In this document: positions 1-64,000 of the stretch, in pieces
How the letters are laid out: each line of letters starts with the position of its first letter
Numbering within the stretch: position 1 is the first letter of the stretch
NCBI GenBank assembly: GCA_963703955.1
Contig: CAVPGK010000016.1
Coordinates: 96,001 to 160,000 of the forward strand
Reading direction: 5' to 3'
Length of the DNA stretch: 64,000 bases
DNA from: Nitrospirota bacterium
Lineage (GTDB): Bacteria; Nitrospirota; Nitrospiria; Nitrospirales; Nitrospiraceae
Translations under genes and position numbers: made by a program
The notes under the pieces: generated by a model
Told to the model about the DNA's origin: nothing
Database searches by the model: none
What the model saw: only the letters and a program-made list of their open reading frames with translations

Positions 1-789
1 GATGTACAGCGGGCTCTCTGAATCCAGCGGCTCGGCGTCGCAGATCGCTCGTTCACCCTTGAGCCAATCCTGCCAATCGATTTCTTTCGGGGCCGAGAGG
101 GCAATACCGGGCTTCTCACGGCGCACCACGACGACGGTTTCGACGGTGCCGCAGTTCGCGACCGCCTGATCCACCACACCCTTCAGATTGATGCTCTTCC
201 CTCGGTCATATCCAACGTCCGCGGTGATGACGACTTTGGCTTCCGCGTCCTGAATCCGGCTTGCCAAGGCCGGGGCGCTGAAGCCCGAATAGACTACGCT
301 GTGAATCACCCCGATGCGCGCGCAGGCCAGCATGGCCACGATCTGTTCCGGGATTTTCGGTAGATAGATCGTCACGCGATCCCCCTTGCGAAGGCCCAAC
401 GCTTTGAGGGCATTGGCGCAACGATTGACCTGCCGGTAGAGCTCGCCGTAGGTGAAGACCCGTTCTTCCCCCTGCTCACCCACCCAAATCACCGCGACCT
501 TATTCTTGCGCCACGTCTTCACATGGCGATCCAAGCAGTTATACGAGATGTTGCAGGTGGCTCCGACGAACCATTTCGCCCAGGGATAGTTCCATTCGAG
601 GACTTTGCCCCAAGGCGAGAACCAGTCCAATTCCTTCGCGACACCGCTCCAGAAGGTCTCGGGATCGGCGATGGACTTTCGATAGTCAGAGTCGTAGTCT
701 TGGATATACGCCTGAGCTTTGGTTTCCGAAGTGGGGTGCACGACGCGACTGACGCGGAGGAGACTGTCAAGTTTGTCGTCCGTGGCCAT
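1..789 (-). CDS. acs: acetyl-CoA synthetase (runs off left edge)
   Basis: Manual translation MATDDKLDSLLR...DPETFWSGVAKELDWF...NCLDRHV...ACARIGVIHSVVYSGFS; GAGGAG RBS upstream; absent from ORF track because it is open at the edge. Confidence 0.95.
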   Translation of the reverse strand, partial: MATDDKLDSLLRVSRVVHPTSETKAQAYIQDYDSDYRKSIADPETFWSGVAKELDWFSPWGKVLEWNYPWAKWFVGATCNISYNCLDRHVKTWRKNKVAVIWVGEQGEERVFTYGELYRQVNRCANALKALGLRKGDRVTIYLPKIPEQIVAMLACARIGVIHSVVYSGFSAPALASRIQDAEAKVVITADVGYDRGKSINLKGVVDQAVANCGTVETVVVVRREKPGIALSAPKEIDWQDWLKGERAICDAEPLDSESPLYI

Positions 790-906
790 ACGCACTCCTC
801 AGGATAGGACGCGGGGGACGATGAAAATGAAGTCAAACCGTGATCGGCCTCATTATGAGGAAGGCTCGAAGGATGTTCAAGTATGGAATGCCGCGGGCTC
901 CGTTTC

Positions 907-936
907 TTGACAGTGAAAACGCGCGAGGCGTAGCAT
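907..936 (+). promoter_or_regulatory. sigma70-like promoter TTGACA-N18-TAGCAT
   Basis: Near-consensus hexamers; the ATG at 935 lies in the -10 box, so 971 is the more likely start. Confidence 0.55.
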
Positions 937-970
937 GGTCAATAGTGAATTTTTCTATGGCTTGGTCGCG

Positions 971-2326
971 ATGAACCGGTTCACACGTCTCTCGCTGATA
1001 GCCATCTTCCTGGTGACGATCCCGCTGATCGCGCACGGCCAGCTCGGCAAACCGGAAGGCTTGTACTATAAGTCCTGGGGGTTGGTGATCGGGATCGAGA
1101 ACTACCTGGTGGCTCCGCCGGTCGGCGGCGCGATCGTGGAAGCCAAATCGGTCGCGGCTGCGCTTCGCAAACTCGGGTTCGACGAAGTCGTGGAACTCTA
1201 CGATAAAGACGCCAGCTTCCGTCGCCTGAACTCGGTCCTTACCGATTATCTACCGCGAAAGGTCGGCCGCATGGATCGCATGGTGGTGTTCTTCGCAGGA
1301 CACGCCGGCGTGACGCAAGACATGAATGGAAAGGAACTCGGGTACTTGGTTCCGTGGGATGCCCAGGTTGGGAATGCAGCTAAGGCGGTGACCTTGGATT
1401 ACCTCAAAGACTTCTCGCGTCGCGTCATGTCCAAGCACGTGCTCTTTCTCCTCGATACAGGTGTTTCGGGATGGGATGTGACGCCTCCCCAGCAATTGTC
1501 GTTGGAGGGTCGGGCGTCTCCGGAAGGGGAAACCGAGAAGCGGGCCGTCCAGATCATGACTGCCGCCGGAAAGGGAGAGCCGGTCGCGCGGAACGAGGGA
1601 GGCAGCGCATTCGTTCAGGCGATCATCTCCGGATTAGAGGGCGCCGCAGACACTGATAAGAATGGATGGGTCATGGCTACCGAGTTGAGCGCCTATGTGA
1701 AACAGCAGGTGGAGCAAAAGACGGGTGGCGCACAGCATCCCCAATTCGCCAGGTTGGACGGAGATGGGGATACGGTCCTGATTGAGGGGAAAAAGAGCGC
1801 GTTCAGAACTCGGCCCGAGCCGAAGACGGACGCTGAGCGGACCGCCGCGGCCAAGGAAGAGTATGAGCAAGCCTTTTCGCTGTTGCAGCAACAGGGACCA
1901 CTGGATGAAGCTGTTGAACGGCTCAACAAGGCGCTGCGATATGACCCCACGTACGGGGACGCGTACGTGTTGAAGAGCTACGTGTACTTGGAACTGGCGC
2001 CCAACCTGCAGGAAGCCACGGCTGCGGCTGAGGCTGCGGTCAAGTATGCGCCCAACAACGCTGATGCTCCCTACACGCTCGGACTCGTCCTTCAGCGAAA
2101 AGGACAGTTTGCAGAAGCGGAAAAAGCGATGCGCCAGGCATTGGCTGTGAACCCAGACTATTCCGACGTGTATTTGTCATTAGGGGATCTCTACGCCCAG
2201 GACCTCAAGGATCAAAAGAAATCCGTCGAAGCCTACCGTCGGTATCTTGAGACCGGTGGAACCGAAAACCGGGTCAAGACCTATCTCGAGCAAAACGGCG
2301 CGGTCGCTCCCGGCACGAAACAATAA
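971..2326 (+). CDS. secreted caspase-like (peptidase C14 fold) + TPR protein, catalytic Cys missing
   Basis: Signal peptide; GLVIGIENY, FFAGHAG, LLDTGVSG, GAADTDKNG, QHPQ motifs; C-terminal TPR repeats. Confidence 0.85.
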   Translation: MNRFTRLSLIAIFLVTIPLIAHGQLGKPEGLYYKSWGLVIGIENYLVAPPVGGAIVEAKSVAAALRKLGFDEVVELYDKDASFRRLNSVLTDYLPRKVGRMDRMVVFFAGHAGVTQDMNGKELGYLVPWDAQVGNAAKAVTLDYLKDFSRRVMSKHVLFLLDTGVSGWDVTPPQQLSLEGRASPEGETEKRAVQIMTAAGKGEPVARNEGGSAFVQAIISGLEGAADTDKNGWVMATELSAYVKQQVEQKTGGAQHPQFARLDGDGDTVLIEGKKSAFRTRPEPKTDAERTAAAKEEYEQAFSLLQQQGPLDEAVERLNKALRYDPTYGDAYVLKSYVYLELAPNLQEATAAAEAAVKYAPNNADAPYTLGLVLQRKGQFAEAEKAMRQALAVNPDYSDVYLSLGDLYAQDLKDQKKSVEAYRRYLETGGTENRVKTYLEQNGAVAPGTKQ

Positions 2327-2372
2327 GGCAGGCGAAGGTCCAGCTCAGAACCCAGACCTTACCTGTCCCCTC

Positions 2373-2543
2373 TCAGTCCTGCGCCCCGCCTTTCAGATAC
2401 CCCAAGCCGATTTTTATTGCCCTCCTGGTGACTTCGGGCCATCGAGCTTCAGGATATTCCATAAGTACAGCCGCAGCTTTCGGGTCTTGAATGTCCAGCT
2501 CGATCACCTTGATGATCCCATCCTGAATTCTGACTTCCGCCAC
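2373..2543 (-). CDS. small hypothetical protein (56 aa)
   Basis: GGAGGAGG RBS then GTG; MAEVRIQDGIIKVIELDIQDPKAAAVLMEYPEARWPEVTRRAIKIGLGYLKGGAQD. Confidence 0.7.
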   Translation of the reverse strand: MAEVRIQDGIIKVIELDIQDPKAAAVLMEYPEARWPEVTRRAIKIGLGYLKGGAQD

Positions 2544-2605
2544 GTTAACCTCCTCCAGACTATGGATCGATCCTCTTAAGGTCGACCGGATGGCTCTCCG
2601 TTGCG

Positions 2606-2634
2606 TTGACAGTGTAAGAGACGGATGCTAGCAT
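2606..2634 (+). promoter_or_regulatory. sigma70-like promoter TTGACA-N17-TAGCAT for the lipoprotein operon
   Basis: Consensus -35, 17-nt spacer, about 100 nt before the first gene. Confidence 0.65.
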
Positions 2635-2736
2635 AAAATAAGTATTATTTGCGTTGATTTCCCGCCGACAAAGGTAATCATCGACCTCATCGAAAGCATG
2701 ACTACGAAGCCGGCTCGGACGAAGAAGGAGGCATCC

Positions 2737-3297
2737 ATGATTCTCACAAAAGGACTCGGCCGATTATTCGGCATCAGCATGGTGTTCATGGTGGCGGCAC
2801 TGGCGGCCTGCGGCGGCCCGCCTAAATGGGTCAAACATGGATCAGCGGCGTTCAATGACAAAGACTCCAAAGCCTTTTACGGCGTGGGGGCCATCACCGG
2901 AGTCAAGAATGAACCGCTGGCCTGGGATGCGGCTGAAAATCGGGCACGGGCCGAGGTCGCGAAAAACTTCGAGACCTACACCGCGTACTTGATGCGTGAT
3001 TATGCCGCGTCAACGACCGCAGGAGATTTTACCAGAAACGCGGAGGAACAGAATGTCGAGCGCGCGATCAAGACCTTCAGCGCCGTCACACTCAATGGTG
3101 TGCGGCCGATCGACCGGTACAAGGATCAGAAGAGCGGCACGTATTACGTGCTGGCCAAGTTGAATCTACAGGAAATGAAGGATGCCATGGCCCAGGCAAA
3201 GGAGTTGAATAGCCAGGTCCGGGACTACGTTCGTAAGAACGCCGACCGGCTCTTCGAGCGGCTCGAACAAGAGGAAGAGAAGCGCGCGGTTAAATGA
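2737..3297 (+). CDS. LPP20-family lipoprotein
   Basis: AGGAGG RBS; lipobox LAAC; PKWV, YGVG, AENRARAEVAK pattern. Confidence 0.8.
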   Translation: MILTKGLGRLFGISMVFMVAALAACGGPPKWVKHGSAAFNDKDSKAFYGVGAITGVKNEPLAWDAAENRARAEVAKNFETYTAYLMRDYAASTTAGDFTRNAEEQNVERAIKTFSAVTLNGVRPIDRYKDQKSGTYYVLAKLNLQEMKDAMAQAKELNSQVRDYVRKNADRLFERLEQEEEKRAVK

Positions 3298-3319
3298 CCG
3301 CGATGAACGGGAGCGATGA

Positions 3320-3970
3320 ATGATGAACGGGCACATGACGAGTCATGAAATCAACACTCAGCGCCCTGCGTTCAGCATGGTGACGGTAATCGCGATCACC
3401 TTGCTGCTGACTCTCGTCGGCTGTTCCAGCGGCACAAGGGTGACCCGCGTCGATACGAACGTCGTGACGGACCTTAGTGGACGCTGGAACGACACCGACT
3501 CGCGGTTAGTCGCTGAAGCCATGGTCAAGGAAGCCTTATCGTATCCATGGTTGCAGACCTATACACAGACCAAAGGTCGCCAACCCGTCGTCGTGGTCGG
3601 CACGATCTTGAATCGCAGCCATGAGCACATCAACACGCAGACCTTCGTGACGGACCTCGAGCGCGAGCTGACCAATTCCCAAAAAGTCAGTTTCGTCGCC
3701 GGCAAGGGGGAGCGTGAGGAAATCCGGGAAGAACGGCGAGAGCAGGCCGTGCACGCTCGGGAGGATACCCAAAAATCGGCCGGAAAGGAGATCGGGGCGG
3801 ACTATATGATGAAGGGAAACATTTCGACGATTCTGGACGAAGCGAACGGAGTGAAGGCCGTCTTTTACCAAGTGGACCTTGAGTTGGTCGATCTGGAGAG
3901 CAACGTCAAGACCTGGTACGGACAGAAAAAGATCAAGAAGGTTGTCGAACGCAAACGGATGCTCTTTTAA
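3320..3970 (+). CDS. lpoB: penicillin-binding protein activator LpoB family lipoprotein
   Basis: Lipobox LVGC; DLSGRWNDTDSRLVAEAM, NRSHEHI, GADYMMKG motifs. Confidence 0.8.
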   Translation: MMNGHMTSHEINTQRPAFSMVTVIAITLLLTLVGCSSGTRVTRVDTNVVTDLSGRWNDTDSRLVAEAMVKEALSYPWLQTYTQTKGRQPVVVVGTILNRSHEHINTQTFVTDLERELTNSQKVSFVAGKGEREEIREERREQAVHAREDTQKSAGKEIGADYMMKGNISTILDEANGVKAVFYQVDLELVDLESNVKTWYGQKKIKKVVERKRMLF

Positions 3971-4019
3971 CAGTGTTCAGTTGAGCCTTTTCATTTCAAA
4001 CTTCCTCCGCTCCACCTCC

Positions 4020-5486
4020 ATGGAGCACCTTTCTCATCTCTCTCGCGCGCTGTTTCAGACCCTATCGTTGTGGATTCTGTTCGTAAGCATTTCGGGATGC
4101 GGCCCCACGGTCAGCCGTTACGCCATGGTGGAGGACAGCTTGCTGGCCGGAGACACCCGGCGAGCCGACCAGATCGTAGAGGGCGCCGAGCCGGAATACG
4201 GATCGGAGAGTCGCGTTCTTTATCTGATGGATCGGGGAATGACCCTCCACTTGGCAGGGCAATATACAGCAAGCAACGGAATGCTCGAGCAGGCAGATCA
4301 GGAGGTCGAGCGCCTGTATACGCGGCGTCTGCGCACGGAGGCGAAGGCCTTTCTGATCAACGATACGAAATTGACCTACGAAGGCGACCCGTATGAACAG
4401 ACCATGATCAATGTGGTCAAAGGCCTTAACTATGCCGCGTTGGGAAATTGGAATGAGGCCTTGGTCGAGGCGAGGCGCATTGATCACCGGCTCAACATGC
4501 TGGGGGATCGGGCCAAACCCAAAGACGGGTATCGCGATGACGCTTTTGCTCGATATGTCAGCGGTCTCTTCTTTGAGATTAGCGGCGACCTGAACAACGC
4601 ATTTATCGCCTACCGCAAAGCGTATGACGAATATCGTCGAACACGCCCGTGGTCTCGGACCCCAGTTCCGCCCATGCTTCGAGGTGATCTCTTGCGGATG
4701 AGCGATGCCCTCCACCTGAGCCAAGAACACGGGGAGTATCGTCGTGAATTCGGCGAGATTGCCTGGCAGCCGCACACCGAGACGCAAGGACTCGCGCAGG
4801 TCGTGGTGGTCAGTTACAACGGCCGGGCGCCTCGCAAAGAAGACCGCTTCATCGACCTGCCCGTCAGTCTCGACGCGCTCAACCTCGTACTCCTGACGAA
4901 GCTGCCGCCTCACTCCGACTCACGGGAGCGCCGGGTGATGGAGAGCGCGCTTTACGGTTTGAACGGTCGAGTGGTTCGAGTGGCGATTCCAACTCTTGTT
5001 CCCCAAAAGACGCAGGTTCAGTATGCGCAGGTCACCGCATCTGACGGCAGTGAGTCATTCAGCGTACCGACTCAATTGGTTCATAACCTCACGGCGGTCG
5101 CGGAAAAGAGCCTGAACGATCGGTTGGCGGGCATTTCCGCCAAAGCGGTGGCCCGGGCCGCGGTGAAGTATGGCTTGGCCGACGGCGTGAGGTATGGCGC
5201 TCGAGCGGCAGCCGGAAAGAATAACGAAGCGGGCGAGCTGATCGGGTTGATCGCCGGCGGGTTGGCTCACGCATGGGCCGTCGCGTCGGAAGAGGCCGAT
5301 AAACGCAGCTGGCGGACATTGCCGGACGAAATTCAGATTGCGCGGCTCTGGCTACCGCCGGGGACGTATGAGCTTCAGGTTCAGTCAATGGGACGCAACG
5401 GCGCCACGGTAGGACGTCGCTCCGTTCAGACCGTGACGTTGCAAGCCGATGAAACCAAGCTGATCACGGAACGAGTTGTTCCCTAA
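4020..5486 (+). CDS. COG3014-family lipoprotein
   Basis: Lipobox ISGC; YEGDPYEQ, ALVEARR, ADKRSWRTLPDEIQIAR motifs; start position uncertain. Confidence 0.75.
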   Translation: MEHLSHLSRALFQTLSLWILFVSISGCGPTVSRYAMVEDSLLAGDTRRADQIVEGAEPEYGSESRVLYLMDRGMTLHLAGQYTASNGMLEQADQEVERLYTRRLRTEAKAFLINDTKLTYEGDPYEQTMINVVKGLNYAALGNWNEALVEARRIDHRLNMLGDRAKPKDGYRDDAFARYVSGLFFEISGDLNNAFIAYRKAYDEYRRTRPWSRTPVPPMLRGDLLRMSDALHLSQEHGEYRREFGEIAWQPHTETQGLAQVVVVSYNGRAPRKEDRFIDLPVSLDALNLVLLTKLPPHSDSRERRVMESALYGLNGRVVRVAIPTLVPQKTQVQYAQVTASDGSESFSVPTQLVHNLTAVAEKSLNDRLAGISAKAVARAAVKYGLADGVRYGARAAAGKNNEAGELIGLIAGGLAHAWAVASEEADKRSWRTLPDEIQIARLWLPPGTYELQVQSMGRNGATVGRRSVQTVTLQADETKLITERVVP

Positions 5487-5494
5487 AGGAACCG

Positions 5495-6658
5495 ATGCGC
5501 TCGACAAAGATAGCCATCCTTCTGTGTCTCTGCGCACTGCTTGCCGTAAGTCAGGGATGCGCCTGGTTCAGCCGAAGTGCGGAGCCAAGCTGGGTCAACG
5601 GACAGAGTCGAGACTATCCCTCGGATCAATATGTCCTCGGGGTCGGGCAGGGGGAATCCAAACCGGTCGCAGCTGAACGGGCATACGGGGCCGTGGCCAA
5701 AGTGTTCAGGGCCGAGGTGAGCGCCCAGTCCCGAGACTGGGAATCATTTCTCGTGATGGAACAACGCGGGCAGGTGAATGCCGAAAGGCGTCTCACGCTC
5801 GATCGCGTGACTAGGGTCTCGACCGACAAGGTACTGGAGAACGTTCGGATCATCGACACCTGGCAGGATACCCAAACGGGCCAGCATTATGCCCTAGCCG
5901 GCACGAACCGCACACAAGCGGCGGCAGGGTTGCTCGAGCGCATTGCGGAACTGGATCGGACGGTGGAGACGGAGGTCATGGAGTCGCGGCAGACTCAGGA
6001 CAAGCTGGCGAAGGTGCGCCACCTTCGGCGCGCAATGAAAGACTTGGTGGTACGGGAAGCCTATAACAGCGACCTGCGTGTGGTGAGGCTAAGCGGCCAG
6101 GGTGTGGAGCCGGCCTATCGCGTGCCGGAATTGATGGGCGAGTTGGAGCAATTCCTGGCCGCCAGTCTCGTGGTTGGCGTTGAAGTGGCCGGCGAGCAAG
6201 CGGAGCTGACCCGCCAAGCCGTCATCGAGGGATTGATCCGAGAAGGACTCCCGGTCACCAATCGAGAAATCGGAACCCGGTCGGGGAATGAGGAGGCCCT
6301 AGCGTGGCCCAGTCCTCAACTCCTGGTGAAAGGCGGCGTACGTCTGTGGGATGTGCCGGTTCCTGACCCACGCTTTCGGTATGTCCGTTGGTGCGGGGAC
6401 TTCGTGGTGTTAGAGGTGGGAACCCAGCGGGTTGTGGGCGCCGTCTCAATCGGTGGAAAAGAAGGACATCTCACACCGCATGAAGCCAGAGCCAAGGCGG
6501 TGCGGATCATGCAGCAGGAATTGACGTCAAACCTGGCAAGAACGCTTGCCGCCTACGTGTATGGCGATGCCGATCCACCGAACACCCTACCCCCTTCGGC
6601 GTGCCCAAAGATCGAGGATCGAATCAGTCCGCCGTCTTCTGAAATTAAACCGCTCTGA
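5495..6658 (+). CDS. LPP20-domain lipoprotein
   Basis: Lipobox SQGC; PSWV...YVLGVG...AAERAYGAVAK. Confidence 0.7.
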   Translation: MRSTKIAILLCLCALLAVSQGCAWFSRSAEPSWVNGQSRDYPSDQYVLGVGQGESKPVAAERAYGAVAKVFRAEVSAQSRDWESFLVMEQRGQVNAERRLTLDRVTRVSTDKVLENVRIIDTWQDTQTGQHYALAGTNRTQAAAGLLERIAELDRTVETEVMESRQTQDKLAKVRHLRRAMKDLVVREAYNSDLRVVRLSGQGVEPAYRVPELMGELEQFLAASLVVGVEVAGEQAELTRQAVIEGLIREGLPVTNREIGTRSGNEEALAWPSPQLLVKGGVRLWDVPVPDPRFRYVRWCGDFVVLEVGTQRVVGAVSIGGKEGHLTPHEARAKAVRIMQQELTSNLARTLAAYVYGDADPPNTLPPSACPKIEDRISPPSSEIKPL

Positions 6659-7760
6659 CAGGAGAATCAATTAGGTTAAATTGATCAAACGTGTCAACCT
6701 GTTTCAGTGTCCAGTTCAATGCTTCCTTTAATTGTTTCTCCTGAGCTTCCCCGTCGCTACCGGGATTGCTCTGTGGCGAATTCTGTAGCTTGCGATTTAG
6801 CGCATAGAGAGGTTCAGCCGTGCGCTTGTCGGGCAACTTCCCTAGCGCCCAGACCACCTCGGTCTTGACGGCCAGGTCATCCGTGTTCAACGCCTGAAGC
6901 AACGGCTCGATAATCGAAAAGTCCCCGTGGAGCGCTCCCACCTGACCTAATCCCTTGGCTGCCGCGGCTTGAAGTTCCGGTTTGCCTGTCTTCAGTGTGT
7001 CGACCAGAGCCGCGATGCTCTCCTTCTGACCGATGTTCCCTAGAGCAACTGCCGAGGCTTTCGCAATGTTGACATCGGGATCTTTGAGCGCGATCAGCAG
7101 ACGCGGGACGGCTTCCGTCGCGAAGATCTCACCAAGCAGGTTGATGATTTTCACCTTTTCGGCCGGCGCAGTGGCCGGGTTATCCAAGAGTTTGAGTAAC
7201 CGCGCCTCCTGTCCCCATTCAGCGGTTAAGAGCAGGGCAAACGGGTATTCCTCGAGCCGGTCCCTCAATTTGGCCATGGCATAGTTCCCGGGATCGCCTG
7301 CCTGGGCCGTCGCTGCAGCCTGTCGCGCATCCTGAAAGTCGGTTCTCACTTCTTTTCGCCATCCCATCTTTTTACCGTCCAACAGGTAAAGAAATTGGCA
7401 GGCCGGCCCCTTCCACACGCGTGAGGGAGAGTCAGGTAGGTCGGCATCGCCTCCTGAGCGGGTCGTGCCTTCCCATACCTTTTGCTGCTCGCATTTCACT
7501 CTGAAGATCACGTCATGCGGCTGCTCCGGGTTGGTGACTACGGTGTAGCCGACCATCTTCATGCGCTGGGCGACGGTATCAGCCAGCGGTCCGGGTTCTT
7601 GGGTTCCTTTCTCCGTAATGGCGAGGACCTCCACCAGCACGCGCTCCACTTTCTCCAATTTCTCTTTCTGCTCCTGGGTGAATGACTCCCGCCGCGCAAG
7701 AGTCTCATCGGCGGCCACGCAGACACCCATCAGGAGGAAGAGAGCAATCCATCTGTTCAT
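6645..7760 (-). CDS. HEAT/PBS-lyase repeat protein with signal peptide
   Basis: Repeats such as ALKDPDVNIAKASAVALGNIG and LNTDDLAVKTEVVWALGKL. Confidence 0.8.
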   Translation of the reverse strand: MNRWIALFLLMGVCVAADETLARRESFTQEQKEKLEKVERVLVEVLAITEKGTQEPGPLADTVAQRMKMVGYTVVTNPEQPHDVIFRVKCEQQKVWEGTTRSGGDADLPDSPSRVWKGPACQFLYLLDGKKMGWRKEVRTDFQDARQAAATAQAGDPGNYAMAKLRDRLEEYPFALLLTAEWGQEARLLKLLDNPATAPAEKVKIINLLGEIFATEAVPRLLIALKDPDVNIAKASAVALGNIGQKESIAALVDTLKTGKPELQAAAAKGLGQVGALHGDFSIIEPLLQALNTDDLAVKTEVVWALGKLPDKRTAEPLYALNRKLQNSPQSNPGSDGEAQEKQLKEALNWTLKQVDTFDQFNLIDSPVRAV

Positions 7761-7829
7761 GCTATGCCTCCGATGCAGCGACCTCTCTCTCACTTTACCG
7801 AAGCCAAATGGCCGTGGCAAGATGATGGA

Positions 7830-7858
7830 TTGAAGCATCCTCAAGGCCTGGTTATAAT
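7830..7858 (+). promoter_or_regulatory. promoter TTGAAG-N17-TATAAT, leaderless proC
   Basis: Perfect -10 located 6 nt before the ATG; no Shine-Dalgarno. Confidence 0.65.
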
Positions 7859-7864
7859 TCCGCA

Positions 7865-8686
7865 ATGCAATTGAAGCGACGGATTGCGTTTATCGGCTCA
7901 GGCAACATGACCGAAGCGCTCGTGGCCGGGCTATTGAAAGCCGGGGTCTCCCTGTCTGGCGAGCTTTACGCCACCGATATCGTTCCCGAGCGCCACGTTC
8001 ATTTCAAGACCCGATATGGAATCAAGGTCGGTGGCCGAAACAGTGACGCCGCTGCCTGGGGTCATATCGTCATCCTGTCCGTCGAGCCTCAGATCCTCGA
8101 TAAGGTGCTGGCGGAAATTCGTCCGACCTTGCGGGCGGACAGCCTGGTCATCTCGGTGGCCGCCGGGTATCCCATCGCCAGAGCTACCGCCTACCTCACG
8201 TCCACCACACGAATTGTCCGCGCCATGCCGAACACCACCTCCACGGTGCTCGAAGGTGTCACTGCGTTGTCCTTCGGACCCGGTCTGTCGGAAGACGATA
8301 GACAGGCCGCACGGGTCATTTTTGAATCGGTTGGGAAGGTCGTCCTGGTGGAGGAACATTTAATGGATGTCGTCACGGGGCTGAGCGGGAGCGGACCGGC
8401 GTATGTGTATGTCCTGATCGAAGCCTTGGCGGATGGCGGCGTCAAGATGGGGCTGCCGCGTGCGACGGCGGAACTCCTCGCGGCGCAGACCGCCCTGGGC
8501 GCCGCACGCATGGTTCTCGAAAGCGGTGAGCACCCGGGCCGCCTGAAGGATCGCGTCGCCTCACCAGGGGGCACGACCATCTCGGGCATTCATCGGTTGG
8601 AGGAAGGGAGGCTCAGAGCCACTCTCATGGATGCCGTAGAAGCGGCCACGAAACGGTCACGGGAACTTGGCGACACCAAGCAGTAA
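7865..8686 (+). CDS. proC: pyrroline-5-carboxylate reductase
   Basis: FIGSGNM, RAMPNT, GLSGSGPAY, VASPGGTT. Confidence 0.97.
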   Translation: MQLKRRIAFIGSGNMTEALVAGLLKAGVSLSGELYATDIVPERHVHFKTRYGIKVGGRNSDAAAWGHIVILSVEPQILDKVLAEIRPTLRADSLVISVAAGYPIARATAYLTSTTRIVRAMPNTTSTVLEGVTALSFGPGLSEDDRQAARVIFESVGKVVLVEEHLMDVVTGLSGSGPAYVYVLIEALADGGVKMGLPRATAELLAAQTALGAARMVLESGEHPGRLKDRVASPGGTTISGIHRLEEGRLRATLMDAVEAATKRSRELGDTKQ

Positions 8687-8767
8687 AGAAGCCTTGCCCC
8701 GCCCGTGACGATCCAGTAGACTCCCTCGCCAGATTTGTGACGTTCCCTACCTATGGAGAGGTGACGC

Positions 8768-8962
8768 GTGGTCTATTGGGTCAAGGTCGTCTTTACCGAT
8801 AATCAGGAACTGTTGGTCAAGGATGCTATTCGACATACGATCAGCGACGACATGGAAGTGCTCGAAGTCGATACTGCCAAAGAAGTCACGATTATCCCCA
8901 TGAAGCAAATCAAGTACATCTCCTGCGATGCCACGGTTTTCGCAGGTAAAACAAAGAGTTAA
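8768..8962 (+). CDS. 64-aa beta-rich (possibly Sm/Hfq-like) protein, integration target
   Basis: GAGGTG RBS; 3' end duplicated with synonymous changes at 12581-12636. Confidence 0.85.
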   Translation: MVYWVKVVFTDNQELLVKDAIRHTISDDMEVLEVDTAKEVTIIPMKQIKYISCDATVFAGKTKS

Positions 8963-9384
8963 TTTTCAGATTCCTCGTTACTCCCGGTTTTACCCCCGGT
9001 TCGCTGCCCGATTTTTCCATCCAGCACCGCGTCCAGCCGATCCACCGCCTGCCTGTTCCCGCCGGGGATGAGATGCCCGTAGATGTCCACCGTCACCCTG
9101 ATCGAGGAGTGTCCGAATTGCTCGGCTATGTATTTCAGGTTTTCGCCATTGGCGATCAACCGTGATGCGAACGTGTGGCGACAGGCATGTAGCGTGAGCC
9201 GTTGGACCTGAGCCCGTCGGAGCAGGGGAAACCAGAGGCGATAGCGCAAGTAGGTCTCCGCTATGTAGTACGGCTGCTGTCGAGTGCCGCCGAGGTTACC
9301 GGGGAAGAGAGTCTCCGGTTGTGGTTCGCCGAGTGCGGCGGCTTCAAGGTCCTGTAGCGCGATCCATTCCTTCAAGGCTTCCAT
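8959..9384 (-). pseudogene. tyrosine integrase, C-terminal fragment
   Basis: LHACRHTFAS (H-x-x-R) and FGHSSIRVTVDIYGH motifs; N-terminal domains deleted. Confidence 0.9.
8978..9001 (+). repeat. tandem 12-bp arm-type sites TTACTCCCGGTT / TTACCCCCGGTT
   Basis: Same 12-mer recurs at 12439-12450 with a 9/12 copy at 12427-12438. Confidence 0.7.
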
Positions 9385-9553
9385 GACTTATGAGCCGGAA
9401 CGCGTCGTCCAGGCAGTGGTCGATTACTGGCGATCCCGTGCACTCCAGGCCGAAACAGACTTGGCGCGAGCGAATAGATGGATTAGTGATGCGACCTGCG
9501 ACATGGATGCCGAGTTGGAGAAGATGGCGCAGGAAATCGAGGGTGAATCATGA
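9383..9553 (+). CDS. phage-like small hypothetical protein, possibly 5'-truncated
   Basis: MTYEPERVVQAVVDYWRSRALQAE...; begins at the integrase truncation point. Confidence 0.45.
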   Translation: MTYEPERVVQAVVDYWRSRALQAETDLARANRWISDATCDMDAELEKMAQEIEGES

Positions 9554-9689
9554 GGGTGAAGCCGACACGACCGAGACCGAAGGGTAAAAAAGATGTCCGA
9601 TCATAACCTGCCTGTACCTATTGAACTCCCGCATCGGTTGTGAGCAAGCTGCTGTCCGTTAGCTCCATCCAGTTGGGCGTCAATTCGTC

Positions 9690-10151
9690 TCACGTCACTG
9701 AGTTCTTGACGAAGTATTGCTCCCACGCGTCCAGTGCTTCCGCCACGAAGTCTTCCGCGGCCACGCGCCGATAGGGAAGCTGAATCTTCAGCCGCCACCA
9801 AGGGCCTGCGCTCGCGGATAGGTGCGCTGGCATGACAGAGACGACCACTTCCGTAGTGGTTGGCGGATGCTTCACGTAGTCAGTGCGTTCCAGGTCGATG
9901 GTAATGTGTTGGCTGGCGTTTGCCAAATCTCGGCACACCCTCAGAGACTCGTGGAGCCCCAACGCATGTGTTACTGGCGTATTCAAATCGGGACGGTAGA
10001 CTTTGATCCAGTCCCACACGTGGTAAGTGGTCACTGCAAAGTTGAAAAGAGCTGAGCGCACGCTGGCCTCGTCCTTAGCGGACAGAGCCGACACCAGAGC
10101 AGCGCCATCTTGCCGAGCCTTGCCAAGTAACTCAGAGGGGGTTGAGTACAC
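9690..10151 (-). CDS. hypothetical HEPN-like protein
   Basis: Helical LFNFAVTTYHVWDW segment and CRDLANASQH motif. Confidence 0.6.
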   Translation of the reverse strand: MYSTPSELLGKARQDGAALVSALSAKDEASVRSALFNFAVTTYHVWDWIKVYRPDLNTPVTHALGLHESLRVCRDLANASQHITIDLERTDYVKHPPTTTEVVVSVMPAHLSASAGPWWRLKIQLPYRRVAAEDFVAEALDAWEQYFVKNSVT

Positions 10152-10350
10152 GGCCTTCAGCCACCTCCTCGCTTCGACATCAAAATAAACGTCAAATATC
10201 GAGTCATAGTAAACTACCCCACTATTGACTGATCGGCATAGCTCCCCTTCCCACCGCGATTACTCTCTCACTAAGTATTATCCGCCCTCAGGTTATGCTT
10301 TTGCCGCAATGAGGGTAATTCATATCCGTGCTCATAGTACAGCCCTCCTA

Positions 10351-10375
10351 TTTTGACAGGTTGTAATTGAGCGGG
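10351..10375 (+). promoter_or_regulatory. conserved upstream motif, copy 1
   Basis: TTTTGACAGGTtgtaaTTGAGCGGG; homolog at 11044-11067. Confidence 0.65.
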
Positions 10376-10431
10376 AGGCTCTGGGACGATGGACGAATGT
10401 CATCACCATCAACCAACGGGAAACTGGTGCC

Positions 10432-10701
10432 ATGCTGAATGATGCGCCCGTGACGATAGCAGTTTGGAATCAGTTGGTGTGTCTGGTGCGGGAGCCTAGC
10501 CAGCGGCGACCAGGCCAGCTTGCCTGGTGGGTCAGGCTCACGTTTGGCACGTTGGTCCCAAAACGGTTCGGGCCCTTTGGCTCGGAGGACGAAGCCATAC
10601 AGGCGTTTGAAGCCATCACCGCCGTTCTCGAAAGGACTCTGAAAGATGCAGCCTGTGATGCCGCGAACTCGGCGGGATATACGTTTGTCGAGGAGGTTTA
10701 G
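10432..10701 (+). CDS. small hypothetical phage-like protein (89 aa)
   Basis: ORF follows motif copy 1; GPFGSEDEA motif. Confidence 0.6.
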   Translation: MLNDAPVTIAVWNQLVCLVREPSQRRPGQLAWWVRLTFGTLVPKRFGPFGSEDEAIQAFEAITAVLERTLKDAACDAANSAGYTFVEEV

Positions 10702-10722
10702 GCCAACTACGGAGGTCGCACG

Positions 10723-10896
10723 TTGAAGGATCGCACCGTCAAGGTCTACGTCTCGCGAAGTGAAATAAGGAAAATTCAAACCCGAATACAGCAATTGAAA
10801 TTCAAGAACCGAAGCGCCTATCTGCGATGGCTCCTGGACGCCGAGGTCAAGCAATCCAAGTCAGGCTGCCCCGCGCCCGCATTTGGCTCAGGATGA
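10723..10896 (+). CDS. ribbon-helix-helix protein (57 aa)
   Basis: GGAGG RBS, TTG start; MKDRTVKVYVSRSEIRKIQTRIQQLKFKNRSAYLRWLLDAE. Confidence 0.7.
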   Translation: MKDRTVKVYVSRSEIRKIQTRIQQLKFKNRSAYLRWLLDAEVKQSKSGCPAPAFGSG

Positions 10897-11043
10897 TTGA
10901 TATCCTAGCCCACACTCCAGGGGATGATAGCGTCCGGCTCATCTTAGAGCCTTCCAGGCCCGCCTACACGGCGATATTTTTTGCAGGTACCTGCAATTGC
11001 TGAACGTCATCAGCCGGGCTCTGCCGAAAGCGGACGGCTCCTG

Positions 11044-11085
11044 TTTTGACAGGTGCTATTGAGCGGGTAGTTGTGATATGCTTAT
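11044..11085 (+). promoter_or_regulatory. conserved upstream motif, copy 2, with extended -10 TGaTATGCT
   Basis: TTTTGACAGGTgctaTTGAGCGGG then TG-n-TATGCT before a strong RBS. Confidence 0.65.
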
Positions 11086-11116
11086 AGGCTTGTGACAATT
11101 AACCGAGGAGACGAGG

Positions 11117-11353
11117 ATGAATACTGTGGCTCATCAGGACATGGAGTTATTGCAGGAAGCCTTTGCCATTATCGACAACAAGTCGGAGCAAGTACCGACG
11201 CGAGAGCATTTGGTCAACCTGCACGCGTACTACTTCCGCAAGCTGGTGAAGATTTACGAAGGCATGCGGAACATACAAATGATTGTCGATGGGCCGGTTT
11301 TGAATTTGACTGCTGAGAGCAACCACACACAAAAGGGGAAGGCGAAGTCATGA
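11117..11353 (+). CDS. small hypothetical protein (78 aa)
   Basis: AGGAG/GAGG RBS; follows motif copy 2. Confidence 0.65.
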   Translation: MNTVAHQDMELLQEAFAIIDNKSEQVPTREHLVNLHAYYFRKLVKIYEGMRNIQMIVDGPVLNLTAESNHTQKGKAKS

Positions 11354-11438
11354 ACAGCGTTTGCCGCCAAGACTGCCGTTCTCGACGGGGCGCTGTGGGA
11401 TGAACGGATGTCATCAACCAAAAACGAAGGAGGTCCAT

Positions 11439-11622
11439 GTGCGGTATGCATGGAAGGGTAACCCGAATGATGGCAGAATCCGGCTTTACTTCTCCCCGGA
11501 TGAAATAGCGGGCCGCCAAAGAACGGATGCGGCAACTTGGGATCGGAACGTTCAGCGACTATCTGCGATGGGTGCTGAAGGGCGAGGGTTGCAAAGAGGT
11601 CAGGCGGGAGGTCGATGAATGA
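11439..11622 (+). pseudogene. second RHH paralog with +1 frameshift near 11510
   Basis: AAGGAGG RBS; corrected IRLYFSPDEIAAAKERMRQLGIGTFSDYLRWVLKGE aligns to the 10723 protein; corrected stop overlaps the next ATG (ATGA). Confidence 0.7.
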
Positions 11623-11807
11623 GCGTATTCGAGATACTGAGCGGTGAACGAGAGAAGGTCCAGCGGCTACGGGATGCGCTGTCGGACCTCTTGGCCATGT
11701 GCCCGTCGTTGCCCAAACCGGGTACGGGTGCGGAACATATCTGGAATCAGCGAGTCGCCGCCGCTGAGGCCATCATGAAGTTGACGGAAACGAAGCACAA
11801 TGGTTGA
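11619..11807 (+). CDS. small hypothetical protein (62 aa)
   Basis: GGAGG RBS; coupled to the upstream RHH. Confidence 0.6.
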   Translation: MSVFEILSGEREKVQRLRDALSDLLAMCPSLPKPGTGAEHIWNQRVAAAEAIMKLTETKHNG

Positions 11808-12054
11808 GCAAACCAACCAGCCCACTCCGCGCACGCAGTTGCCACAGGATTAACGATCAGCATGCAGTCTGCTATCCCTCTCTTTTCAAATCCCCTTCCT
11901 TCCTTCGTGCGATCTCCCTCAACATTTTCCTTGACGGTTTCCTGATAGGACCGCTAGGTTTCTTCGGTAGAGGTAACCGCACCTTCAACTTCCGTTTCAT
12001 GGTTCGATGAATGCTCTAAACTCCGGCGCAAAGCAAAGATAGGGAGATTCTTAA

Positions 12055-12273
12055 ATGCATCAATGGCGCACTCTTAACAATCTTCAATTTCGCCTTGTTT
12101 CTTATGAAAGCCCTGGAACTGGCTGGATTCCTGCGGCTCAGATTCGGGAATCCACTGAAGGCATAGAAACCATAACACCGATTTGTGGCGACACTACTAA
12201 GCCTTTTGCTTCCGAGGAAGAGGCGAATAATGCTGCATTGGCAATGGCGATAGAATGGATGAACTCAAACTGA
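12055..12273 (+). CDS. small acidic hypothetical protein (72 aa)
   Basis: GGGAG RBS; GWIPAAQI...PFASEEEANNAA. Confidence 0.6.
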   Translation: MHQWRTLNNLQFRLVSYESPGTGWIPAAQIRESTEGIETITPICGDTTKPFASEEEANNAALAMAIEWMNSN

Positions 12274-12580
12274 CCACCTACACTTCATGCGACTGCTCTT
12301 GAAGGCGGAGGATCAATCCAAACCGCCTGTCCGGCACACACGGTTAGGATTAACGATCCGGGGATGAGGTGGACGTTGCTTTCTGACGGTCATCCAAGGA
12401 ACCACGTATGAGCATACGTAATTACGTCAGTCCCAGTTTTACTCCCGGTTCAGAGTCGTTTTTAATCACAATTAGGACCCTGTGAGACAGTCTAGGATTG
12501 AGTGAGAATAAGGCTCAAATGTTCTGATAAACCTCTCACTTATAATCTCTCTTAATCCCACTCAATCCCCATGCCTGTCA

Positions 12581-12636
12581 AAATCAAGTACATCTCTTGC
12601 GACGCAACGGTCTTTGCTTCTAAACCAAAGGCGTAG
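12581..12636 (+). pseudogene. displaced original 3' end of the 64-aa gene (right junction)
   Basis: Encodes IKYISCDATVFASKPKA* versus IKYISCDATVFAGKTKS* in the intact gene. Confidence 0.9.
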
Positions 12637-12759
12637 GTTGCGGCCACTTCATTATTACGGTTCAAGTCACGGCTGGAGCCGCGGGCGACGCGCTCACGCA
12701 ATCAGGACTCTCGCCGCAACTGTAACGTGGTCGGCTTGAAAAACTAAGGTCGAGTCTGC

Positions 12760-14109
12760 CTAATCAGTGGACGTGTGAGCGGCGGAGGGATCGAGGGGCA
12801 GGCGAAGATAAAATGTCGTGCCCACACCTTCTTTGCTTTCGACGGTAATCCGGCCTTTATGCGCATCCACGACATCCTTGATAATCTTCATCCCCAATCC
12901 CGTCCCGCCGGCTTTGCGGCTGAAGATACGAGACGTAAACAGACTGTCGCGGACCTCAGGGGGCATCCCTCGTCCGGTGTCGGCGACCGACACGATGACA
13001 TCGCCGGTGGTGCCGTCCACATGCCCTCGAACGGTCACCATGCCGCCTGCAGGCACCTCAGGGATCGCATTGTTCACCAGATTATAGAAGGCATTATAGA
13101 GACGGCGTTCGTCGGCCTGAATAATCGGCAACTGATCCAAATCGTCGCTCAGGAGTCTGACTTTCTTTTCTTCCGCGATCATGCGAAGGATTTTTAATAC
13201 GTTCACAACCACATCAGCTATCCGGCAGGATGTGAACTGAGGCGGCGTGCTGAGACCTTTGACACAATCGGCAATTTCCTTCACACGATCGTTGATGCGT
13301 TGCGCGCCATCACTCACCATCGAAATTACGTCATCGCACAAGGCTTGACTCTCCTGTGCCTTCCCCGCATTGGTCTTCGCGACCTCGACGACGAGATCGT
13401 CAATCTCTGACTTCAGCACTCCGGCGCCGCAGGTAATCGGCATCAACAAGTTCTTGACATCGTGACTGATATCTCCCAGGACACGAGCCACCTCCGCCAG
13501 CTTGACATCCTCTTGCAAGCGCGCATGCTCGATCACCGTTGCCGTGAGCGCGGAAATAATAGACAGGATCGAGAGGTCATCACGGTTGAGCTGTCCTTCT
13601 CGTTTGTTCATCACTTCAATGACCCCGATGGCCTCTCCTTCCCATTGCTTCAACGGCAGCACAATCATGTCTTGCGTCTGATAACCCGTCGCTGAGTCAA
13701 TACTGGGACAATGACGCCCATCCTCTTTGGCGTTTGCAACCACCTCCGGTTCACCCGACTTAAAGACAGAGCCGGCGAGGCCATGATGCCAGGGAATCCC
13801 AGTCCCACGAGCGACAGGCTTTTCCCCGATCGAGTGGCGAAACACCAGTTGCTTTGATTCTCGATCCGCCAGGAGCACAGACCCTGTCTCTGCATTGACG
13901 AGTTCCAACGCAGTGCGTAGGGCGTGCTCAATCAGCTCGTCGACATCGGTATATTGAAAAAGGGCTTGGCAGATATGGCGAACCGCCTCAAGCTCGCGCT
14001 CGCGGGCGCGAAGCCGTCGATCTTGCTGTCTTCGATAGGCGGACCGCCGTTCAGAAGAAGGTGACAAGGGAAAGGGCGCCTGTGTATCGGAAGGCATTAT
14101 CATTACCAA
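12760..14109 (-). CDS. GAF sensor histidine kinase
   Basis: GAF domain; H-box ISHDVKN; NLVNNA, DTGRG, GTGLG boxes. Confidence 0.92.
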   Translation of the reverse strand: MVMIMPSDTQAPFPLSPSSERRSAYRRQQDRRLRARERELEAVRHICQALFQYTDVDELIEHALRTALELVNAETGSVLLADRESKQLVFRHSIGEKPVARGTGIPWHHGLAGSVFKSGEPEVVANAKEDGRHCPSIDSATGYQTQDMIVLPLKQWEGEAIGVIEVMNKREGQLNRDDLSILSIISALTATVIEHARLQEDVKLAEVARVLGDISHDVKNLLMPITCGAGVLKSEIDDLVVEVAKTNAGKAQESQALCDDVISMVSDGAQRINDRVKEIADCVKGLSTPPQFTSCRIADVVVNVLKILRMIAEEKKVRLLSDDLDQLPIIQADERRLYNAFYNLVNNAIPEVPAGGMVTVRGHVDGTTGDVIVSVADTGRGMPPEVRDSLFTSRIFSRKAGGTGLGMKIIKDVVDAHKGRITVESKEGVGTTFYLRLPLDPSAAHTSTD

Positions 14110-14343
14110 TACGGTATTGGGTGGCTGAAAGGTCTTAGCACCAAGAGTTGGACCGTGACGTAATACTAGTATTTCTTACTGACGAAGGATGGGCAGAAAG
14201 CCTCATCTAGAACCTAAATCAGAAGCTCGACTGTACGCTGTTAACCCTCGGGTTTTCAAGTGGAGACCCCGCCCGTCAGCCTTGACTCTACAAACGGGTA
14301 ATGGCAAGTTTTTTGTCCCAGGGCCTCGTAGCGGAAAAGAGTC

Positions 14344-14706
14344 ATGAAAACGATTCTTGTGATTGACGACGATCGCGACGTGAGAGCCATCATCCGAATG
14401 CGGTTGGAGGCCGCGCGATATCGCATTCTTGAAGCCTCCGATGGCAACGAGGCGTTGGAACTCGCCCAAAATGAGCATCCCGACCTTCTACTCTTGGACA
14501 TGACGATGCCCGGCATAAGCGGCATTGAAGTTGTTGAACGTTTGCGGGGGGATCCGGCAACGGCGCATATTCCCGTGATGTTGATCAGCGGCGCGGAAGA
14601 GATTGCCGATAAACAATTTGCCCTGACCATCAAGGCAAATGATTATCTGGTCAAACCGATCGATGGGAAAGAACTCTTGGAGAGAGTTCGGAGTATTCTG
14701 GGGTAG
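14344..14706 (+). CDS. single-domain response regulator
   Basis: ILVIDDD, LLLDMTMP, YLVKP. Confidence 0.93.
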   Translation: MKTILVIDDDRDVRAIIRMRLEAARYRILEASDGNEALELAQNEHPDLLLLDMTMPGISGIEVVERLRGDPATAHIPVMLISGAEEIADKQFALTIKANDYLVKPIDGKELLERVRSILG

Positions 14707-14710
14707 GGAG

Positions 14711-16366
14711 TTACCGATCGCTTGCTGAAACTCGCTTGGCGAGCCGATGAGCGAGGCGCAACATGGCCGGCGATCGATCCGCAGGATTTAACAGCACATT
14801 CAAAAGATGCAGGCGGTCTTTGTCGGCGAGCGCCGCTTTGAAGGCCTGCACCAATTCACCCTGGGTCGCAACACGATACCCGACGCCCCCTCCGATCAGC
14901 TCACAGGTCTTTTCGTATCGCCATTCATGCACATCGTTAAACGGCCCGTCGAGGATCTCGCGCTCGGTCGAGTATCCCCGGTTGTTGAGAACCACGACGA
15001 TCGGCGCCTGACCGTAGCGGACGCAGGTCGCCAGTTCCGAACCTGTCATCTGAAAGGCGCCGTCGCCCACCAAGACGATCGGCCGCAAGGATGGATCGGC
15101 GAATCCCGCACCTACCGCAGCCGGCACAGCAAAGCCCATAGACGTGTAATAGGCCGGCGACATGAATTCGCTGCGGCTGTGGACACGCAGGTCGGCCCCC
15201 GCAAACAATGACTCCCCGATGTCGGCAATGACCAGCATCTTCTCATCCAACAGCGCTTCCAGATGGCCGAAGAGCCCGCGCAACGTCATGGCTTGGTCCG
15301 GAACGGATGGCTCGACGGAACCGGTGTCGAACGTCGGCAGAGGGCGCGAGGGAAAGGACGGCAGCGGCGCAACCACGAGGGCGCGGATAAAATCTTCAAA
15401 GAACACGCGTTCATACCGGTGGTGTTTGATGGTGATCGCGTCGGCCGTTGCATGGATGGTTCGGCCTGCTCTCATGAGAGGCGAATTCGCATCGAGGTCT
15501 TCGATGTCCGTGAGAATCGAGCCGAGCATGACGAGGCAATCGGCCTCATTCACGAACTTTTGGACTTCGTCACGCCCAACGAGCCCGCCGTAGACCCCAA
15601 CAAAGAGCGGATGGTTTTCGCTGATGACGGATTTTCCCAGGAGGGTCGAGGTCACAGGAATATTCATACGCTCCGCGAGTCGGGACACCTCATCCTGGAG
15701 GTGGAAACGATGCACCTCTGCGCCGACCAACAGGACCGGGTTTTCCACCGCAGCGAGCATGTCTCGCACCTCGGCGACCGCTTCCGCCAACGCGGCCGGA
15801 TCACTGTGCGCATCCGGCTCGGTGTGAGATCTCTGTGAGGATTCGATCGGAGCATGGACGAGATCGCGCGGGATCTCCAAATAGATGGGGCGCTTGTACC
15901 GCACCAGCGCGGCCAGCGCACGGTCGATGGTTCGCTCCGCCGTCAGCGGATCGTCCAGCACGGCGGAGACGACGGTGACCTTTTCGAACACTTCTTTTTG
16001 AGTCGTAAAATCCCGCACCATGTGGTGCAGCAGCGGATTACGAACTCGCTCGGACAGCCCGGGCGATCCTGAGAGGAGGACCACCGGGGACCGCTCCGCA
16101 TAGGCGCATGCGATGGCATTGACGACATTGAGTCCCCCCACGCAATAGGTCACGCACACGGCGCCGATTCCCTTGAGCCGCGCGTAGGCGTCCGCCGCAA
16201 ACCCTGCGCAGTCCTCTCGCGTGGTTCCGATGAGCCGGATGGGAGATTGGTCGATCAATTCGTACAAACTCAGGACATAATCACCTGGGATGCCGAAAAT
16301 ATGCCGGAGCCCTAAGCGGTGCAATCGATCGAGCAGAATTGAGCCGATGGTATTCGTCGAGGGCAT
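14711..16366 (-). CDS. TPP-dependent alpha-keto acid (indolepyruvate-type) decarboxylase
   Basis: FGIPGDY, GFAADAYAR, LLHH, GDGAFQMT...NNRGY. Confidence 0.92.
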   Translation of the reverse strand: MPSTNTIGSILLDRLHRLGLRHIFGIPGDYVLSLYELIDQSPIRLIGTTREDCAGFAADAYARLKGIGAVCVTYCVGGLNVVNAIACAYAERSPVVLLSGSPGLSERVRNPLLHHMVRDFTTQKEVFEKVTVVSAVLDDPLTAERTIDRALAALVRYKRPIYLEIPRDLVHAPIESSQRSHTEPDAHSDPAALAEAVAEVRDMLAAVENPVLLVGAEVHRFHLQDEVSRLAERMNIPVTSTLLGKSVISENHPLFVGVYGGLVGRDEVQKFVNEADCLVMLGSILTDIEDLDANSPLMRAGRTIHATADAITIKHHRYERVFFEDFIRALVVAPLPSFPSRPLPTFDTGSVEPSVPDQAMTLRGLFGHLEALLDEKMLVIADIGESLFAGADLRVHSRSEFMSPAYYTSMGFAVPAAVGAGFADPSLRPIVLVGDGAFQMTGSELATCVRYGQAPIVVVLNNRGYSTEREILDGPFNDVHEWRYEKTCELIGGGVGYRVATQGELVQAFKAALADKDRLHLLNVLLNPADRSPAMLRLAHRLAKRVSASDR

Positions 16367-16482
16367 GGTATCCTCCAGGCCGAACTGTATCCTCAGACGA
16401 CGGAAAAATCCAGACGATCAGCGAGGCAGGGAGGCCGTGCGACGACGGTGTCCCATTCCGACCTATTGGCAAGAGACGGACC

Positions 16483-18456
16483 ATGAGCCGTGAACAGACC
16501 CCGGTCGTTCCGGCTACGGTGACTCTTCCCGAGATCACCGTCAAGGCGGTCGCGCTGTCGATTATTCTGGCAACGATCCTCGCCGCCGCCAACGCGTATC
16601 TGGGGCTCTTCGCCGGCATGACCGTCTCCGCCTCCATCCCGGCTGCCGTCGCATCGATGGCGATTCTTCGAGCATTCCGCCGCTCAAACATTCTTGAAAA
16701 CAATATCGTTCAAACAGCGGCGTCATCCGGCGAAGCGCTTGCCGCAGGGGTCATCTTCACGATCCCGGCGCTGCTCCTTGTCGGGTATTGGTCGGCCTTC
16801 GACTATTGGGAGACCGTTGCGATCTCCGGTGTGGGAGGCCTGTTGGGCGTGCTGTTTACCATCCCCCTTCGGCGCGCATTGATCCTGAAGGCGAGCTTGC
16901 GATTTCCTGAAGGCGTCGCCACCGCAGAGGTGCTGAAGGTCGGATCCGCCATGCCGAACCAGGGAGAGCGGGAGAGCAGTCACACCAAGTCCACGGGAGA
17001 CTTTCGCACGCTGCTGTCGGCCGCTCTCCTCGGCAGCGCCGTGAAGCTCGGCGAAAGCGGATTCCGCCTGTGGGCTGATGCCTGGGAAGGCGCCACCCAG
17101 CTAGGACGCTCGGTCATGTATCTGGGCATGAATCTGTCCCCGGCGCTTCTCGCGGTCGGATTCTTGATCGGCCTGAATACGGCAGTCGTGGTGTTTCTGG
17201 GCGGAGCAGTCGGCTGGCTAATTCTCATGCCGGCCTATGGCGTATGGATGGGGCTTCCAGACAGCATGAACGAAATGGCGGCAGCGAAAGCTTTGTGGAG
17301 CGCCCACATTCGCTATGTGGGAATCGGCGCGATGCTGGTTGGGGGCCTGTGGACACTCCTGCAGCTTCGCGAGCCGATCCTTGAGAGCGTCCGCAACCTC
17401 AAAGAGACCTATGGACAGGCAGCGACTGCCGCGATGCCTTCGACGAGACCATCCCGCCTCGAGCGCGATGCTTCGTTGCCTTGGATCCTCACGCCGTTGA
17501 TCCTCTCGCTGATCCCGATGGCGCTGATCTATACGAGCGTCGTCGGCCGGTTCTGGATCGGCGCGGTCATGACGGTGGTCATGACCGTCGCCGCATTCTT
17601 GTTTTCAGCCGTCGCGGCCTACATGGCCGGGCTTGTGGGAAGCTCGAGCAATCCTGTCTCAGGGGTGACGATTGCGACCCTGATGCTCTCTGCCCTTTTG
17701 CTGGTCGTCTTCCTTGGACAGGGACATCCCGCGGGACCGGCTGCGGCGCTTGTCATCAGCGCGGTCGTGTGCTGCGCGGCCGCGATGGGCGGGGACAATA
17801 TGCAAGACCTCAAGACCGGACAGATCGTGGGTGCCACCCCGTGGAAACAACAAATCATGCAGGTCATCGGTGTTGCCACGGCTGCTGTGGTCATCGTGCC
17901 GGTGTTGACGCTGCTAGAAGCCAAGTACGGCATCGGTGACGTGACAGTCGACCATCCTCACCCGTTGAGCGCTCCTCAAGCGACGCTGATGGCGAGCCTG
18001 GCCCGCAGCGTGTTTGGCGAGGGTCTGCCTTGGCTATTGGTCGGGCTCGGCGCAGTGCTCGGCGTGCTGGTGATCCTCCTCGATCGCCGCCGGCAATCCA
18101 AAGAGGCAGCCTTTCGGGTGCCGGTCTTGGCGTTCGCGTTGGGAATCTACCTTCCCTTGAAGCTGTCCGCTGCAATTCTCGTCGGAGGCATCATTGCCGC
18201 GTGCGCCCAAAGAGCGTCATCTCGCCAGGAAGGAGCTGTCGCGCGCCGAGGGCTCTTGTTTGCCGCTGGACTTATCACTGGAGAGGCGTTGATGGGGATC
18301 ATCCTGGCATTGCCGATCGCGCTCAGCAGCATGTGGCCGTCTCTGGGAACTGATCCGCTCGCTCTGTTCCCCGAACCACCACTTGGCGCGTGGCCCGGGC
18401 TGGCGGTGGTGGTGATCGTTGCTACTCTCCTGTACCGCAGCGCTGTTGATCGTTAG
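16483..18456 (+). CDS. OPT-family oligopeptide transporter
   Basis: NAYLGLFAGMTVSASIPAAV, LRFPEG, QDLKTG, APQA. Confidence 0.93.
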   Translation: MSREQTPVVPATVTLPEITVKAVALSIILATILAAANAYLGLFAGMTVSASIPAAVASMAILRAFRRSNILENNIVQTAASSGEALAAGVIFTIPALLLVGYWSAFDYWETVAISGVGGLLGVLFTIPLRRALILKASLRFPEGVATAEVLKVGSAMPNQGERESSHTKSTGDFRTLLSAALLGSAVKLGESGFRLWADAWEGATQLGRSVMYLGMNLSPALLAVGFLIGLNTAVVVFLGGAVGWLILMPAYGVWMGLPDSMNEMAAAKALWSAHIRYVGIGAMLVGGLWTLLQLREPILESVRNLKETYGQAATAAMPSTRPSRLERDASLPWILTPLILSLIPMALIYTSVVGRFWIGAVMTVVMTVAAFLFSAVAAYMAGLVGSSSNPVSGVTIATLMLSALLLVVFLGQGHPAGPAAALVISAVVCCAAAMGGDNMQDLKTGQIVGATPWKQQIMQVIGVATAAVVIVPVLTLLEAKYGIGDVTVDHPHPLSAPQATLMASLARSVFGEGLPWLLVGLGAVLGVLVILLDRRRQSKEAAFRVPVLAFALGIYLPLKLSAAILVGGIIAACAQRASSRQEGAVARRGLLFAAGLITGEALMGIILALPIALSSMWPSLGTDPLALFPEPPLGAWPGLAVVVIVATLLYRSAVDR

Positions 18457-18936
18457 TCAGTCGGAAGGTGGTTCGAAGTGCCCCGGCGGTCGTGTTTGCC
18501 ATGGAAGCGTGGCGTGTTTCGATTGCTTCACCAGACTCCGAAGGTTGACCTCAGCCGCCCTGAGAAGCTTCGGATCGCCACTTTGGATGAGGGCGGTCAG
18601 GAGCACATAGAGGTCAGGCGCCTCTCGGTGGCCAAGCAAGATCTGCTCGATCATGGGATTAATCGCGTCACCTGGCGGGTCTGTACCATCACCATCAGGG
18701 TCAGCGCCATCAGAGTCAGCGTTAAGGAGATCCAGATGCCGCGGATCCGCATGGAGCCATGAAGGGTGGACTCCGAAAGCGGAGGCGAGTGTGGCCAGTG
18801 TGGAAACGGGGGGATCCAGCTCACCTGTCTCGATAGCCTCTAGCGACGAACCCTCCAATCCTGTTCTTGCCGCCAGCGCCGCAATCGACAGTCCGCGCGC
18901 CACCCGCCAGACTTGAATGTTCATTCCGATCGACAT
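18457..18936 (-). CDS. XRE-family HTH regulator, leaderless
   Basis: HTH RGLSIAALAARTGL...IETG; TTGCCT-N17-TATTAT 6 nt before the ATG. Confidence 0.85.
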   Translation of the reverse strand: MSIGMNIQVWRVARGLSIAALAARTGLEGSSLEAIETGELDPPVSTLATLASAFGVHPSWLHADPRHLDLLNADSDGADPDGDGTDPPGDAINPMIEQILLGHREAPDLYVLLTALIQSGDPKLLRAAEVNLRSLVKQSKHATLPWQTRPPGHFEPPSD

Positions 18937-19056
18937 GGCGAGATAATACTCAATCGATGGAAGTGAGGCAACCCGAGGGCCTTAGGCCTAGGCCAGTGAC
19001 GCCTGATCTGCCCGCGCTTGACACGTTCGAACATCGCTGTGTAAGGTGACGCCCGT

Positions 19057-19132
19057 GCCGAGGTAGCTCAGTTGGCAGAGCACAGCCCTGAAAAGGCTGG
19101 TGTCGACAGTTCGATTCTGTCCCTCGGCACCA
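19057..19132 (+). tRNA. tRNA-Phe (GAA)
   Basis: GCCGAGG/CCTCGGC acceptor stem, CAGCC-CTGAAAA-GGCTG anticodon arm, TTCGATT T-loop, encoded CCA. Confidence 0.98.
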
Positions 19133-19206
19133 CTGCTCACCTACGTCGTTGATTCTCCTCGATTCCTCTCCACGAGCTTCACTCTGGGGTCTTCGTTCGG
19201 TACACA

Positions 19207-20010
19207 ATGGAGGCCCGAATGAGTACACAGAATCGCCGCACAGGGTATCACTCTCGCGTCGTAGTCCCCTCGGACCTACGTGCTATCCTTGATAGGCGAG
19301 AGTTCGTCAAAAGCCTGCGAACGTCGTCCTACTCCACGGCAGTTCTTCGAGGTCGTCAGTGGGAGGGGAGGCTTGCACGATTCTTCAGTTACGTCAAGGA
19401 GAACTATCGGCACATGACCCCACAGCAGATCGAGAAGCTTGTCCAGCAGTACGTCAGGGCGAGCCTCTGGCAGGGCGAAGAAGAACGCGCATGGCGAACC
19501 GTGGGACGACGACACGAGAGACGCCATCACAGCAGGTCTCGACGACGCCTTGGACAACTCCCAATTTGACCTCGTGAACAACTCCTATGACCGGATCGCG
19601 CCGACTGCTGAAGAACTGCTCGCAGCCAACCGTGTCACGACAGTTCCTAAGGGTTCACCGGACTATCAACGTCTCTGCCGTCGGCTCCTGCAAGCTCAAC
19701 AACTCAACAAGATGTTCTCCGGACAGAGATCAAACGGTGGAACGGGGTCTATCGCGGAGATGTAACAACTGGCGATGGAGGAGGAAGAGAAGGCAACGGC
19801 AATGGCGCTGCTGCCCCTGGTCCCGATGGTGGCCCTGCTTCCTTCTTCACGCCCCCAAAAGCTCCCGAAGATGCAGAGTTGGACGTGTCCGCAGAGATGT
19901 TCATGCCGGACGGCAAGCTGCTTATTTTTAATCGTGACCGGACGAATATCGAAACGAAATGGATCACCGGCATGACGTTTTCGGGAGGTACGGCGATCAA
20001 GATAGTTTGA
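19207..20010 (+). pseudogene. DUF6538-type integrase N-terminal relic
   Basis: YHSRVVVPSDLRAILDRREFVKSLRT; frameshift near 19490; 8-bp tandem duplication CTCAACAA at 19695-19710; catalytic domain absent. Confidence 0.8.
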
Positions 20011-20096
20011 TTCAAAGGGAGACAAACAGGCGACCATCCGTCCCCCTCGATCACTTCTCATGCAGTGTACCTACAGGCTAAACAGATGATCGACGT

Positions 20097-20168
20097 TCAT
20101 TTCTTGGGTCGTAACGCGAGCATCCAATACGCCACCGTGCTGAGCCCGAAAATAAACCAGAGGTTCAT
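20097..20168 (-). CDS. 23-aa hydrophobic peptide, type I toxin-like
   Basis: GGAGG RBS; MNLWFIFGLSTVAYWMLALRPKK. Confidence 0.55.
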   Translation of the reverse strand: MNLWFIFGLSTVAYWMLALRPKK

Positions 20169-20310
20169 GGCGTTGTCCTCCCGGGTCCTGATAACAACCT
20201 TGCAGCTACGCTCATCCTGGTACTGGCGGTACCGAGCCGGATATTCAGACGTGCGCTGAGTCAGCCCGCCCTTTATAATACTAGCGATACTACGTAGCCT
20301 TGGACCTACG

Positions 20311-20895
20311 CGTCAATTCGACTTTGGTTCTAACTTTATGACAGAAGTCTTACTCAGGAGTTAGTCCAATGAACCATGTACTGGCTCAACTGGGATTGGA
20401 GAATGGTGGAGTCGGGTGCGTCTCGAGGAGTCAGCGATGGTCGCTCGAACCATCGGAATGGTTGTTGAAACCCTCGAAGGGCAGCTTAGGGCGGTGCGCT
20501 TCCTGAGGTAGGTCGTGGGGCGATTCGCGAGGTGAGGATGCTTGCGGAGGAGGCGCGAGAACAGACTTGGGCGCACGTACTACACGCACTTCACTTTCTC
20601 GCCGCGTTCGCGCCGCGTGGACCGCGAGGTATGCCCAGCGTGTGCTTCGGACCTCCACGTGAACCACACCGTCGCGGCCGATCACGACACCACACCACGG
20701 CGGATAGTCGCCTCGTTTTGGTTTCTTCACTTTGTGCTCTGTCTCTTCTTGAGTTCCTTGCGGTACAACTCGCGCATCTCGTCGCTCCACACTTCGCGCT
20801 TCGTGTTTGCACGTATCAATTCCACGAGCTTCGCTTCAACAATGGAAGCGATAGCAACCGCCGTTGGAACATTCGTCAATTCGACTTTGGTTCTA
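20311..20895. repeat. 22-bp exact direct repeat CGTCAATTCGACTTTGGTTCTA (20311-20332, 20874-20895)
   Basis: Identical copies 563 bp apart; the minus-strand reading ends in TTGACG. Confidence 0.9.
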
Positions 20896-21057
20896 TATCG
20901 CAGCGAAGCTCGGATCGTCCCTTGGACTTCTCATTCGCGAGTCTTTATACAGTACCGTGGCTCAGATGGGAGCTAGAGAAGCATACCTTCTTCTCTCCTC
21001 GCTTTTTTGTACAGACTTAGTTAAACTTTCAACTCGTTCTTTTACGTATAGGTATGC

Positions 21058-21255
21058 CTGTCTCTCGGCGAAGCCGACACTCGCGCCAAACTGATTGATC
21101 CGGCGCTCTATACCTGTGGTTGGACAGAGGACCTGATCCGCCGTGAAGAGACGGCAGGTGCCATTGAGATCGTCGATGGTAAGCCGCGCAAACGCGGCTA
21201 TGAGGAAAGCCGCTGGGGCTCACGCTCAGTGGACCTATCTGGATTCTCCCCTTAG
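21058..21255 (+). pseudogene. hsdR: type I restriction subunit R N-terminal stub
   Basis: SLGEADTRAKLIDPALYTCGWTEDLIRREETAGAIEIVDGKPRKRG. Confidence 0.75.
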
Positions 21256-21297
21256 AAAAAAGTAGCCTGGGCAGGCTTCTTAGCTTAATAGGAAAAC

Positions 21298-21855
21298 ATG
21301 CGAAGGCCATCGCTTGCATTGATCAAAGAGCACGATACCGAAGGCGGGATCCATCTATTTCACGATCGGGGCAAGGATGAGCAATGGAAAATCTTCTTTG
21401 AGATCAAGATCAAAAATGAAGGTAGTGCTCGCGCAGAGAACTGGAGAGTTTGGTTTACTCCTCTTGATGACACGACCTGGGTCTTATTGGATCCTGCAGT
21501 TGCTCAGCAGGAAGCATACCGAAAAGATCCGCTATCCGGCAGGTATGAGACGATATTGGATGAAAGAACGCGGGTTCGGGACTTTTGCATTGAACCTCAT
21601 GAGGTCCATCCCATTCCAGGGCGCCACGCGATCGTATTGAAGGGCAACCCGTCGTTTGTAGAGATTCAGTTCAAATTGAACGCGGACAATATGGTGACCT
21701 TGTACGGGGTGTGGCGGATCACGCTTGATTGGAAAACCCATAAGGTTCTGTGGGACGAACAAATATCTGAAGAGGAACAAAGCGATCCCACAGAGCCGGT
21801 TGGTATTATTATTCATTTATTTGGCTGGATCCTTCGGCGGATTTTGGGTGGGTAA
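21298..21855 (+). CDS. hypothetical protein
   Basis: 185-aa ORF with FEIKIKNEGSARAEN beta-strand motif; possibly 5'-truncated. Confidence 0.55.
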   Translation: MRRPSLALIKEHDTEGGIHLFHDRGKDEQWKIFFEIKIKNEGSARAENWRVWFTPLDDTTWVLLDPAVAQQEAYRKDPLSGRYETILDERTRVRDFCIEPHEVHPIPGRHAIVLKGNPSFVEIQFKLNADNMVTLYGVWRITLDWKTHKVLWDEQISEEEQSDPTEPVGIIIHLFGWILRRILGG

Positions 21856-22684
21856 ATATGGCTGTACGGAAAAGTCGAGATGAGCTAACCCAGAGTAGGG
21901 GCACAGGGGGGATGTCGCGGCGGCTGATTGTCGGATAGCCTTTCACATTTTTTGCCAAAATGATTTCCGGCCTTTGGGGCGTATACGTAGTCCTGGTCCT
22001 CCGTCTTGACGATGCCCATCGCAACGAGGAACGAGCGCCCGTTGCTCAGATTCCCGGATGCATCACCCGTCTTAGTTCTCTCTCATGCAGAGATGATGAG
22101 GCATTTTGCTCCATGCTTTGCATCATACCCTAGACTGCGCCTGGGTCACGGACAAGTGGGCAGTTTCGGCGGATCCTGTCCGCTCCCATCTCCACAATTC
22201 ATGGTGCGGGTATGTGATTCGCGACGAGGTATTTGATGTCGAGAGGATGCAGCTTCGGCATAGCGACAATAACCTGCTTGGCGCGTTCGATGTCGCCCAA
22301 GGCAACATCGATCTAGACATCTTCCAGCACGTCGAGTATTTGGCCGAAGAGCGTGGTAAATGGCCTGCAAGCGGGAGGACAGCAGTTGGTGGACGCGATC
22401 TTTGACGGAGCCGAGGTAGCGCGCATCATGTTGTACACGTAACGTCCCGGCCCCTTGGAATATTCATTGCCCTGAGAGGTTCGAACGGGTATCCTTACTC
22501 GCCCAAGAAGCAGGGTCTAAGGACGACCTACAGGTGAGTGACCTAAGGAGGAACGGATGACGGATCAAGCGTTGACGTTCGGCGTCCGATCCAGCTTGAG
22601 GGGAAGACCCATAACAGGTCGGGATGACCGCGGTTGAAGCCGACGTAGTCGTGGAATCGGCGGGCGCCTTCAGGAGGAGCTTCA

Positions 22685-23093
22685 ATGAAACCCTCTAAGC
22701 AGAGCATCATTGCGTCCCCAAAAAGTGATTTCGATCGATTGACTGTGGCTCGTTTTATGGAAAGGGACGTGCAATACGTGGAACCGCAGACAAAAGCTGA
22801 TCGGATCGCTTTAAGGATGATCGAAGGATTCGGCGCCATTCCTGTCGCGAACAATAAACAGCAATTGGTCGGGATTGTCAGCGAATATGATCTTCTGGCT
22901 TCGTCCAGCAAGGTCGCGCATGGAGTGAGCTGATCGCGGAAGATATGTGACCACTCTCGTCTATGTCCTTCTGGCAAGCGATCTGATCCGAGTGCCGGTT
23001 GTCGACTCAGAGAACACATTGGTCGGAATCGTCGCCCGGCGAGATATCATTCGGGCGTATCTCAATTACGACGTAGAAAAGAACTCTAAATAG
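22685..23093 (+). pseudogene. CBS-domain protein, frameshifted with internal deletion
   Basis: AIPVANNKQQLVGIVSEYDLL, then in another frame RVPVVDSENTLVGIVARRDII. Confidence 0.8.
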
Positions 23094-23209
23094 GAACTCC
23101 AACAAGCACACCTGTATTCCTCGACAATCCGGTTCAGCATTGGCTGATTTGCAGGCGGAAAAGCAAGGCGCTCACTTGATCCCGAGCAGAAGAGCGTTAT
23201 CTATTCAAT

Positions 23210-23353
23210 GAGCGGAGGCCTCGGTGAGAGGAATACTCAAGGAATCGAGGTTAAGCGCAGGGGCGGTGTGCAGGCCCACCACTGAGTGGGAAGCCTAAAG
23301 CCTCTCCATGACCTCATCATGCAAGAACGAGCTCTCTAGACACGCCTCCGCTC
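23210..23353 (+). ncRNA. candidate structured RNA or leader
   Basis: Perfect 10-bp closing helix GAGCGGAGGC/GCCTCCGCTC enclosing three hairpins; starts 7 nt after a promoter-like motif. Confidence 0.45.
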
Positions 23354-23379
23354 TTCCGTAGTTCCTTCGCATCGGAGAG

Positions 23380-23979
23380 GTGATCATGCGCGGACACTTT
23401 CCTCTGGGCAATATGATCACGCCCACACATTTTGTTCGGTTCTATGATGATGATACCGCCCTGATCGAAGAGCTTACCTATTTTTTTAAGGCGGGGTTGG
23501 TGGCAGGTCAGGCCGCTATTGTTATTGCCACGAAACCACACCGAGATGCTCTTGAACAGCGACTGACGGCTGGGGGATACGATCTAGCGGCCTACCATCG
23601 AAGGGGGCAGTATGTTCCGCTGGATGCCGCCGCGACGCTCTCGAACATTATGGTGAATGACTGGCCTAACGAGCAACGGTTTCACGAGGTGGTGGGAAAT
23701 CTCATCGCCCAGGCGGACGCCCGCCATTTGTGGGTCCGGGCCTTTGGGGAGATGGTCGCCGTGCTATGGGCTGAAGGAAAACGGGAAGCCGCCCTTCATC
23801 TCGAAAAACTCTGGAATCGCCTCAGTGAAAGGCATTCGTTCTCATTGTATTGTGCGTACCCGACAGGAGCTTTTGACACAGCGTCCGCCAACGCTGGATT
23901 CAAGGACATTTGCATGGAACACATGTATGTTCTGCTTCCTGATCGCCAACGCGATAGTGCTCGTGAGCCATCACACTGA
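23380..23979 (+). CDS. stand-alone MEDS-domain protein
   Basis: HFVRFYDDD, VRAFGEMVAVLW, LEKLWN, LYCAY. Confidence 0.88.
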   Translation: MIMRGHFPLGNMITPTHFVRFYDDDTALIEELTYFFKAGLVAGQAAIVIATKPHRDALEQRLTAGGYDLAAYHRRGQYVPLDAAATLSNIMVNDWPNEQRFHEVVGNLIAQADARHLWVRAFGEMVAVLWAEGKREAALHLEKLWNRLSERHSFSLYCAYPTGAFDTASANAGFKDICMEHMYVLLPDRQRDSAREPSH

Positions 23980-24365
23980 CTCCCGCATGTTGCTGAGGAG
24001 CGGCCCTACGCAAAGGAATCCATGAGTAACAGTAGACTGAATTGGTTCCTTGGCATCGTCTTCCCGCTGTCCGATCACAGCTGTCTCACCGGGCGCCACT
24101 CGGACACTCATAGCATAGAGTTGTCCGCTGTGGGTGCCCTTATTCAGAGGACACTGCCGGACCTCCTCCCAGCGAATACAGAATTCTTTGAGCAAGCCTC
24201 AATCGGACGGGTAGTCTTGGAGAATCCGCCTTGGGGTTGGCTCCGTATAGAGAGTAGGGACGCACGATGAGAACGTACAATCAATCGGTGTCAGTGCCGC
24301 CATTTGCGCGCCTTGTACTAAGACAACCATTTCTCGCCTCTCGTTAGCCAGAATGGAGATTGGCG

Positions 24366-24506
24366 ATGGAACAGAAAGGGCCTCTTTATTTGCAAGAACA
24401 GTCTATGCCTGAATGGGATCTTACGCTGGCCAGGACTATTTTCTATCTCACCGTAGCCCTGAGCCTCTGGTTTTATTGGTTTGCCGGCATCAATTGTCCA
24501 TGTTAG
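24366..24506 (+). CDS. 46-aa single-pass membrane peptide ending in CPC
   Basis: GGAG RBS; MEQKGPLYLQEQSMPEWDLTLARTIFYLTVALSLWFYWFAGINCPC. Confidence 0.55.
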   Translation: MEQKGPLYLQEQSMPEWDLTLARTIFYLTVALSLWFYWFAGINCPC

Positions 24507-24684
24507 CAGACAATTGACGCTCGTCGTGACCACCATCTCCACGATTTCGGTCTTACGCGATGCCGATTGCCATGAGCCAGAGCTTTGCGATGTCGAGGAG
24601 ATCAGTGAGGAGGCGTACCTCTTACAAGAGTTGAATAATCGGTTATTAGGGGTGGGGTGAAAGGATAGGAAAGGAGTAAAGGCC

Positions 24685-24933
24685 ATGAACGTGAGAGTCT
24701 ACAGCCTGGTCGCCGCATCTATTCTCCTATCATCTCCGACGTTCGCGGCTGATCATGTACCAAGCAAGATCGAGATAGTGGTCGCTTCGTGCGTCAAAGC
24801 TGTTAAAGAGGAGCACAGCAACTTCGATGCGCATGTAGATAGTGACAACAGAGTGACGATGTTTGGCAGACAAGAGGAAATGTCCGAATTTGAAAAGTGT
24901 ATGCGCAGGCGCGGGTTCTCTTTGAATCGGTAA
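24685..24933 (+). CDS. small secreted protein
   Basis: AAGGAG RBS, signal peptide, two Cys. Confidence 0.65.
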   Translation: MNVRVYSLVAASILLSSPTFAADHVPSKIEIVVASCVKAVKEEHSNFDAHVDSDNRVTMFGRQEEMSEFEKCMRRRGFSLNR

Positions 24934-25244
24934 ACTGGGTTCTCGGGTGCCATAAGGTCTCCCCCACCTTTGATTGGCCAAATAAAGCATGTGGTAATAC
25001 TCATCAGCCGACTTCAGCAAGTGCCGTATTAGACGAGCCATGCAAAAATCGATATTCCTCCATCCTGACAATCGAAGTCGGAACTTCATCAGAAGTCGGT
25101 TATCTGCCCCTCGCTGATCGTGACTCGCTCCGTTTGGCCAGCGATCTGAATGTCGAACGCCCCGGGCGGCAACCCGATGACTTGATCCCCATGCCCACTG
25201 GCGATTTCTTTGCCCCCGTCCAACACTGCCATTTGGTCTGTTCC

Positions 25245-25671
25245 TTACTCCCCTTCAATTCTCCATCCTTCCCCAAACGGATTCATCGGGCTATCGGGGC
25301 GCAGTGGGTTGCCGGTACCGAGCGGATTATTGATGCTGTCAGGCGACAGCGGGTTCCCGTACCGTCCGAAGGGATTGCTGATCGAGTCGGGATCAAACTG
25401 GTTGGTGCTGAGTTTCCCGCGGTAGTTCTCTTCCTGGTCATAGAGGCGGGGCGTCTCAGTGGCGAAGGGATTGGTCGTGGAATAGGGACTGAGGGGATTG
25501 CCATATGGACCAAAGTGATTCGTAATGCTGTTCGGAGTGAGCGGGTTGCCACCGCCAAAAAGGATTCGTCGTCGAGTTGGATCCGAAGGGATTGGCACTC
25601 AGATCACCGAGGTATTCCGCTTGAGTGATCGGCGGAACGAGAAGTAGGATGAGAACGAGGACTGCGTTCAT
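25245..25671 (-). pseudogene. secreted NPFG/NPYG-repeat protein, +1 frameshift in a T run near 25557
   Basis: Two ORFs join: AEYLGDLSANPFGSNSTTNPF / GGGNPLTPNSITN...DPDSISNPFGRYG. Confidence 0.75.
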
Positions 25672-25854
25672 AGAACACCTCCAGCCGAAGCTGAGGACTA
25701 GGGTAATGTACTATACCCAGAAGGAAGGGTTCTACGGCTATAGGATGGCTGCTCGCTGTCTATATCCTGGAGTGGATTTGATCTGGCGGGACCGGCCTTC
25801 CAGGCGTCCCGATCATCGGATCCTGAACGGCACTCCGTAGACGTCAGAGATCCT

Positions 25855-26607
25855 TCAGGAATTGGAGCGGAAGGGGATCCTGCCGAAAGGGAAATGATTA
25901 CGCTTGCGGCTTGTGAACGTGTTTGAACCTTCCCGTTTGCCGAAGGCCCTTCGCCAAGCGAAAACCATTCCATAGAGCAGTAAGCCGCTACTAACTAGAA
26001 GAAGGGTCGCTGGCTCTGGTATCGGAGCGAACTCCAGGTTGAAACTATTGAGCTGACCGATGCCACCGCCGAAAGTGACAAAGGCGGCAGTCGCGAAGCC
26101 GCCACCTTCCAGGGTCAACTCCCCAAACGGCCCAATGACGTTGCCGCTGAAGGTGAAGTCCCCGAAGTTGGTTGGGAACGGCGGCAAACCAGACCCCGCT
26201 TCCAGGCTAGGGAAGGAGGCAGCAAAGCGGAAGGTGCCGGAGTAAATGGCCGAAGAGGGCGGTCCTGGGGGAAAAGGTTGTTGGTAGGTCACACCTTGAT
26301 AGGTCAACTGATCGGGCACTACAAAGGGAATGCAACATCGGATCGAGGAGAAGTTGACCGTCGTGGCTAAGGTAAATGGCTGCCCGATGGGGCCATTGAG
26401 GACGCTGGGGCGTGACAGTTCCCCCGTGGGAGCGGCCCCTGACAAATGAAAATCTGGGCCGAACAAACTAAAGCGGGGCTCCATATCGAGTCGTACTGAG
26501 GTACCAATAAAGCCTGATTCAATGGTGATGCTAGTCGCGAGGGCATCATCCTGCATTCCTAACACGCTGAGGATGCCCACTATCAACAGTCGCCCTGAGG
26601 TAGACAT
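25855..26607 (-). CDS. PEP-CTERM sorting-domain protein
   Basis: GGAGG RBS, signal peptide, IPEPATLLLVSSGLLLYGMVFAWRR. Confidence 0.85.
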   Translation of the reverse strand: MSTSGRLLIVGILSVLGMQDDALATSITIESGFIGTSVRLDMEPRFSLFGPDFHLSGAAPTGELSRPSVLNGPIGQPFTLATTVNFSSIRCCIPFVVPDQLTYQGVTYQQPFPPGPPSSAIYSGTFRFAASFPSLEAGSGLPPFPTNFGDFTFSGNVIGPFGELTLEGGGFATAAFVTFGGGIGQLNSFNLEFAPIPEPATLLLVSSGLLLYGMVFAWRRAFGKREGSNTFTSRKRNHFPFGRIPFRSNS

Positions 26608-27434
26608 GCTAGGCCTCCCGTGTCTTGTGGTGGCACACTACCTATCTCATCACTTCGGTACTGCCAACGGGTTTTACTTGGTCATTTAAATATTGCAAGT
26701 AAATACTGCAAGATCCAAACCAACGAGCATTCAGTGCGGCTGGTCGTCAGGAGGAGAAGAGTACTAATCAGGTACCCGAAGGTCTTGCTGTGACCCCTAA
26801 CGGGTTCTATGCGTGATGTCGTCGGCCGCTGAGCGCTGCGCGCAATGGAACCATTGGGTGGTGGCGCACATTCGTGACGACCCTTCAGAGCGACTGGGAC
26901 GTCCGCGCCCGCAGGATGATGGGGCGGTCCCGCACGGGGCGGCGAGATAGTTGTAAAGGGGGTTCCGTACCCCATGTCGGGGGGACGCCACCCCCACCTG
27001 CAATGGCCGAATATCGGCGAGCGGAGTCAGCGGCCCTGGTCCGTGATAACTCTGTTATAGACAACACACAGCGTGGATTAGCGAGGAGTTACGTATGTAT
27101 TAAGTATGTATCTCATAGTCGGGACGGCCAAACGCAGGTGTTCTGCTCTCCGGTACTTACATGTTATTGCAGCAACGAGACTGGGCAGGGTTTCTTTCTC
27201 CCGTCACAAAAATACAGTGCCTTGCATAACTATGAGAGCCTGGAACTCTCATTACCGGCCGATGTTACGTATGTTTGTCAACTTGTGCGAAACGTACTAG
27301 AAACCAATAATGTCTCCTAATTATTCAGGCGATGTGGCGCGGAATCATCCGGCTCGAACGTCTGCGATAGAACCGGAGACGGACGGGAAGCCACTGGCAC
27401 GTGACCATCGGGCCGGCTCGGTGGGATCATTGCC

Positions 27435-28881
27435 ATGACACTCAGTTGCGGTGAGCAACGGTTTTTCATCGGAACAGGGAGGTTTTCTGTGGCGGAACTG
27501 GATGAACGAGCAAGAAGGTTTGCTTGGCTCACGTTCACGATGCACCCGATTGAGTTGAATAAGAACCACACGATCCAAGCTCAGGGTCAGCTCTTTGATG
27601 GGGGCACCTACGCGCTACAGTTAACCGTCATACGGGTCGATACCGAAGGCGTGATGCTCTCTTATGCTGGTCGCGTGGCGGAGCATTGCTTCTTCGCACG
27701 ACGCTTAAAGGTCCCATTTGTAGCAGACCAACCGGTCCAGTTCGGTGTGACAAACGTGAGTCAAAGCCCAGCTACTCCGCCACTCTATGCCATGTGGGAG
27801 CGGAGTGTGCGAGTCGCGCCGGGCGAGACAGCCGTGATCATGATCGGACAGCTCGAAGGGGGAAGACTTGATGAGGCCGAGGAACTAGAGAAACTAGGCG
27901 GACTGATTAGTATAAGCCAACCTATGGTTGACCTACTCGCGCCGCTTCAGCTTATTGCTGACAGCGATGCCCCTGTGCTGGTCACCGGCGAAACAGGAAC
28001 AGGTAAGGAACTGCTCATGCGCGCTATCCATTCCCTGAGCCAGCGGGCGAACTCATCCTTCGTTCCCATTAATTGCGGTGCGCTGCCCGATTCACTGCTC
28101 GAGGCCGAACTCTTTGGTCACGAGCGGGGATCCTTTACGGGCGCTGACACCCGACGGGTCGGGCTATTGAAGGAAGCGGACGGAGGAACTGTTTGCCTCG
28201 ACGAAGTGGACGAGCTCACGCCGCGAGGACAGGTTGCCTTATTACGCGTGCTACAGGATAAGCGATTCCGTCCGATTGGGGCCACGCGCGAGCAGGTCAC
28301 GAATGTGCGCTTTGTTGCGGCCACCAACGCATCGCTCCATGACCTCGTCTGCACTGGTCGTTTCCGGGCAGACCTCTATTATCGGTTGTGCGTGTTTTCC
28401 CTTCATTTGCCTCCGTTGCGAGATCGCCGCGAGGACATCCTTCCGTTGGCCGAGCACTTCCTACGGAAGCATCCCACAGTCTCGGACATGATGCCCCGTC
28501 TTGCCCCTGAGGCTCGGCTGGCGCTTGTAGCTTATGCGTGGCCAGGCAACGTGCGGGAGCTCGAGAATGTCATGCTCCGCGCAGCTCAGCTCTCGCTCAA
28601 TGGCAATATTCGGCGTGGAGGCTCTCGGGATACCACCGGCACCTGCCGGCCTGGCCAAGGACCCCATCGACGAGTCCTTCACGACATTGAAGCGCCGTAC
28701 CATTGAGATGTTCGAGCATGACTATTTGACGCGTCTCATGCGTGATCACTGCGGAAACATCAGCGAAGCTGCGCGGGCTGCCGGAAAGGACCGACGGGAT
28801 CTTCGAAGGCTCCTGCAGAAGTACCGGATAAGTCGTACAAGTTTCTTGGCGTCCATTGCCGTGCTGGGGGCCGTTTGTTGA
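27435..28881 (+). pseudogene. sigma54-dependent Fis-family activator, +1 frameshift near 28610 before the HTH
   Basis: GETGTGKEL, ELFGHERGSFTGA, FRADLYYRL, WPGNVREL; Fis HTH GNISEAARAAG in the next frame. Confidence 0.88.
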
Positions 28882-29014
28882 GCGGATAGGACGGAGTCAG
28901 CGGAGCCGACTTTTAGCATCAGACGATCCTTTCTTGCTCGCTCGAGTATACAAATTCGGAAGAGCATACCTGTGAAAGCGAGCATAGACTGATCACACAC
29001 CATAGGAGGCAATC

Positions 29015-29551
29015 ATGCTACAAAGATGGTGTAGAGTTCTCGCGTTAATCGGGTTCATAGCAGTCCTGCTTCATTCGACCGCTACCATGCTCAAGGCCGG
29101 GATGGACGAGGCGGGACTGAGCTTAGCCATTGCCAAGGAGGACATGTCCCAGATGCTGGAGGCGGCCGCTCAAGAAAAGCTGAGAGTCTTTTCGGAACAA
29201 ACTGATAAATTTAAAAAGAACATGGATGTCGTTCAATATCAAATCGAGCAGGCTGGCAAGAACCTTCACGAGAAAGACCGCAAGTGGATAGCAGAGACAA
29301 CAAGGGAGAAGGCGCTTGCAAAATACATGAAGGTAGTGGCCGCTATTGCGTCAGTAAAACAGGCTCTAAGTGAAGCCAAATCCCCCTCTTCCGAAACAAG
29401 CAACCTCAAGAGCGAATGGGGCGAATTCTGCGATGCTTTCGACAAGCTATGGGATGACTACCAAAAACGGGGGAAACAGCTCGCGGAAGCCCAGAAAGAG
29501 GCGGAGGAAAGAGTAAAGTTGTTCAAAGAAGATTGCAAAAAGTGCTTCTGA
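29015..29551 (+). CDS. secreted coiled-coil protein
   Basis: AGGAGG RBS, signal peptide, K/E-rich helices, C-terminal CKKC. Confidence 0.75.
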   Translation: MLQRWCRVLALIGFIAVLLHSTATMLKAGMDEAGLSLAIAKEDMSQMLEAAAQEKLRVFSEQTDKFKKNMDVVQYQIEQAGKNLHEKDRKWIAETTREKALAKYMKVVAAIASVKQALSEAKSPSSETSNLKSEWGEFCDAFDKLWDDYQKRGKQLAEAQKEAEERVKLFKEDCKKCF

Positions 29552-29629
29552 GGCATCTGCGAGAAGGGCTGGTTCCCGATTATGTAGGGTATAGAGCTAA
29601 CTTTGCCGCAAACACACGGAGAGATCATC

Positions 29630-30104
29630 ATGAGGATGTACACGATTGCTCTGGGAGTTGCTTTCGACACTTGCCGGGGCTGTTGTACAAGCGGCTCCGG
29701 TATGTTCGACGGCTGAGTTGTTCGCTGGCAACCCTTCATATGAAGAACCGATGGACCGTGCCTCGGACGGCCAGGGTTTGCTGGACAATCCCCCTCTCGC
29801 ATGGCGATCGCTTCTCTTTGTTGATGGCAAGCTCGTCACTCAAGTTGGACAGGAAATCTGGTACACGGATTTAAAGGCAACCAAGCCGGTGATCAAGCGA
29901 CTCACGGGGCGAGAAAACCGTACGGGACAATCGATTAAACCAGGCGCTTGTCAAGATGCCCGCTTCGCAAACATCGCAGGCGTCGCTCTCAAAAGCGATG
30001 GCGCCATCGTTGGTGCCGATCAAACCGGCAACAACGTCTTTTTGATCAAAGACCCATTCGGCGCCAATTGCACAGTCACGTTTTCGGCATCAGGCGTTTC
30101 ATGA
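29630..30104 (+). pseudogene. truncated NHL/beta-propeller-like secreted protein
   Basis: Frameshift in the signal peptide; GACQDARFANIAGVALKSDGAIVGADQ; ends at the DsbA junction. Confidence 0.6.
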
Positions 30105-30363
30105 AGCCCTCCTTGCGGCAAATGACGCTCTATCGAAAGAGCGTGTGCTGCAGATCGCGAGCGAGGTGGGTTTGGATGTCGAGAAACTGGAGAGGGACAT
30201 GGAGAAACCCGAATGGCTTACGATCATCGAACGCAACCGAGCGCTGGCCAGAAACTTGGGCATCACTGGCACCCCGGCGTTTGTCGTGGGCAATGAGCTA
30301 GTGCCCGGCGCAATGAACCTAACGGCGCTCAAGGATCTTGTCCTACGAGGACGAGCGCGATAA
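30088..30363 (+). pseudogene. DsbA-family C-terminal fragment
   Basis: AFHEALL...GLDVEKLERDM...LGITGTPAFVVG; CXXC-bearing N-terminus missing. Confidence 0.8.
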
Positions 30364-30376
30364 TCAAGGTGCGTAC

Positions 30377-33247
30377 ATGGCTAAAACTGAGGCAAAGGAA
30401 GGTAGGCCATCGATGGATCTCCTTTCACGCGTTCTGCAGGTCGTGATCGCGGTCGTGTTCCTGATCATTTCGACTACCGCGGAGGCCCGCGATTGGTTCG
30501 TGCGCGCCGGCGAGACCGGAGGTGACGGCTCGCAGGAGAAGCCCTTCACCGATCCCTGGCAGGCGCTGGACAAGCTCGAGGCTGGTGACAAAGTACACGT
30601 CACTGAGGGGAAGTACTACGGGAAAGTCGACGCTGGATACTGGGTAATCCCTTTTCCGCGCGTGGAGCTATACGGCGGCTATGACCCGACCTTCAAGGAG
30701 CGCAACCCCTGGAAGCGCCCGAGCGAGCTGCTCTGGAAGAAGGGTTCGCAGAACCGGACGGATACCTCCCGGGCGCGGGTCTCCGGCTCGAACAACGACC
30801 ATTCGGGCGCAGTGCTTGACGGGTTCATCATCGACATGAGGGACCTGAACAATTACAGCGGCGGTCCGGACGGAAGTCTCGCTGAGCCGAGACTGCAGCA
30901 GGCGGTGAATCTAGAGCATCCCGGATCGGTGATCCGTAACTGCGTGATTGCCAATTCCCCCCTGACTGGAGTCCGTATCCGCCAGGGCGTCACGGTCGAG
31001 AATAATGTCATCATCAACTCTGTAGACCTGGCGATCGACGCCACCGGCGGGAATACGCTCAGCGGGAACAAAAACACCGATCCTACGGTGATCCGCAGCA
31101 ACACGATTCTGGGAACCTGGGTGTCGGGATCCCCGGCCGGTAAGGGTGGTGCAGGGGGGATCGGGATTAAGATCGACAAAAGCACGGTGATTGAGGGGAA
31201 CATCATCGCGTTCACCGCCAATCACGGGATCTGGCTGGGTAACATCCCGCTCTCAGGCATCACGCTCAAGGGAAACGTCTTCCATCGGAACCTATTCTCC
31301 AACGTGAAGTTCTATCTGGACGGGAAGGACTCCGCAATCGATGACTCCGACATGGATTCGCTCGGGGAGCTGGGATTTCTCGTTCAGGAAGGCAACACCG
31401 TCGCAGAGCCCGAGTTCTCGTTTGACGCGGGATGGCTCGACCGCTTCACACTGCATGCGTTTGCGCATGGGAAGGTACTCAAGGCTGAGGATTGGAATGC
31501 CACCCGCAAGGCAGCTGGGCTGGCCCCGCTGACGGCAAGTGGCGACACGTTCGCACCCGCCTACGACGTGAAAAAGGTGTCTGGCCTGCTTGCTCCGAGC
31601 AACGCGGCGGTGAAAGCGGGGGCGCGTGTGTGGGAACTTGACGTCAAGCCCTTCATAGCTGCGGTGGCAGCGGGGCCTGCAAAGACCTACCAGAAGATGG
31701 ACATCGCAACCTGGGCGAAGAAGCCCGAATCAGTAGACGGGAAACTCTTGGAAATGGTTGTCTCGCTGCAAGGGGTCACTGGCGCCACCGGCCTGCCCGA
31801 GGTTTCTCCGGATACCCACGGCGCGAAGTTCCTCGAGGGCCGGGTGGGAGGCGGCGACCGCATCGTTGGCATCTACAAGAAGGGAACGAACGCAGAGCGC
31901 GTGTTTGAGGCTGCAAAAACATTTGGCAATTTCGTCGGAGAGGCCATGGAACTCTATGTCGTCCGTGGGACAGCGCGGGCCTCAACCGGAACCCCCAAAG
32001 CCAGGTTCATCGTTGACTCGATCGAGCCGTATGAGGTTGCCACCACCTCCGCGGCGCGTCCGGTCGGCCGCGACTGGTACGTGCGGGCGGAGGAGAAGGG
32101 CGGCGATGGTTCCAAGGAAAAGCCTTTCCGCGATCCTTACCAGGCGCTCGAAGTAGCTGGGGCCGGTGATGTCATTCATATCACCGAAGGAGAGTACGGC
32201 GGAAAGCTCAAGAACGGCAAGTGGGTGATTACCAAGTCCTTCCTCGCGCTTCTCGGTGGCTATGACCACGACTTCAAGGCGCGGGATCCGTGGGAGCGAC
32301 CATCGCTGCTCCAGTGGCCTGCCGACTCTAAGACTAAAGGGCAAGGCTATCTCCTTGAGGGGAGGGGGGACCATACCGGCCTGATCATAGACGGCCTGGT
32401 CTTTGACCACAAGACGCTCAATGTATATCGAGAAGACGGTAGCCTCGACCCGGATCGGTCCGACAAGGGCGAGCAGGTCTGGGTGTTCTCCCCGGGCGTC
32501 GTGATCCGGAACTGTGTCTTCGTGAACGGCGTGGAGGGTTCCCTGCGGATGTCCCCCAGCCAGACGATCGAGAACAACATCTTCGTGAACATGACCGTGA
32601 AGGCCATCTCCGTGCAAGGCAGCGGCACGGCGTCGGCGGCTCCCACCATCATCCGCAGCAACAGCTTCCTGATGGTCTGGAACCGACGGTACGGCGATCG
32701 CGCCTCCTCTACAGGCAACGGGCTCTACCTGGAGACCGACGGGCTCAAAGCGGAAATCGAGGGAAACCTGTTCCAGTTCATCGACAACAACGCCATTTAC
32801 TCCAATGCCGGGGAAAAGAACCTGATGTTGATGGGGAACGTATTCTCCTTCAACGGCTGGTCCAACTACCGGGAGCCACACAAGATGTTCGATGATGGGA
32901 ACCTGGCGCAGCTGGCGGATGTTGGCTTCAAGAAGGCGTTCGGCAACGTGGTGGCGAATCCGAACATCCCATACGACGCGGCCTCGTTCGATGCGTACTA
33001 TCTGCGTGCGTCGGGGGCGGAAGGGTCAAAGCTCAAACCCGACCAATGGGCGGCTCTGCGCAAGGAGGGTGGATTCCCTGCACCTGCGGCGGACACCAAA
33101 GTCCGATTCGCCCCGGCGGTTGACTACAAGCAGGCGGCGAAGCTTTTCCCGCGCAATCGAGAGGTGAAGGCCGGAGCAGGCAAGAAGTTGCTCGATTCGA
33201 AGGTGGGTGGCGATTCTGATCAGGGGACACAGACCGTGTTGCCGTGA
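30377..33247 (+). CDS. large secreted protein with two right-handed beta-helix modules (DUF1565-like)
   Basis: Duplicated RDWFVRA..GDGSQEKPF / RDWYVRA..GDGSKEKPF; VIRNC and IENN repeats. Confidence 0.85.
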   Translation: MAKTEAKEGRPSMDLLSRVLQVVIAVVFLIISTTAEARDWFVRAGETGGDGSQEKPFTDPWQALDKLEAGDKVHVTEGKYYGKVDAGYWVIPFPRVELYGGYDPTFKERNPWKRPSELLWKKGSQNRTDTSRARVSGSNNDHSGAVLDGFIIDMRDLNNYSGGPDGSLAEPRLQQAVNLEHPGSVIRNCVIANSPLTGVRIRQGVTVENNVIINSVDLAIDATGGNTLSGNKNTDPTVIRSNTILGTWVSGSPAGKGGAGGIGIKIDKSTVIEGNIIAFTANHGIWLGNIPLSGITLKGNVFHRNLFSNVKFYLDGKDSAIDDSDMDSLGELGFLVQEGNTVAEPEFSFDAGWLDRFTLHAFAHGKVLKAEDWNATRKAAGLAPLTASGDTFAPAYDVKKVSGLLAPSNAAVKAGARVWELDVKPFIAAVAAGPAKTYQKMDIATWAKKPESVDGKLLEMVVSLQGVTGATGLPEVSPDTHGAKFLEGRVGGGDRIVGIYKKGTNAERVFEAAKTFGNFVGEAMELYVVRGTARASTGTPKARFIVDSIEPYEVATTSAARPVGRDWYVRAEEKGGDGSKEKPFRDPYQALEVAGAGDVIHITEGEYGGKLKNGKWVITKSFLALLGGYDHDFKARDPWERPSLLQWPADSKTKGQGYLLEGRGDHTGLIIDGLVFDHKTLNVYREDGSLDPDRSDKGEQVWVFSPGVVIRNCVFVNGVEGSLRMSPSQTIENNIFVNMTVKAISVQGSGTASAAPTIIRSNSFLMVWNRRYGDRASSTGNGLYLETDGLKAEIEGNLFQFIDNNAIYSNAGEKNLMLMGNVFSFNGWSNYREPHKMFDDGNLAQLADVGFKKAFGNVVANPNIPYDAASFDAYYLRASGAEGSKLKPDQWAALRKEGGFPAPAADTKVRFAPAVDYKQAAKLFPRNREVKAGAGKKLLDSKVGGDSDQGTQTVLP

Positions 33248-33446
33248 CATGCCGTCCGGAATTTGATCTCGAATCACGCACGGGACTGGAGGGAGTATGA
33301 ACAACTGAGTGGCCTGATTCAGTTCCAGAAGAGCCTCTGCAAAAGTTTCCGACTAATTGGTAGGTGGAGCCTGCAGGAAGACATCGAAGATCGGCAGTCT
33401 ATTTCCATCACCATGAAGCTCGTTGCTGGCGCCTCATCCCCTGTCT

Positions 33447-33809
33447 CTATGCTGGGACCTTATCCCGATACGGCTTCCTGGCCAACCTGGCGCTGACCTT
33501 ACCGTATCGCTGCCCACGGGGCGCTCGGCGTACCGTCACTTCCACATCTTGACCCAGCACGGAAAGGAAATGCACCAGACGTTCGACCGAGAACCCCGCC
33601 ATTTGCCCGGCGAGCAGCTTGGATACCTTGGCCTGGTCGATTCCGAGGCGAGCTGCTGTCTCCACCTGCTTCCAAGCTCGATCCCTGATAGTTTCCTGAA
33701 GCGCCTGCAGCAAACTGCTTTTCAGAATCAGTTGGGCAGACCTTCCTTCCGAAAACCCGAGGTCTCGAAATACATTCCCACTCCCTTTGAATACGGTGGC
33801 GCGTTTCAT
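33447..33809 (-). CDS. XRE-family antitoxin
   Basis: GSGNVFRDLGF, HTH, FSVERLVHFL; ATGA overlap with the toxin gene. Confidence 0.88.
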   Translation of the reverse strand: MKRATVFKGSGNVFRDLGFSEGRSAQLILKSSLLQALQETIRDRAWKQVETAARLGIDQAKVSKLLAGQMAGFSVERLVHFLSVLGQDVEVTVRRAPRGQRYGKVSARLARKPYRDKVPA

Positions 33810-34144
33810 AAGCCTGCCTCCCTTCTCCACTTGAGCAGATCGGCGTATCGGGTTTTCCCTAGTTCCAGATCAGCTCTCGCCGTTTTCTGTGAACGCTTCT
33901 GAAACACATGGAGCACATACACAGCTTCTTCGAACTTGGCCACATAGAATACTCGATAAGGTCCGCTTTGATCCCGAACCCGGATTTCCTGGATTCCAGA
34001 CCCGATTGTCGGGATCGGCTTCCAATCATCCGGCTCTTTTCCTTGCTGAACCTTGAATAACTGAAACCCTGCCGCTTCACGAGCGTCCTCCGGGAGCTGT
34101 CGAAGTTCCTCCCGCGATGGTCCGACAAAATGCACCGGCTTCAT
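33806..34144 (-). CDS. RelE/ParE-like (Gp49-type) toxin
   Basis: PDDWKP..IGSGIQEIRV, YRVFYVAKFEEAVYVLHVFQK. Confidence 0.9.
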   Translation of the reverse strand: MKPVHFVGPSREELRQLPEDAREAAGFQLFKVQQGKEPDDWKPIPTIGSGIQEIRVRDQSGPYRVFYVAKFEEAVYVLHVFQKRSQKTARADLELGKTRYADLLKWRREAGL

Positions 34145-34188
34145 TTGTTACCTTAAGTGCGCTATCATGAGATCACGTGAGGTTGGCC

Positions 34189-34439
34189 ATGGATGAGCAA
34201 CTCCTTCTCAAACGCATTACGGTGAACCCAAAGATTTTCGGTGGGAAGCCGATCATTCGGGGTCGTCGCCTGGCCGTCGAGCACGTGCTTGGCATGCTTG
34301 CTGCCGGTGACACGCCTGACACGATCCTTCGTGGCTCTCGGTGGCTGGAGCGGGAGATATCCAAGCCTGCCTCGCCTATGCGCATCGGCTCGTCGGCCAT
34401 GAGCGGATCGAGCCTCTGCCTCTCGAATCCGCCTCGTGA
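34189..34439 (+). pseudogene. DUF433 antitoxin, frameshifted
   Basis: RITVNPKIFGGKPIIRGRRLAV, then DIQACLAYA in another frame. Confidence 0.85.
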
Positions 34440-34802
34440 AACTTCTGCTTGATACCTGCGTCTGGGGCGGCACGATCGAGGCGCTCGAAGCGCCGGACAT
34501 GATGTCATCTGGGGAGGAGCGTGGGATGTTGATCCAGGAGATGACGAAATTCTTGCCCGCGCTGCACCGAGAGGGCGTGTTCTCGTGACCCTCGATAAAG
34601 ACTTCGGGGAACTCGCGATCGTCCGTGGTCAACCGCATGGGGGAATCGTTCGCCTAGTCAGTTGGTGGCCCTCCGGCAAGCTTCGATCTGTTTGACCCTG
34701 CTCACTCGCTATGGCGCTGAGCTTCAGACCGGCGCAATCGTGACGGCCGAACCTAGCCGCGTTCGCATTCGTCCAGCCAATGCCGCTCCTGAACCTCCAT
34801 GA
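34436..34802 (+). pseudogene. DUF5615 PIN-like toxin, several frameshifts
   Basis: MKLLLDTC, GHDVIW, DPGDDEILA, RVLVTLDKDFGEL spread across frames. Confidence 0.8.
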
Positions 34803-34930
34803 CGAACATTCACACCAAATCGCTGAAAAAGCCCTGGGAGGACTGCAACGGCCCCCGCGACGACGGGATGAGCTGCCGCGACTACATCGAGCAGTTGACG
34901 TATTTGCTCTTTCTCAAGATGGCCGCTGCG
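34799..34930 (+). pseudogene. hsdM: type I methyltransferase M N-terminal stub
   Basis: RDDGMSCRDYIEQLTYLLFLKMA. Confidence 0.75.
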
Positions 34931-35002
34931 TTGTACAGACGGACTTCAACGTTGACCGATGCCTTGCCCGCCTGTATCAATTTGTCATACAGTCAGATGC
35001 GT

Positions 35003-35248
35003 ATGAAGCGCGGACGTGTCCCAGTCACTGTCTCGGTCTCTGCTGAGTTGGCAGCCAAGTTCGAGAAGCTGGCCAAAGCCGAGGCGAAGAATAAAAGCCA
35101 GCTCTTCCGTGAGATGGTTTCCGTCTATGAGCAGCGTCGGAGGGAGGAGGAGTTTCTCGCGCTTCAGCGCTACGGTGCTAAACAGGCCCGCAAGAAAGGG
35201 ATGCTGACGGAAGCCGATGTCGAAGCCCTGGTCTTCCAGGACCGCTGA
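35003..35248 (+). CDS. CopG/RHH antitoxin
   Basis: VTVSVSAELAAKFEKLAKAEAKNKSQLFRE. Confidence 0.85.
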   Translation: MKRGRVPVTVSVSAELAAKFEKLAKAEAKNKSQLFREMVSVYEQRRREEEFLALQRYGAKQARKKGMLTEADVEALVFQDR

Positions 35249-35250
35249 CC

Positions 35251-35518
35251 GTGCGGGTTGTCTTCGACACGAACATTTACATTTCGGCCTTTGCGATTCC
35301 GGGCGGCCAGGCGGAAGAAGCCTACCTACAGGCTCATTTCTCGTCTCCGTGTGATAGAAGGAACCGACAACTGCATCCTCGAGTGCGCGATCCATGCCCA
35401 TGCGGACGTCATCGTCACAGGTGATCAGCATCTGCTGACCCTCAAGCACTATGAGGGTGTGAAAATGATCCACTTGGCCGACTTCCTGGAACTTGTTGCT
35501 GGTTCAGAGAGGACCTGA
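35251..35518 (+). pseudogene. PIN-family toxin with internal deletion
   Basis: VRVVFDTNIYISA, then DNCILECA...VIVTGDQHLL in another frame. Confidence 0.8.
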
Positions 35519-35663
35519 TCAGTCTGCAAGGGTTCATTCCTTGTCCACACAGGCCTTGTGGCGGGAGATGGTGGAGGTCTCCGCTTAGTTCCGGACGCTG
35601 CAGAGTGCAACAGATCACGATCGAGGAGCGCTACCACCGCGCCGCTGTGAGCATGGCGCGTCA

Positions 35664-35984
35664 TCAGGCCGATACGAGCGCTGCCCTGTGCTGCTTGATG
35701 TGCTTCCTGACCTTACCCGGCAGAGCCCTTTCGGCAAGGCGCAGCTCGTACGTCTTCTGCAGGTTCATCCAGAATTCAGGTGTGGTGTTGAAAAACGCCG
35801 CCAAACGCACCGCTGTATCGCCCGTGATGCCGCGCTGCCCTTTGATAATCGCCGTGATCCGATTCGCCGGAACTTCGATGGCCTTGGCGAGCATATTGGC
35901 GTTGATCGGCGGGGCTGACGGCTTCATGAACTCCTCTAAAAGGATTTCTCCGGGATGGACCGGCCGCATTCCGTTCTTGATCAT
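35664..35984 (-). CDS. higA: HigA antitoxin
   Basis: PVHPGEILLEEF, TPEFWMNLQ. Confidence 0.92.
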   Translation of the reverse strand: MIKNGMRPVHPGEILLEEFMKPSAPPINANMLAKAIEVPANRITAIIKGQRGITGDTAVRLAAFFNTTPEFWMNLQKTYELRLAERALPGKVRKHIKQHRAALVSA

Positions 35985-35997
35985 GGCGTTCTCTCCT

Positions 35998-36276
35998 TCA
36001 GTGGTAATCTGTGATTTCGACCTCATAGGGTCCGTCAGCCTTCCATACAAAACAAATCCGCCACTGTTCGTTGATCCTGATGCTGTGCTGTCCGGCTCGA
36101 TCCCCCTTTAGCCTTTCCAGCCGGTTTCCAGGCGGGGAAAGCAGGTCCTTGAGGTCCGAAGCGCTATCGAGCATCGTCAGTTTCCGTTCAGCTGCTTTCC
36201 TGAAGCCGGAAAACTCCTTCACCACCTCTCCTAAAAAGAAACTCTCCGTGTTCTTGCCCTTAAAACCTCTTATCAT
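35998..36276 (-). CDS. higB: HigB toxin
   Basis: PPGNRLERLKGDRAGQHSIRINEQWRICF...DYH; TTACG-N5-CGTAA palindrome upstream at 36294-36308. Confidence 0.93.
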   Translation of the reverse strand: MIRGFKGKNTESFFLGEVVKEFSGFRKAAERKLTMLDSASDLKDLLSPPGNRLERLKGDRAGQHSIRINEQWRICFVWKADGPYEVEITDYH

Positions 36277-36766
36277 GGTCAGGATACCATGTTTTACGCC
36301 TTACGTAACCAGTACAATTATAGCCCATCTATTCCTCATGTGAAATGACAAAATACGTTTTCCCTCTGTCAGTGGAAGACTGTGGCGTGAGCGGAAGGTA
36401 CTTGCGGAATGGCATTACGCGCAGGAATGCGCGACTAACTGCACAGGAACTGGTTCGATAAAGGTCGCGCAGCGTTGCAGGAAGCGATCGAGCTTCGTTA
36501 CTCCTTGATCAAGTGGTAGCGTAGCCGATCTGAAAGGGGCGGCTGATTGATTTTCCATGATACAAAATATCACTTTCTACATCGTCTATTTCTTATAAGT
36601 CATTGCCAATACTTATATGTCTCAATCCATAAAAAGGCTGCTTCTCGGTAGCGAACCACCAAGAAGTGCTGAGTTGTGAGTGCTGAGCATGAAGCTCCGC
36701 GGACTCAAGAAGTAGACCCGACAGGTCCAGCCAAAACTTTCAATTCACAACTTCTTTGCGAACTAT

Positions 36767-37583
36767 CATCTGTCGCCCAATCCGTTTCGGGACAGGGTGC
36801 TGAAGTAAAACGCGGCGATCGCGGCTGAGGCGGCCACATTCAGCGAGTCGATGTGTTGGCTCACGGGAATGTGAAATCGGAGGTACGCCTCCTTGAGCGT
36901 CGTGGTCCGACAACCCACGGCTCTCGTTCCCTAGTGCAATGACTGCGCGAGAGGGGAGACGCGTGATGTCGCGAATCGGTCGACTGGTGTTCCCCGGCGG
37001 TTCGGAAGCCAAGATTGTGCATCGGCGCTTTCTGAATTCGGACACACCTCGCACGGAAAAGACCGGAAGTCGGAGCAGTGCGCCGGCGGTCGCGCGCACG
37101 ACTTTCGGGTTGAAGACGTCGGCGGAATCAGTCGATAGCCACAAGGCATCCATGCCGAACGCCACCGCCGTTCGTATGATCGCGCCCACATTCGCCGGGT
37201 CCTGCAGGCACTCACCATAGAACCCGAGCACCCGTGGTCGTTTGAATACCGTTTCCTGATCCCATACCGGCTGCTGCACGACGGCCAGGATACCGGGTGA
37301 GGTCGTCAGGTCCGAGAGTTGGTTGAAGATCATGTCCTTGCAGACATAGACGGGAGCGGCGCTTCGCTCCAACATCTGCCGGACTGCCGGGCTGGTTTTT
37401 TCGAGAAACGTCGTCTTGACGACAACCGCTAAGATCGCCGACGCATGGGAATCCAGCGAGGTCGTGGATCAGCTTCACCCCTTCCATCAGGAACACTCGT
37501 TCAACATCACGCGCTTTTTTCTGCCTGGATAACTCGCGGATCAAGGTTGCCTTGGCGGCTGGAAGGGGTGCTATTGTCCGCAT
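36767..37583 (-). pseudogene. TrmH/SpoU RNA methyltransferase with two +1 frameshifts (near 37460 and 36905)
   Basis: FLMEG, LQDPANVGAIIRTA, LGNESRGLS, IDSLNVAASAAI across three frames. Confidence 0.85.
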
Positions 37584-37783
37584 GGTTCGCCTTTCGTAAC
37601 GCTTTTCTATCCGGATCGTCTCTCCCCGTCAAGGACGCCGCGATTTGGTAGACCATGCCGGCCTTTCGTCTTAGTGCTCGTTGCGCGAATCACTCAGGGA
37701 TTCCCAGTCTTTCCCATCGCTCTTGACGGGTTTCGCAACACAGGGTTATGGTTATGCTGCCCAGGGACCACACAGGAGACCCT

Positions 37784-39088
37784 ATGGAGACGGAAATTCC
37801 GGTTCCGCCCATCGAACCGGCGGCGGAGCCCAAATCAACGAAAGAGTACGTCGAAGACCTCGTGAAAAACGCCAAGCGAGCCGCCGGACGCCTGGCTTCG
37901 TTGTCGACGATCGTCAAGAACCAAGCCCTGGTCGCCATGGCCGACAGCCTGGTCGAAAAATCGGAGGACATTCTAGCGGCCAACCAAATGGATCTTGATG
38001 CGTTCGGGAAGGAAAAGGAGAACGAGGCGAAGACGGATCGCTTGCGGTTGTCGTCGGAACGCATCGACGAGATGGCTGCGAGCATCAGGGAGATCGCCAA
38101 ATTGCCCGATCCGGTCGGTCAGACGGTGAAAATGTGGCATCGTCCTAACGGGATGCAGGTCGGCAGAGTGCGAGTCCCGATCGGCGTCATCGGAATCATC
38201 TATGAATCCCGTCCCAACGTGACCGCCGACTCGGCCGCGCTGTGCGTCAAATCGGGGAATGCGTGTGTGCTCCGAGGCGGGTCGGAAGCGATCCACTCGA
38301 ACACGGCGATCGCGACGATTCTGGCCGCGGCCGCTGAGAAAGCCGGTGTGCCGTCAGGCGCGATTTCTTTTGTTGACCGGACCGAGCGTGAAGCCGCCCA
38401 GGAGTTACTCAAGCAGGATGCCTATGTGGATCTGATCATTCCACGCGGTGGCGAGTCTCTGATGAAAACCGTGACGGAGGGGTCGCGCATCCCGGTCATG
38501 AAACACGACAAGGGCGTCTGCCATATTTTTGTGGATGCCGATGCCGACCCGGCCATGGCGGAACGAATCTGCCTGAACGCAAAGGTGCAGCGACCATCCA
38601 CCTGCAATGCGATGGAGACCTTGCTGGTCCATCAGAGCTGTGCTCGAGTGATTCTGCCCGGTCTGATCAGCCGGCTGACTGAAGCGGGCGTCGAAGTTCG
38701 AGGCTGTCCCAAGACCTGCCAACTCAGCCCTGACGCGAAGCCGGCCGCCGATGAGGATTATGGCACTGAATTCTTATCGTTGATCCTCGCCGTCAAAGTC
38801 GTGAAGAATATGGAGGAGGCGATGGAGCACATGGCTCGGTACGGCTCCCGCCACACCGAATCGATCATTACGAACGACTATGGACGGGCGCTGCGGTTCC
38901 TGCGCGAAGTGGATGCCAGCGCGGTGATGGTCAACGCCTCGACCAGATTGAATGACGGCTATCAGTTCGGGCTCGGCGCCGAAATCGGGATCAGTACCTC
39001 CCGTATCCATGCACGGGGCCCCATGGGTCTCGAAGAGTTGACCTGTTCCAAATTTATCGTCTTCGGGAACGGACAAATCAGAGAGTAG
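37784..39088 (+). CDS. proA: gamma-glutamyl phosphate reductase
   Basis: IYESRPNVT, IIPRGG, CNAMETLL, NASTR, GAEIGIST. Confidence 0.97.
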   Translation: METEIPVPPIEPAAEPKSTKEYVEDLVKNAKRAAGRLASLSTIVKNQALVAMADSLVEKSEDILAANQMDLDAFGKEKENEAKTDRLRLSSERIDEMAASIREIAKLPDPVGQTVKMWHRPNGMQVGRVRVPIGVIGIIYESRPNVTADSAALCVKSGNACVLRGGSEAIHSNTAIATILAAAAEKAGVPSGAISFVDRTEREAAQELLKQDAYVDLIIPRGGESLMKTVTEGSRIPVMKHDKGVCHIFVDADADPAMAERICLNAKVQRPSTCNAMETLLVHQSCARVILPGLISRLTEAGVEVRGCPKTCQLSPDAKPAADEDYGTEFLSLILAVKVVKNMEEAMEHMARYGSRHTESIITNDYGRALRFLREVDASAVMVNASTRLNDGYQFGLGAEIGISTSRIHARGPMGLEELTCSKFIVFGNGQIRE

Positions 39089-40899
39089 TGGACTCCTTCA
39101 TTCTCTCCGTACTCGCACGCCCCGGGAACCTCTCATTCCCTTCTAACCGCTCTGTCGCCGGAGATTTTGCCGCCGCGGGTGGACACGTGATCCGCCAGCC
39201 GAGCGGCCATTTGATTTTTTGCGGGCCTGGGCATCGGCGAATTCTCGCGACAGACCCGGAGGGCAACCCTTTGCATGAGTGCGAGTGGGCGGCCTCATCC
39301 ACGGGGACCATGAGGCTCTCGCGAGCCCGCTTTCGCCTGGATTGGGGACAGTGGGTTGGATTAAAGCCGGGCGGATTGGTCAACTCGACCGTGCTGGATC
39401 TCTCCAAAAAGCCTGGATGGGAACGGCTTCGAGCCGATGACCTCCGACAGATGGCTGCCCACACGCTCCATGTCCCGTTGGAAGAAGTGCGATTCTTTTA
39501 CGGCGATGAAGACCTGGTGATTGATCGGCGGGGGCAGGCGACGATTCATCATCGGAAAGACGCGTTCTATGTCCTTGACGAAGGAACCTTTCACGCGCCT
39601 CCGGATCGTATCCGGTTCATGGCGTGCCTGGGGGCTATGCATTGGGAACGCATCGACTTTCTGCCGGTCGTGGAACTCTTTCAGTCGTTGTTGCCGGGAA
39701 CCGGCAGCGCCGCCTTCGAGTTGATCCGCGGACTGTACGATGATCAGAACGACACGAGATCTGAACCTCTCCCTCTCCGTTATCGGGGCATTCCAACGTA
39801 TCCTTCCGAAGCCGCCTTTCGTCTGTTCGCCGGGTTTTTTGTTCCGCATGCTCCTGGAGGGGAGAGTGCGTTTGACCTGTTCACGGAGCCTTCACGTTCC
39901 CATGAAGTCACCTGGCTCCCGACACCGGATCCCCCCCGTCGGTATTTCGACGCGGCCCACAACCTGTGCGTGACGATCAAGGGCTCCGCGATACAGAAAG
40001 CCACGCTGGCGGATGATCCGGCAGGCTTATCATTTGTGAATGCCGGCCCCCAGGGTATTGCGCCGCATCAGCGAAGTCTCGCGGTCTCTCATGGCACGCT
40101 CGTACTGACGGACGATGAAAACCGGATGGAGTTGCCGATCAGTCCGACCTGGGGCGTGGCAGGGGACTCACAGGGGACGAGCAGGCCGGAGGATGGGCAG
40201 TTACCTCCGTCTATGTCGGGCTGGCGTGCTCTCTTCAGCGGCACACCGCCGGAGGTCGCGCCTTTTGAGGCGTTTTCCGCGGTTCTGCTCTATCCCGATG
40301 ACGACAGGGAAATCGGGGAAATTCCAACGCAGCCGTTTGTCGCCGACTATATAGAGGATCTTGTCGAGGATGTTCCCGATCTGGCATCTCGTCTTGCCCA
40401 AGCGAACGATGTGCTCATTGACAACTTCGATGCGACGCTGACCACCTGTATCAATCTCAGCCGCCCCAGAACCTACACGATTCTCTACCGCCACGCAGCC
40501 TACGCTCAGAAGCAAGGACAAGCGTTATGGATGCTCCTGGCTCATCAGCGGCGTCTCAATTGGATTGACCGGTTTCGGTTCTTAGAGGCGGGTACCCATC
40601 GGCAACAGATCTATCAGAAGACCTATGATGTCATCTACGAATGGGAGCCGTTTGCTCACCTCATGGAAATTGAGAAGCTGCGCGAGACAGCGGCCGCCGT
40701 CGCCAAGGCGCTGAGACCGGGAGGGCTCGCGTTTGTGGTCGGACCTTCTCACATGAACATCCCGCTTGAAGCAAACCGGCTCCGTGTCATCCAGAGCGGC
40801 GCGGTCGAACAATTCCCCACGTTTCGGATGCACCGGTCAATCATGCCCCAAGCTCGAATCAGATCCGGCTTGACGCTGTTTCATCTCGCGAAGGGTTAA
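39088..40899 (+). CDS. hypothetical protein (603 aa)
   Basis: Long ORF coupled to proA; C-terminal ALRPGGLAFV resembles a methyltransferase-fold motif. Confidence 0.75.
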   Translation: MDSFILSVLARPGNLSFPSNRSVAGDFAAAGGHVIRQPSGHLIFCGPGHRRILATDPEGNPLHECEWAASSTGTMRLSRARFRLDWGQWVGLKPGGLVNSTVLDLSKKPGWERLRADDLRQMAAHTLHVPLEEVRFFYGDEDLVIDRRGQATIHHRKDAFYVLDEGTFHAPPDRIRFMACLGAMHWERIDFLPVVELFQSLLPGTGSAAFELIRGLYDDQNDTRSEPLPLRYRGIPTYPSEAAFRLFAGFFVPHAPGGESAFDLFTEPSRSHEVTWLPTPDPPRRYFDAAHNLCVTIKGSAIQKATLADDPAGLSFVNAGPQGIAPHQRSLAVSHGTLVLTDDENRMELPISPTWGVAGDSQGTSRPEDGQLPPSMSGWRALFSGTPPEVAPFEAFSAVLLYPDDDREIGEIPTQPFVADYIEDLVEDVPDLASRLAQANDVLIDNFDATLTTCINLSRPRTYTILYRHAAYAQKQGQALWMLLAHQRRLNWIDRFRFLEAGTHRQQIYQKTYDVIYEWEPFAHLMEIEKLRETAAAVAKALRPGGLAFVVGPSHMNIPLEANRLRVIQSGAVEQFPTFRMHRSIMPQARIRSGLTLFHLAKG

Positions 40900-41108
40900 G
40901 GAAATTTGTTACGGCACTCACGCTCGCAGATCTTTTGTGCGGCTCGGGTCTCCGATCCAGAAGGCTGCCTCTTGTTTGACGCTCCGGCTCTTGACGGAGG
41001 CTTGTCGACAGGGCCAGCACCTGTTCCTTTCCTTCATGAACCCGTCTGGGTGTTCGACTACGGAGTTGGCGTGGAAGGTTCCACGCGGAAGCGAACCATG
41101 ACACTATC

Positions 41109-41137
41109 TTGACTTGAGGGCCCATACGTTTTAAGAT
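41109..41137 (+). promoter_or_regulatory. pyr operon promoter TTGACT-N17-TAAGAT
   Basis: Near-consensus, directly before the PyrR-binding loop. Confidence 0.75.
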
Positions 41138-41144
41138 GGTGTTG

Positions 41145-41176
41145 CCTTTAACGCTCATCCGGTGAGGTGAGCAAGG
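41145..41176 (+). promoter_or_regulatory. PyrR-binding RNA element
   Basis: CCTTTAA-cGCTC-ATCCGGTGAGGT-GAGC-AAGG matches the CUUUAA and UCCNGNGAGG conserved motifs. Confidence 0.85.
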
Positions 41177-41221
41177 AGATCTTGATGCAGCGCGGGCGGC
41201 TGCTTTACGACAGGGGTATAC

Positions 41222-41258
41222 AACCTTCTCGTCACGCAGTGATGAGAAGGTTTTTTTT
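41222..41258 (+). terminator. attenuator terminator of the pyr leader
   Basis: 14-bp stem AACCTTCTCGTCAC/GTGATGAGAAGGTT followed by a T run. Confidence 0.88.
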
Positions 41259-41356
41259 GACTTTTTTCCGGCATGGCGGGATCACTGAGACGACGCTTGA
41301 CGCGAGATCGTCTGAACCGGCGATTCGGAGCATTTCCAGGATCCAGTGAGACGTAG

Positions 41357-41929
<573 letters not shown>

Positions 41930-42032
41930 TGATCGTCGCCATGCGCAAGAGGTCAAACTCTGAGGCCGCAGCCAAGGCGACCCGACGACGATGCCGGTGG
42001 TCGTGTGAGACGCTTGTAAACGGAGGCACGCG

Positions 42033-42956
42033 ATGAGCCTCAAGCAAAAGGATTTGATCAGCATCGCTTCGTTATCGACCGATGAACTCAAGCTGATTCT
42101 CGAAACGGCCGACTCATTCAAGGAGGTGACCGGCCGCGAGATCAAAAAGGTGCCGGCGCTGAGAGGGAAGACGGTCGTGAATCTGTTTTGTGAGCCCAGC
42201 ACTCGCACCCGCACCTCATTCGAGCTGGCCGCTAAACGCCTCAGTGCGGATGTCATCAATTTCTCGCCGTCCGACAGCAGTATCGTGAAAGGGGAAACGC
42301 TGCTCGATACGGCGCGCAATATCGAAGCGATGCAGGCCGACATCATTGTGCTTCGCCATCCTGCGGCGGGGGCCGCCGACACTTTGGCGAAGGGCGTGAA
42401 GTCGTCCGTCATCAACGCGGGCGACGGCTGGCACGAGCATCCGACCCAGGCTCTCCTTGATTTGTTCACCTTGCGAGAAAAGAAACTCGAATTCAAAGGC
42501 CTCCGCGTGGCGATCGTCGGCGATGTCGCGCATAGCCGAGTCGCGCGTTCCAACATTTATGCGTTCACCAAGTTGGGTGTGGAAGTCAGAGCGGTCGGTC
42601 CGCCGACGATGATGCCGGCTTTTCTGGAACGGCTGGGAGTTCGCGTCTACTACGATCTCGATGAGGCCCTGCGCGGAGTGGATGTCATTATGATGCTGCG
42701 CTTGCAACTCGAGCGACAAGGGCGCGCGCAGTTCCCCACGATCCGAGAATATTCCCGCTTGTATGGATTGACCGCCGAGCGATTGAAGCTGGCGGATTCC
42801 GGGGCGCTCGTGATGCATCCGGGCCCGATCAATCGAGGGGTCGAGATTGCGCCGGATGTTGCGGACAGCTTTTCATCGGTCATTCTCGACCAGGTCGCGA
42901 ACGGCGTAGCCGTGCGGATGGGCGTGCTGTATTTGCTCTCAGGAGCAGGCAATTGA
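42033..42956 (+). CDS. pyrB: aspartate carbamoyltransferase
   Basis: STRTRTSFE, HPTQALLD, HPGP. Confidence 0.97.
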   Translation: MSLKQKDLISIASLSTDELKLILETADSFKEVTGREIKKVPALRGKTVVNLFCEPSTRTRTSFELAAKRLSADVINFSPSDSSIVKGETLLDTARNIEAMQADIIVLRHPAAGAADTLAKGVKSSVINAGDGWHEHPTQALLDLFTLREKKLEFKGLRVAIVGDVAHSRVARSNIYAFTKLGVEVRAVGPPTMMPAFLERLGVRVYYDLDEALRGVDVIMMLRLQLERQGRAQFPTIREYSRLYGLTAERLKLADSGALVMHPGPINRGVEIAPDVADSFSSVILDQVANGVAVRMGVLYLLSGAGN

Positions 42957-42996
42957 AGAATTTATAGATATAGTGATGGCCTGATTTGCTGATTTC

Positions 42997-44325
42997 ATGA
43001 ACGAAGACCTGAATCATCAAATGATCAAATCGACAAATCAACAGATTCTTATTCGCGGCGGACATGTGATCGATCCCGGACGCGTGAACGGGCCGGCCGA
43101 CGTGCTCATCGAGGACGGCAAGATAGTCGCGGTCGGACAGCATGCGACGGCGATCAAACATGGGAACGGTTCGCCGACCGTCATCGATGCGACCGGCAAG
43201 CTGGTTCTACCCGGTTTCGTGGATCTGCATGTCCATCTCAGAGAACCCGGGTTTGAATACAAGGAAACAATCCAAACCGGAACCGCCGCAGCCGTGGCTG
43301 GAGGATTTACCTCCGTGTGCTGCATGCCGAACACCGTTCCGGTCAACGACAACCAAGCCATCACGGAATTTATCCTCGAGCAAGCGCAGGCCGCTGGCAA
43401 CGCTCGGGTGTTTCCGGTTGGAGCCATCACCAAAGGATCGGAAGGAAAAGAGCTGGCAGAGATCGGGGATCTTCGCGTGGCCGGGTGCGTCGCCATTTCG
43501 GACGACGGAATGCCGGTGATGAACAGCCTCGTCATGCGACGCGCCATGGAATATGCTCTGGCCTTCGATCTCCCGGTCGTCGATCACTGCGAAGACCTGC
43601 ATTTGTCGGAAGACGGGTGCATGAACGAAGGCCTGGTCTCGACCCAGCTCGGCCTCCAGGGTATTCCGGCGGCGGCCGAGGACGTCATGGTGGCGCGGAA
43701 CCTGGCCCTCGCCCAACTTACGGGGGCCCGACTCCACCTTGCGCACCTCAGTACGGCCGGCTCGGTTCGGATGGTTCGGGAAGCCAAGGGGCGAGGTATC
43801 CGCGTGACCGCGGAAGCCTGCCCGCATCACTTTACCCTGACCGAAGAGGCGGTGCGCGGCTTCAACACACTCGCGAAAATGAATCCGCCGCTTCGAACTT
43901 GGGAGGATGTGCAAGCCATCAAAGACGGGCTTCGGGATGGAACCATCGATGTCATTGCGACGGACCATGCCCCTCATGCAGCTCAGGAGAAACAACAGGA
44001 GTTCGCCGCCGCTCCGAACGGCATCGTCGGACTTGAGACCGCACTTCCCTTGACCCTCGCGCTCGTCGAGGAAGGGATTCTGTCTCTTGAGACCGCAGTG
44101 GCTAAACTGACGACCGAGCCGGCGCGGGCGTTCGGTTTGAGCACAGGCACCCTGGCGCCGGGATCAGAAGCCGACGTCGTCGTGGTCGATCAGATGGAAC
44201 ACTGGGAAGTGGATCCTTCCCGTTTCCGTTCCAGAAGCCGCAACACCCCATTCGCCGGATGGAAGGTCAGAGGCCGTGTCCATGCCACCCTCGTCGGTGG
44301 CCGAGTCGTCTATGGCGCCACCTAG
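42997..44325 (+). CDS. pyrC: dihydroorotase
   Basis: DLHVHLREPG, MPNT, KMNPPLR, ATDHAPH. Confidence 0.97.
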   Translation: MNEDLNHQMIKSTNQQILIRGGHVIDPGRVNGPADVLIEDGKIVAVGQHATAIKHGNGSPTVIDATGKLVLPGFVDLHVHLREPGFEYKETIQTGTAAAVAGGFTSVCCMPNTVPVNDNQAITEFILEQAQAAGNARVFPVGAITKGSEGKELAEIGDLRVAGCVAISDDGMPVMNSLVMRRAMEYALAFDLPVVDHCEDLHLSEDGCMNEGLVSTQLGLQGIPAAAEDVMVARNLALAQLTGARLHLAHLSTAGSVRMVREAKGRGIRVTAEACPHHFTLTEEAVRGFNTLAKMNPPLRTWEDVQAIKDGLRDGTIDVIATDHAPHAAQEKQQEFAAAPNGIVGLETALPLTLALVEEGILSLETAVAKLTTEPARAFGLSTGTLAPGSEADVVVVDQMEHWEVDPSRFRSRSRNTPFAGWKVRGRVHATLVGGRVVYGAT

Positions 44326-44331
44326 CGTGTC

Positions 44332-44868
44332 ATGGAGATTGCGCGGGCGATCAGGCGGGGAGTCGTGGCATGTCATACCTGTGAGATGGTGGCGCTGGCG
44401 ATCTGGATCGGCGGGCTTGTGGTCATCATCGGTTCGGTCATTCCGGCCGTCTTTAATTCGTTTGGGATGGAACCGGGAGGACGATTCCTGACAAGGGTCT
44501 TTGACGGGTATAATCGGTTAGTCATGGCCGCCATCGTGCTCCTGGTTAGCGCCGGCTCGTTTCGACTGTGGGCCGCTGCACGGTACAGGCTGGCGGAGGT
44601 CGCCCTCACCCGACCGGAGGTTTTCCTTCTCTCCCTGATGATCGCGATCGCGCTCCTGATTGTGATCGTGATGGGACCGACCGCGGTCAAGTTACAAGAG
44701 GAGGCCTTTGCCATCAAGGAGGAGGTTGCACGGAAGGCGGCCTACGCGGCTTTTTTCAGGACCCATATGGTTGTTCGTGGTCTGTATCTGGTAAATCTGA
44801 TCCTGGGCATCGTCCTTGTCGCCGTGAAGCTCAGGTCCGTTCTGAGACCTTACACCGTCACGTCATGA
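44332..44868 (+). CDS. DUF4149-like membrane protein
   Basis: Four TM segments; IWIGG, PAVF, FFRTH. Confidence 0.75.
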   Translation: MEIARAIRRGVVACHTCEMVALAIWIGGLVVIIGSVIPAVFNSFGMEPGGRFLTRVFDGYNRLVMAAIVLLVSAGSFRLWAAARYRLAEVALTRPEVFLLSLMIAIALLIVIVMGPTAVKLQEEAFAIKEEVARKAAYAAFFRTHMVVRGLYLVNLILGIVLVAVKLRSVLRPYTVTS

Positions 44869-46040
44869 ACAAGGCCATTCTTGCCCTCGCAGACGGTACG
44901 GTCTTTGAGGGTCGCGCATTGGGGTTTCCAGGCGAAGCCATTGGAGAAGTCGTCTTCAATACGGCGATGACCGGGTATCAAGAGATTTTGACCGACCCGT
45001 CCTATAAAGGACAGATCGTGACCATGACCTGCCCGCACATCGGCAACTACGGGATCGCGCGAGGAGACTGCGAATCCCGACGTCTGTGGGCGAACGGCTT
45101 TATCGTCAAAGAATCCAGCCGGCGGCCTAGTAATTGGCGTGCCGAGCAGTCACTTGACGCCTCATTGAATGAAGGTCGTATCGTCGGCATCGAAGGCCTG
45201 GATACGCGCCATCTGACCCGACACCTCCGCGACGCCGGCTCGCAGCAAGGGATCATCTCACATGCGGACCTGGACCCCGCCCGAGCCGTGGAGAAAGCAC
45301 GAAACGCCCCCGGCATTGTGGGACGTGATCTGGTTGCGGAGGTCACCTGTGAGAAGGCGTATGAATGGACGGAAGGATCGGGAGTGTGGACCCCGCATAC
45401 GGACGGTGAGGGCAGCCAGGACACCGCCCCTCGACCATTCCGAGTCGTCGTCTTCGACTTCGGCGTCAAACAGAACATTCTCCGCCGGTTGGTGGACGTC
45501 GGCTGCGCGGTGACCGTGTTGCCGGCCTCAACGCCGGCCGAGACGGTCATGGAGATGAACCCGGACGGGGTGGTCCTGTCCAACGGACCTGGAGATCCTG
45601 AGGGCGTGCCGTATGCGATCAAGACCGTGCAGTCACTTATCGGTCGGTACCCGATCCTGGGGATCTGCCTGGGGCATCAGATTCTGGGCTTGGCCATGGG
45701 CCTACACACGTATAAGTTGAAGTTCGGTCACCACGCCGCCAATCATCCGGTCATGGACGTTCGGACACGAAAGGTGGAGATTACCTCGCAGAACCATAAT
45801 TTCGCGGTCCGGATTCCCGGTCTGGACGCGTGCAGCAACCCGGCCCCGGTTGTCCGGACGCCGTACGGTCGGCTGATGATCAGCCACATGAGTCTGAACG
45901 ATGACTCCATTGAGGGCATGGTCTGCCTTGATCAACCGGTGTTGTCTGTCCAGTATCATCCGGAGGCCTCACCCGGACCGCATGACTCAGCCTATCTTTT
46001 CAAGCAGTATACCGACATGATGGAGAAGAACCATGCGTAG
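44865..46040 (+). CDS. carA: carbamoyl-phosphate synthase small subunit
   Basis: GEVVFNTAMTGYQE, SNGPGDP, GICLGHQ, QYHPEASPGP. Confidence 0.97.
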   Translation: MNKAILALADGTVFEGRALGFPGEAIGEVVFNTAMTGYQEILTDPSYKGQIVTMTCPHIGNYGIARGDCESRRLWANGFIVKESSRRPSNWRAEQSLDASLNEGRIVGIEGLDTRHLTRHLRDAGSQQGIISHADLDPARAVEKARNAPGIVGRDLVAEVTCEKAYEWTEGSGVWTPHTDGEGSQDTAPRPFRVVVFDFGVKQNILRRLVDVGCAVTVLPASTPAETVMEMNPDGVVLSNGPGDPEGVPYAIKTVQSLIGRYPILGICLGHQILGLAMGLHTYKLKFGHHAANHPVMDVRTRKVEITSQNHNFAVRIPGLDACSNPAPVVRTPYGRLMISHMSLNDDSIEGMVCLDQPVLSVQYHPEASPGPHDSAYLFKQYTDMMEKNHA

Positions 46041-47106
46041 CTGGATTCTGAAGCGGATTCACAACGTCGTTGTGCCCTGGCCGACGTTGTCTCAGGAAAG
46101 GTCCCAGACCGGCGCCTCTAGCCGGTCGTGGACGGCCTTGCCGAAGAGACGGGCAGGTGGGGCCTTTTCTCTCGCCACATTGGGGGTGGCGCTCCTCTCC
46201 GGATGCGTGACCGTCAATCTGTTGCCGGCACCCGGCCCCTTGGAAGAAAAACGACTCAGCGGGACCGGCGCCGAAAAGGTCTTGATCATGGATATCTCCG
46301 GTTTGATCAGCTCTCAGGAGGTGGGCGGGCTGATCGAACGTCCGAATATGGTGGCACAGATCAAGGAGGAACTCACACGCGCCGCGGACGACCCCGATCT
46401 GAAGGCGTTGGTGTTACGGATCAACAGTCCTGGCGGAACGGTCACGGCCTCGGATATTATCCATCATGAACTGCGCGCCTTCCGGCAGAAACGGCGCATT
46501 CCCGTGATCGCCTCGATCATGGATGTCGGCGCCAGCGGCGGGTACTACATAGCGGTCGCCGCCGACAAGATCGTCATCCACCCGTCTTCGGTCACCGGCA
46601 GCGTCGGGGTGATCATGATGACGCTCAATGCGCGCGGCCTACTGGAGAAGATCGGGGTGGAAGCGAATGCCGTGACCTCCGGACCCAAGAAGGATATGGG
46701 GTCGCCCTTCAGAGCGATGACCGATGAGGAGCGAGGGATCTTTCAGGGATTGATCACATCCTTTTATGAGCGGTTTCTCACGGTTGTGAAAGAAGGCCGG
46801 CGGAATCTTTCCTCCGACCAGATTCGAAAGATGGCGGACGGGCGGATCTATACGGGCGAGCAGGCCAGCGTCCTAGGCCTGGTCGACCAGGTCGGCTATC
46901 TGGATGACGCCATAGAGTTGGCGAAACGCGATGCGGGCATCAAGGAAGCCCGGGTTGTCATGTACCGTCGGCCCGGCGAATACCGGCACAACATCTATTC
47001 CCAATTTCTTGGCGGGGGAAGCAGCTTGTCGGGGCTGGTCAACCTGGACCTTCTGTCAATGGTCCGCGCGGGCGCCCCTCAATTTATGTATCTTTGGATG
47101 CCGTGA
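46033..47106 (+). CDS. sppA: signal peptide peptidase (S49)
   Basis: RINSPGG, ASGGYY, GSVGV; lipobox-like LSGC. Confidence 0.9.
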   Translation: MRSWILKRIHNVVVPWPTLSQERSQTGASSRSWTALPKRRAGGAFSLATLGVALLSGCVTVNLLPAPGPLEEKRLSGTGAEKVLIMDISGLISSQEVGGLIERPNMVAQIKEELTRAADDPDLKALVLRINSPGGTVTASDIIHHELRAFRQKRRIPVIASIMDVGASGGYYIAVAADKIVIHPSSVTGSVGVIMMTLNARGLLEKIGVEANAVTSGPKKDMGSPFRAMTDEERGIFQGLITSFYERFLTVVKEGRRNLSSDQIRKMADGRIYTGEQASVLGLVDQVGYLDDAIELAKRDAGIKEARVVMYRRPGEYRHNIYSQFLGGGSSLSGLVNLDLLSMVRAGAPQFMYLWMP

Positions 47107-47144
47107 CTAGAAGGGTGACTCATACGCAGGGCACCATCGACTCC

Positions 47145-48113
47145 ATGAATCAACCAGCAATCACGCCATTGGCGGACGGCTCTTGTGAGCGCCTGTTGAC
47201 CGCCGAGGTGAATCGACGAACGCTTCTGCTCCTCGGACTGCAGGGAGTCTTGTGCGTGTCCGCCTCATCCGGTCTTCTCGCCGCGCTCGCCGGATGTTAC
47301 AAGGCGCCTGGGACGGCCCGCGATCAATTGATTTTTATCTCTGAAGAAAAAGAGATGGCGATGGGAGTGAAAGCATTCCATGAGGTATTGAGGGAGGCCC
47401 GTCTCAACGAAAATCCGGAACTGAACGAAATGGTGCATCGCGTCGGCGAGCGCATTGCCACCGCCGCGAACAAGCCGGAATACCACTGGGAATTTGCCAT
47501 CATTCAGGACGACCGCATTGTCAATGCCTTTGCGTTGCCGGGAGGGAAGGTTGCCGTCTTCACCGGTTTGTTGAAGTACACGAAAACGGAAGCGGGGCTG
47601 GCAACCGTGATGGGGCACGAGGTTGCGCACGCGCTGCAGCGGCATGGAGCCGAGCGCGTGAGCCGGGGGATTTTGGAACAGATCGCCCAGCTCGGGGCGT
47701 TGGCAGGCGCCGCTGCCGGTCACGTGGACCCCGGAGTGGCGATTGGAGCCATGAGCGCTTACGGCGTCGGGGTTTCGTTGCCGTTCAATCGGAGGCAGGA
47801 ATCGGAAGCTGATTACATCGGCCTGCGCCTGATGGCGCAGGCCGGCTATGATCCACGCGAAGCGGTCCCGTTCTGGGAGCGCATGAGCGGGTGTCCGAGA
47901 AACATGATCGGAAAATTGTGCTTCCGGTCCCAGGCGGCGATTCCGGAATTTCTCTCGACCCATCCGTCCGACATCACGCGTATCAACCAGATCGAGCAAT
48001 GGACTCCGGACGCCTTACGATACTACAAACCGTCGGGTACACCCTCACCATTGCCGGCGCCCATCGTGCCGCCGCGCGTACCGGACTTTGCCCCCGAACT
48101 GAGGATCGGCTAA
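47145..48113 (+). CDS. M48 zinc metallopeptidase, Tat/lipoprotein signal
   Basis: NRRTLL, LAGC, NAFALPGG, HEVAH, ESEAD, STHP. Confidence 0.92.
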   Translation: MNQPAITPLADGSCERLLTAEVNRRTLLLLGLQGVLCVSASSGLLAALAGCYKAPGTARDQLIFISEEKEMAMGVKAFHEVLREARLNENPELNEMVHRVGERIATAANKPEYHWEFAIIQDDRIVNAFALPGGKVAVFTGLLKYTKTEAGLATVMGHEVAHALQRHGAERVSRGILEQIAQLGALAGAAAGHVDPGVAIGAMSAYGVGVSLPFNRRQESEADYIGLRLMAQAGYDPREAVPFWERMSGCPRNMIGKLCFRSQAAIPEFLSTHPSDITRINQIEQWTPDALRYYKPSGTPSPLPAPIVPPRVPDFAPELRIG

Positions 48114-48185
48114 AGGCGTGAGTGGGTAAGAACGTACTGGATGAGGAGCGCCACACCCAGCGCTCAGCATTCGAGGCGAGAGAGC

Positions 48186-51485
<3,300 letters not shown>

Positions 51486-51584
51486 GCGGGGCGTCGCGGT
51501 TAGAGGCGAGGGGTTGGGAGCCTAGAGAGTTCTTGGCTCCCGTCCTTGGCCTCGTGCCCTCCGCCTTGCATCCGGAGAGGAATC

Positions 51585-52061
51585 ATGCCGACACCTATTA
51601 CGAAGAAAGGTTATGAGGCACTCAAGACGGAACTGGACCGTTTGCGAAAGGTGGAGCGACCAAAAGTAATTGAGGCGATTGCCGAGGCGCGATCGCATGG
51701 AGACTTGAGTGAAAACGCGGAGTACGAGGCGGCGAAGGAGCGGCAGGGCTTCATCGAGGCACGAATGAGCGAGCTGGAGCGGAAGTTGGCGGATGCCCGG
51801 ATCATTGATACGGCTAACCTCTCCAGCGAGACCGTTGTCTTTGGGGCGACCGTGGTGTTGATCGAGCTGCAGTCCCAGCAAAAAAAACAATATACCCTTG
51901 TGGGCCAGGACGAGGCCGATCTGAAAAACGGAAAAATTTCAGTCCAATCGCCGGTCGGCAAGGCGCTCATCGGCCGCCGAGCCGGGGATCAGGTGGAAGT
52001 GACGACCCCCGCCAAAGTCGTGGAGTATGAGGTCGTCGAAATCCGCTTCGATGAACTGTAA
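51585..52061 (+). CDS. greA: transcription elongation factor GreA
   Basis: [21 protein letters not shown]. Confidence 0.97.
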
Positions 52062-52321
52062 CGGATGCTGAAAATGGTGGGCGACCCGACCATGAATGGC
52101 TTCGTTCTCGGTCTTTGCGCGACTCGCGTATTCGAAGTACACCTGGGCGTTCAAACTCCCTGCGCCTCGTTTCCTCGTAAGGGGATGATGCGCTCCCTGG
52201 GAAAAAGGGCTTGTCTTGGCAGGCTTAGGGCGGGAGGGTGAAATGGCGCCCGGGGCAGGCAGGTGTGATTGGCTTGGGCTTTGTGAGCATTCCTAGACTC
52301 GAGCAAGAAGAGAACGACGCC

Positions 52322-52534
52322 ATGAAGTCGTTGAAAGTGTTTATGTGGTGGTTCGTGGTGGGGGCGATGATGGCCTTGTCGGTCATCATGCTCCAGGGCG
52401 GAATTCAACAAGTCATGCAGGCTCGAGGTCCGCTATGGGATGTCAAATTGGTGGAATTGTTTACGGCCATTATGGGCGGAGGATTGCTGGGAGGCTGCAT
52501 TGCATTGATCTTGGATCGAATTAGAAAACCATAG
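52322..52534 (+). CDS. small two-TM membrane protein
   Basis: Two hydrophobic segments in 70 aa. Confidence 0.65.
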   Translation: MKSLKVFMWWFVVGAMMALSVIMLQGGIQQVMQARGPLWDVKLVELFTAIMGGGLLGGCIALILDRIRKP

Positions 52535-52624
52535 CGCAGAGCCAGAGGCAGAAAAGTGAACGATTCAACGTGTCTGCATGCCGCGCATTGAATGTTGCGT
52601 TCATAATTCTCATTGGGTGAAGAG

Positions 52625-53050
52625 ATGGATTTGGAGATCGGGTCAAATCTCTATCGCAATACGGACGGGACAGTGGAGATCGAAGGAATGCCTCAGATGA
52701 CGGTTACACTGAGGAAACCGGAGGGGCCGATCCTCGTCAACTTTGTCATGTTCGACGGGACCGGACGGCTAATCACCAAAGTGATCGACAGCACGATGGC
52801 CTTCAACGAACGACGCGAGCATGAATTAGAGCGGACGCCCACCAAGGTCGTGCTGACGCATACGAACTCCAAGAAAATCGTCCTACAGGTGGAGTGCAAG
52901 GAGCCGGGACGTGTGATGGTCAATCATGGGGGATTTCTGACGATCAAGGGGCATCAGATGGAAATTACCCCCACTGAATGGCGTGTCGAAAAAATAAAGA
53001 TGAGCCAAGCCGATCAGGATGTAAAAGGAGGCGCCGTCGTCTTGGGCTAG
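52625..53050 (+). CDS. hypothetical beta-rich protein
   Basis: 141-aa ORF with typical codon usage. Confidence 0.7.
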   Translation: MDLEIGSNLYRNTDGTVEIEGMPQMTVTLRKPEGPILVNFVMFDGTGRLITKVIDSTMAFNERREHELERTPTKVVLTHTNSKKIVLQVECKEPGRVMVNHGGFLTIKGHQMEITPTEWRVEKIKMSQADQDVKGGAVVLG

Positions 53051-53091
53051 CTCGGCAAGAGTCGCGCTCTTGCCGAGCCCCAGAGGTCCGG

Positions 53092-53490
53092 TTACCCAAT
53101 CGTGATACGGCGAGGCTTCGCTTCCTCCCGCTTCGGGAGAGCCAGCGTGAGCACACCTTCCTTATAGCTCGCCGAGACCTTGTTCGGATCGATGTTGGTC
53201 GGAAGGCGGAAAGACCGCGAGAAGGTTCCCCACCCGATTTCACGAGTGAAGTAGGCCCTGTTCGACTCGCTGTGTTCGTCCTTGCGTTCGCCCTTCACCG
53301 TGAGGACCCCGTCTTCGATCACGATGTCGATGTCCTTACGCTCCATACCGGGCACAGCAGCCTCAACCCAAAATCCCTGTTCATCTTCATAGGTGTTGCA
53401 TGCCGGAGCCCACCCTGCCGGGCCGCTGACCGTACCCAATGCCTCGGTCAGCCACCGATCAACGTCAAATGGCGCATAGCTGAATGTCAT
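53092..53490 (-). CDS. Hsp20 / alpha-crystallin small heat-shock protein
   Basis: AGGAGG RBS; VPGM, LTVKGER, FSRSFRLP, ASYKEGVLTL. Confidence 0.95.
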   Translation of the reverse strand: MTFSYAPFDVDRWLTEALGTVSGPAGWAPACNTYEDEQGFWVEAAVPGMERKDIDIVIEDGVLTVKGERKDEHSESNRAYFTREIGWGTFSRSFRLPTNIDPNKVSASYKEGVLTLALPKREEAKPRRITIG

Positions 53491-53605
53491 GGTTTCCTCC
53501 TTTGTCTTTCGTGTGAGATGAGGCCCAAGGCTCATCATCTTTCAGCAGTCAGATAACACTGCCTTTCCAAGGGTCAAGGCCTTCGCGTTCGCATAAAGTG
53601 CCTCG

Positions 53606-56215
53606 TCAGCTTTTCCGCTGGTCGGCGCTCGCCTCCACCGTGGGAATGACCGTGATCAGCCCGTCTTTGACGTCGACCGTCGCGGTGTCTCCGTCCCGAA
53701 CCTCGCCTCGTACCAGCAAGCGGGCGATCGGCGTTTCCACTTCCTGCTGAATGAGCCGCTTGAGCGGCCGAGCGCCGAACACCGGGTCGTGGCCCCGCTC
53801 GGCCAAGTCGGCCGTCGCCGCCGGGGTCAGGACCAACTTGATCCGTCGCTCGGCTAATCGATCGTGGAGCCGCGTCAGTTGAATGGTCACGATTTGGCCG
53901 AGGTCCTCTCCGCTGAGCGGGTGGAAGACCACGGTTTCATCGACTCGATTCAGGAATTCCGGACGGAAGTGCCGTCGGAGCTGAGCGACGACCAGCTTGC
54001 GGATCTCGGACTGTGCTCCCCGCTCCTGGGCCTCCAAAATCTCCTGGCTTCCGATATTCGAGGTCATGATCAGGACCGTGTTCTTAAAGTCCACCGTGCG
54101 ACCCTGCGAGTCGGTCAACCGGCCGTCGTCCAATACTTGTAGCAGGACATTAAACACGTCGTGGTGCGCTTTCTCGATTTCGTCGAACAGAATCACCGAG
54201 AAAGGACGGCGCCTGACCGCTTCCGTGAGCTGCCCGCCTTCTTCATAGCCCACGTATCCCGGAGGGGCTCCGATCAGCCTTGCCACCGTGTGTTTTTCCA
54301 TGTACTCCGACATGTCGATCCGAATCAGGTTGGCTTCATCGTCGAAGAGGGTGGCCGCCAGAGCCCGCGCGAGTTCGGTCTTGCCGACGCCGGTAGGTCC
54401 GAGAAAGAGGAACGAGCCGATCGGCCGGTTCGGATCCTTGATGCCGGAGCGCGCACGCAAGACCGCGTCCGCGACGGCGCGCACGGCTTCGTCTTGTCCT
54501 ATCACGCGGCGATGGAGCAGCTCTTCGAGTCGGAGCAACTTCTCCATTTCGCCTTCCAGCAGCCGCGTGACGGGAATTCCTGTCCAACGACTGACGACCA
54601 AGGCGATGTCTTCCTCATCCACTTCCTCCTTCAGGAGCCGGCTCTCGCCTTGCTTTGTCACGAGTGGCCCTTCCTCGGACACCAATTCACGCTCCAGACG
54701 AGGGAGTTCGCCGTACCGTAGCTCCGCGACACGGGTCAGATCGTAAGCTCGCTCGGCCTTTTCAATCTCGTGCTTAACCTGTTCAATCTGTTGCCGCAAC
54801 TGGCGCAGGCGTCCCACCGACGCTTTTTCCGCCTCCCAGCGTGTCTTCAGGGCATCCGCCTCGCGGCGCTTCTCGGTGAGTTCCTGCTCCAAGGCTTCCA
54901 GGCGCGCGCGGCTCCCCGAATCGGTCTCCTTTCGCAGCGCTTCGCGCTCGATCTCCAGCTGCATGACTTTGCGCGAGACTTCGTCCAGCGCAACGGGAAG
55001 GCTGTCGATTTCCGTACGCAGCCTGGCTGCAGCTTCATCGACAAGATCGATCGCCTTGTCCGGGAGAAACCGGTCACTGATGTACCGATGAGAGAGCTTC
55101 GCGGCGGCCACCAGCGCGGCGTCCTTAATCCGAACGCCGTGATGAACTTCGTACCGCTCTTTGAGCCCGCGCAGGATGGAGATGGTATCTTCCACCGACG
55201 GCTGATCCACGACGACCGGCTGAAACCGCCGCTCGAGCGCCGCATCCTTTTCGACGTGTTTGCGGTATTCATTGAGTGTCGTGGCTCCGATCAGATGGAG
55301 TTCTCCTCGTGCCAGCATCGGCTTGAGGAGATTGGCGGCGTCCATGGACCCTTCGGCCGCCCCGGCTCCCACGACCGTGTGCAGCTCGTCGATAAACAGC
55401 AGGATCTGTCCCTGGGCGCTTTGAATCTCTTTCAAGACGGCTTTCAATCGCTCTTCGAATTCGCCGCGAAACTTGGCGCCGGCGACGAGTGCGCCCATGT
55501 CTAAGACGATCAGCCGCTTCTGCTTGAGCCCTTCCGGGACGTCACCCTTGATGATGCGTTGGGCGAGGCCTTCAACAATGGCCGTCTTGCCGACACCGGG
55601 CTCACCGATCAAGACGGGGTTGTTCTTCGTCCGCCGGGACAGAATTTGAATCACGCGTCTGATCTCGTCATCCCGCCCGATCACGGGGTCCAGTTTTCCC
55701 TGGCCGGCGAGCTTGGTGAGATCACGCCCGTACTTTTCCAGGGCCTGATACGTGCCCTCAGGGTCTTGGCTCGTGACCCGTTGATTGCCGCGAACCTGCT
55801 GCAACGCCGACAACAGTCGATCGCGTGTCACCCCAAGCCGACGGAAGACCCCCTCATCCACCATAGCCAGCAGGACGTGCTCGACGCTTACGTATTCATC
55901 ACGCAAGCCCTGCATCTCCTGCTCGGCACGCGTGAGGATCTGCGACAGGCGGGAGGTGATATGAATCTGCCCGGGGCCTGCTCCTGTCCCTTGCACTTGC
56001 GGAAGTTTGGTTAACGCCTGCTCCGCTGCTTGTTTGACGGCCGCAAGTGAGACCCCCGCCTGCTCGAGCAGTGGACCGGCCATGCCGCCCGTCTGTTCGA
56101 CGAGAGCCAGCAAGACGTGTTCGGCATCAATGCCTTGGTGGCTCCGTCGCATCGCATGGGCCGACGCGGCTTGTAAGGCTTCTTGCAACTTCACGGTCAT
56201 TCGATTCATGTCCAT
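53606..56215 (-). CDS. clpB: ClpB disaggregase
   Basis: Two AAA+ modules ([16 protein letters not shown]) plus middle coiled coil. Confidence 0.98.
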
Positions 56216-56337
56216 AGGTGCTGTTCCTTTATCTCAGACATCACAGACGACCTTGTTCTAATAATCACCAGGGGTAGAAAGTCAACAATGCTGGCGCATG
56301 GAACGGACGGTTGAAAGAAAACAGAGTAGCGAGTGGA

Positions 56338-56601
56338 CTATTGGTATTTCCTCAAGTGGCGTTCGATACGAAACAACAGCCAGATCCCGATAGCTCCAAG
56401 GACGATCAATGCCAGGCCTATCCCGACCAGAAGCGCCACAGCGGTCAAGACCTCATGTGGCATCATGCCCATGACGCCGGTGTCCCCGGCGTGACCGGCG
56501 AAAGCATCAGCAATGACGCTCATCTCCTTCTTTGGATCATCCACCTCGTCTAAGACTATAAGGACGAGAGCTAGCCGGTCAAGCCTCGTTTCCTGCACCA
56601 T
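56338..56601 (-). CDS. small membrane protein
   Basis: One long TM segment and basic tail; start uncertain. Confidence 0.5.
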   Translation of the reverse strand: MVQETRLDRLALVLIVLDEVDDPKKEMSVIADAFAGHAGDTGVMGMMPHEVLTAVALLVGIGLALIVLGAIGIWLLFRIERHLRKYQ

Positions 56602-56652
56602 CGCTTGACCGGGAAGGATGGTCGGGACTATTGTCGCGGATCGGCGTTTCTG

Positions 56653-57465
56653 ATGGGAAACACGCAGGTCACTCGTCCCTTCGCGGTCATCACCGGTGCC
56701 TCACGCGGTATTGGGGCCGAATATGCCCGAGCCTTGGCGGCGCGCGGCTATGATCTGCTGCTCGTCTCGCGAGACAATGATCGCATGCAGAGCCTGGCCT
56801 CAGAGCTGGTGGGGCGCCATCGCACGACCGTCGAACATGAAGTGCTCGACCTTGGGGAGCCGGAGGCGGCTCACCGGCTGTATGTGGCCGCGCGGGGCCG
56901 CCGCGATGTCGTCAATCTTCTCATCAACAATGCCGGATTCGGGCTGTTCGGACCATTCGTCCATATGCCGATGCCCCGCATCCAGGAGATGCTGCGGTTG
57001 CACGTGAACACCGTAGTGGAAACGCTGCGGCTATTTCTCCCGGATATGATCGAACGGCGGACCGGAGCGGTCATCAACGTCGCCTCGGTGGCTGGATTCT
57101 TTTCGGTTCCCTATTTCGCGGAATATTCGGCGACCAAGACCTTCCTGATCGCCTTTTCGGAAGCCCTCGCCGAAGAGGTGCGGCCCTTTGGGGTACACAT
57201 CCAGGTCTGCTGTCCTGGTACTACCGAGTCCGATTTCCATCGCACCGCGGGATTCCGTCCCCACAGTCCGTTAGGAAGCCAGACCCCGCCTGAGGTGGTG
57301 GCTCGATCGTTGGCGAGGCTCGGTCGCAGACCCAGTCTCGTGATGACGGGATGGAGAGGAAGGCTCGTTGGTACACTGAGCCGGTGCCTTCCCAGGCGCG
57401 TGCTGGTCAGGGCGGCTGCACTTTGGATGAGCCATTTGGGCCATGCGCCTCGCATGAAAAACTGA
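56653..57465 (+). CDS. short-chain dehydrogenase/reductase
   Basis: TGASRGIG, NNAGFG, YSATK. Confidence 0.93.
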   Translation: MGNTQVTRPFAVITGASRGIGAEYARALAARGYDLLLVSRDNDRMQSLASELVGRHRTTVEHEVLDLGEPEAAHRLYVAARGRRDVVNLLINNAGFGLFGPFVHMPMPRIQEMLRLHVNTVVETLRLFLPDMIERRTGAVINVASVAGFFSVPYFAEYSATKTFLIAFSEALAEEVRPFGVHIQVCCPGTTESDFHRTAGFRPHSPLGSQTPPEVVARSLARLGRRPSLVMTGWRGRLVGTLSRCLPRRVLVRAAALWMSHLGHAPRMKN

Positions 57466-57492
57466 TCATAAAGGATCAAAAGGCACAAGAGA

Positions 57493-58302
57493 ATGACCAC
57501 CATGATTCAGGCCACGCTTCAACTGTATCGGGACGCGCTCCGGTCCACCGTTCGTTCACTCACGGGCGGATGGATGACCATCATTGCCGTGATCCTGTTC
57601 GCCGGTCTGATGGTGATGGCGACTCAGTTGGTCGCGCCGCTGGGCATGCTGGGCGGATTTATCCTGGGGGCGGTCAATGCGCTGTTGATAGGGGCCACGC
57701 TCAGTCTCATCCAGCAGGCCGTGTCCGGAGGTCGACGAGTGACGATGCAGGACATCTGGGGTAGTTTCGGCCGGTACTTCTGGGATGTGATCGGGGTGGG
57801 ATTCGTGCTCTGGGTTCCGATGCTGGTGTTGGAACGTGGGATGGCGGCGAATCCGAACGGGCCGTTGATCGCGGCGGCGATTTTTCTGCTGCTCTTCATT
57901 CTTCTCAATCCCGCTCCGGAAGTGATCTATCAGGTCCGCCACGATTCTCCGCTGGATGTCTTGCGTGAAAGCTATGAGTTCATCATTGAGAATTGGATCG
58001 AATGGTTTCTGCCGCTGGCGATCATGATCGCCCCGTTGGGTCTGTCCTTTTTTTTCGGGCTGTCGAGTCGCCTTGGCCGGGGAGCGGGGCTCGATTTCTT
58101 TCAGATGCTGATTTTGCCATTCGTACTCTTGACGGCCTGGCTCGGTTATCTCGGCGCGCCGGCGGAAGTCGGATGGTTGTTGGTGATCCTCACCCCGCCG
58201 GTGGCCGTGGCCATGCTGTTATTTCGCGGACACTTATTCGCCGCGTTGCATGGAACCTCGCGGCGTCAGCGAATGTTCAGACGACAGTCTCAAGAGCCTT
58301 GA
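57493..58302 (+). CDS. integral membrane protein
   Basis: Multiple TM segments; LNPAPEVIYQ, FIIENWIEW. Confidence 0.8.
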   Translation: MTTMIQATLQLYRDALRSTVRSLTGGWMTIIAVILFAGLMVMATQLVAPLGMLGGFILGAVNALLIGATLSLIQQAVSGGRRVTMQDIWGSFGRYFWDVIGVGFVLWVPMLVLERGMAANPNGPLIAAAIFLLLFILLNPAPEVIYQVRHDSPLDVLRESYEFIIENWIEWFLPLAIMIAPLGLSFFFGLSSRLGRGAGLDFFQMLILPFVLLTAWLGYLGAPAEVGWLLVILTPPVAVAMLLFRGHLFAALHGTSRRQRMFRRQSQEP

Positions 58303-58339
58303 TCGGATCGCTGGCGAATTGAAGAGCATGCGGTGGTGA

Positions 58340-58978
58340 TTACGGAGAGAGTACGGGCTCGGTTTGACCGACGCTGCACATCATTTCTGACGGAATCTCA
58401 AGCTGCCCGGACGGGCGGAATCCCCACGCGGTTGCCAGCGCCTGGCAGGTGAGGTGCACGAGGGCGTTCTCGGGGGGATTCGACAGAGGAGGAAAATGGG
58501 CATTGCCTTTCCATTCGACCTCATTGGTAACCCCGTTGACGCCGCGGACGGTGACATCGACCGTATAGGTGGGTTGGGGATTTCCCATCACACGGCTCGT
58601 GCCCTCGGCGGAGACTTCGGAGTCCGCAAAGAGAACCAAGTCGGTCCCGACTGCTTTTCCGTGCCGAACGATCAGTGTGGCATCATCGTACGTCTCGGTG
58701 AGCTTGCGTTGCTGCTCGGGAGATAAGACCCGACGAACAGATTCCGGCAGGATGACCGTGACGCCACGGCGCTGAAGCCAGGTCGTCGCCGTCCCGATCA
58801 TGGGCTGTCTGCCCCACACCAGTATGCGCGCATCCCGCTGCGGGAGTGTCTTGTGAAAACCAGAGGTGATTGGGTAATGCACAGGGGATGGAGTGGTGGG
58901 GGATGCGCACCCCGCTAGGACGGTGATCCCGATGAGCACACCGACACGAGAGCGACCGAACAGGCAGAATGGCGGCAT
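58340..58978 (-). CDS. lipoprotein of unknown function
   Basis: Lipobox LAGC. Confidence 0.7.
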   Translation of the reverse strand: MPPFCLFGRSRVGVLIGITVLAGCASPTTPSPVHYPITSGFHKTLPQRDARILVWGRQPMIGTATTWLQRRGVTVILPESVRRVLSPEQQRKLTETYDDATLIVRHGKAVGTDLVLFADSEVSAEGTSRVMGNPQPTYTVDVTVRGVNGVTNEVEWKGNAHFPPLSNPPENALVHLTCQALATAWGFRPSGQLEIPSEMMCSVGQTEPVLSP

Positions 58979-59352
58979 GGTCCGAGCGTACCACGTGGGA
59001 CTGGTCAACAGCCCGAATCGGATGATACAGAAGTGGCCAGGGGTCGCTCAAGGAGTTGCATTGAGTTGCGCGGGGTGTGACCGGATGATTGAATTCACGC
59101 ACCTCTGCCTCTCACCTGTGATCTGGCAATGAGTCGCATTGGTCCATACGGATGTCTAGATATCGGGACAGAAGAACTCGGGCGTCTTTTCGAGGAAGAT
59201 ACAGATGAGCCGATCAGCGGTGAGTCCTCTGACTTATCAATCAGGTTCTTTCGTACGGTCATGGAGTGGTCCCTGCCAGAGATGCATGAGGGTTCGTCAT
59301 AAGGAATAACGCGCTCTTCCGTCGTCCCCAAGGTATCTCGTATTACCTTGCA

Positions 59353-62300
59353 ATGATGTGGGTGGCGGGGCTTGTGTCGACCATGGCCGTGCCGCCCACT
59401 CGAAGCGAGGCCCAAGCCCCGCCGATCACGCCGTCGGGGCTGAACACGCAGATCAGCGGGCCGATCACTGTCCCTGGCGGGACTCAGTTCAACATCACCG
59501 GCGGGACGCGACCCGGGGCGGGCCCCAATCTCTTTCACAGCTTCGGGCAGTTTGGGGTGCCCACCAGCAACATTGCGAACTTCCTCAACGACTCGGGCTT
59601 GGCGACCTCGAACATCCTGGGACGGGTGACCGGGGGATCCCCCTCGAACATCTTCGGCACGATTCAGACCAGCGGCTTTGGGAGCGCCAATCTGTTTCTG
59701 ATGAACCCGGCCGGTATCCTCTTTGGCCCCAATGCCACGCTCAACATCGGCGGGATGGCGACCTTCACGACGGCGGATTCGCTGAAACTGGCCGACGGGA
59801 CGGTCTTTCACGCCGCGCCCAACGCCGCGGCCGATGCGCTGCTGAGCGTCGCGCCGGTGGCGAGCTTTGGGTTCTTAGGGCCGAGGTCGGGCCCGATCAC
59901 GGTGGATCACAGCACGCTGCAGGTGCCGGAGGGGAAGGGGTTGGCCCTGGTCGGGGGAGCGATCCGCATCGAGGGGGGAGACTGGTCACCAAGGGGGCGC
60001 CCGTTGAGCTGACCGGGCGCGAGTCGATTGTGATCTCTGGCGTGGGGCAGGAGGGCCCGACCGGTGTCTTGACAGCCGCCGACAGTGCCGGCCATCCAGC
60101 CCGTGTCACCCTGGCGGCACCGACGGTGCGGCTGGAGACAGCGACGGTGGAGAGCACGGCGGGAGAGATCGGCAGTGCGGGGGCGATCAGGATTCAGGGG
60201 TTCGAAGGGGCTGCGGCGAACACCGTGTCCTTGGACAATGCCACGGTTCGGACGACGATCAGCGGAGGCAGCGCGGCCAGTACGCCAGGGACCATCAGGT
60301 TCACCGCGGACACCGTGACTCTGAGCAACGGGACGCATATTGCAGCCGACAGTTTGGGTGCGGCTCCTGCCGGGGACATCATCTTTAACGTGGGTAATCT
60401 GACCACGACCGGCGGTCCGAATCGCATCATTGCCGACACGCCTTCACAGTGCTGCCCCCATCTGCCGGCGGATCTCACCAATCCCGTGGTTAGCGAGTTT
60501 GGAGTGCTGATTGCCAGTAATAGCAGGGGCGTGAATACGGAGGCGGGTCGTGCGGGGACGATCATCATTCAGGGCGTCAATGGTCCAGGGAGCGTGGCGA
60601 AGAGTGTCAGCCTCATGGATACCAACCTCTCGACGAAGGTGTTTGGCGGGACGGCCGACACGACTCGAGGCTCGGTGGCCATCACCGCGGACTTGGTGCA
60701 CCTCGAAGATCACATCTTCATCGAGGCGCCCACCGCGGGCGCGGCGCCCGCGGGGAATATTGTGCTTAACGTCGGCACGCTGCTGGCGGATGTGAACCCG
60801 GATGGGATACCCATCAAGGGCGTCGATGGGGTGTTCTTCAACACCGCGAGCTTTAGCCGCGACAGCACCGGCGGCCCGGCGGGGACGGTGACCATCTCGG
60901 GGCCGGGCCCGGAGCGTACGGATGCCGCCACCTTGGTTGCCCTGGACAAGACGTATGCCTTTGCGTCGATACTTGGTGGAACAGCAGCCACAACTCCGTC
61001 GGCGATTACGATCACGGCGAAGACTCTGGCCCTTACCGCGGGAACGGGGACCTCCCTATTTGATGAGACCATTGGCGAAACGGGGATTTTTGCGATCTCG
61101 GAGAGCCCCGCGCCGGCGGGGCATATTGCATTCCACGTCGGCACGCTGCGGGCGAATGTGAACCCGGACGGGACGCCGATGGCGCACGGCTACGCGTTCG
61201 TCGCCAGTTCAAGCAATAGCCCCGACAGCACGGCCGGCCCCGCCGGGACCGTGACCATCTCGGGGCTTGGCCCAGAGTCTACGGATGCCGCCACGCAGGT
61301 CCTTCTCAACAACTTTGCCATCAACAACTTTGTGAGGGGCGGGATGGCGACCACGGCCCCGGTGGCAATCACGATCACGGCAGATACTCTAGCCATCAGC
61401 GGTAGAATCCTCACCGATCAACCGGGGGTTGCAACAGGGATTTTTGCGTTCTCCGACGGCCGCACGACGGCCGGGAATATTACGCTTAATGTGGGTACGG
61501 TCTCGACCTACAACACGATTATTACGAGCACCAGTACCAGTGTTGCTCCCAACGCGGGGAACGCCGGGAGCGTCACCATTCAGGGAGTCGGTGGCGCCGA
61601 GTCCCGTGCTGCCGCGATCACGCTCAACGGGACCAACATTACGACTGAAGCCAATGCCGGTGCCGGCGGGTCGATCGCGCTGGCCTCCGCGACGGACATC
61701 ATGCTGGCGGATTCCACCATTTCCGCCACCGTGTCAGGCGGCAGCCAGCCGGGCGGCAACATCACGCTGTCTGCCGGTAACCAGATTGCGCTCGCCGACG
61801 GATCGGTGATCTCCGCACGAAGCACCGGCCTGGGCGACGCGGGGAATATCCTGATCAACGCCGGGCAGAATTACACCAGCACCAACAGCGCGGTCACCAC
61901 AGAAGCCGCGCAGGCCAGCGGCGGTAACATCACGGTGACGGCACCCGGCATGGTTAACCTCACGAACAGCCAGATCAACGCGTCGGTACAGGGATCACCG
62001 ACGACCACCGGCGGCAACATCATGATCGACCCGCAGTTTGTGATTTTGCAGAACAGCCAAATTCTTGCCCAGGCGGCGCAGGGGCAGGGCGGGAACATCT
62101 CCATTACGACCAATGCCTTGGTATCCGATGCCACGAGCCTGGTGGATGCGTCGTCGCAGTTTGGGGTGAGCGGGACCGTGCGGATTCAATCGCCGAACGC
62201 TCCTGCGGCTGGCAAGATCGTGCCGCTGTCGAAGACCACGCTGGAGACCGCTCCCCTGCTCGGCCAACGCTGCGCCGCCGTGGAGGGGGGCCTGTACAGC

Positions 62301-62540
62301 AGCTTCGTGGTGGCTGGGCACTACGGCATGCCGACAGTGCCGGGAGGGTGGCTGACGAGCCCGCTGGCGGCGCTGAGTGTAGACACGGGGTTCGGGGTAG
62401 GAGGTGAGGGGCGAGAGGGAATGTATGCGGCGTCTTCGCTTACAAATGAGGCAGCGATCCTGTCCCTGCGAGGGTTGCGGTCCTCCGACACACTGGCGAA
62501 CATCTTTTTGACGGATTGGACAGCAGGCTGTGGATCATGA
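59353..62540 (+). CDS. filamentous-haemagglutinin-like (TpsA) exoprotein, frameshifted at G6 (59973-59978)
   Basis: NLFHSFGQF, NILGRVTGG, LFLMNPAGILFG secretion domain; the second frame continues with beta-helix repeats and AGNI motifs. Confidence 0.88.
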
Positions 62541-62687
62541 TCGGTTCGCGCTGGGAAATGGAAGGGCATGATTCCGTGTCTCATGCGGCTCCTCACCCCC
62601 CTTGACAGTGGCAACCATGACCGGACGGGATATTCGTCGAAACCGTGACAGGTACCGGGACTGGTTTCCTGGGAGGAGGGTACTCGT

Positions 62688-62927
62688 ATGAGACATGCAA
62701 TCCGAACCGGAATCCTAGCCGCGTTTCTCCCTCCGTTCGTGGCGATGGTAGCATGTCTCGCTTCTCCTTCCGTCTGGATCGCATCGTCGGCTGACCTGGC
62801 CCAGCCGATTGTCAGTTCTACCGCCGCCGAGGAGCCACCCGAGCACCATGGTGTAGATTCTCAATGTCGCGCCGAACTCCAGAAACTCTGCAGGGACCTC
62901 ACCAAGACAATGGCGTGGGGTGATTAA
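62688..62927 (+). CDS. small secreted protein, possibly truncated
   Basis: GGAGGAGG RBS, signal peptide, CRAELQKLC. Confidence 0.55.
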   Translation: MRHAIRTGILAAFLPPFVAMVACLASPSVWIASSADLAQPIVSSTAAEEPPEHHGVDSQCRAELQKLCRDLTKTMAWGD

Positions 62928-63138
62928 TCGGCGACCCATCGTCTGACGTCGGTCCATTCTCCTCTTTGTCCGAACCCTAGCCGCCCCGTCGCAATTTACT
63001 CCTGACCGCTCCTCTCAATTTTGGCATTCCCCAACTTTGACAATACGCTCCTATCGTCTATGGTTAATAAAGATGGAGGATCAGAAGCCAGGGAATAGGC
63101 TACGGCAGTGACACCGGTTTCTCCAGCGGAAGGTGGAA

Positions 63139-63999
63139 ATGATCCCGACGTTCTCCGTCGTCATTGAGTGGGACAATGTCCTTCTTTCTGAATCGATACG
63201 GGCCCGCCGAATGTTGATGGCCCTTGATGGGCAATTGGCCGCGCTGCCCCGCACCGAACACCGACCTCAGGTTCTGCTTGTCCATGATGCGCTGACCATG
63301 GATGGGCATTTGATTCAGCAATTGGTCTGCGACACGCTTAAGAGTCGGGATATCTATGATGTGGAACTCGTGCCGGGCGCGGGATTGCACTACTATGAGC
63401 TCAAGAATCTTGGTGCCACACGAGCGCACGGGGAGGTGATTGTCTTTCTCGATAGCGACGTAATCCCGGAAGAGGGGTGGTTGCTGGGTCTCCTTCGCGC
63501 CTTCGAGTCTCCTGCCGTGCACGTCGTCTGTGGTAATACGTACATTGAGCTTGAGGGCCTGTACAGCAAGGCCTTTGCCCTGTTCTGGTTCTTTTCGCCT
63601 CGGGTTGACAGCAAAGGTCTCGTGCCTGTCGAGAGCTTCTACGCAAACAACGTCGCCTTCCGCCGCGAGATCTTTCAGGCTCGTCCCTATCCCACCGTGC
63701 CCCTGTTTCGTGCCCAATTTGTGACGGTGGTGCATCACCTGAAGCAACGCGGTACCGTCATTTGGTTGCAGCAGGGGTCACGTGTCTCGCACCCACCGCC
63801 TAACGGATTGAAACATTTCATCTGTCGGGCGTTGGCCCAGGGGTACGATGCGGTGATGACCGAGGACCTGACCGGAATCCGTTCGTCGGGCAATTCCTAT
63901 TCTCGATATCGAGACGCCTTGGGCCGGATTCGTACACGTTATCGTGAGGTCGGTCTTGGACGCGGCGGGGCGCTCGGCGCAGCCACCCTTGCGACGGGT
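63139..63999 (+). CDS. family 2 glycosyltransferase (runs off right edge)
   Basis: MIPTFSVVIEW...KNLGATRAHGEVIVFLDSDVIPEEGWL (DxD). Confidence 0.88.
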   Translation, partial: MIPTFSVVIEWDNVLLSESIRARRMLMALDGQLAALPRTEHRPQVLLVHDALTMDGHLIQQLVCDTLKSRDIYDVELVPGAGLHYYELKNLGATRAHGEVIVFLDSDVIPEEGWLLGLLRAFESPAVHVVCGNTYIELEGLYSKAFALFWFFSPRVDSKGLVPVESFYANNVAFRREIFQARPYPTVPLFRAQFVTVVHHLKQRGTVIWLQQGSRVSHPPPNGLKHFICRALAQGYDAVMTEDLTGIRSSGNSYSRYRDALGRIRTRYREVGLGRGGALGAATLATG

Positions 64000-64000
64000 T

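Follow-up and report, generated by a model that had tools for sequence, protein, structure and literature searches.

A small integrative element remnant at the 3' end of a conserved 64-aa gene of Nitrospiraceae, a site at which one clade of tyrosine integrases recurs

Positions 8918-12591 of a 64,000-nt stretch of a Nitrospiraceae genome (hereafter the window; its features are collected in Table 1) are very probably what is left of a small integrative element, stacked on an earlier insertion of the same kind, whose integrase belongs to a clade (the site clade) that integrates in codons 48-50 of a host gene and restores that gene. According to the mechanism that we propose, the clade integrase would recombine at a site of roughly 7 bp in codons 48-50 of a conserved Nitrospiraceae gene and attP would bring the last 14 codons with a stop, so that integration leaves a full-length protein and the tail that was there before is carried to the opposite end of the element. 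The host protein, which the cell presumably needs, would be kept working by selection, with its amino acids conserved and its third codon positions free to drift. A later deletion would have taken two thirds of the integrase gene, fixing the window copy unless integrase is given in trans, and the displaced tail would derive from the earlier same-clade element, whose other end was lost together with the native tail.

Table 1. Features of the insertion and its surroundings (window positions)
Feature	Position	Strand	Basis or remark
Host gene proC (pyrroline-5-carboxylate reductase), preceding the target	7865..8686	+	Pfam P5CR_dimer, E 4.8e-44
Unnamed 64-aa target gene; Sm/Hfq-like fold of five strands predicted	8768..8962	+	codons 51-64 element-derived
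Left 16-bp identity block (attL)	8907..8922	+	repeat comparison, genome-wide pattern search
Left copy of the inferred 7-bp strand-exchange region (CAAGTAC; codons 48-50)	8911..8917	+	paired-copy comparison
Replacement tail from element, ISCDATVFAGKTKS and stop	8918..8962	+	tail stop overlaps integrase stop
Tyrosine integrase remnant, C-terminal 141 aa	8959..9384	-	PF00589, E 2.1e-11
Putative doubled arm-type motif (two 9-mers, 12-bp period), beside attL, within integrase 3' end	8981..9001	+	score 16.4
Cargo ORF, 153 aa	9690..10151	-	single copy in source genome; unnamed Atlas clusters at 0.97
Small ORF, 89 aa	10432..10701	+	distant relatives in integrase islands L031, L088
Ribbon-helix-helix-like ORF, 57 aa	10723..10896	+	NikA-like, E 0.009, under cut-off
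Three small ORFs: 78 aa (11117-11353), 62 aa (11619-11807), 72 aa (12055-12273)	11117..12273	+	
Putative doubled arm-type motif, attR side	12430..12450	+	score 19.3; starts 156 bp before core AAG codon
Right 16-bp identity block (attR)	12581..12596	+	inferred overlap 12585-12591
Displaced tail, ISCDATVFASKPKA and stop	12592..12636	+	probably from older same-clade element
Third putative doubled arm-type motif, outside element, 17 bp past displaced stop	12654..12674	+	score 20.7
GAF histidine kinase	12760..14109	-	Pfam
Response regulator-like ORF	14344..14706	+	named from sequence only
Indolepyruvate-decarboxylase-like gene, convergent neighbour of target in several genera	14711..16366	-	TIGR03394, E 5.7e-117, under cut-off

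As a preliminary description of this DNA had stated, the same 16-bp core lies at both ends: AAATCAAGTACATCTC begins at 8907 and again at 12581, and no further copy was found in the source genome (a 3.3-Mb, 28-contig draft, 82% complete). The repeat stretches to 50 nt at 82% identity, and its copies are spaced 3674 nt apart. The left copy, ending in ISCDATVFAGKTKS, is the end of the 64-aa ORF, while the right copy reads ISCDATVFASKPKA and a stop, with the upstream gene body absent; both tails are 14 codons long, in agreement with the equal lengths reported earlier. In sequencing run X1, which is possibly from the source sample, an identical 333-nt contig crosses the left junction (8622-8954), and the right junction was not spanned by any contig piece among those listed. 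The contigs of four low-depth runs (X1, X2, X4 and X6) showed neither an excision joint nor an empty-site joint, and a scan of 52 loci revealed no attP junction. An empty site of the same species was not found either, an exact 27-nt host-side pattern giving 0 matches in metagenome contigs.

The 16-bp repeat thus stood as described, and within it we infer a crossover of about 7 bp (8911-8917). Among 17 genomes with paired copies, identity begins exactly at the equivalent of 8911 in 11 pairs; at the first overlap base the two copies share T in 8 pairs and C in 7, and mismatches within the overlap occur in 3 of the 17 (at the first base in G126 and G108, in the interior in G032). Doubled 9-bp motifs flank the crossover and are probably integrase arm-binding sites. 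The score of the motif beside attL, obtained with a matrix trained without the window, was reached by 2 of 20,000 random windows. On the attR side, 13 of the 15 testable tail-only copies have a motif pair at a distance of 138-181 bp ahead of the core, and 105 control regions gave a maximum score of 6.2. The score of the third pair, behind the displaced tail, was likewise reached by 2 of 20,000 random windows, whereas 17 decarboxylase-adjacent copies gave at most 2.8.

The integrase remnant corresponds to residues 260-397 of a 398-aa relative and is 63% identical to the full-length integrase of locus L049. In alignment A1, residues 1-259 are gone, and with them the arm-binding domain, the core-binding domain and the first catalytic Arg/Lys; as the sequence reads, the window element is a remnant from which its own integrase cannot be made. 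No second clade integrase was found in the source genome at its 82% completeness, and full-length clade integrases (382-400 aa, open frame) are carried by G023, G099, G100, G112, G113, G123 and G124. The nearest relatives of the site clade, 35-44% identical, are Nitrospirota integrases adjacent to tRNA-His, -Arg or -Thr genes; they share its orientation, the 3' end facing the target, but adjoin tRNA genes where the site clade adjoins a protein gene. Among the 21 next-best integrase loci the target motif occurs in none, and 17 lie beside tRNA-His, -Arg or -Thr. An integrase tree separated 17 site integrases from 23 relatives of this kind at 100/99. In the free tree no single branch cut off the site group, since two long outgroup rows were placed within it; its monophyly was not rejected (p-AU 0.24). 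The tree has no reliable root, and a switch between tRNA and protein targets could have gone either way. With one integrase profile, clade members scored 595-687 bits and tRNA-adjacent relatives 289-330; the best score in family f2 (115 genomes) was 301 bits and family f3 (21 genomes) gave none. The site clade was not found among the f2 and f3 genomes searched, and the five best f2 loci adjoin tRNA-His or -Met. A viral collection yielded no match to the tail pattern, no relative with integrase alignment A1 and, with alignment A2, 33 loci whose best segments were 23-43% identical, no clade member among them.

The site recurs together with this integrase group. A clade integrase or a displaced tail was found at the target site in 24 of the 105 family genomes of an enriched sample (8 genera), and a clade integrase ends at the 3' end of the target gene in 18 of the 105 (8 genera), which are not independent because 11 of the 18 belong to one genus. 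The gene together with a tail-only copy occurs in 17 genomes, in 12 of them on a single contig with the copies 1.1-12.2 kb apart; these counts omit G025, G089, G111, G368 and G391, in which two pattern matches each have a gene body. Of 26 informative metagenome integrases (at least 50% identity), 24 abut the gene or its tail, as expected from the earlier proposal that homologs would lie beside the same core; L175 and L188 lack the target. These results support the proposal of an attB in a small hypothetical gene with attP supplying a replacement C-terminus. Exactly 14 residues follow KY in 18 of 19 integrase-adjacent tails and in 3 of 17 decarboxylase-adjacent tails, the fixed length being due to the overlap of the tail with the integrase 3' end. 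Two loci considered as circles (L270 and L271) were rejected, as the terminal repeat is absent and att repeats bound both.

The cargo varies among the elements at the site. In the window, the 153-aa ORF had no Pfam, NCBIfam, PHROG or PADLOC match; the 57-aa ORF appears to have a frameshifted second copy at about 11450-11622 (repeat D3), and the 78-, 62- and 72-aa ORFs have 64-84% identical copies elsewhere in the source genome. No primase-replicase, packaging or capsid gene was found among the window ORFs scanned, and no relaxase or conjugation gene among these or 55 ORFs of related loci. The site element of G023 (L031) carries a primase-like pair, a small terminase and a capsid gene, and the remaining site elements have the integrase and variable cargo only, with an excisionase-like HTH gene in one case; cargo elsewhere at the site includes matches to candidate anti-phage genes. 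The motif TTTGACA...ATTGAGYGGG occurs three times in the element and 13 times genome-wide, against 5-10 in five shuffles, and no function is claimed for it.

The target gene, which follows proC, is present in 51 of 61 related genomes, and proC lies upstream in most of 30 loci compared. The structure model of its protein has a pLDDT of 92, with the last five residues at low confidence. Fold searches gave Z 5.3-5.6 to Hfq, DUF903 and Rv3208A, below the tool's mark of Z 8 (top match Z 5.6, rmsd 2.9, 52 residues aligned; Hfq Z 5.5, rmsd 2.1-2.8), although the top rows are mostly Sm-type; Foldseek gave E 0.009-0.05. Identity with Hfq was not borne out: PF17209 did not match, the N-terminal helix is absent and the model opens with a strand. 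Pfam Hfq was found in 0 of the 61 related genomes, and a PDB sequence search with A3 gave no matches. Predicted self-pairing of strands 4 and 5 scored 0.49 (best of 3 controls 0.00; runs agreeing in at least 91% of contacts, pLDDT at least 80). The mark for this score is attained by 20 of 30 solved pairs and by 1 of 23 single chains, and likeness to solved Sm rings may be enough to attain it. The predicted subunit interface, residues 48-56, falls within the replaced part; residues 51-58 are nearly invariant, and the last five vary freely among hosts. A far-reaching scenario, which we regard as unlikely, would make the target an unrecognised, probably essential, ring-forming Sm-like stand-in for Hfq, with the site clade having switched from tRNA genes to cross over where the subunit-pairing strand begins, and with repeated insertion and decay having swapped native C-termini for element tails across entire lineages; the tail of a host regulator would then be set, and might be tuned, by mobile elements.

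The origin of the displaced tail bears on how many insertions took place. The preliminary description assumed one, with the tail ASKPKA native and the kinase region its native neighbour. The attL/attR geometry does make ASKPKA the resident tail, likely the allele present right before the present insertion, and tails much like it are found where a genome has just one copy (ASKPKG in G086, ANKPRA in G008). A single insertion is nevertheless improbable: positions 12583-12672 align over 92 nt, with 79% identity (E 6e-15), to the tail on the element side of L064, and an element-type arm pair lies behind ASKPKA at the distance typical of elements, for which reason this tail is probably that of an older same-clade element and not native, the pair at 12654-12674 then being a relic of the older insertion. 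The kinase matched nothing at the loci of the 104 other genomes, and the GC content of 12760-14706 (0.542) is island-like, close to that of the element (0.536) against flanks of 0.58-0.61; this segment is probably older acquired DNA at the target site. None of the relatives showed the empty site that had been predicted, with ASKPKA joined to the kinase. In relatives the direct neighbour of the target gene is often the decarboxylase gene, which adjoins 17 target gene or tail copies there; 14 genomes, all of other species, have one full, uninterrupted copy abutting it, and G006, whose decarboxylase is closest to that of the window (85%), ends in AAKK and a stop right at that gene. Neither a third core nor a far-end arm was found for the supposed older element. 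Stacking is seen elsewhere, in G112 (a second arm pair and an integrase relic) and in L163 (three copies). That the arrangement reflects a segmental duplication or an assembly artefact, without site-specific recombination, is hardly credible; the draft state of the genome, the unspanned right junction and the five genomes with two gene-body copies could be read that way, but breakpoint, arms and integrase recur in 8 genera, single-contig genomes included, and run X1 reads the left junction identically.

The six differences between the two tails across SCDATVFA are all synonymous and are the six listed earlier; six random changes in 24 nt would all be synonymous with a frequency of 3.5e-5 (uniform) to 9e-5 (transition-biased) in 200,000 trials. 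A deliberate recoding that avoids recombination between the ends or blocks re-integration would suit the near saturation here (6 of 8 third positions differ), yet it is very improbable, because attL/attR distances are no larger than those between unrelated resident genes, 2026 of 5352 pairs of which (38%) equal or exceed the 4 differences over CDATVF, because G023, G099 and G123 (3 of 17) show no differences there between paired ends, and because stacked insertions occur. The term "recoded" in the preliminary description therefore overstated the data, and the divergence is, on comparison of these sequences, ordinary synonymous divergence. CDATVF is damaged in 3 of 17 tail-only copies, which fits release from selection. 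It is also unlikely that the exchange is functional, with the element modifying how active the host's Sm-like protein is or switching it via excision (regulated gene integrity). Element tails have a common 14-residue form, the predicted interface lies in the replaced part, and three single-copy genomes (G084, G117 and G146) retain an element-type tail and a relic arm pair without an integrase; against this, residues 51-58 are almost constant, the changes fall in the five host-variable, low-confidence terminal residues, and the integrase overlap accounts for the fixed length.

Integration that restores a gene is established for e14 and phage 21 at icd, and SXT/R391 integrates in the protein gene prfC with a supplied replacement, in that case of the 5' end and by a large conjugative element. 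As in the icd (e14, phage 21, lambdoid prophages) and tRNA/tmRNA systems, the attP replacement piece here would keep the target functional; the differences are that the target is an unnamed 64-aa gene of predicted Sm-like fold, that the hosts are Nitrospiraceae, and that the replacement is just 14 codons, overlapping the integrase 3' end. Earlier reports describe strand exchange that depends on about 7 bp within a longer stretch of identity (PMC10111431, PMC4383910) and tandem arrays at one target (PMC4383910). In the attP of the HE-PICI and fis-PICI satellites of Enterobacteriaceae, two doubled motifs of the same orientation lie at unequal distances, 81 and 132 bp, from the crossover (PMC10111431); the Nitrospiraceae pairs, starting about 70 and 140-180 bp away, resemble them, although motif sequence, target and phylum differ and the window element has no replication or packaging gene; the G023 element, by its gene content, resembles capsid-forming PICIs. 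The streptococcal ICEs that occupy 3' ends of the genes rplL, rpsI, rpmG, guaA and lysS use tyrosine integrases and 12-54-bp repeats containing the conserved gene 3' end (PMC4701971), whereas here no conjugation genes were found and the repeat is degenerate, not exact. Protein-coding sequence holds 43.4% of 1.76 million mapped islands (PMC12424338). The main texts of PMC13626063, PMC10111431 and PMC4383910 do not contain "Nitrospir", which appears in one benchmark row of a PMC12884075 supplement.

In the literature searched on Nitrospira integrases, attB, prophages, satellites, proC and Hfq/Sm-like proteins, no description of the site was found; Mageeney et al. 2020 or the TIGER/Islander database may list these islands. 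The site thus appears to be a new attB with its own integrase clade, and the mechanism appears to be textbook gene restoration of the icd or tRNA type. The comparison maps, with boundaries, arms and integrase group, a recurrent hotspot in nitrite-oxidising and comammox-type bacteria that escapes tRNA-based island finders. Its intact members are a candidate gene-preserving integration system for the Nitrospira group, for which, to our knowledge, few genetic tools exist. Because the elements restore residues 51-58 nearly unchanged, they mark the unnamed 64-aa protein as important, and it is worth characterising.

We confirmed by genome-wide sequence search that the 16-bp core described for both ends of the element is present there, and this 16-mer had no further occurrence in the window's genome (G000). 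The left copy forms the end of a 64-aa ORF (the target gene) downstream of proC, and the right copy lacks a gene body; the left junction was spanned by an identical contig of sequencing run X1, which may be the source sample. The six differences previously noted between the two SCDATVFA-encoding stretches were all synonymous (6/6, expected by chance in <1e-4 of trials), indicating that both copies have been under selection as protein. The preliminary description had also regarded one tail as recoded; this could not be upheld, since the two copies in the window show 4 differences over CDATVF, and 2026 of 5352 pairs among 104 resident copies show at least as many. Three of 17 paired ends showed zero differences there. 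Judged from these comparisons, the tail differences are ordinary divergence under purifying selection.

Positions of features in the window, in other contigs of G000 (C) and at loci of related genomes or metagenome contigs (L)
Feature	Position	Strand	Remark
Target gene	8768-8962		64 aa
Left core (attL)	8907-8922		16 bp
Right core (attR)	12581-12596		16 bp
Putative strand-exchange region	8911-8917		YAARTAC
Co-oriented motif pair	12430-12450		before right core
Inverted repeat	12495-12512 / 12551-12568		18 bp
TTTGACAGG...ATTGAGYGGG motif	10350-10374	plus	
TTTGACAGG...ATTGAGYGGG motif	11043-11066	plus	
TTTGACAGG...ATTGAGYGGG motif	12557-12582	minus	touches right core
Recurrent unnamed ORFs, 62 and 72 aa	11603-11808 and 12042-12278		copies 64-84% identical
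Copies of these ORFs	C6:173.9-175.2k; C10:282.9-283.8k; C11:163.1-163.8k; C11:274.8-275.3k; C13:215.4k; C19:5.4-6.2k		
Doubled arm-like motif	62641-62661	minus	high-scoring
Doubled arm-like motifs	C16:180261; C12:114787		high-scoring; C16 copy adjoins tRNA-Thr
Satellite-like element	L031:3000-15200		12.2 kb
PDC-S46 match	L048:4228-6399		E 3e-255
RelA/SpoT-domain protein	L047:4157-7213		
GmrSD type IV restriction enzyme	L046:8962-10842		just outside attR

Of 371 family genomes, 183 matched a degenerate tail pattern, 21 with two hits each (reversed control pattern, 3 matches); most members of two large genera escape this pattern, and occupancy there was judged through integrase search alone. Loci were inspected from 105 genomes, a sample biased toward double matches. 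A full target gene together with a tail-only copy, i.e., a displaced C-terminus, was found in 17 of these (in 12 cases on one contig, separated by 1.1-12.2 kb), and a related integrase ended at the 3' end of the target gene in 18, eleven of which belong to one genus; one or both signs were seen in 24 genomes of 8 genera. Metagenome contigs yielded 31 integrase loci with best segments of at least 50% identity; 5 break off at the match, and among the remaining 26, 24 adjoin the target gene or its tail, many of these loci being near-copies of one another and hence not independent. A protein search returned 43 integrase clusters at 50-98% identity, after which identity fell to about 45% and below. 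The target motif was absent from all 21 next-best integrase loci of the family, 17 of which lie beside tRNA-His, -Arg or -Thr. In a tree built on an alignment projected on one query, with seven rows under half filled, 17 site integrases split from 23 relatives of this kind with 100/99 support; two long outgroup rows are placed within the site group, and the test did not reject its monophyly (p-AU 0.24). The clade was found neither in two sister families (115 and 21 genomes) nor in viral contigs.

L188 carries a clade-like integrase fragment (59%) and an arm-like pair with no target gene behind, possibly pointing to a second target. At L065 (genome G368), two full target-gene copies with shared upstream sequence lie 12.5 kb apart and flank metal-efflux-like genes, a duplication of another kind than tail displacement at the same locus. 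Two different clade elements (L270, L271), bounded by Nitrospira-type att repeats, come from contigs assigned to a Nitrosomonas bin and may be misbinned.

In 11 of 17 pairs, the identical stretch of the two copies opens precisely at the base preceding the Lys codon; it opens earlier in 4 pairs, and 2 have a mismatch at this base. On the right, the first mismatch comes at +8 at the earliest, apart from an integrase-less relic with one at +5. Strand exchange is thereby limited to about 7-9 bp, for which YAARTAC is the simplest proposal. Behind the element-supplied stop, within the integrase 3' end, lies a 9-bp motif present twice at a 12-bp period; the window's pair beside attL scored 16.4 with a matrix derived from 17 other genomes, a score reached by 2 of 20,000 random windows. 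Of 15 testable tail-only copies, 13 have a second, co-oriented pair at a distance of 138-181 bp ahead of the core (maximum control score 6.2 among 105 regions). These doubled motifs are putative integrase arm-binding sites, and HE-PICI attPs share this layout (PMC10111431).

The preliminary description treated the right-hand tail as native, which was made unlikely by an arm pair at +17 behind it (score 20.7) and by the match of 12583-12672 to an element-side tail (79% over 92 nt); the tail is probably not native. At 17 copies directly against the decarboxylase gene the arm score reached at most 2.8, and in G006, which has the closest decarboxylase (85%), the target gene ends AAKK* against that gene. 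Apart from the window's copy, a trailing arm pair of this kind was seen in a single member of the 17 tail-only copies (G112), where an integrase relic follows. The kinase had no match in any other locus examined, the GC content of 12592-14710 is that of the element, and L163 holds three target/tail copies in a row. Two insertions were probably stacked at the locus, the older reduced to tail and arm; no third core or far arm of an older insertion was found, which counts against this reading.

The window's integrase retains residues 260-397 only, with the upstream frames closed, and no replication, packaging or transfer genes were found among the element ORFs; this copy is a non-autonomous remnant. 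Its interior consists of small ORFs, several with copies elsewhere, and 8 other G000 loci share DNA covering 1016 of its 3624 bases. Copies of the 62- and 72-aa ORFs have sharp shared ends and changing neighbours, some near tRNA genes, with further arrangements in run contigs; they are possibly a lineage-specific mobile cassette. The TTTGACAGG...ATTGAGYGGG motif, whose third copy is part of the inverted repeat, showed no clear genome-wide enrichment and may be a promoter or repressor site. Elements elsewhere at the site vary from a satellite-like island (L031) through 5-8-kb islands with integrase and variable cargo to integrase-less relics. Besides primase-like genes, the L031 element has small terminase and major capsid genes as well as an IS21-type insertion, and it is a candidate capsid-forming satellite in Nitrospiraceae. 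Cargo or neighbours at three loci match candidate anti-phage genes. In G084, G117, G146 and G134 (L135, L111, L153, L145), single target-gene copies have no integrase nearby, and their stop is followed by a remnant arm pair (scores 4-16); here, the tail of an element may have been taken over as the resident end of the gene.

The target gene was present in 51 of 61 related genomes and 3 of 4 families, nearly always as a single copy. Homologues from Nitrospira and Nitrospiraceae are labelled hypothetical protein in the source records, and no Pfam or NCBIfam family scored above cut-off. The predicted structure is a small five-strand sheet (pLDDT 92), whose best fold matches are mostly Sm-type (Hfq, DUF903, Rv3208A; Z 5.3-5.6, a weak level). 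In a four-copy model, residues 39-44 of one subunit pair with residues 48-56 of its neighbour, with a score of 0.49 against at most 0.00 in controls. Of 30 solved pairs, 20 reach the mark, as does 1 of 23 single chains, and the target may pass it via likeness to known rings. None of the 61 genomes searched, single-contig ones included, yielded a Pfam Hfq match (5 of 14 controls positive). The insertion point (codons 48-50) falls at the start of this last strand of the putative Sm-type protein.

Gene-restoring integration is known for e14 and phage 21 at icd and for SXT at prfC. For icd and tRNA targets, established features include replacement sequence in attP, a crossover of 7 bp and tandem arrays (PMC10111431, PMC4383910), and replacement-type integration occurs at the 3' ends of streptococcal housekeeping genes (PMC4701971); 43.4% of mapped islands are situated in coding sequence (PMC12424338). 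Our literature search found no description of this insertion site. Excision and the exact crossover are proposed for the site elements, and the role of the target protein is predicted. Overall, the feature is real and constitutes an apparently new site and integrase group within a known kind of integration.

Follow-up and report, generated by a model that had tools for sequence, protein, structure and literature searches.

LuxR solos of the CviR, QscR, SdiA and TraR type, together with NspR1 of Nitrospira, combine a ligand domain with a LuxR-type helix-turn-helix (HTH) fold. Boxes of 20 bp have been described for such proteins (PMC4338825), and likewise for NspR1, whose box is common to divergent genes (PMC8553950). 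The operons formed by acr and aca genes consist of a promoter, a small ORF, and a terminal gene for a small DNA-binding protein, with a repeat near the promoter core, and the RHH-type Aca14 is described among their regulators (bioRxiv 10.64898/2026.07.27.740549). On the plasmids pKM101 (CUP/ArdK) and p576, one promoter type precedes varied small genes (PMC6294495, PMC9723621). Reg576 of p576 is an RHH establishment repressor (PMC6294495), while ArdK is presented as one of the KorA-family HTH proteins and not as an RHH protein; it recognizes direct repeats of TTGACA, and a 3-bp inverted repeat is also tolerated (PMC9723621). RHH proteins also occur in NikA/MobC relaxosomes (PF21983), and site-specific integrative elements with variable cargo have a tyrosine integrase located by a core gene whose 3' end is duplicated.

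We analyzed a window of 64,000 nucleotides from a Nitrospirota bacterium (assembly GCA_963703955.1, contig CAVPGK010000016.1, positions 96,001 to 160,000), in which two promoter copies each precede a small ORF and an RHH gene. The LuxR family of this genome has the domain composition of the LuxR solos, and the box studied here, like that of NspR1, lies in what is predicted to be a two-way promoter, with CT..AG arms beside the −35 element; beyond the arms, it is unlike the Nitrospira box reported as tested, ACCTGGCGGTTCCGCCAGGT (PMC8553950). The LuxR solos have a 20-bp palindromic lux box and the element here spans 19 bp, making it lux-box-like by position at most, and its partner genes encode receiver domains that stand alone or belong to the island cargo. 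The layout is also that of the acr-aca operons, including the one with Aca14 as far as its description goes. The locus differs from them in the lack of a known acr gene nearby and of a phage context, in its NikA-like RHH protein, and in a motif that follows luxR across genomes; it sits in an att-bounded integrated remnant, yet no phage or plasmid homologue was found. The motif contains TTGACA, as in the CUP/ArdK system, whose described CUP regions exceed 400 bp on one plasmid, whereas ~30 bp are common to scattered chromosomal islands here; the element carries no ard gene, relaxase, or transfer gene, and its local regulator is of the RHH type. RHH1 and its paralogues match the relaxosome family, but they are short proteins with no relaxase or oriT seen beside them. 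The integrative-element arrangement is likewise present, although the window copy is without a full integrase. Taken by analogy, the locus would work most like a LuxR-solo target promoter, resembling the acr-aca and CUP systems in layout while departing from them in the features that define them.

A Promoter Box Repeated in the Window and Across the Genome

An earlier note on this DNA, made from the sequence alone, had reported a motif occurring twice. The pattern scan of the window bore this out, with TTGACAGGT-N-TTGAGCGGG at 10353-10375 and 11046-11067 and no match in any of 100 dinucleotide shuffles of the window (0/100). The extent of the motif had to be redrawn: the conserved box, CTCCTnTTTTGACAG-n1/2-TGTCA, is longer on the left and occurs in ~16 copies in the genome, and TTGAGCGGG is promoter spacer only, with 9/9 letters present in 2 of 36 aligned sites. 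We also rejected TTGAGCGGG as an operator half, given its 45 stand-alone copies in the genome and its lack of conservation across boxes. Perfect TGACA-N3-TGTCA repeats numbered 11 in the genome versus 1.6 expected, and other spacings gave 0–6. In both window copies, the right arm of TGACA-N2/3-TGTCA is broken.

Six of the box copies belong to luxR-type loci, at five loci of the genome. The genes downstream of the boxes are RHH genes (4 boxes), receiver domains, a small cysteine-containing ORF, a thymidylate-kinase-like pair, and pieces of ORF A, where all names except the receiver domains are our own reading. The box before the thymidylate-kinase-like pair (C11:3547; L019) is perfect and lies outside any obvious island, and the first gene of the pair is apparently frameshifted. 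The sequence upstream of box 1 (10256-10340) has copies on C10, C17, and C19.

The long motif pattern had no match in JGI metagenomes. A pattern scan of GTDB genomes returned 43 loci, of which three are true boxes beside luxR (L053, L062, and L074), two of them repeating promoter sequences of the G007 and G006 loci; the other 40, as well as one viral match (L094), were judged by inspection to be chance. A pattern match in G002 was discarded as a luxR-linked box, luxR being absent nearby.

The Box Accompanies a LuxR Family

The strict motif was detected in 4 of 370 other genomes of the family, and each of these 4 belongs to the 24 genomes in which the same LuxR family is present. Every strict-motif site in these genomes (6/6) lies within 750 bp of luxR. 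Calculated by hand, the chance of all four having LuxR is ~1e-5 if genomes are independent, which kin are not. A matrix built from the genome's ten non-luxR sites, the window's included, was scored over 260 bases around the luxR start at 29 foreign luxR loci (those of 35 foreign rows with DNA). It exceeded 12, a cut-off chosen after the scores had been seen, at 20 of the 29 loci, in 16 genomes. The control windows stayed below 8 in 23 loci and reached 28–36 in six, three of which hold a second box. The box was missing at 9 of the 29 loci, mostly the more distant ones, and one luxR subfamily has not retained the TGACA left arm (TATCCAG, TCTCCAG). In the reverse test, a matrix trained on the luxR loci of other genomes ranked the window boxes 7th (box 1) and 15th (box 2) in 3.3 Mb. 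The training sites of this matrix and of the 36-site alignment were picked with a motif-derived pattern, and column conservation is partly circular for that reason. The box is a conserved site both in the LuxR family's own promoters and in other promoters.

The LuxR family, of the quorum-sensing type, is expanded and often divergent from stand-alone receiver domains. Its five loci in this genome (C6:182789-183580, C6:195409-196239, C13:3878-4702, C19:2318-4305, and C12:209302-209763) comprise three intact copies, one copy split by an insertion, and one fragment, with a box at each. Its members are true ligand-domain plus LuxR HTH proteins: the full-length profile matched CviR (positions 11-233, E 4.7e-10), the fold matched CviR, LasR, QscR, RhlR, and SdiA, and the HTH region is nearly invariant. 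TAL-effector rows in the profile searches were set aside as summed repeat noise. The luxR-linked response regulators that were tested consist of a receiver domain only. In our own reading of the alignment, the ligand-pocket equivalents W57, P71, and W85 are retained, and Y61 and D70 are changed; because these last two are not retained, the ligand likely differs from a standard AHL. PF00765 (LuxI) had no match in this genome and five others, a result obtained from incomplete assemblies and with control genomes equally silent. We found no published description of the box or of the LuxR family in the main texts of an open-access library.

Promoter Anatomy and a Proposed Mode of Control

The promoter anatomy was read from the 36 aligned sites, using a hand-written −10 matrix. 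A single TGTCAC hexamer is readable as a −35 element on both strands. A leftward −10 element (score at least 3.9; TATCCT, TATGCT, TATCAT, or TAGGCT) lies 17–18 nt from this common hexamer at 17 of the 21 luxR-proximal sites versus none of the 15 others, and at 21/36 sites the rightward −10 outscores 95% of random DNA. An ACCT-N11-AG(G/A/C)T element touches the rightward −35, and it takes up the spacer of the leftward promoter. This 19-bp CT-N11-AG element is weakly palindromic and one base short of a 20-bp lux box.

Both window units are on the forward strand. Promoter unit 1 (10343..10390) consists of the box CCCT-N11-AGGT (10343-10361), a predicted −35 TTGTAA (10361-10366), and, at a spacing of 18 nt, a weak predicted −10 GACGAT (10385-10390; score 1.7 versus a null line of 2.7). 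Promoter unit 2 (11036..11082) consists of the box GGCT-N11-AGGT (11036-11054), a predicted −35 GTGCTA (11053-11058), and, again at 18 nt, a predicted extended −10 TG-A-TATGCT (11074-11082). TTGACA was rejected as the −35, since neither copy has a −10 at 16–18 nt from it; the next hexamer fits as the −35. Positions 10603-10851 are covered by one metatranscriptome contig at a depth of 2.2, which is too thin for showing expression.

We propose a two-way promoter at the home locus, with a single TGTCAC hexamer that would act as the −35 for both strands. The lux-box-like ACCT-N11-AG(G/A/C)T, centered near −44 and touching the rightward −35, would be the binding site of a LuxR dimer. Once bound, the dimer would activate the rightward gene, which usually encodes a receiver domain alone, and would mask the spacer of the leftward promoter that drives luxR. 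For LuxR proteins generally, a box so placed would be compatible with the rightward gene being activated and luxR being repressed by its own product. The orphan copies, including the two in the window, appear to have lost the leftward −10 and retained the box and the rightward elements. Because the window motifs copy the box that adjoins luxR in related genomes, the small genes behind them are likely LuxR-controlled. We infer that the motifs are copies of the LuxR-family promoter box and put small genes of the island under a LuxR acting from elsewhere in the genome, with a probability of roughly 60%. The unit is likely a portable, LuxR-activated promoter captured in shuffled island modules.

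Decayed Island and Shuffled Modules

The adjacency of box and luxR could reflect common descent of the promoter, without binding. In its full form, this alternative holds that a sigma-70 promoter was copied by descent from the luxR locus into island debris, that no binder is needed in the window, and that the cassettes are largely neutral relics. The cassettes themselves lie inside a 3.7-kb att-bounded remnant of a decayed site-specific island. The integration target was the 3' end of a 64-aa core gene (8768..8962, forward strand) matched in 17/20 relatives. This gene adjoins proC, is 57–95% identical across the order, and gave weak ROF and DUF3107 rows only. The att-like direct repeats of 50 nt at 8907..8956 (left) and 12581..12630 (right), both on the forward strand and 82% identical, are copies of its 3' end. 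The tyrosine integrase remains as a C-terminal fragment only (8959..9384, reverse strand; PF00589 positions 77-168, E 2e-11; phrog_1 positions 347-460 of 611), and this truncation marks the element as defective.

At the same target gene, G007 carries an element of 7.4 kb whose integrase is 73% identical, together with a second copy of the gene's 3' end 7.4 kb off and cargo wholly different from that of the window. The G007 element (L149:444-7800) has a split integrase and a 90-aa RHH-like ORF (ParD E 0.04). Near the right att repeat of the window, 12352-12451 holds degenerate copies of sequence from the 3' end of the integrase and from downstream of it, which suggests earlier integrations at the same site. 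Between that repeat and a decarboxylase-like gene at 14711 lie a histidine-kinase-like and a response-regulator-like ORF (12760-14706); this pair is a further insertion, because the target gene directly precedes the 3' end of the decarboxylase-like gene in L140 and L142. A 153-aa ORF divergent from box 1 (9690..10151, reverse strand) had no match in Pfam, PHROG, or NCBIfam.

Pieces of the region match C6, C10, C11 (two), C13, C17 (two), and C19 (two) in other orders, and additional module joins, made at short shared words, are present in public contigs. This recurrence of shuffled modules agrees with the repeated promoter, variable cargo, and modularity proposed in the earlier note. A non-coding junction module (10866..10975, forward strand) has copies on C6, C10, C11 (two), and C19 and no Rfam match. 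Its core, CTCAGGATGA..ATCCTACCC..GGATGATAG, occurs at least seven times, often at module junctions, and could be a recombination or protein-binding site. No DNA homologue of the region was found in 40 relatives.

Cargo Genes

All four small ORFs of the cassettes and their surroundings lie on the forward strand. Cargo 1 (89 aa; 10432..10701) has close relatives only (77–82%), and its best Atlas score of 0.83 is a lead only. Cargo 2 (78 aa; 11117..11353) has a C19 paralogue with 82% aa identity and belongs to a cluster of 8, three of which have another C-terminus. Both ORFs had been correctly noted, but as unrelated, and the cassettes proved not to be wholly so: the stretch at 11337..11441 (forward strand), between cargo 2 and RHH2, is what is left of a cargo-1 homologue (its 3' half) and runs into the RHH2 leader, with a similarity score reached by 0/2000 shuffles. 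On the strength of this remnant, the two cassettes likely derive from an old duplication or recombination of one promoter-cargo-RHH unit, followed by a cargo swap. Different cargo ORFs behind the box share their first codons (MLND/VLND; 10432-10446, the C17:367073 unit, and C19:5446), which look as if a leader and start had been fused to new frames. ORF A (62 aa; 11619..11807) is coupled to RHH2 by ATGA and has six more full or partial copies in the genome; its 14 homologues are each at least 66% identical, and none was found in viral and JGI metagenome contigs. ORF B (72 aa; 12055..12273) has five more genome copies. Cargo 1, cargo 2, ORF A, and ORF B had no family match at E ≤0.001 in Pfam, PHROG, NCBIfam, and PADLOC.

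Substitutions were compared in small numbers and among pairs that are not independent. Cargo 1 differs from its homologue in one public contig by 6 silent and 17 replacement changes (pN/pS 0.94; 33 of the contig's 38 differences entered the comparison), and cargo 2 differs from its C19 paralogue by 3 synonymous and 15 non-synonymous changes (pN/pS 1.33). The pooled value for ORF B was 1.09, and that for ORF A was 0.51, with luxR (0.54) and the receiver (0.42) as comparison. The reading frames of cargo 1 and cargo 2 stay open in 5 and 7 relatives. The near-neutral cargo values of 0.9–1.3, drawn from few changes, fit drift or diversifying selection alike, the frames being open.

The truncated integrase, the frameshift in RHH2 described below, the cargo-1 remnant, cargo pN/pS near 1, modules combined in many orders through short words they have in common, and the 40 relatives without a DNA homologue would all accord with neutral relics. 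Against this stand the open cargo frames, the box before the chromosomal thymidylate-kinase-like pair, and the box core, which is conserved while spacers and flanks diverge, even in second box copies of other genomes that have lost the leftward promoter. We consider a mere copy by descent unlikely and prefer LuxR control of the small genes.

RHH Genes and the Case for Autoregulation

The RHH gene that had been proposed behind the first small ORF was recovered as RHH1, an intact NikA-like protein of 57 aa (10723..10896, forward strand; TTG start, preceded at 7 nt by GGAGG). In the AlphaFold model, an extended N-terminus leads into two helices (pLDDT 72), the best Foldseek rows were NikR and CopG RHH domains, none reaching E 0.001, and its Atlas neighbors were RHH, TacA, and NikA-type clusters (0.90–0.91). 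Against PF21983, RHH1 scored 16.5 bits (E 0.009), below the cut-off of 27, which the C6 paralogue (27.8) and P0033 (30.5) passed; this NikA-like family was matched by 5 of 6 scanned RHH homologues.

RHH2 (11439..11622, forward strand) has a likely GTG start at 11439 behind GGAGG and is split over two frames by a frameshift at ~11510. Its C-terminal piece matches the RHH profile with a probability of 97%, and the predicted ATGA overlap with the following ORF at 11619 is present. The earlier note had restored the frame by removing one base near 11510, and exactly that base is absent from a public contig of ~90% identity (9 differences in 90 bases). This contig continues into the module that follows RHH1, so that an intact RHH2 relative exists in another arrangement. 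Another contig, which may be the source sample, carries the broken form of the window gap-free (1 difference in 376 bases). An assembly error at 11510 was rejected on the identical letters of this separate assembly, and the frameshift is probably real.

The earlier note had regarded the RHH protein as the cognate regulator of the motif and the cargo as anti-defence genes. In this form, the cassette-end RHH would bind the motif and repress its own operon, with anti-defence or establishment cargo, in the manner of Aca14 or Reg576. All four RHH copies of the genome are indeed downstream of the box, the box reaches the predicted −35, operons of this sort with RHH repressors are known from the literature (bioRxiv 10.64898/2026.07.27.740549; PMC6294495), cargo 1 and RHH1 remain linked in another population (a public contig), and near-neutral pN/pS with open frames could reflect diversifying selection. 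Other observations speak against it: the RHH profile matched 0 of the 370 other family genomes, although 16 of these have the box at luxR, and 12 of the genome's 16 boxes have no RHH behind them. Among 1.84 billion representatives, the RHH profile found 8 proteins, the top three of which look like same-lineage copies, and no RHH1 homologue was found in a 5.8-billion set. The substitution comparison of the RHH copies (with the C6 copy in its proper frame) was saturated. The cargo had no Acr, Aca, anti-restriction, phage, or plasmid match and no sign of purifying selection, and Cas1 was not found in the 82%-complete genome. With the motif traveling with LuxR and the RHH being NikA-like, autoregulation by RHH seems quite improbable. 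Most likely, this NikA-like protein came along as a passenger of a mobilization module; it may still regulate something, and the motif does not depend on it. The locus is likely not a self-regulating anti-CRISPR-type system and makes a weak anti-CRISPR or anti-restriction lead.

The N2 form of the inverted repeat fits the TGA-N6-TCA spacing, which we take to be that of CRP/FNR-type factors. That another regulator, either such a host factor or a KorA/ArdK-like mobile-element repressor, acts on TGACA-N2/3-TGTCA is very doubtful: ArdK is reported to repress a synthetic inverted repeat of TTGACA whose loop measures 3 bp (PMC9723621), and the best copies in the genome come near to it, but one luxR subfamily has not retained the left TGACA arm, the spacing varies between 2 and 3, the right arms are broken in the window, a host-wide factor should mark many of the 370 genomes and the strict pattern is in 4, and no KORA-family gene (PF16509) was found in the 82%-complete genome. 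The CUP/ArdK likeness suggested for the cassettes is not supported by the latter result or by the KorA-family HTH type of ArdK given in that source.

Implications

LuxR control of island genes could form part of a wider scheme, in which a soil Nitrospiraceae lineage expanded a LuxR sensor of a small molecule and its promoter serves as a portable module. Recombination at short shared words would repeatedly bring this module before new, fast-evolving small proteins, receiver domains, and NikA-like RHH genes in many islands, giving a signal-controlled accessory regulon that reshuffles, with negative feedback from the RHH protein and with cargo that takes part in conflict with phages or other elements. 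We regard this extension as speculative and rather unlikely. The box is undescribed, the LuxR family is unstudied, and copies of the box have come to lie in the shuffled modules of islands in one lineage. For this LuxR family, found in relatives of nitrifiers, the locus provides an operator and a regulon that can be tested, and it would let a promoter be followed as it spreads across island debris and brings varied small genes under a common regulator.

Follow-up and report, generated by a model that had tools for sequence, protein, structure and literature searches.

6S RNA is usually described as a single-copy, sometimes two-copy, regulator of growth phase. Its architecture comprises a closing stem, a central bubble and an apical arm, as described in PMC8876501, and its length is quoted as 160-200 nt (PMC8414754). 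Second copies are on record for B. subtilis, other Firmicutes and Legionella (PMC8414754, PMC8876501, PMC11077062, PMC3048289). Both RNAs of B. subtilis, 6S-1 and 6S-2, are reported to bind the holoenzyme of the primary sigma factor (PMC11077062). Legionella pneumophila is reported to carry, besides 6S, one extra copy, 6S2, which is expressed independently, and the available text of that report mentions no heat-shock promoter (PMC3048289).

The 144-nt unit considered here, located on the plus strand at 23210-23353 of the window (the whole analysed stretch of 64,000 nt), almost certainly belongs to the 6S family, and is shorter than the quoted range. Like 6S/SsrS (RF00013), it displayed a rod with closing stem, bubble and apical arm and a '-10'-like AnnnU in the 3' bubble; it differed in length from the 187-position model, to which its short closing arm did not align, in a score below the gathering threshold, as in the other copies tested of its group (class B), and in a promoter of the type found at chaperone genes. 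Two divergent paralogs per genome with different expected expression are reminiscent of 6S-1 and 6S-2, but the B. subtilis pair differs by growth phase, whereas class B of the Nitrospiraceae was present in none to several copies, without fixed locus and behind a heat-shock-type promoter. A further relative was class A of the same family, with which it shared the fold, the apical motif and a common branch, and from which it was distinguished by promoter, T-rich tail and, apparently, copy number.

A sequence-only reading had described the unit as a structured, plus-strand, promoter-led non-coding RNA resembling no known riboswitch, which was correct; it had also found no known match, and this did not survive an Rfam scan at E-value level, in which 23247-23315 aligned to RF00013 positions 60-130 with 36.2 bits (E 1e-5). 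The match was local, covered the apical half only and did not reach the gathering threshold of 46.4 bits, which lowers formal Rfam membership, not homology. Five class-B copies tested on RF00013 scored 29-39 bits, all below the cut-off, and the two class-B paralogs on contigs C11 and C28 had no 6S match at E <= 1. The class A copy of the same genome passed the cut-off (49.1 bits), two other class A copies scoring 31 and 44. At gathering level the only Rfam match within the window was tRNA-Phe. As class-B scores lie below the cut-off, the RNA is likely missed by routine annotation, and is probably unannotated in nitrifier genomes.

Besides 6S, nothing scored below E 1.8: matches to LPR10, SNORD39 and sR44 (E 1.8-2.5) were at chance level, and c-di-GMP, glycine, lysine, TPP and CsrB-type readings found no Rfam support. 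The LPR10 consensus (RF02824) weakly resembled the 6S apical motif at two copies, and LPR10 might be a piece of 6S RNA. Most copies of the RNA measured 139-149 nt and those with loop insertions about 170 nt, with ends placed from the closing helix. To our knowledge, few natural 6S RNAs are as short as this 144-nt one. At L035:1501-1669 and around L038:1400-1570 the class-B apical hairpin was extended by 20-30 nt, the tip thus tolerating insertions.

The 6S-type rod, with closing stem, large central bubble and internal arm, is supported by covariation. The perfect 10-bp closing helix of the sequence-only reading was indeed present (23210-23219 with 23344-23353, plus strand as all elements of the unit; pair probability 0.97-1.0), and eight of its ten pairs displayed double changes among 87 sequences. 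Two helices which that reading lacked flank the central bubble. The downstream one, GAGAG/CUCUC (23226-23230 with 23332-23336), was paired in 99.5 % of cases in the 87 sequences (probability 0.93); the other, GAGGUU/GACCUC (23247-23252 with 23310-23315; probability 0.99), begins the internal, upstream arm, whose 5' strand (23247-23264) pairs with 23300-23315 and includes double-change pairs such as G-C 64 / A-U 19. Between them lies a bubble of 16x16 nt. Its 5' strand, the template strand (23231-23246), displayed GAACAC conserved at 91-100 % in 95 class-B RNAs and holds the predicted pRNA start at 23235-23237. Its 3' strand (23316-23331) carries a putative -10-like AnnnU (A23316, U23320; A in 89 % and U in 85 % of the 95 RNAs). 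The arm is capped by the conserved 6S apical motif ('-35'-like region, 23265-23299), composed of invariant columns and a terminal hairpin (23275-23279 with 23286-23290), with a pair found as G-C 49 / A-U 37.

The remaining stems previously proposed fared unequally. In P3, AGGGGC/GCCTCT and CCAC/GTGG were present in the sequence, while the inner AGGC/GCCT reached a pair probability of about 0.2 and sits in invariant columns of the 6S motif, where covariation is uninformative. P2 (CTCGGT/ATCGAG) and P4 (CATGA/TCATG) were complementary on paper but had pair probabilities of 0.0 and were paired in only 51 % and 25 % of cases across 29 homologs. A four-stem junction was unsupported, the fold being a rod with a central bubble. 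In an unguided alignment of these 29 sequences, paired cells amounted to 90.8 % under the 6S fold, with 82 double changes, and to 74.2 % under the earlier fold; RNAalifold independently found the closing stem and the apical arm, but not the GAGAG/CUCUC helix. With 87 sequences, in an alignment fitted to our own covariance model (R1) and hence leaning to the structure, 96.4 % of cells were paired and 22 of 38 pairs displayed double changes (159 double-change cells; 0/500 shuffles as high). Folding stability was modest, with z -1.83 for 166 nt (12/200 shuffles as good), z -2.5 for the exact 144-nt unit (4/200) and z -0.67 for the minus strand.

Four 6S-like genes were found in the genome, three of class B, including the present copy, and one of class A. 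The two class-B paralogs were 81-82 % identical to the present copy, over about 160 bp only. The class A gene (C10:153717-153864, about 148 nt) was 61-65 % identical to class B. Relatives were detected by blastn in 21/36 genomes of the same family and in 0/24 genomes of other families of the order. Model R1 matched 126 of 141 family genomes: 15 had no match, 60 had one, 48 two and 15 three, while single genomes had four, five and seven, the maximum. Two or more matches were thus present in 66/141. A motif search of 121 genomes allowing one mismatch gave too much noise for copy counts and was set aside. Outside the family, R1 scores dropped to 33-73 bits. Among 80 listed of the 90 records with a class-B pattern, 77 were assigned to Nitrospira, Nitrospiraceae or a higher rank of Nitrospirota, and the cultured strain N. 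moscoviensis NSP M-1 has a class-B copy. Three further class-B records (L116, L127, L144), on contigs labelled Gaiellales and Elusimicrobia, nested among the Nitrospiraceae copies, which may reflect transfer or mis-binning.

The class set comprised 20 distinct class A and 99 class B sequences, after 26 matches had been lost in parsing. The two classes were split by a 100/99 branch, and together formed one branch against other Nitrospirota 6S RNAs (100/97); with outgroups added, class B appeared as one clade in only 34 % of bootstrap trees. Judged from scores, class A is apparently the resident form with one gene per genome; class-B-like scores were found in 9 of the 60 single-match genomes. 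The apical motif was common to both classes, while both bubble strands differed consistently, the -11 mimic being G in 82 % of class A and A in 89 % of class B.

Other 6S-like copies were encountered elsewhere in the phylum. Genomes of another family, f11 (L219, L220, L222, L224, L225, L226), carried a full-length canonical 6S RNA (Rfam 97-105 bits) and one or more divergent 6S-like RNAs missed by Rfam at E < 0.01. Five of the latter that were tested formed their own branch (100/99); RpoH matches in f11 amounted to 0/36, and they therefore make up an accessory class of 6S-like RNAs in its own right. Second, weaker 6S copies (L228:137-315 and L230:177-362; 45-46 bits) adjoined the starts of 16S rRNA genes in two further families of Nitrospirota.

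Multiple copies, a patchy distribution, similarity to the two paralogs that ends beyond about 160 bp and variable neighbours (394 flanking proteins of 119 loci fell into 250 clusters) could also describe a MITE or selfish repeat with the 10-bp helix as terminal inverted repeat. This is very improbable and largely refuted: conservation extended to the promoter, outside the repeat, and the internal helices covaried; genomes held at most seven matches; the class-B search gave none in viral contigs, plasmids or phages; and a target-site duplication at the ends was not visible by eye.

The largest flanking clusters were Usp (14 loci), MlaC (13) and malic enzyme (12), and CBS, BON, ferritin-like and thioredoxin genes were also encountered beside class B. 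Synteny of class A was weak, 8/20 loci lying near topoisomerase VI B. Many 6S genes are linked to zapA; no ZapA match was found in this 82 %-complete genome. At the present locus the next gene encodes a MEDS-domain protein (23386-23979, plus strand; Pfam PF14417, E 3e-23), and its RBS, anticipated about 20 nt after the unit, was found 21 nt 3' of the closing helix (23374-23380; ATG at 23386). This spacing and the weak terminator tail would favour the cis-regulatory leader, or a riboswitch, earlier proposed for the MEDS sensor gene. That proposal is hardly tenable and largely refuted, by the 6S match, the lack of support for P2 and P4, an RBS left unpaired with the unit in the predicted fold, and the homologs: of the 194 loci searched, a single other one had a MEDS gene in its vicinity, at about 3.4 kb, and the next gene was on the opposite strand at 47/85 class-B loci. 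The MEDS gene is a chance neighbour. A T-rich tail followed the closing helix at 86/99 class-B but only 2/20 class A loci; as only a weak T-tract follows the 3' strand of the stem (23344-23353) here, read-through into MEDS is possible.

The present copy sits 4 kb after tRNA-Phe and an N-terminal fragment of a DUF6538 integrase (window 19057-19600), GC being slightly lower from there to about 30000. A CBS-domain gene just upstream of the unit (22685-23092) is apparently frameshifted into two pieces, and a perfect 22-nt direct repeat occurs at 20311-20332 and 20874-20895, 563 bases apart. A tRNA lay within 1.5 kb of 1/99 class-B and 0/20 class A loci, so that residence in an island is not general. 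Along with the weak T-tail and one broken pair (a mismatch at G23223 in a conserved pair), the integrase remnant, the adjacent frameshifted gene and the lower GC would suit a family that is functional but whose present member is carried along and decaying inside an old island, acting mostly as promoter and leader for MEDS. This is quite improbable: all invariant motif positions were intact, the copy scored 129 bits on R1 and its promoter 22.9, second best in the genome, on the matrix described below (it was a member of both training sets), and no att duplicate was seen in the assembly.

Upstream of the unit, the sequence CTTGAT-N16-TTATCT was present at 23175-23202 as previously indicated, separated from it by 7 nt. 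It contains a putative -35 element, TTGATC (23176-23181, plus strand), whose TTGA was found in 92 of 95 distinct class-B upstream regions, and a -10 element, TTATCT (23197-23202, plus strand), of which A23199 lies 11 nt 5' of G23210 and in which T is kept at -8, not at -7. Over the 95 regions the -10 element displayed T in 97 %, A in 95 %, C in 82 % and T in 88 %. Leaving out the three regions without TTGA and numbering the -11 A and -8 T from the first base of the closing stem, the pattern TTGAYn-15-TTATCT corresponded to a heat-shock-type geometry in 81/92 and to a sigma70 geometry in 2/92. Class A, in contrast, displayed CTTGAC, a 17-base spacer and TAnnnT, with sigma70 geometry in 20/20 and heat-shock type in 0/20; all 20 retained the T at -7 which class B lacks.

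The class-B promoter type is common to chaperone genes, its geometry being found also 5' of grpE, groES and hsp20. A matrix built from class-B promoters alone ranked, in this genome, the three RNA copies first, followed by an hsp20 gene (53095-53579 of the window, minus strand; Pfam HSP20; score 22.7, fourth best in the genome), groES-groEL, grpE-dnaK, an unnamed ORF and an M48 protease gene, with a second hsp20 twelfth. Scores of at least 18 were reached by 2/597 random ORF upstream regions. The motif was present at four of eight chaperone loci of this genome and absent at two hsp20 genes, the second groES and the second dnaK. Among family genomes, grpE scored at least 12 in 27/30, and the remaining three displayed the motif with one extra spacer base; the geometry count for grpE (27/27) is partly circular, as the selection pattern already required TA, and 27/30 is the independent figure. 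Upstream regions of rplM displayed the motif in 0/30, which serves as a chance control only and not as a sigma70 control, rplM being operon-internal. Upstream of grpE in Nitrospiraceae (L235-L264) a very conserved candidate heat-shock promoter was observed, GTTGACTT-N10-RTGGCTATCT. In the present assembly (G000:C11:296420-298208) the dnaK gene after grpE is broken into frames, a second, intact dnaK lying on C19.

The alphaproteobacterial RpoH consensus is CTTG...CCTATNT, which the class-B motif resembles. A sigma32-family gene lies directly upstream of groES; its product scored 266.8 on NF005143 (cut-off 241) and below the cut-off of TIGR02392, and such a gene was present in 23/23 family genomes sampled. 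Most probably, then, the class-B promoter is a heat-shock promoter read by RpoH; we infer this assignment, because the genome also encodes one RpoS-like and two RpoD-like factors. One of these might instead read the promoter of the 6S RNA, under general stress or in stationary phase and with the same effect on polymerase. Consistent with this, the -35 box resembles that of sigma70, the Usp, CBS, BON, ferritin-like and thioredoxin genes mentioned above lie beside class B, and the motif was missing from half of the chaperone loci. It is nevertheless unlikely in view of the occurrence of the motif at grpE across the family and at groES and two hsp20 genes in this genome, the missing -7 T, and an rpoH-like gene that abuts groES.

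Assembled RNA libraries weakly hint that class-B relatives are abundantly transcribed. In four of them, contigs of such relatives covered the RNA, some at depth 200-550; contigs spanning the RNA alone are expected for relatives with differing flanks. The depth-550 contig started 5 nt inside the predicted 5' end and has a loose end that we take to be adapter-like, and a depth-210 contig started one base before the predicted 5' end. Three RNA runs labelled with the species N. moscoviensis (about 1 Mb of contigs each) contained next to none of the N. moscoviensis copy, and twelve metagenome RNA runs, the above four libraries among them, a small share of it, which is not evidence of habitat.

With the 6S fold and the promoter class in hand, we favour, with moderate confidence, a role of class B as a heat-shock-induced accessory 6S RNA of Nitrospiraceae that would sequester housekeeping polymerase. 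Under protein-damaging stress, a sigma32-family holoenzyme would start at about G23210 from TTGATC-15-TTATCT, and the 144-nt transcript would fold into the 6S rod indicated by covariation, with closing stem, 16x16-nt bubble and conserved apical arm. By analogy with known members of the family, this mimic of an open promoter would bind sigma70-RNA polymerase, damping housekeeping transcription in favour of the heat-shock regulon, and class B might so act as a feed-forward brake on top of a sigma70-driven class A 6S RNA. During recovery, polymerase may start a short pRNA at about 23236 and, moving toward the 5' end, open the GAGAG/CUCUC helix and be freed. The pRNA start at 23235-23237 was predicted by counting from the -10 mimic, and the suggested role of 23226-23230 as the invaded helix follows the description in PMC8876501.

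The RpoD-holoenzyme is probably the target of class-B RNA. The A and U kept at the -11 and -7 mimics would fit sigma70; however, in E. coli changes at A131 or U135 are reported to have left binding unimpaired (PMC8876501), and the -10 mimic therefore says little on which holoenzyme binds. Class B could alternatively be retuned to bind its own sigma32 holoenzyme, providing negative feedback that ends the heat-shock response. Regulons commonly include a member that limits the sigma factor driving it, and the classes differ in both bubble strands, with the low identity of 61-65 % in this genome. Such retuning is improbable, as U was kept at the -7 mimic in 85 % of class B, in departure from the TTATCT pattern, the apical motif is the same in both classes, and known 6S RNAs are reported to bind primary-sigma holoenzyme (PMC11077062, PMC8876501). 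Sequestration of the sigma70-holoenzyme remains the preferred reading.

Titles and abstracts searched made no mention of 6S paralogs in Nitrospira or of a 6S RNA driven by RpoH, nor did the available text of PMC12558409 and PMC13492112. Two Nitrospira copies might be listed in the supplement of Wehner 2014, which would make the copy number less novel but not the promoter finding. The RNA is of a known kind, and what is new is a short form that scores under the Rfam cut-off, varies in number between genomes and is preceded by a chaperone-type promoter.

The balance tips slightly towards a wider proposal, in which 6S RNA is wired into the heat-shock response of Nitrospiraceae: dispersed, sigma32-transcribed short paralogs of variable dosage would re-partition polymerase, either by trapping the sigma70-holoenzyme or, at its boldest, as 6S RNAs specialised for the holoenzyme of an alternative sigma factor. 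If true, polymerase sequestration would be tied directly to proteotoxic stress, and the family would offer a natural test of the purpose of a second 6S RNA and of whether a 6S RNA is able to tell one sigma factor from another. A by-product of the analysis is a candidate consensus for the heat-shock promoters of Nitrospiraceae.
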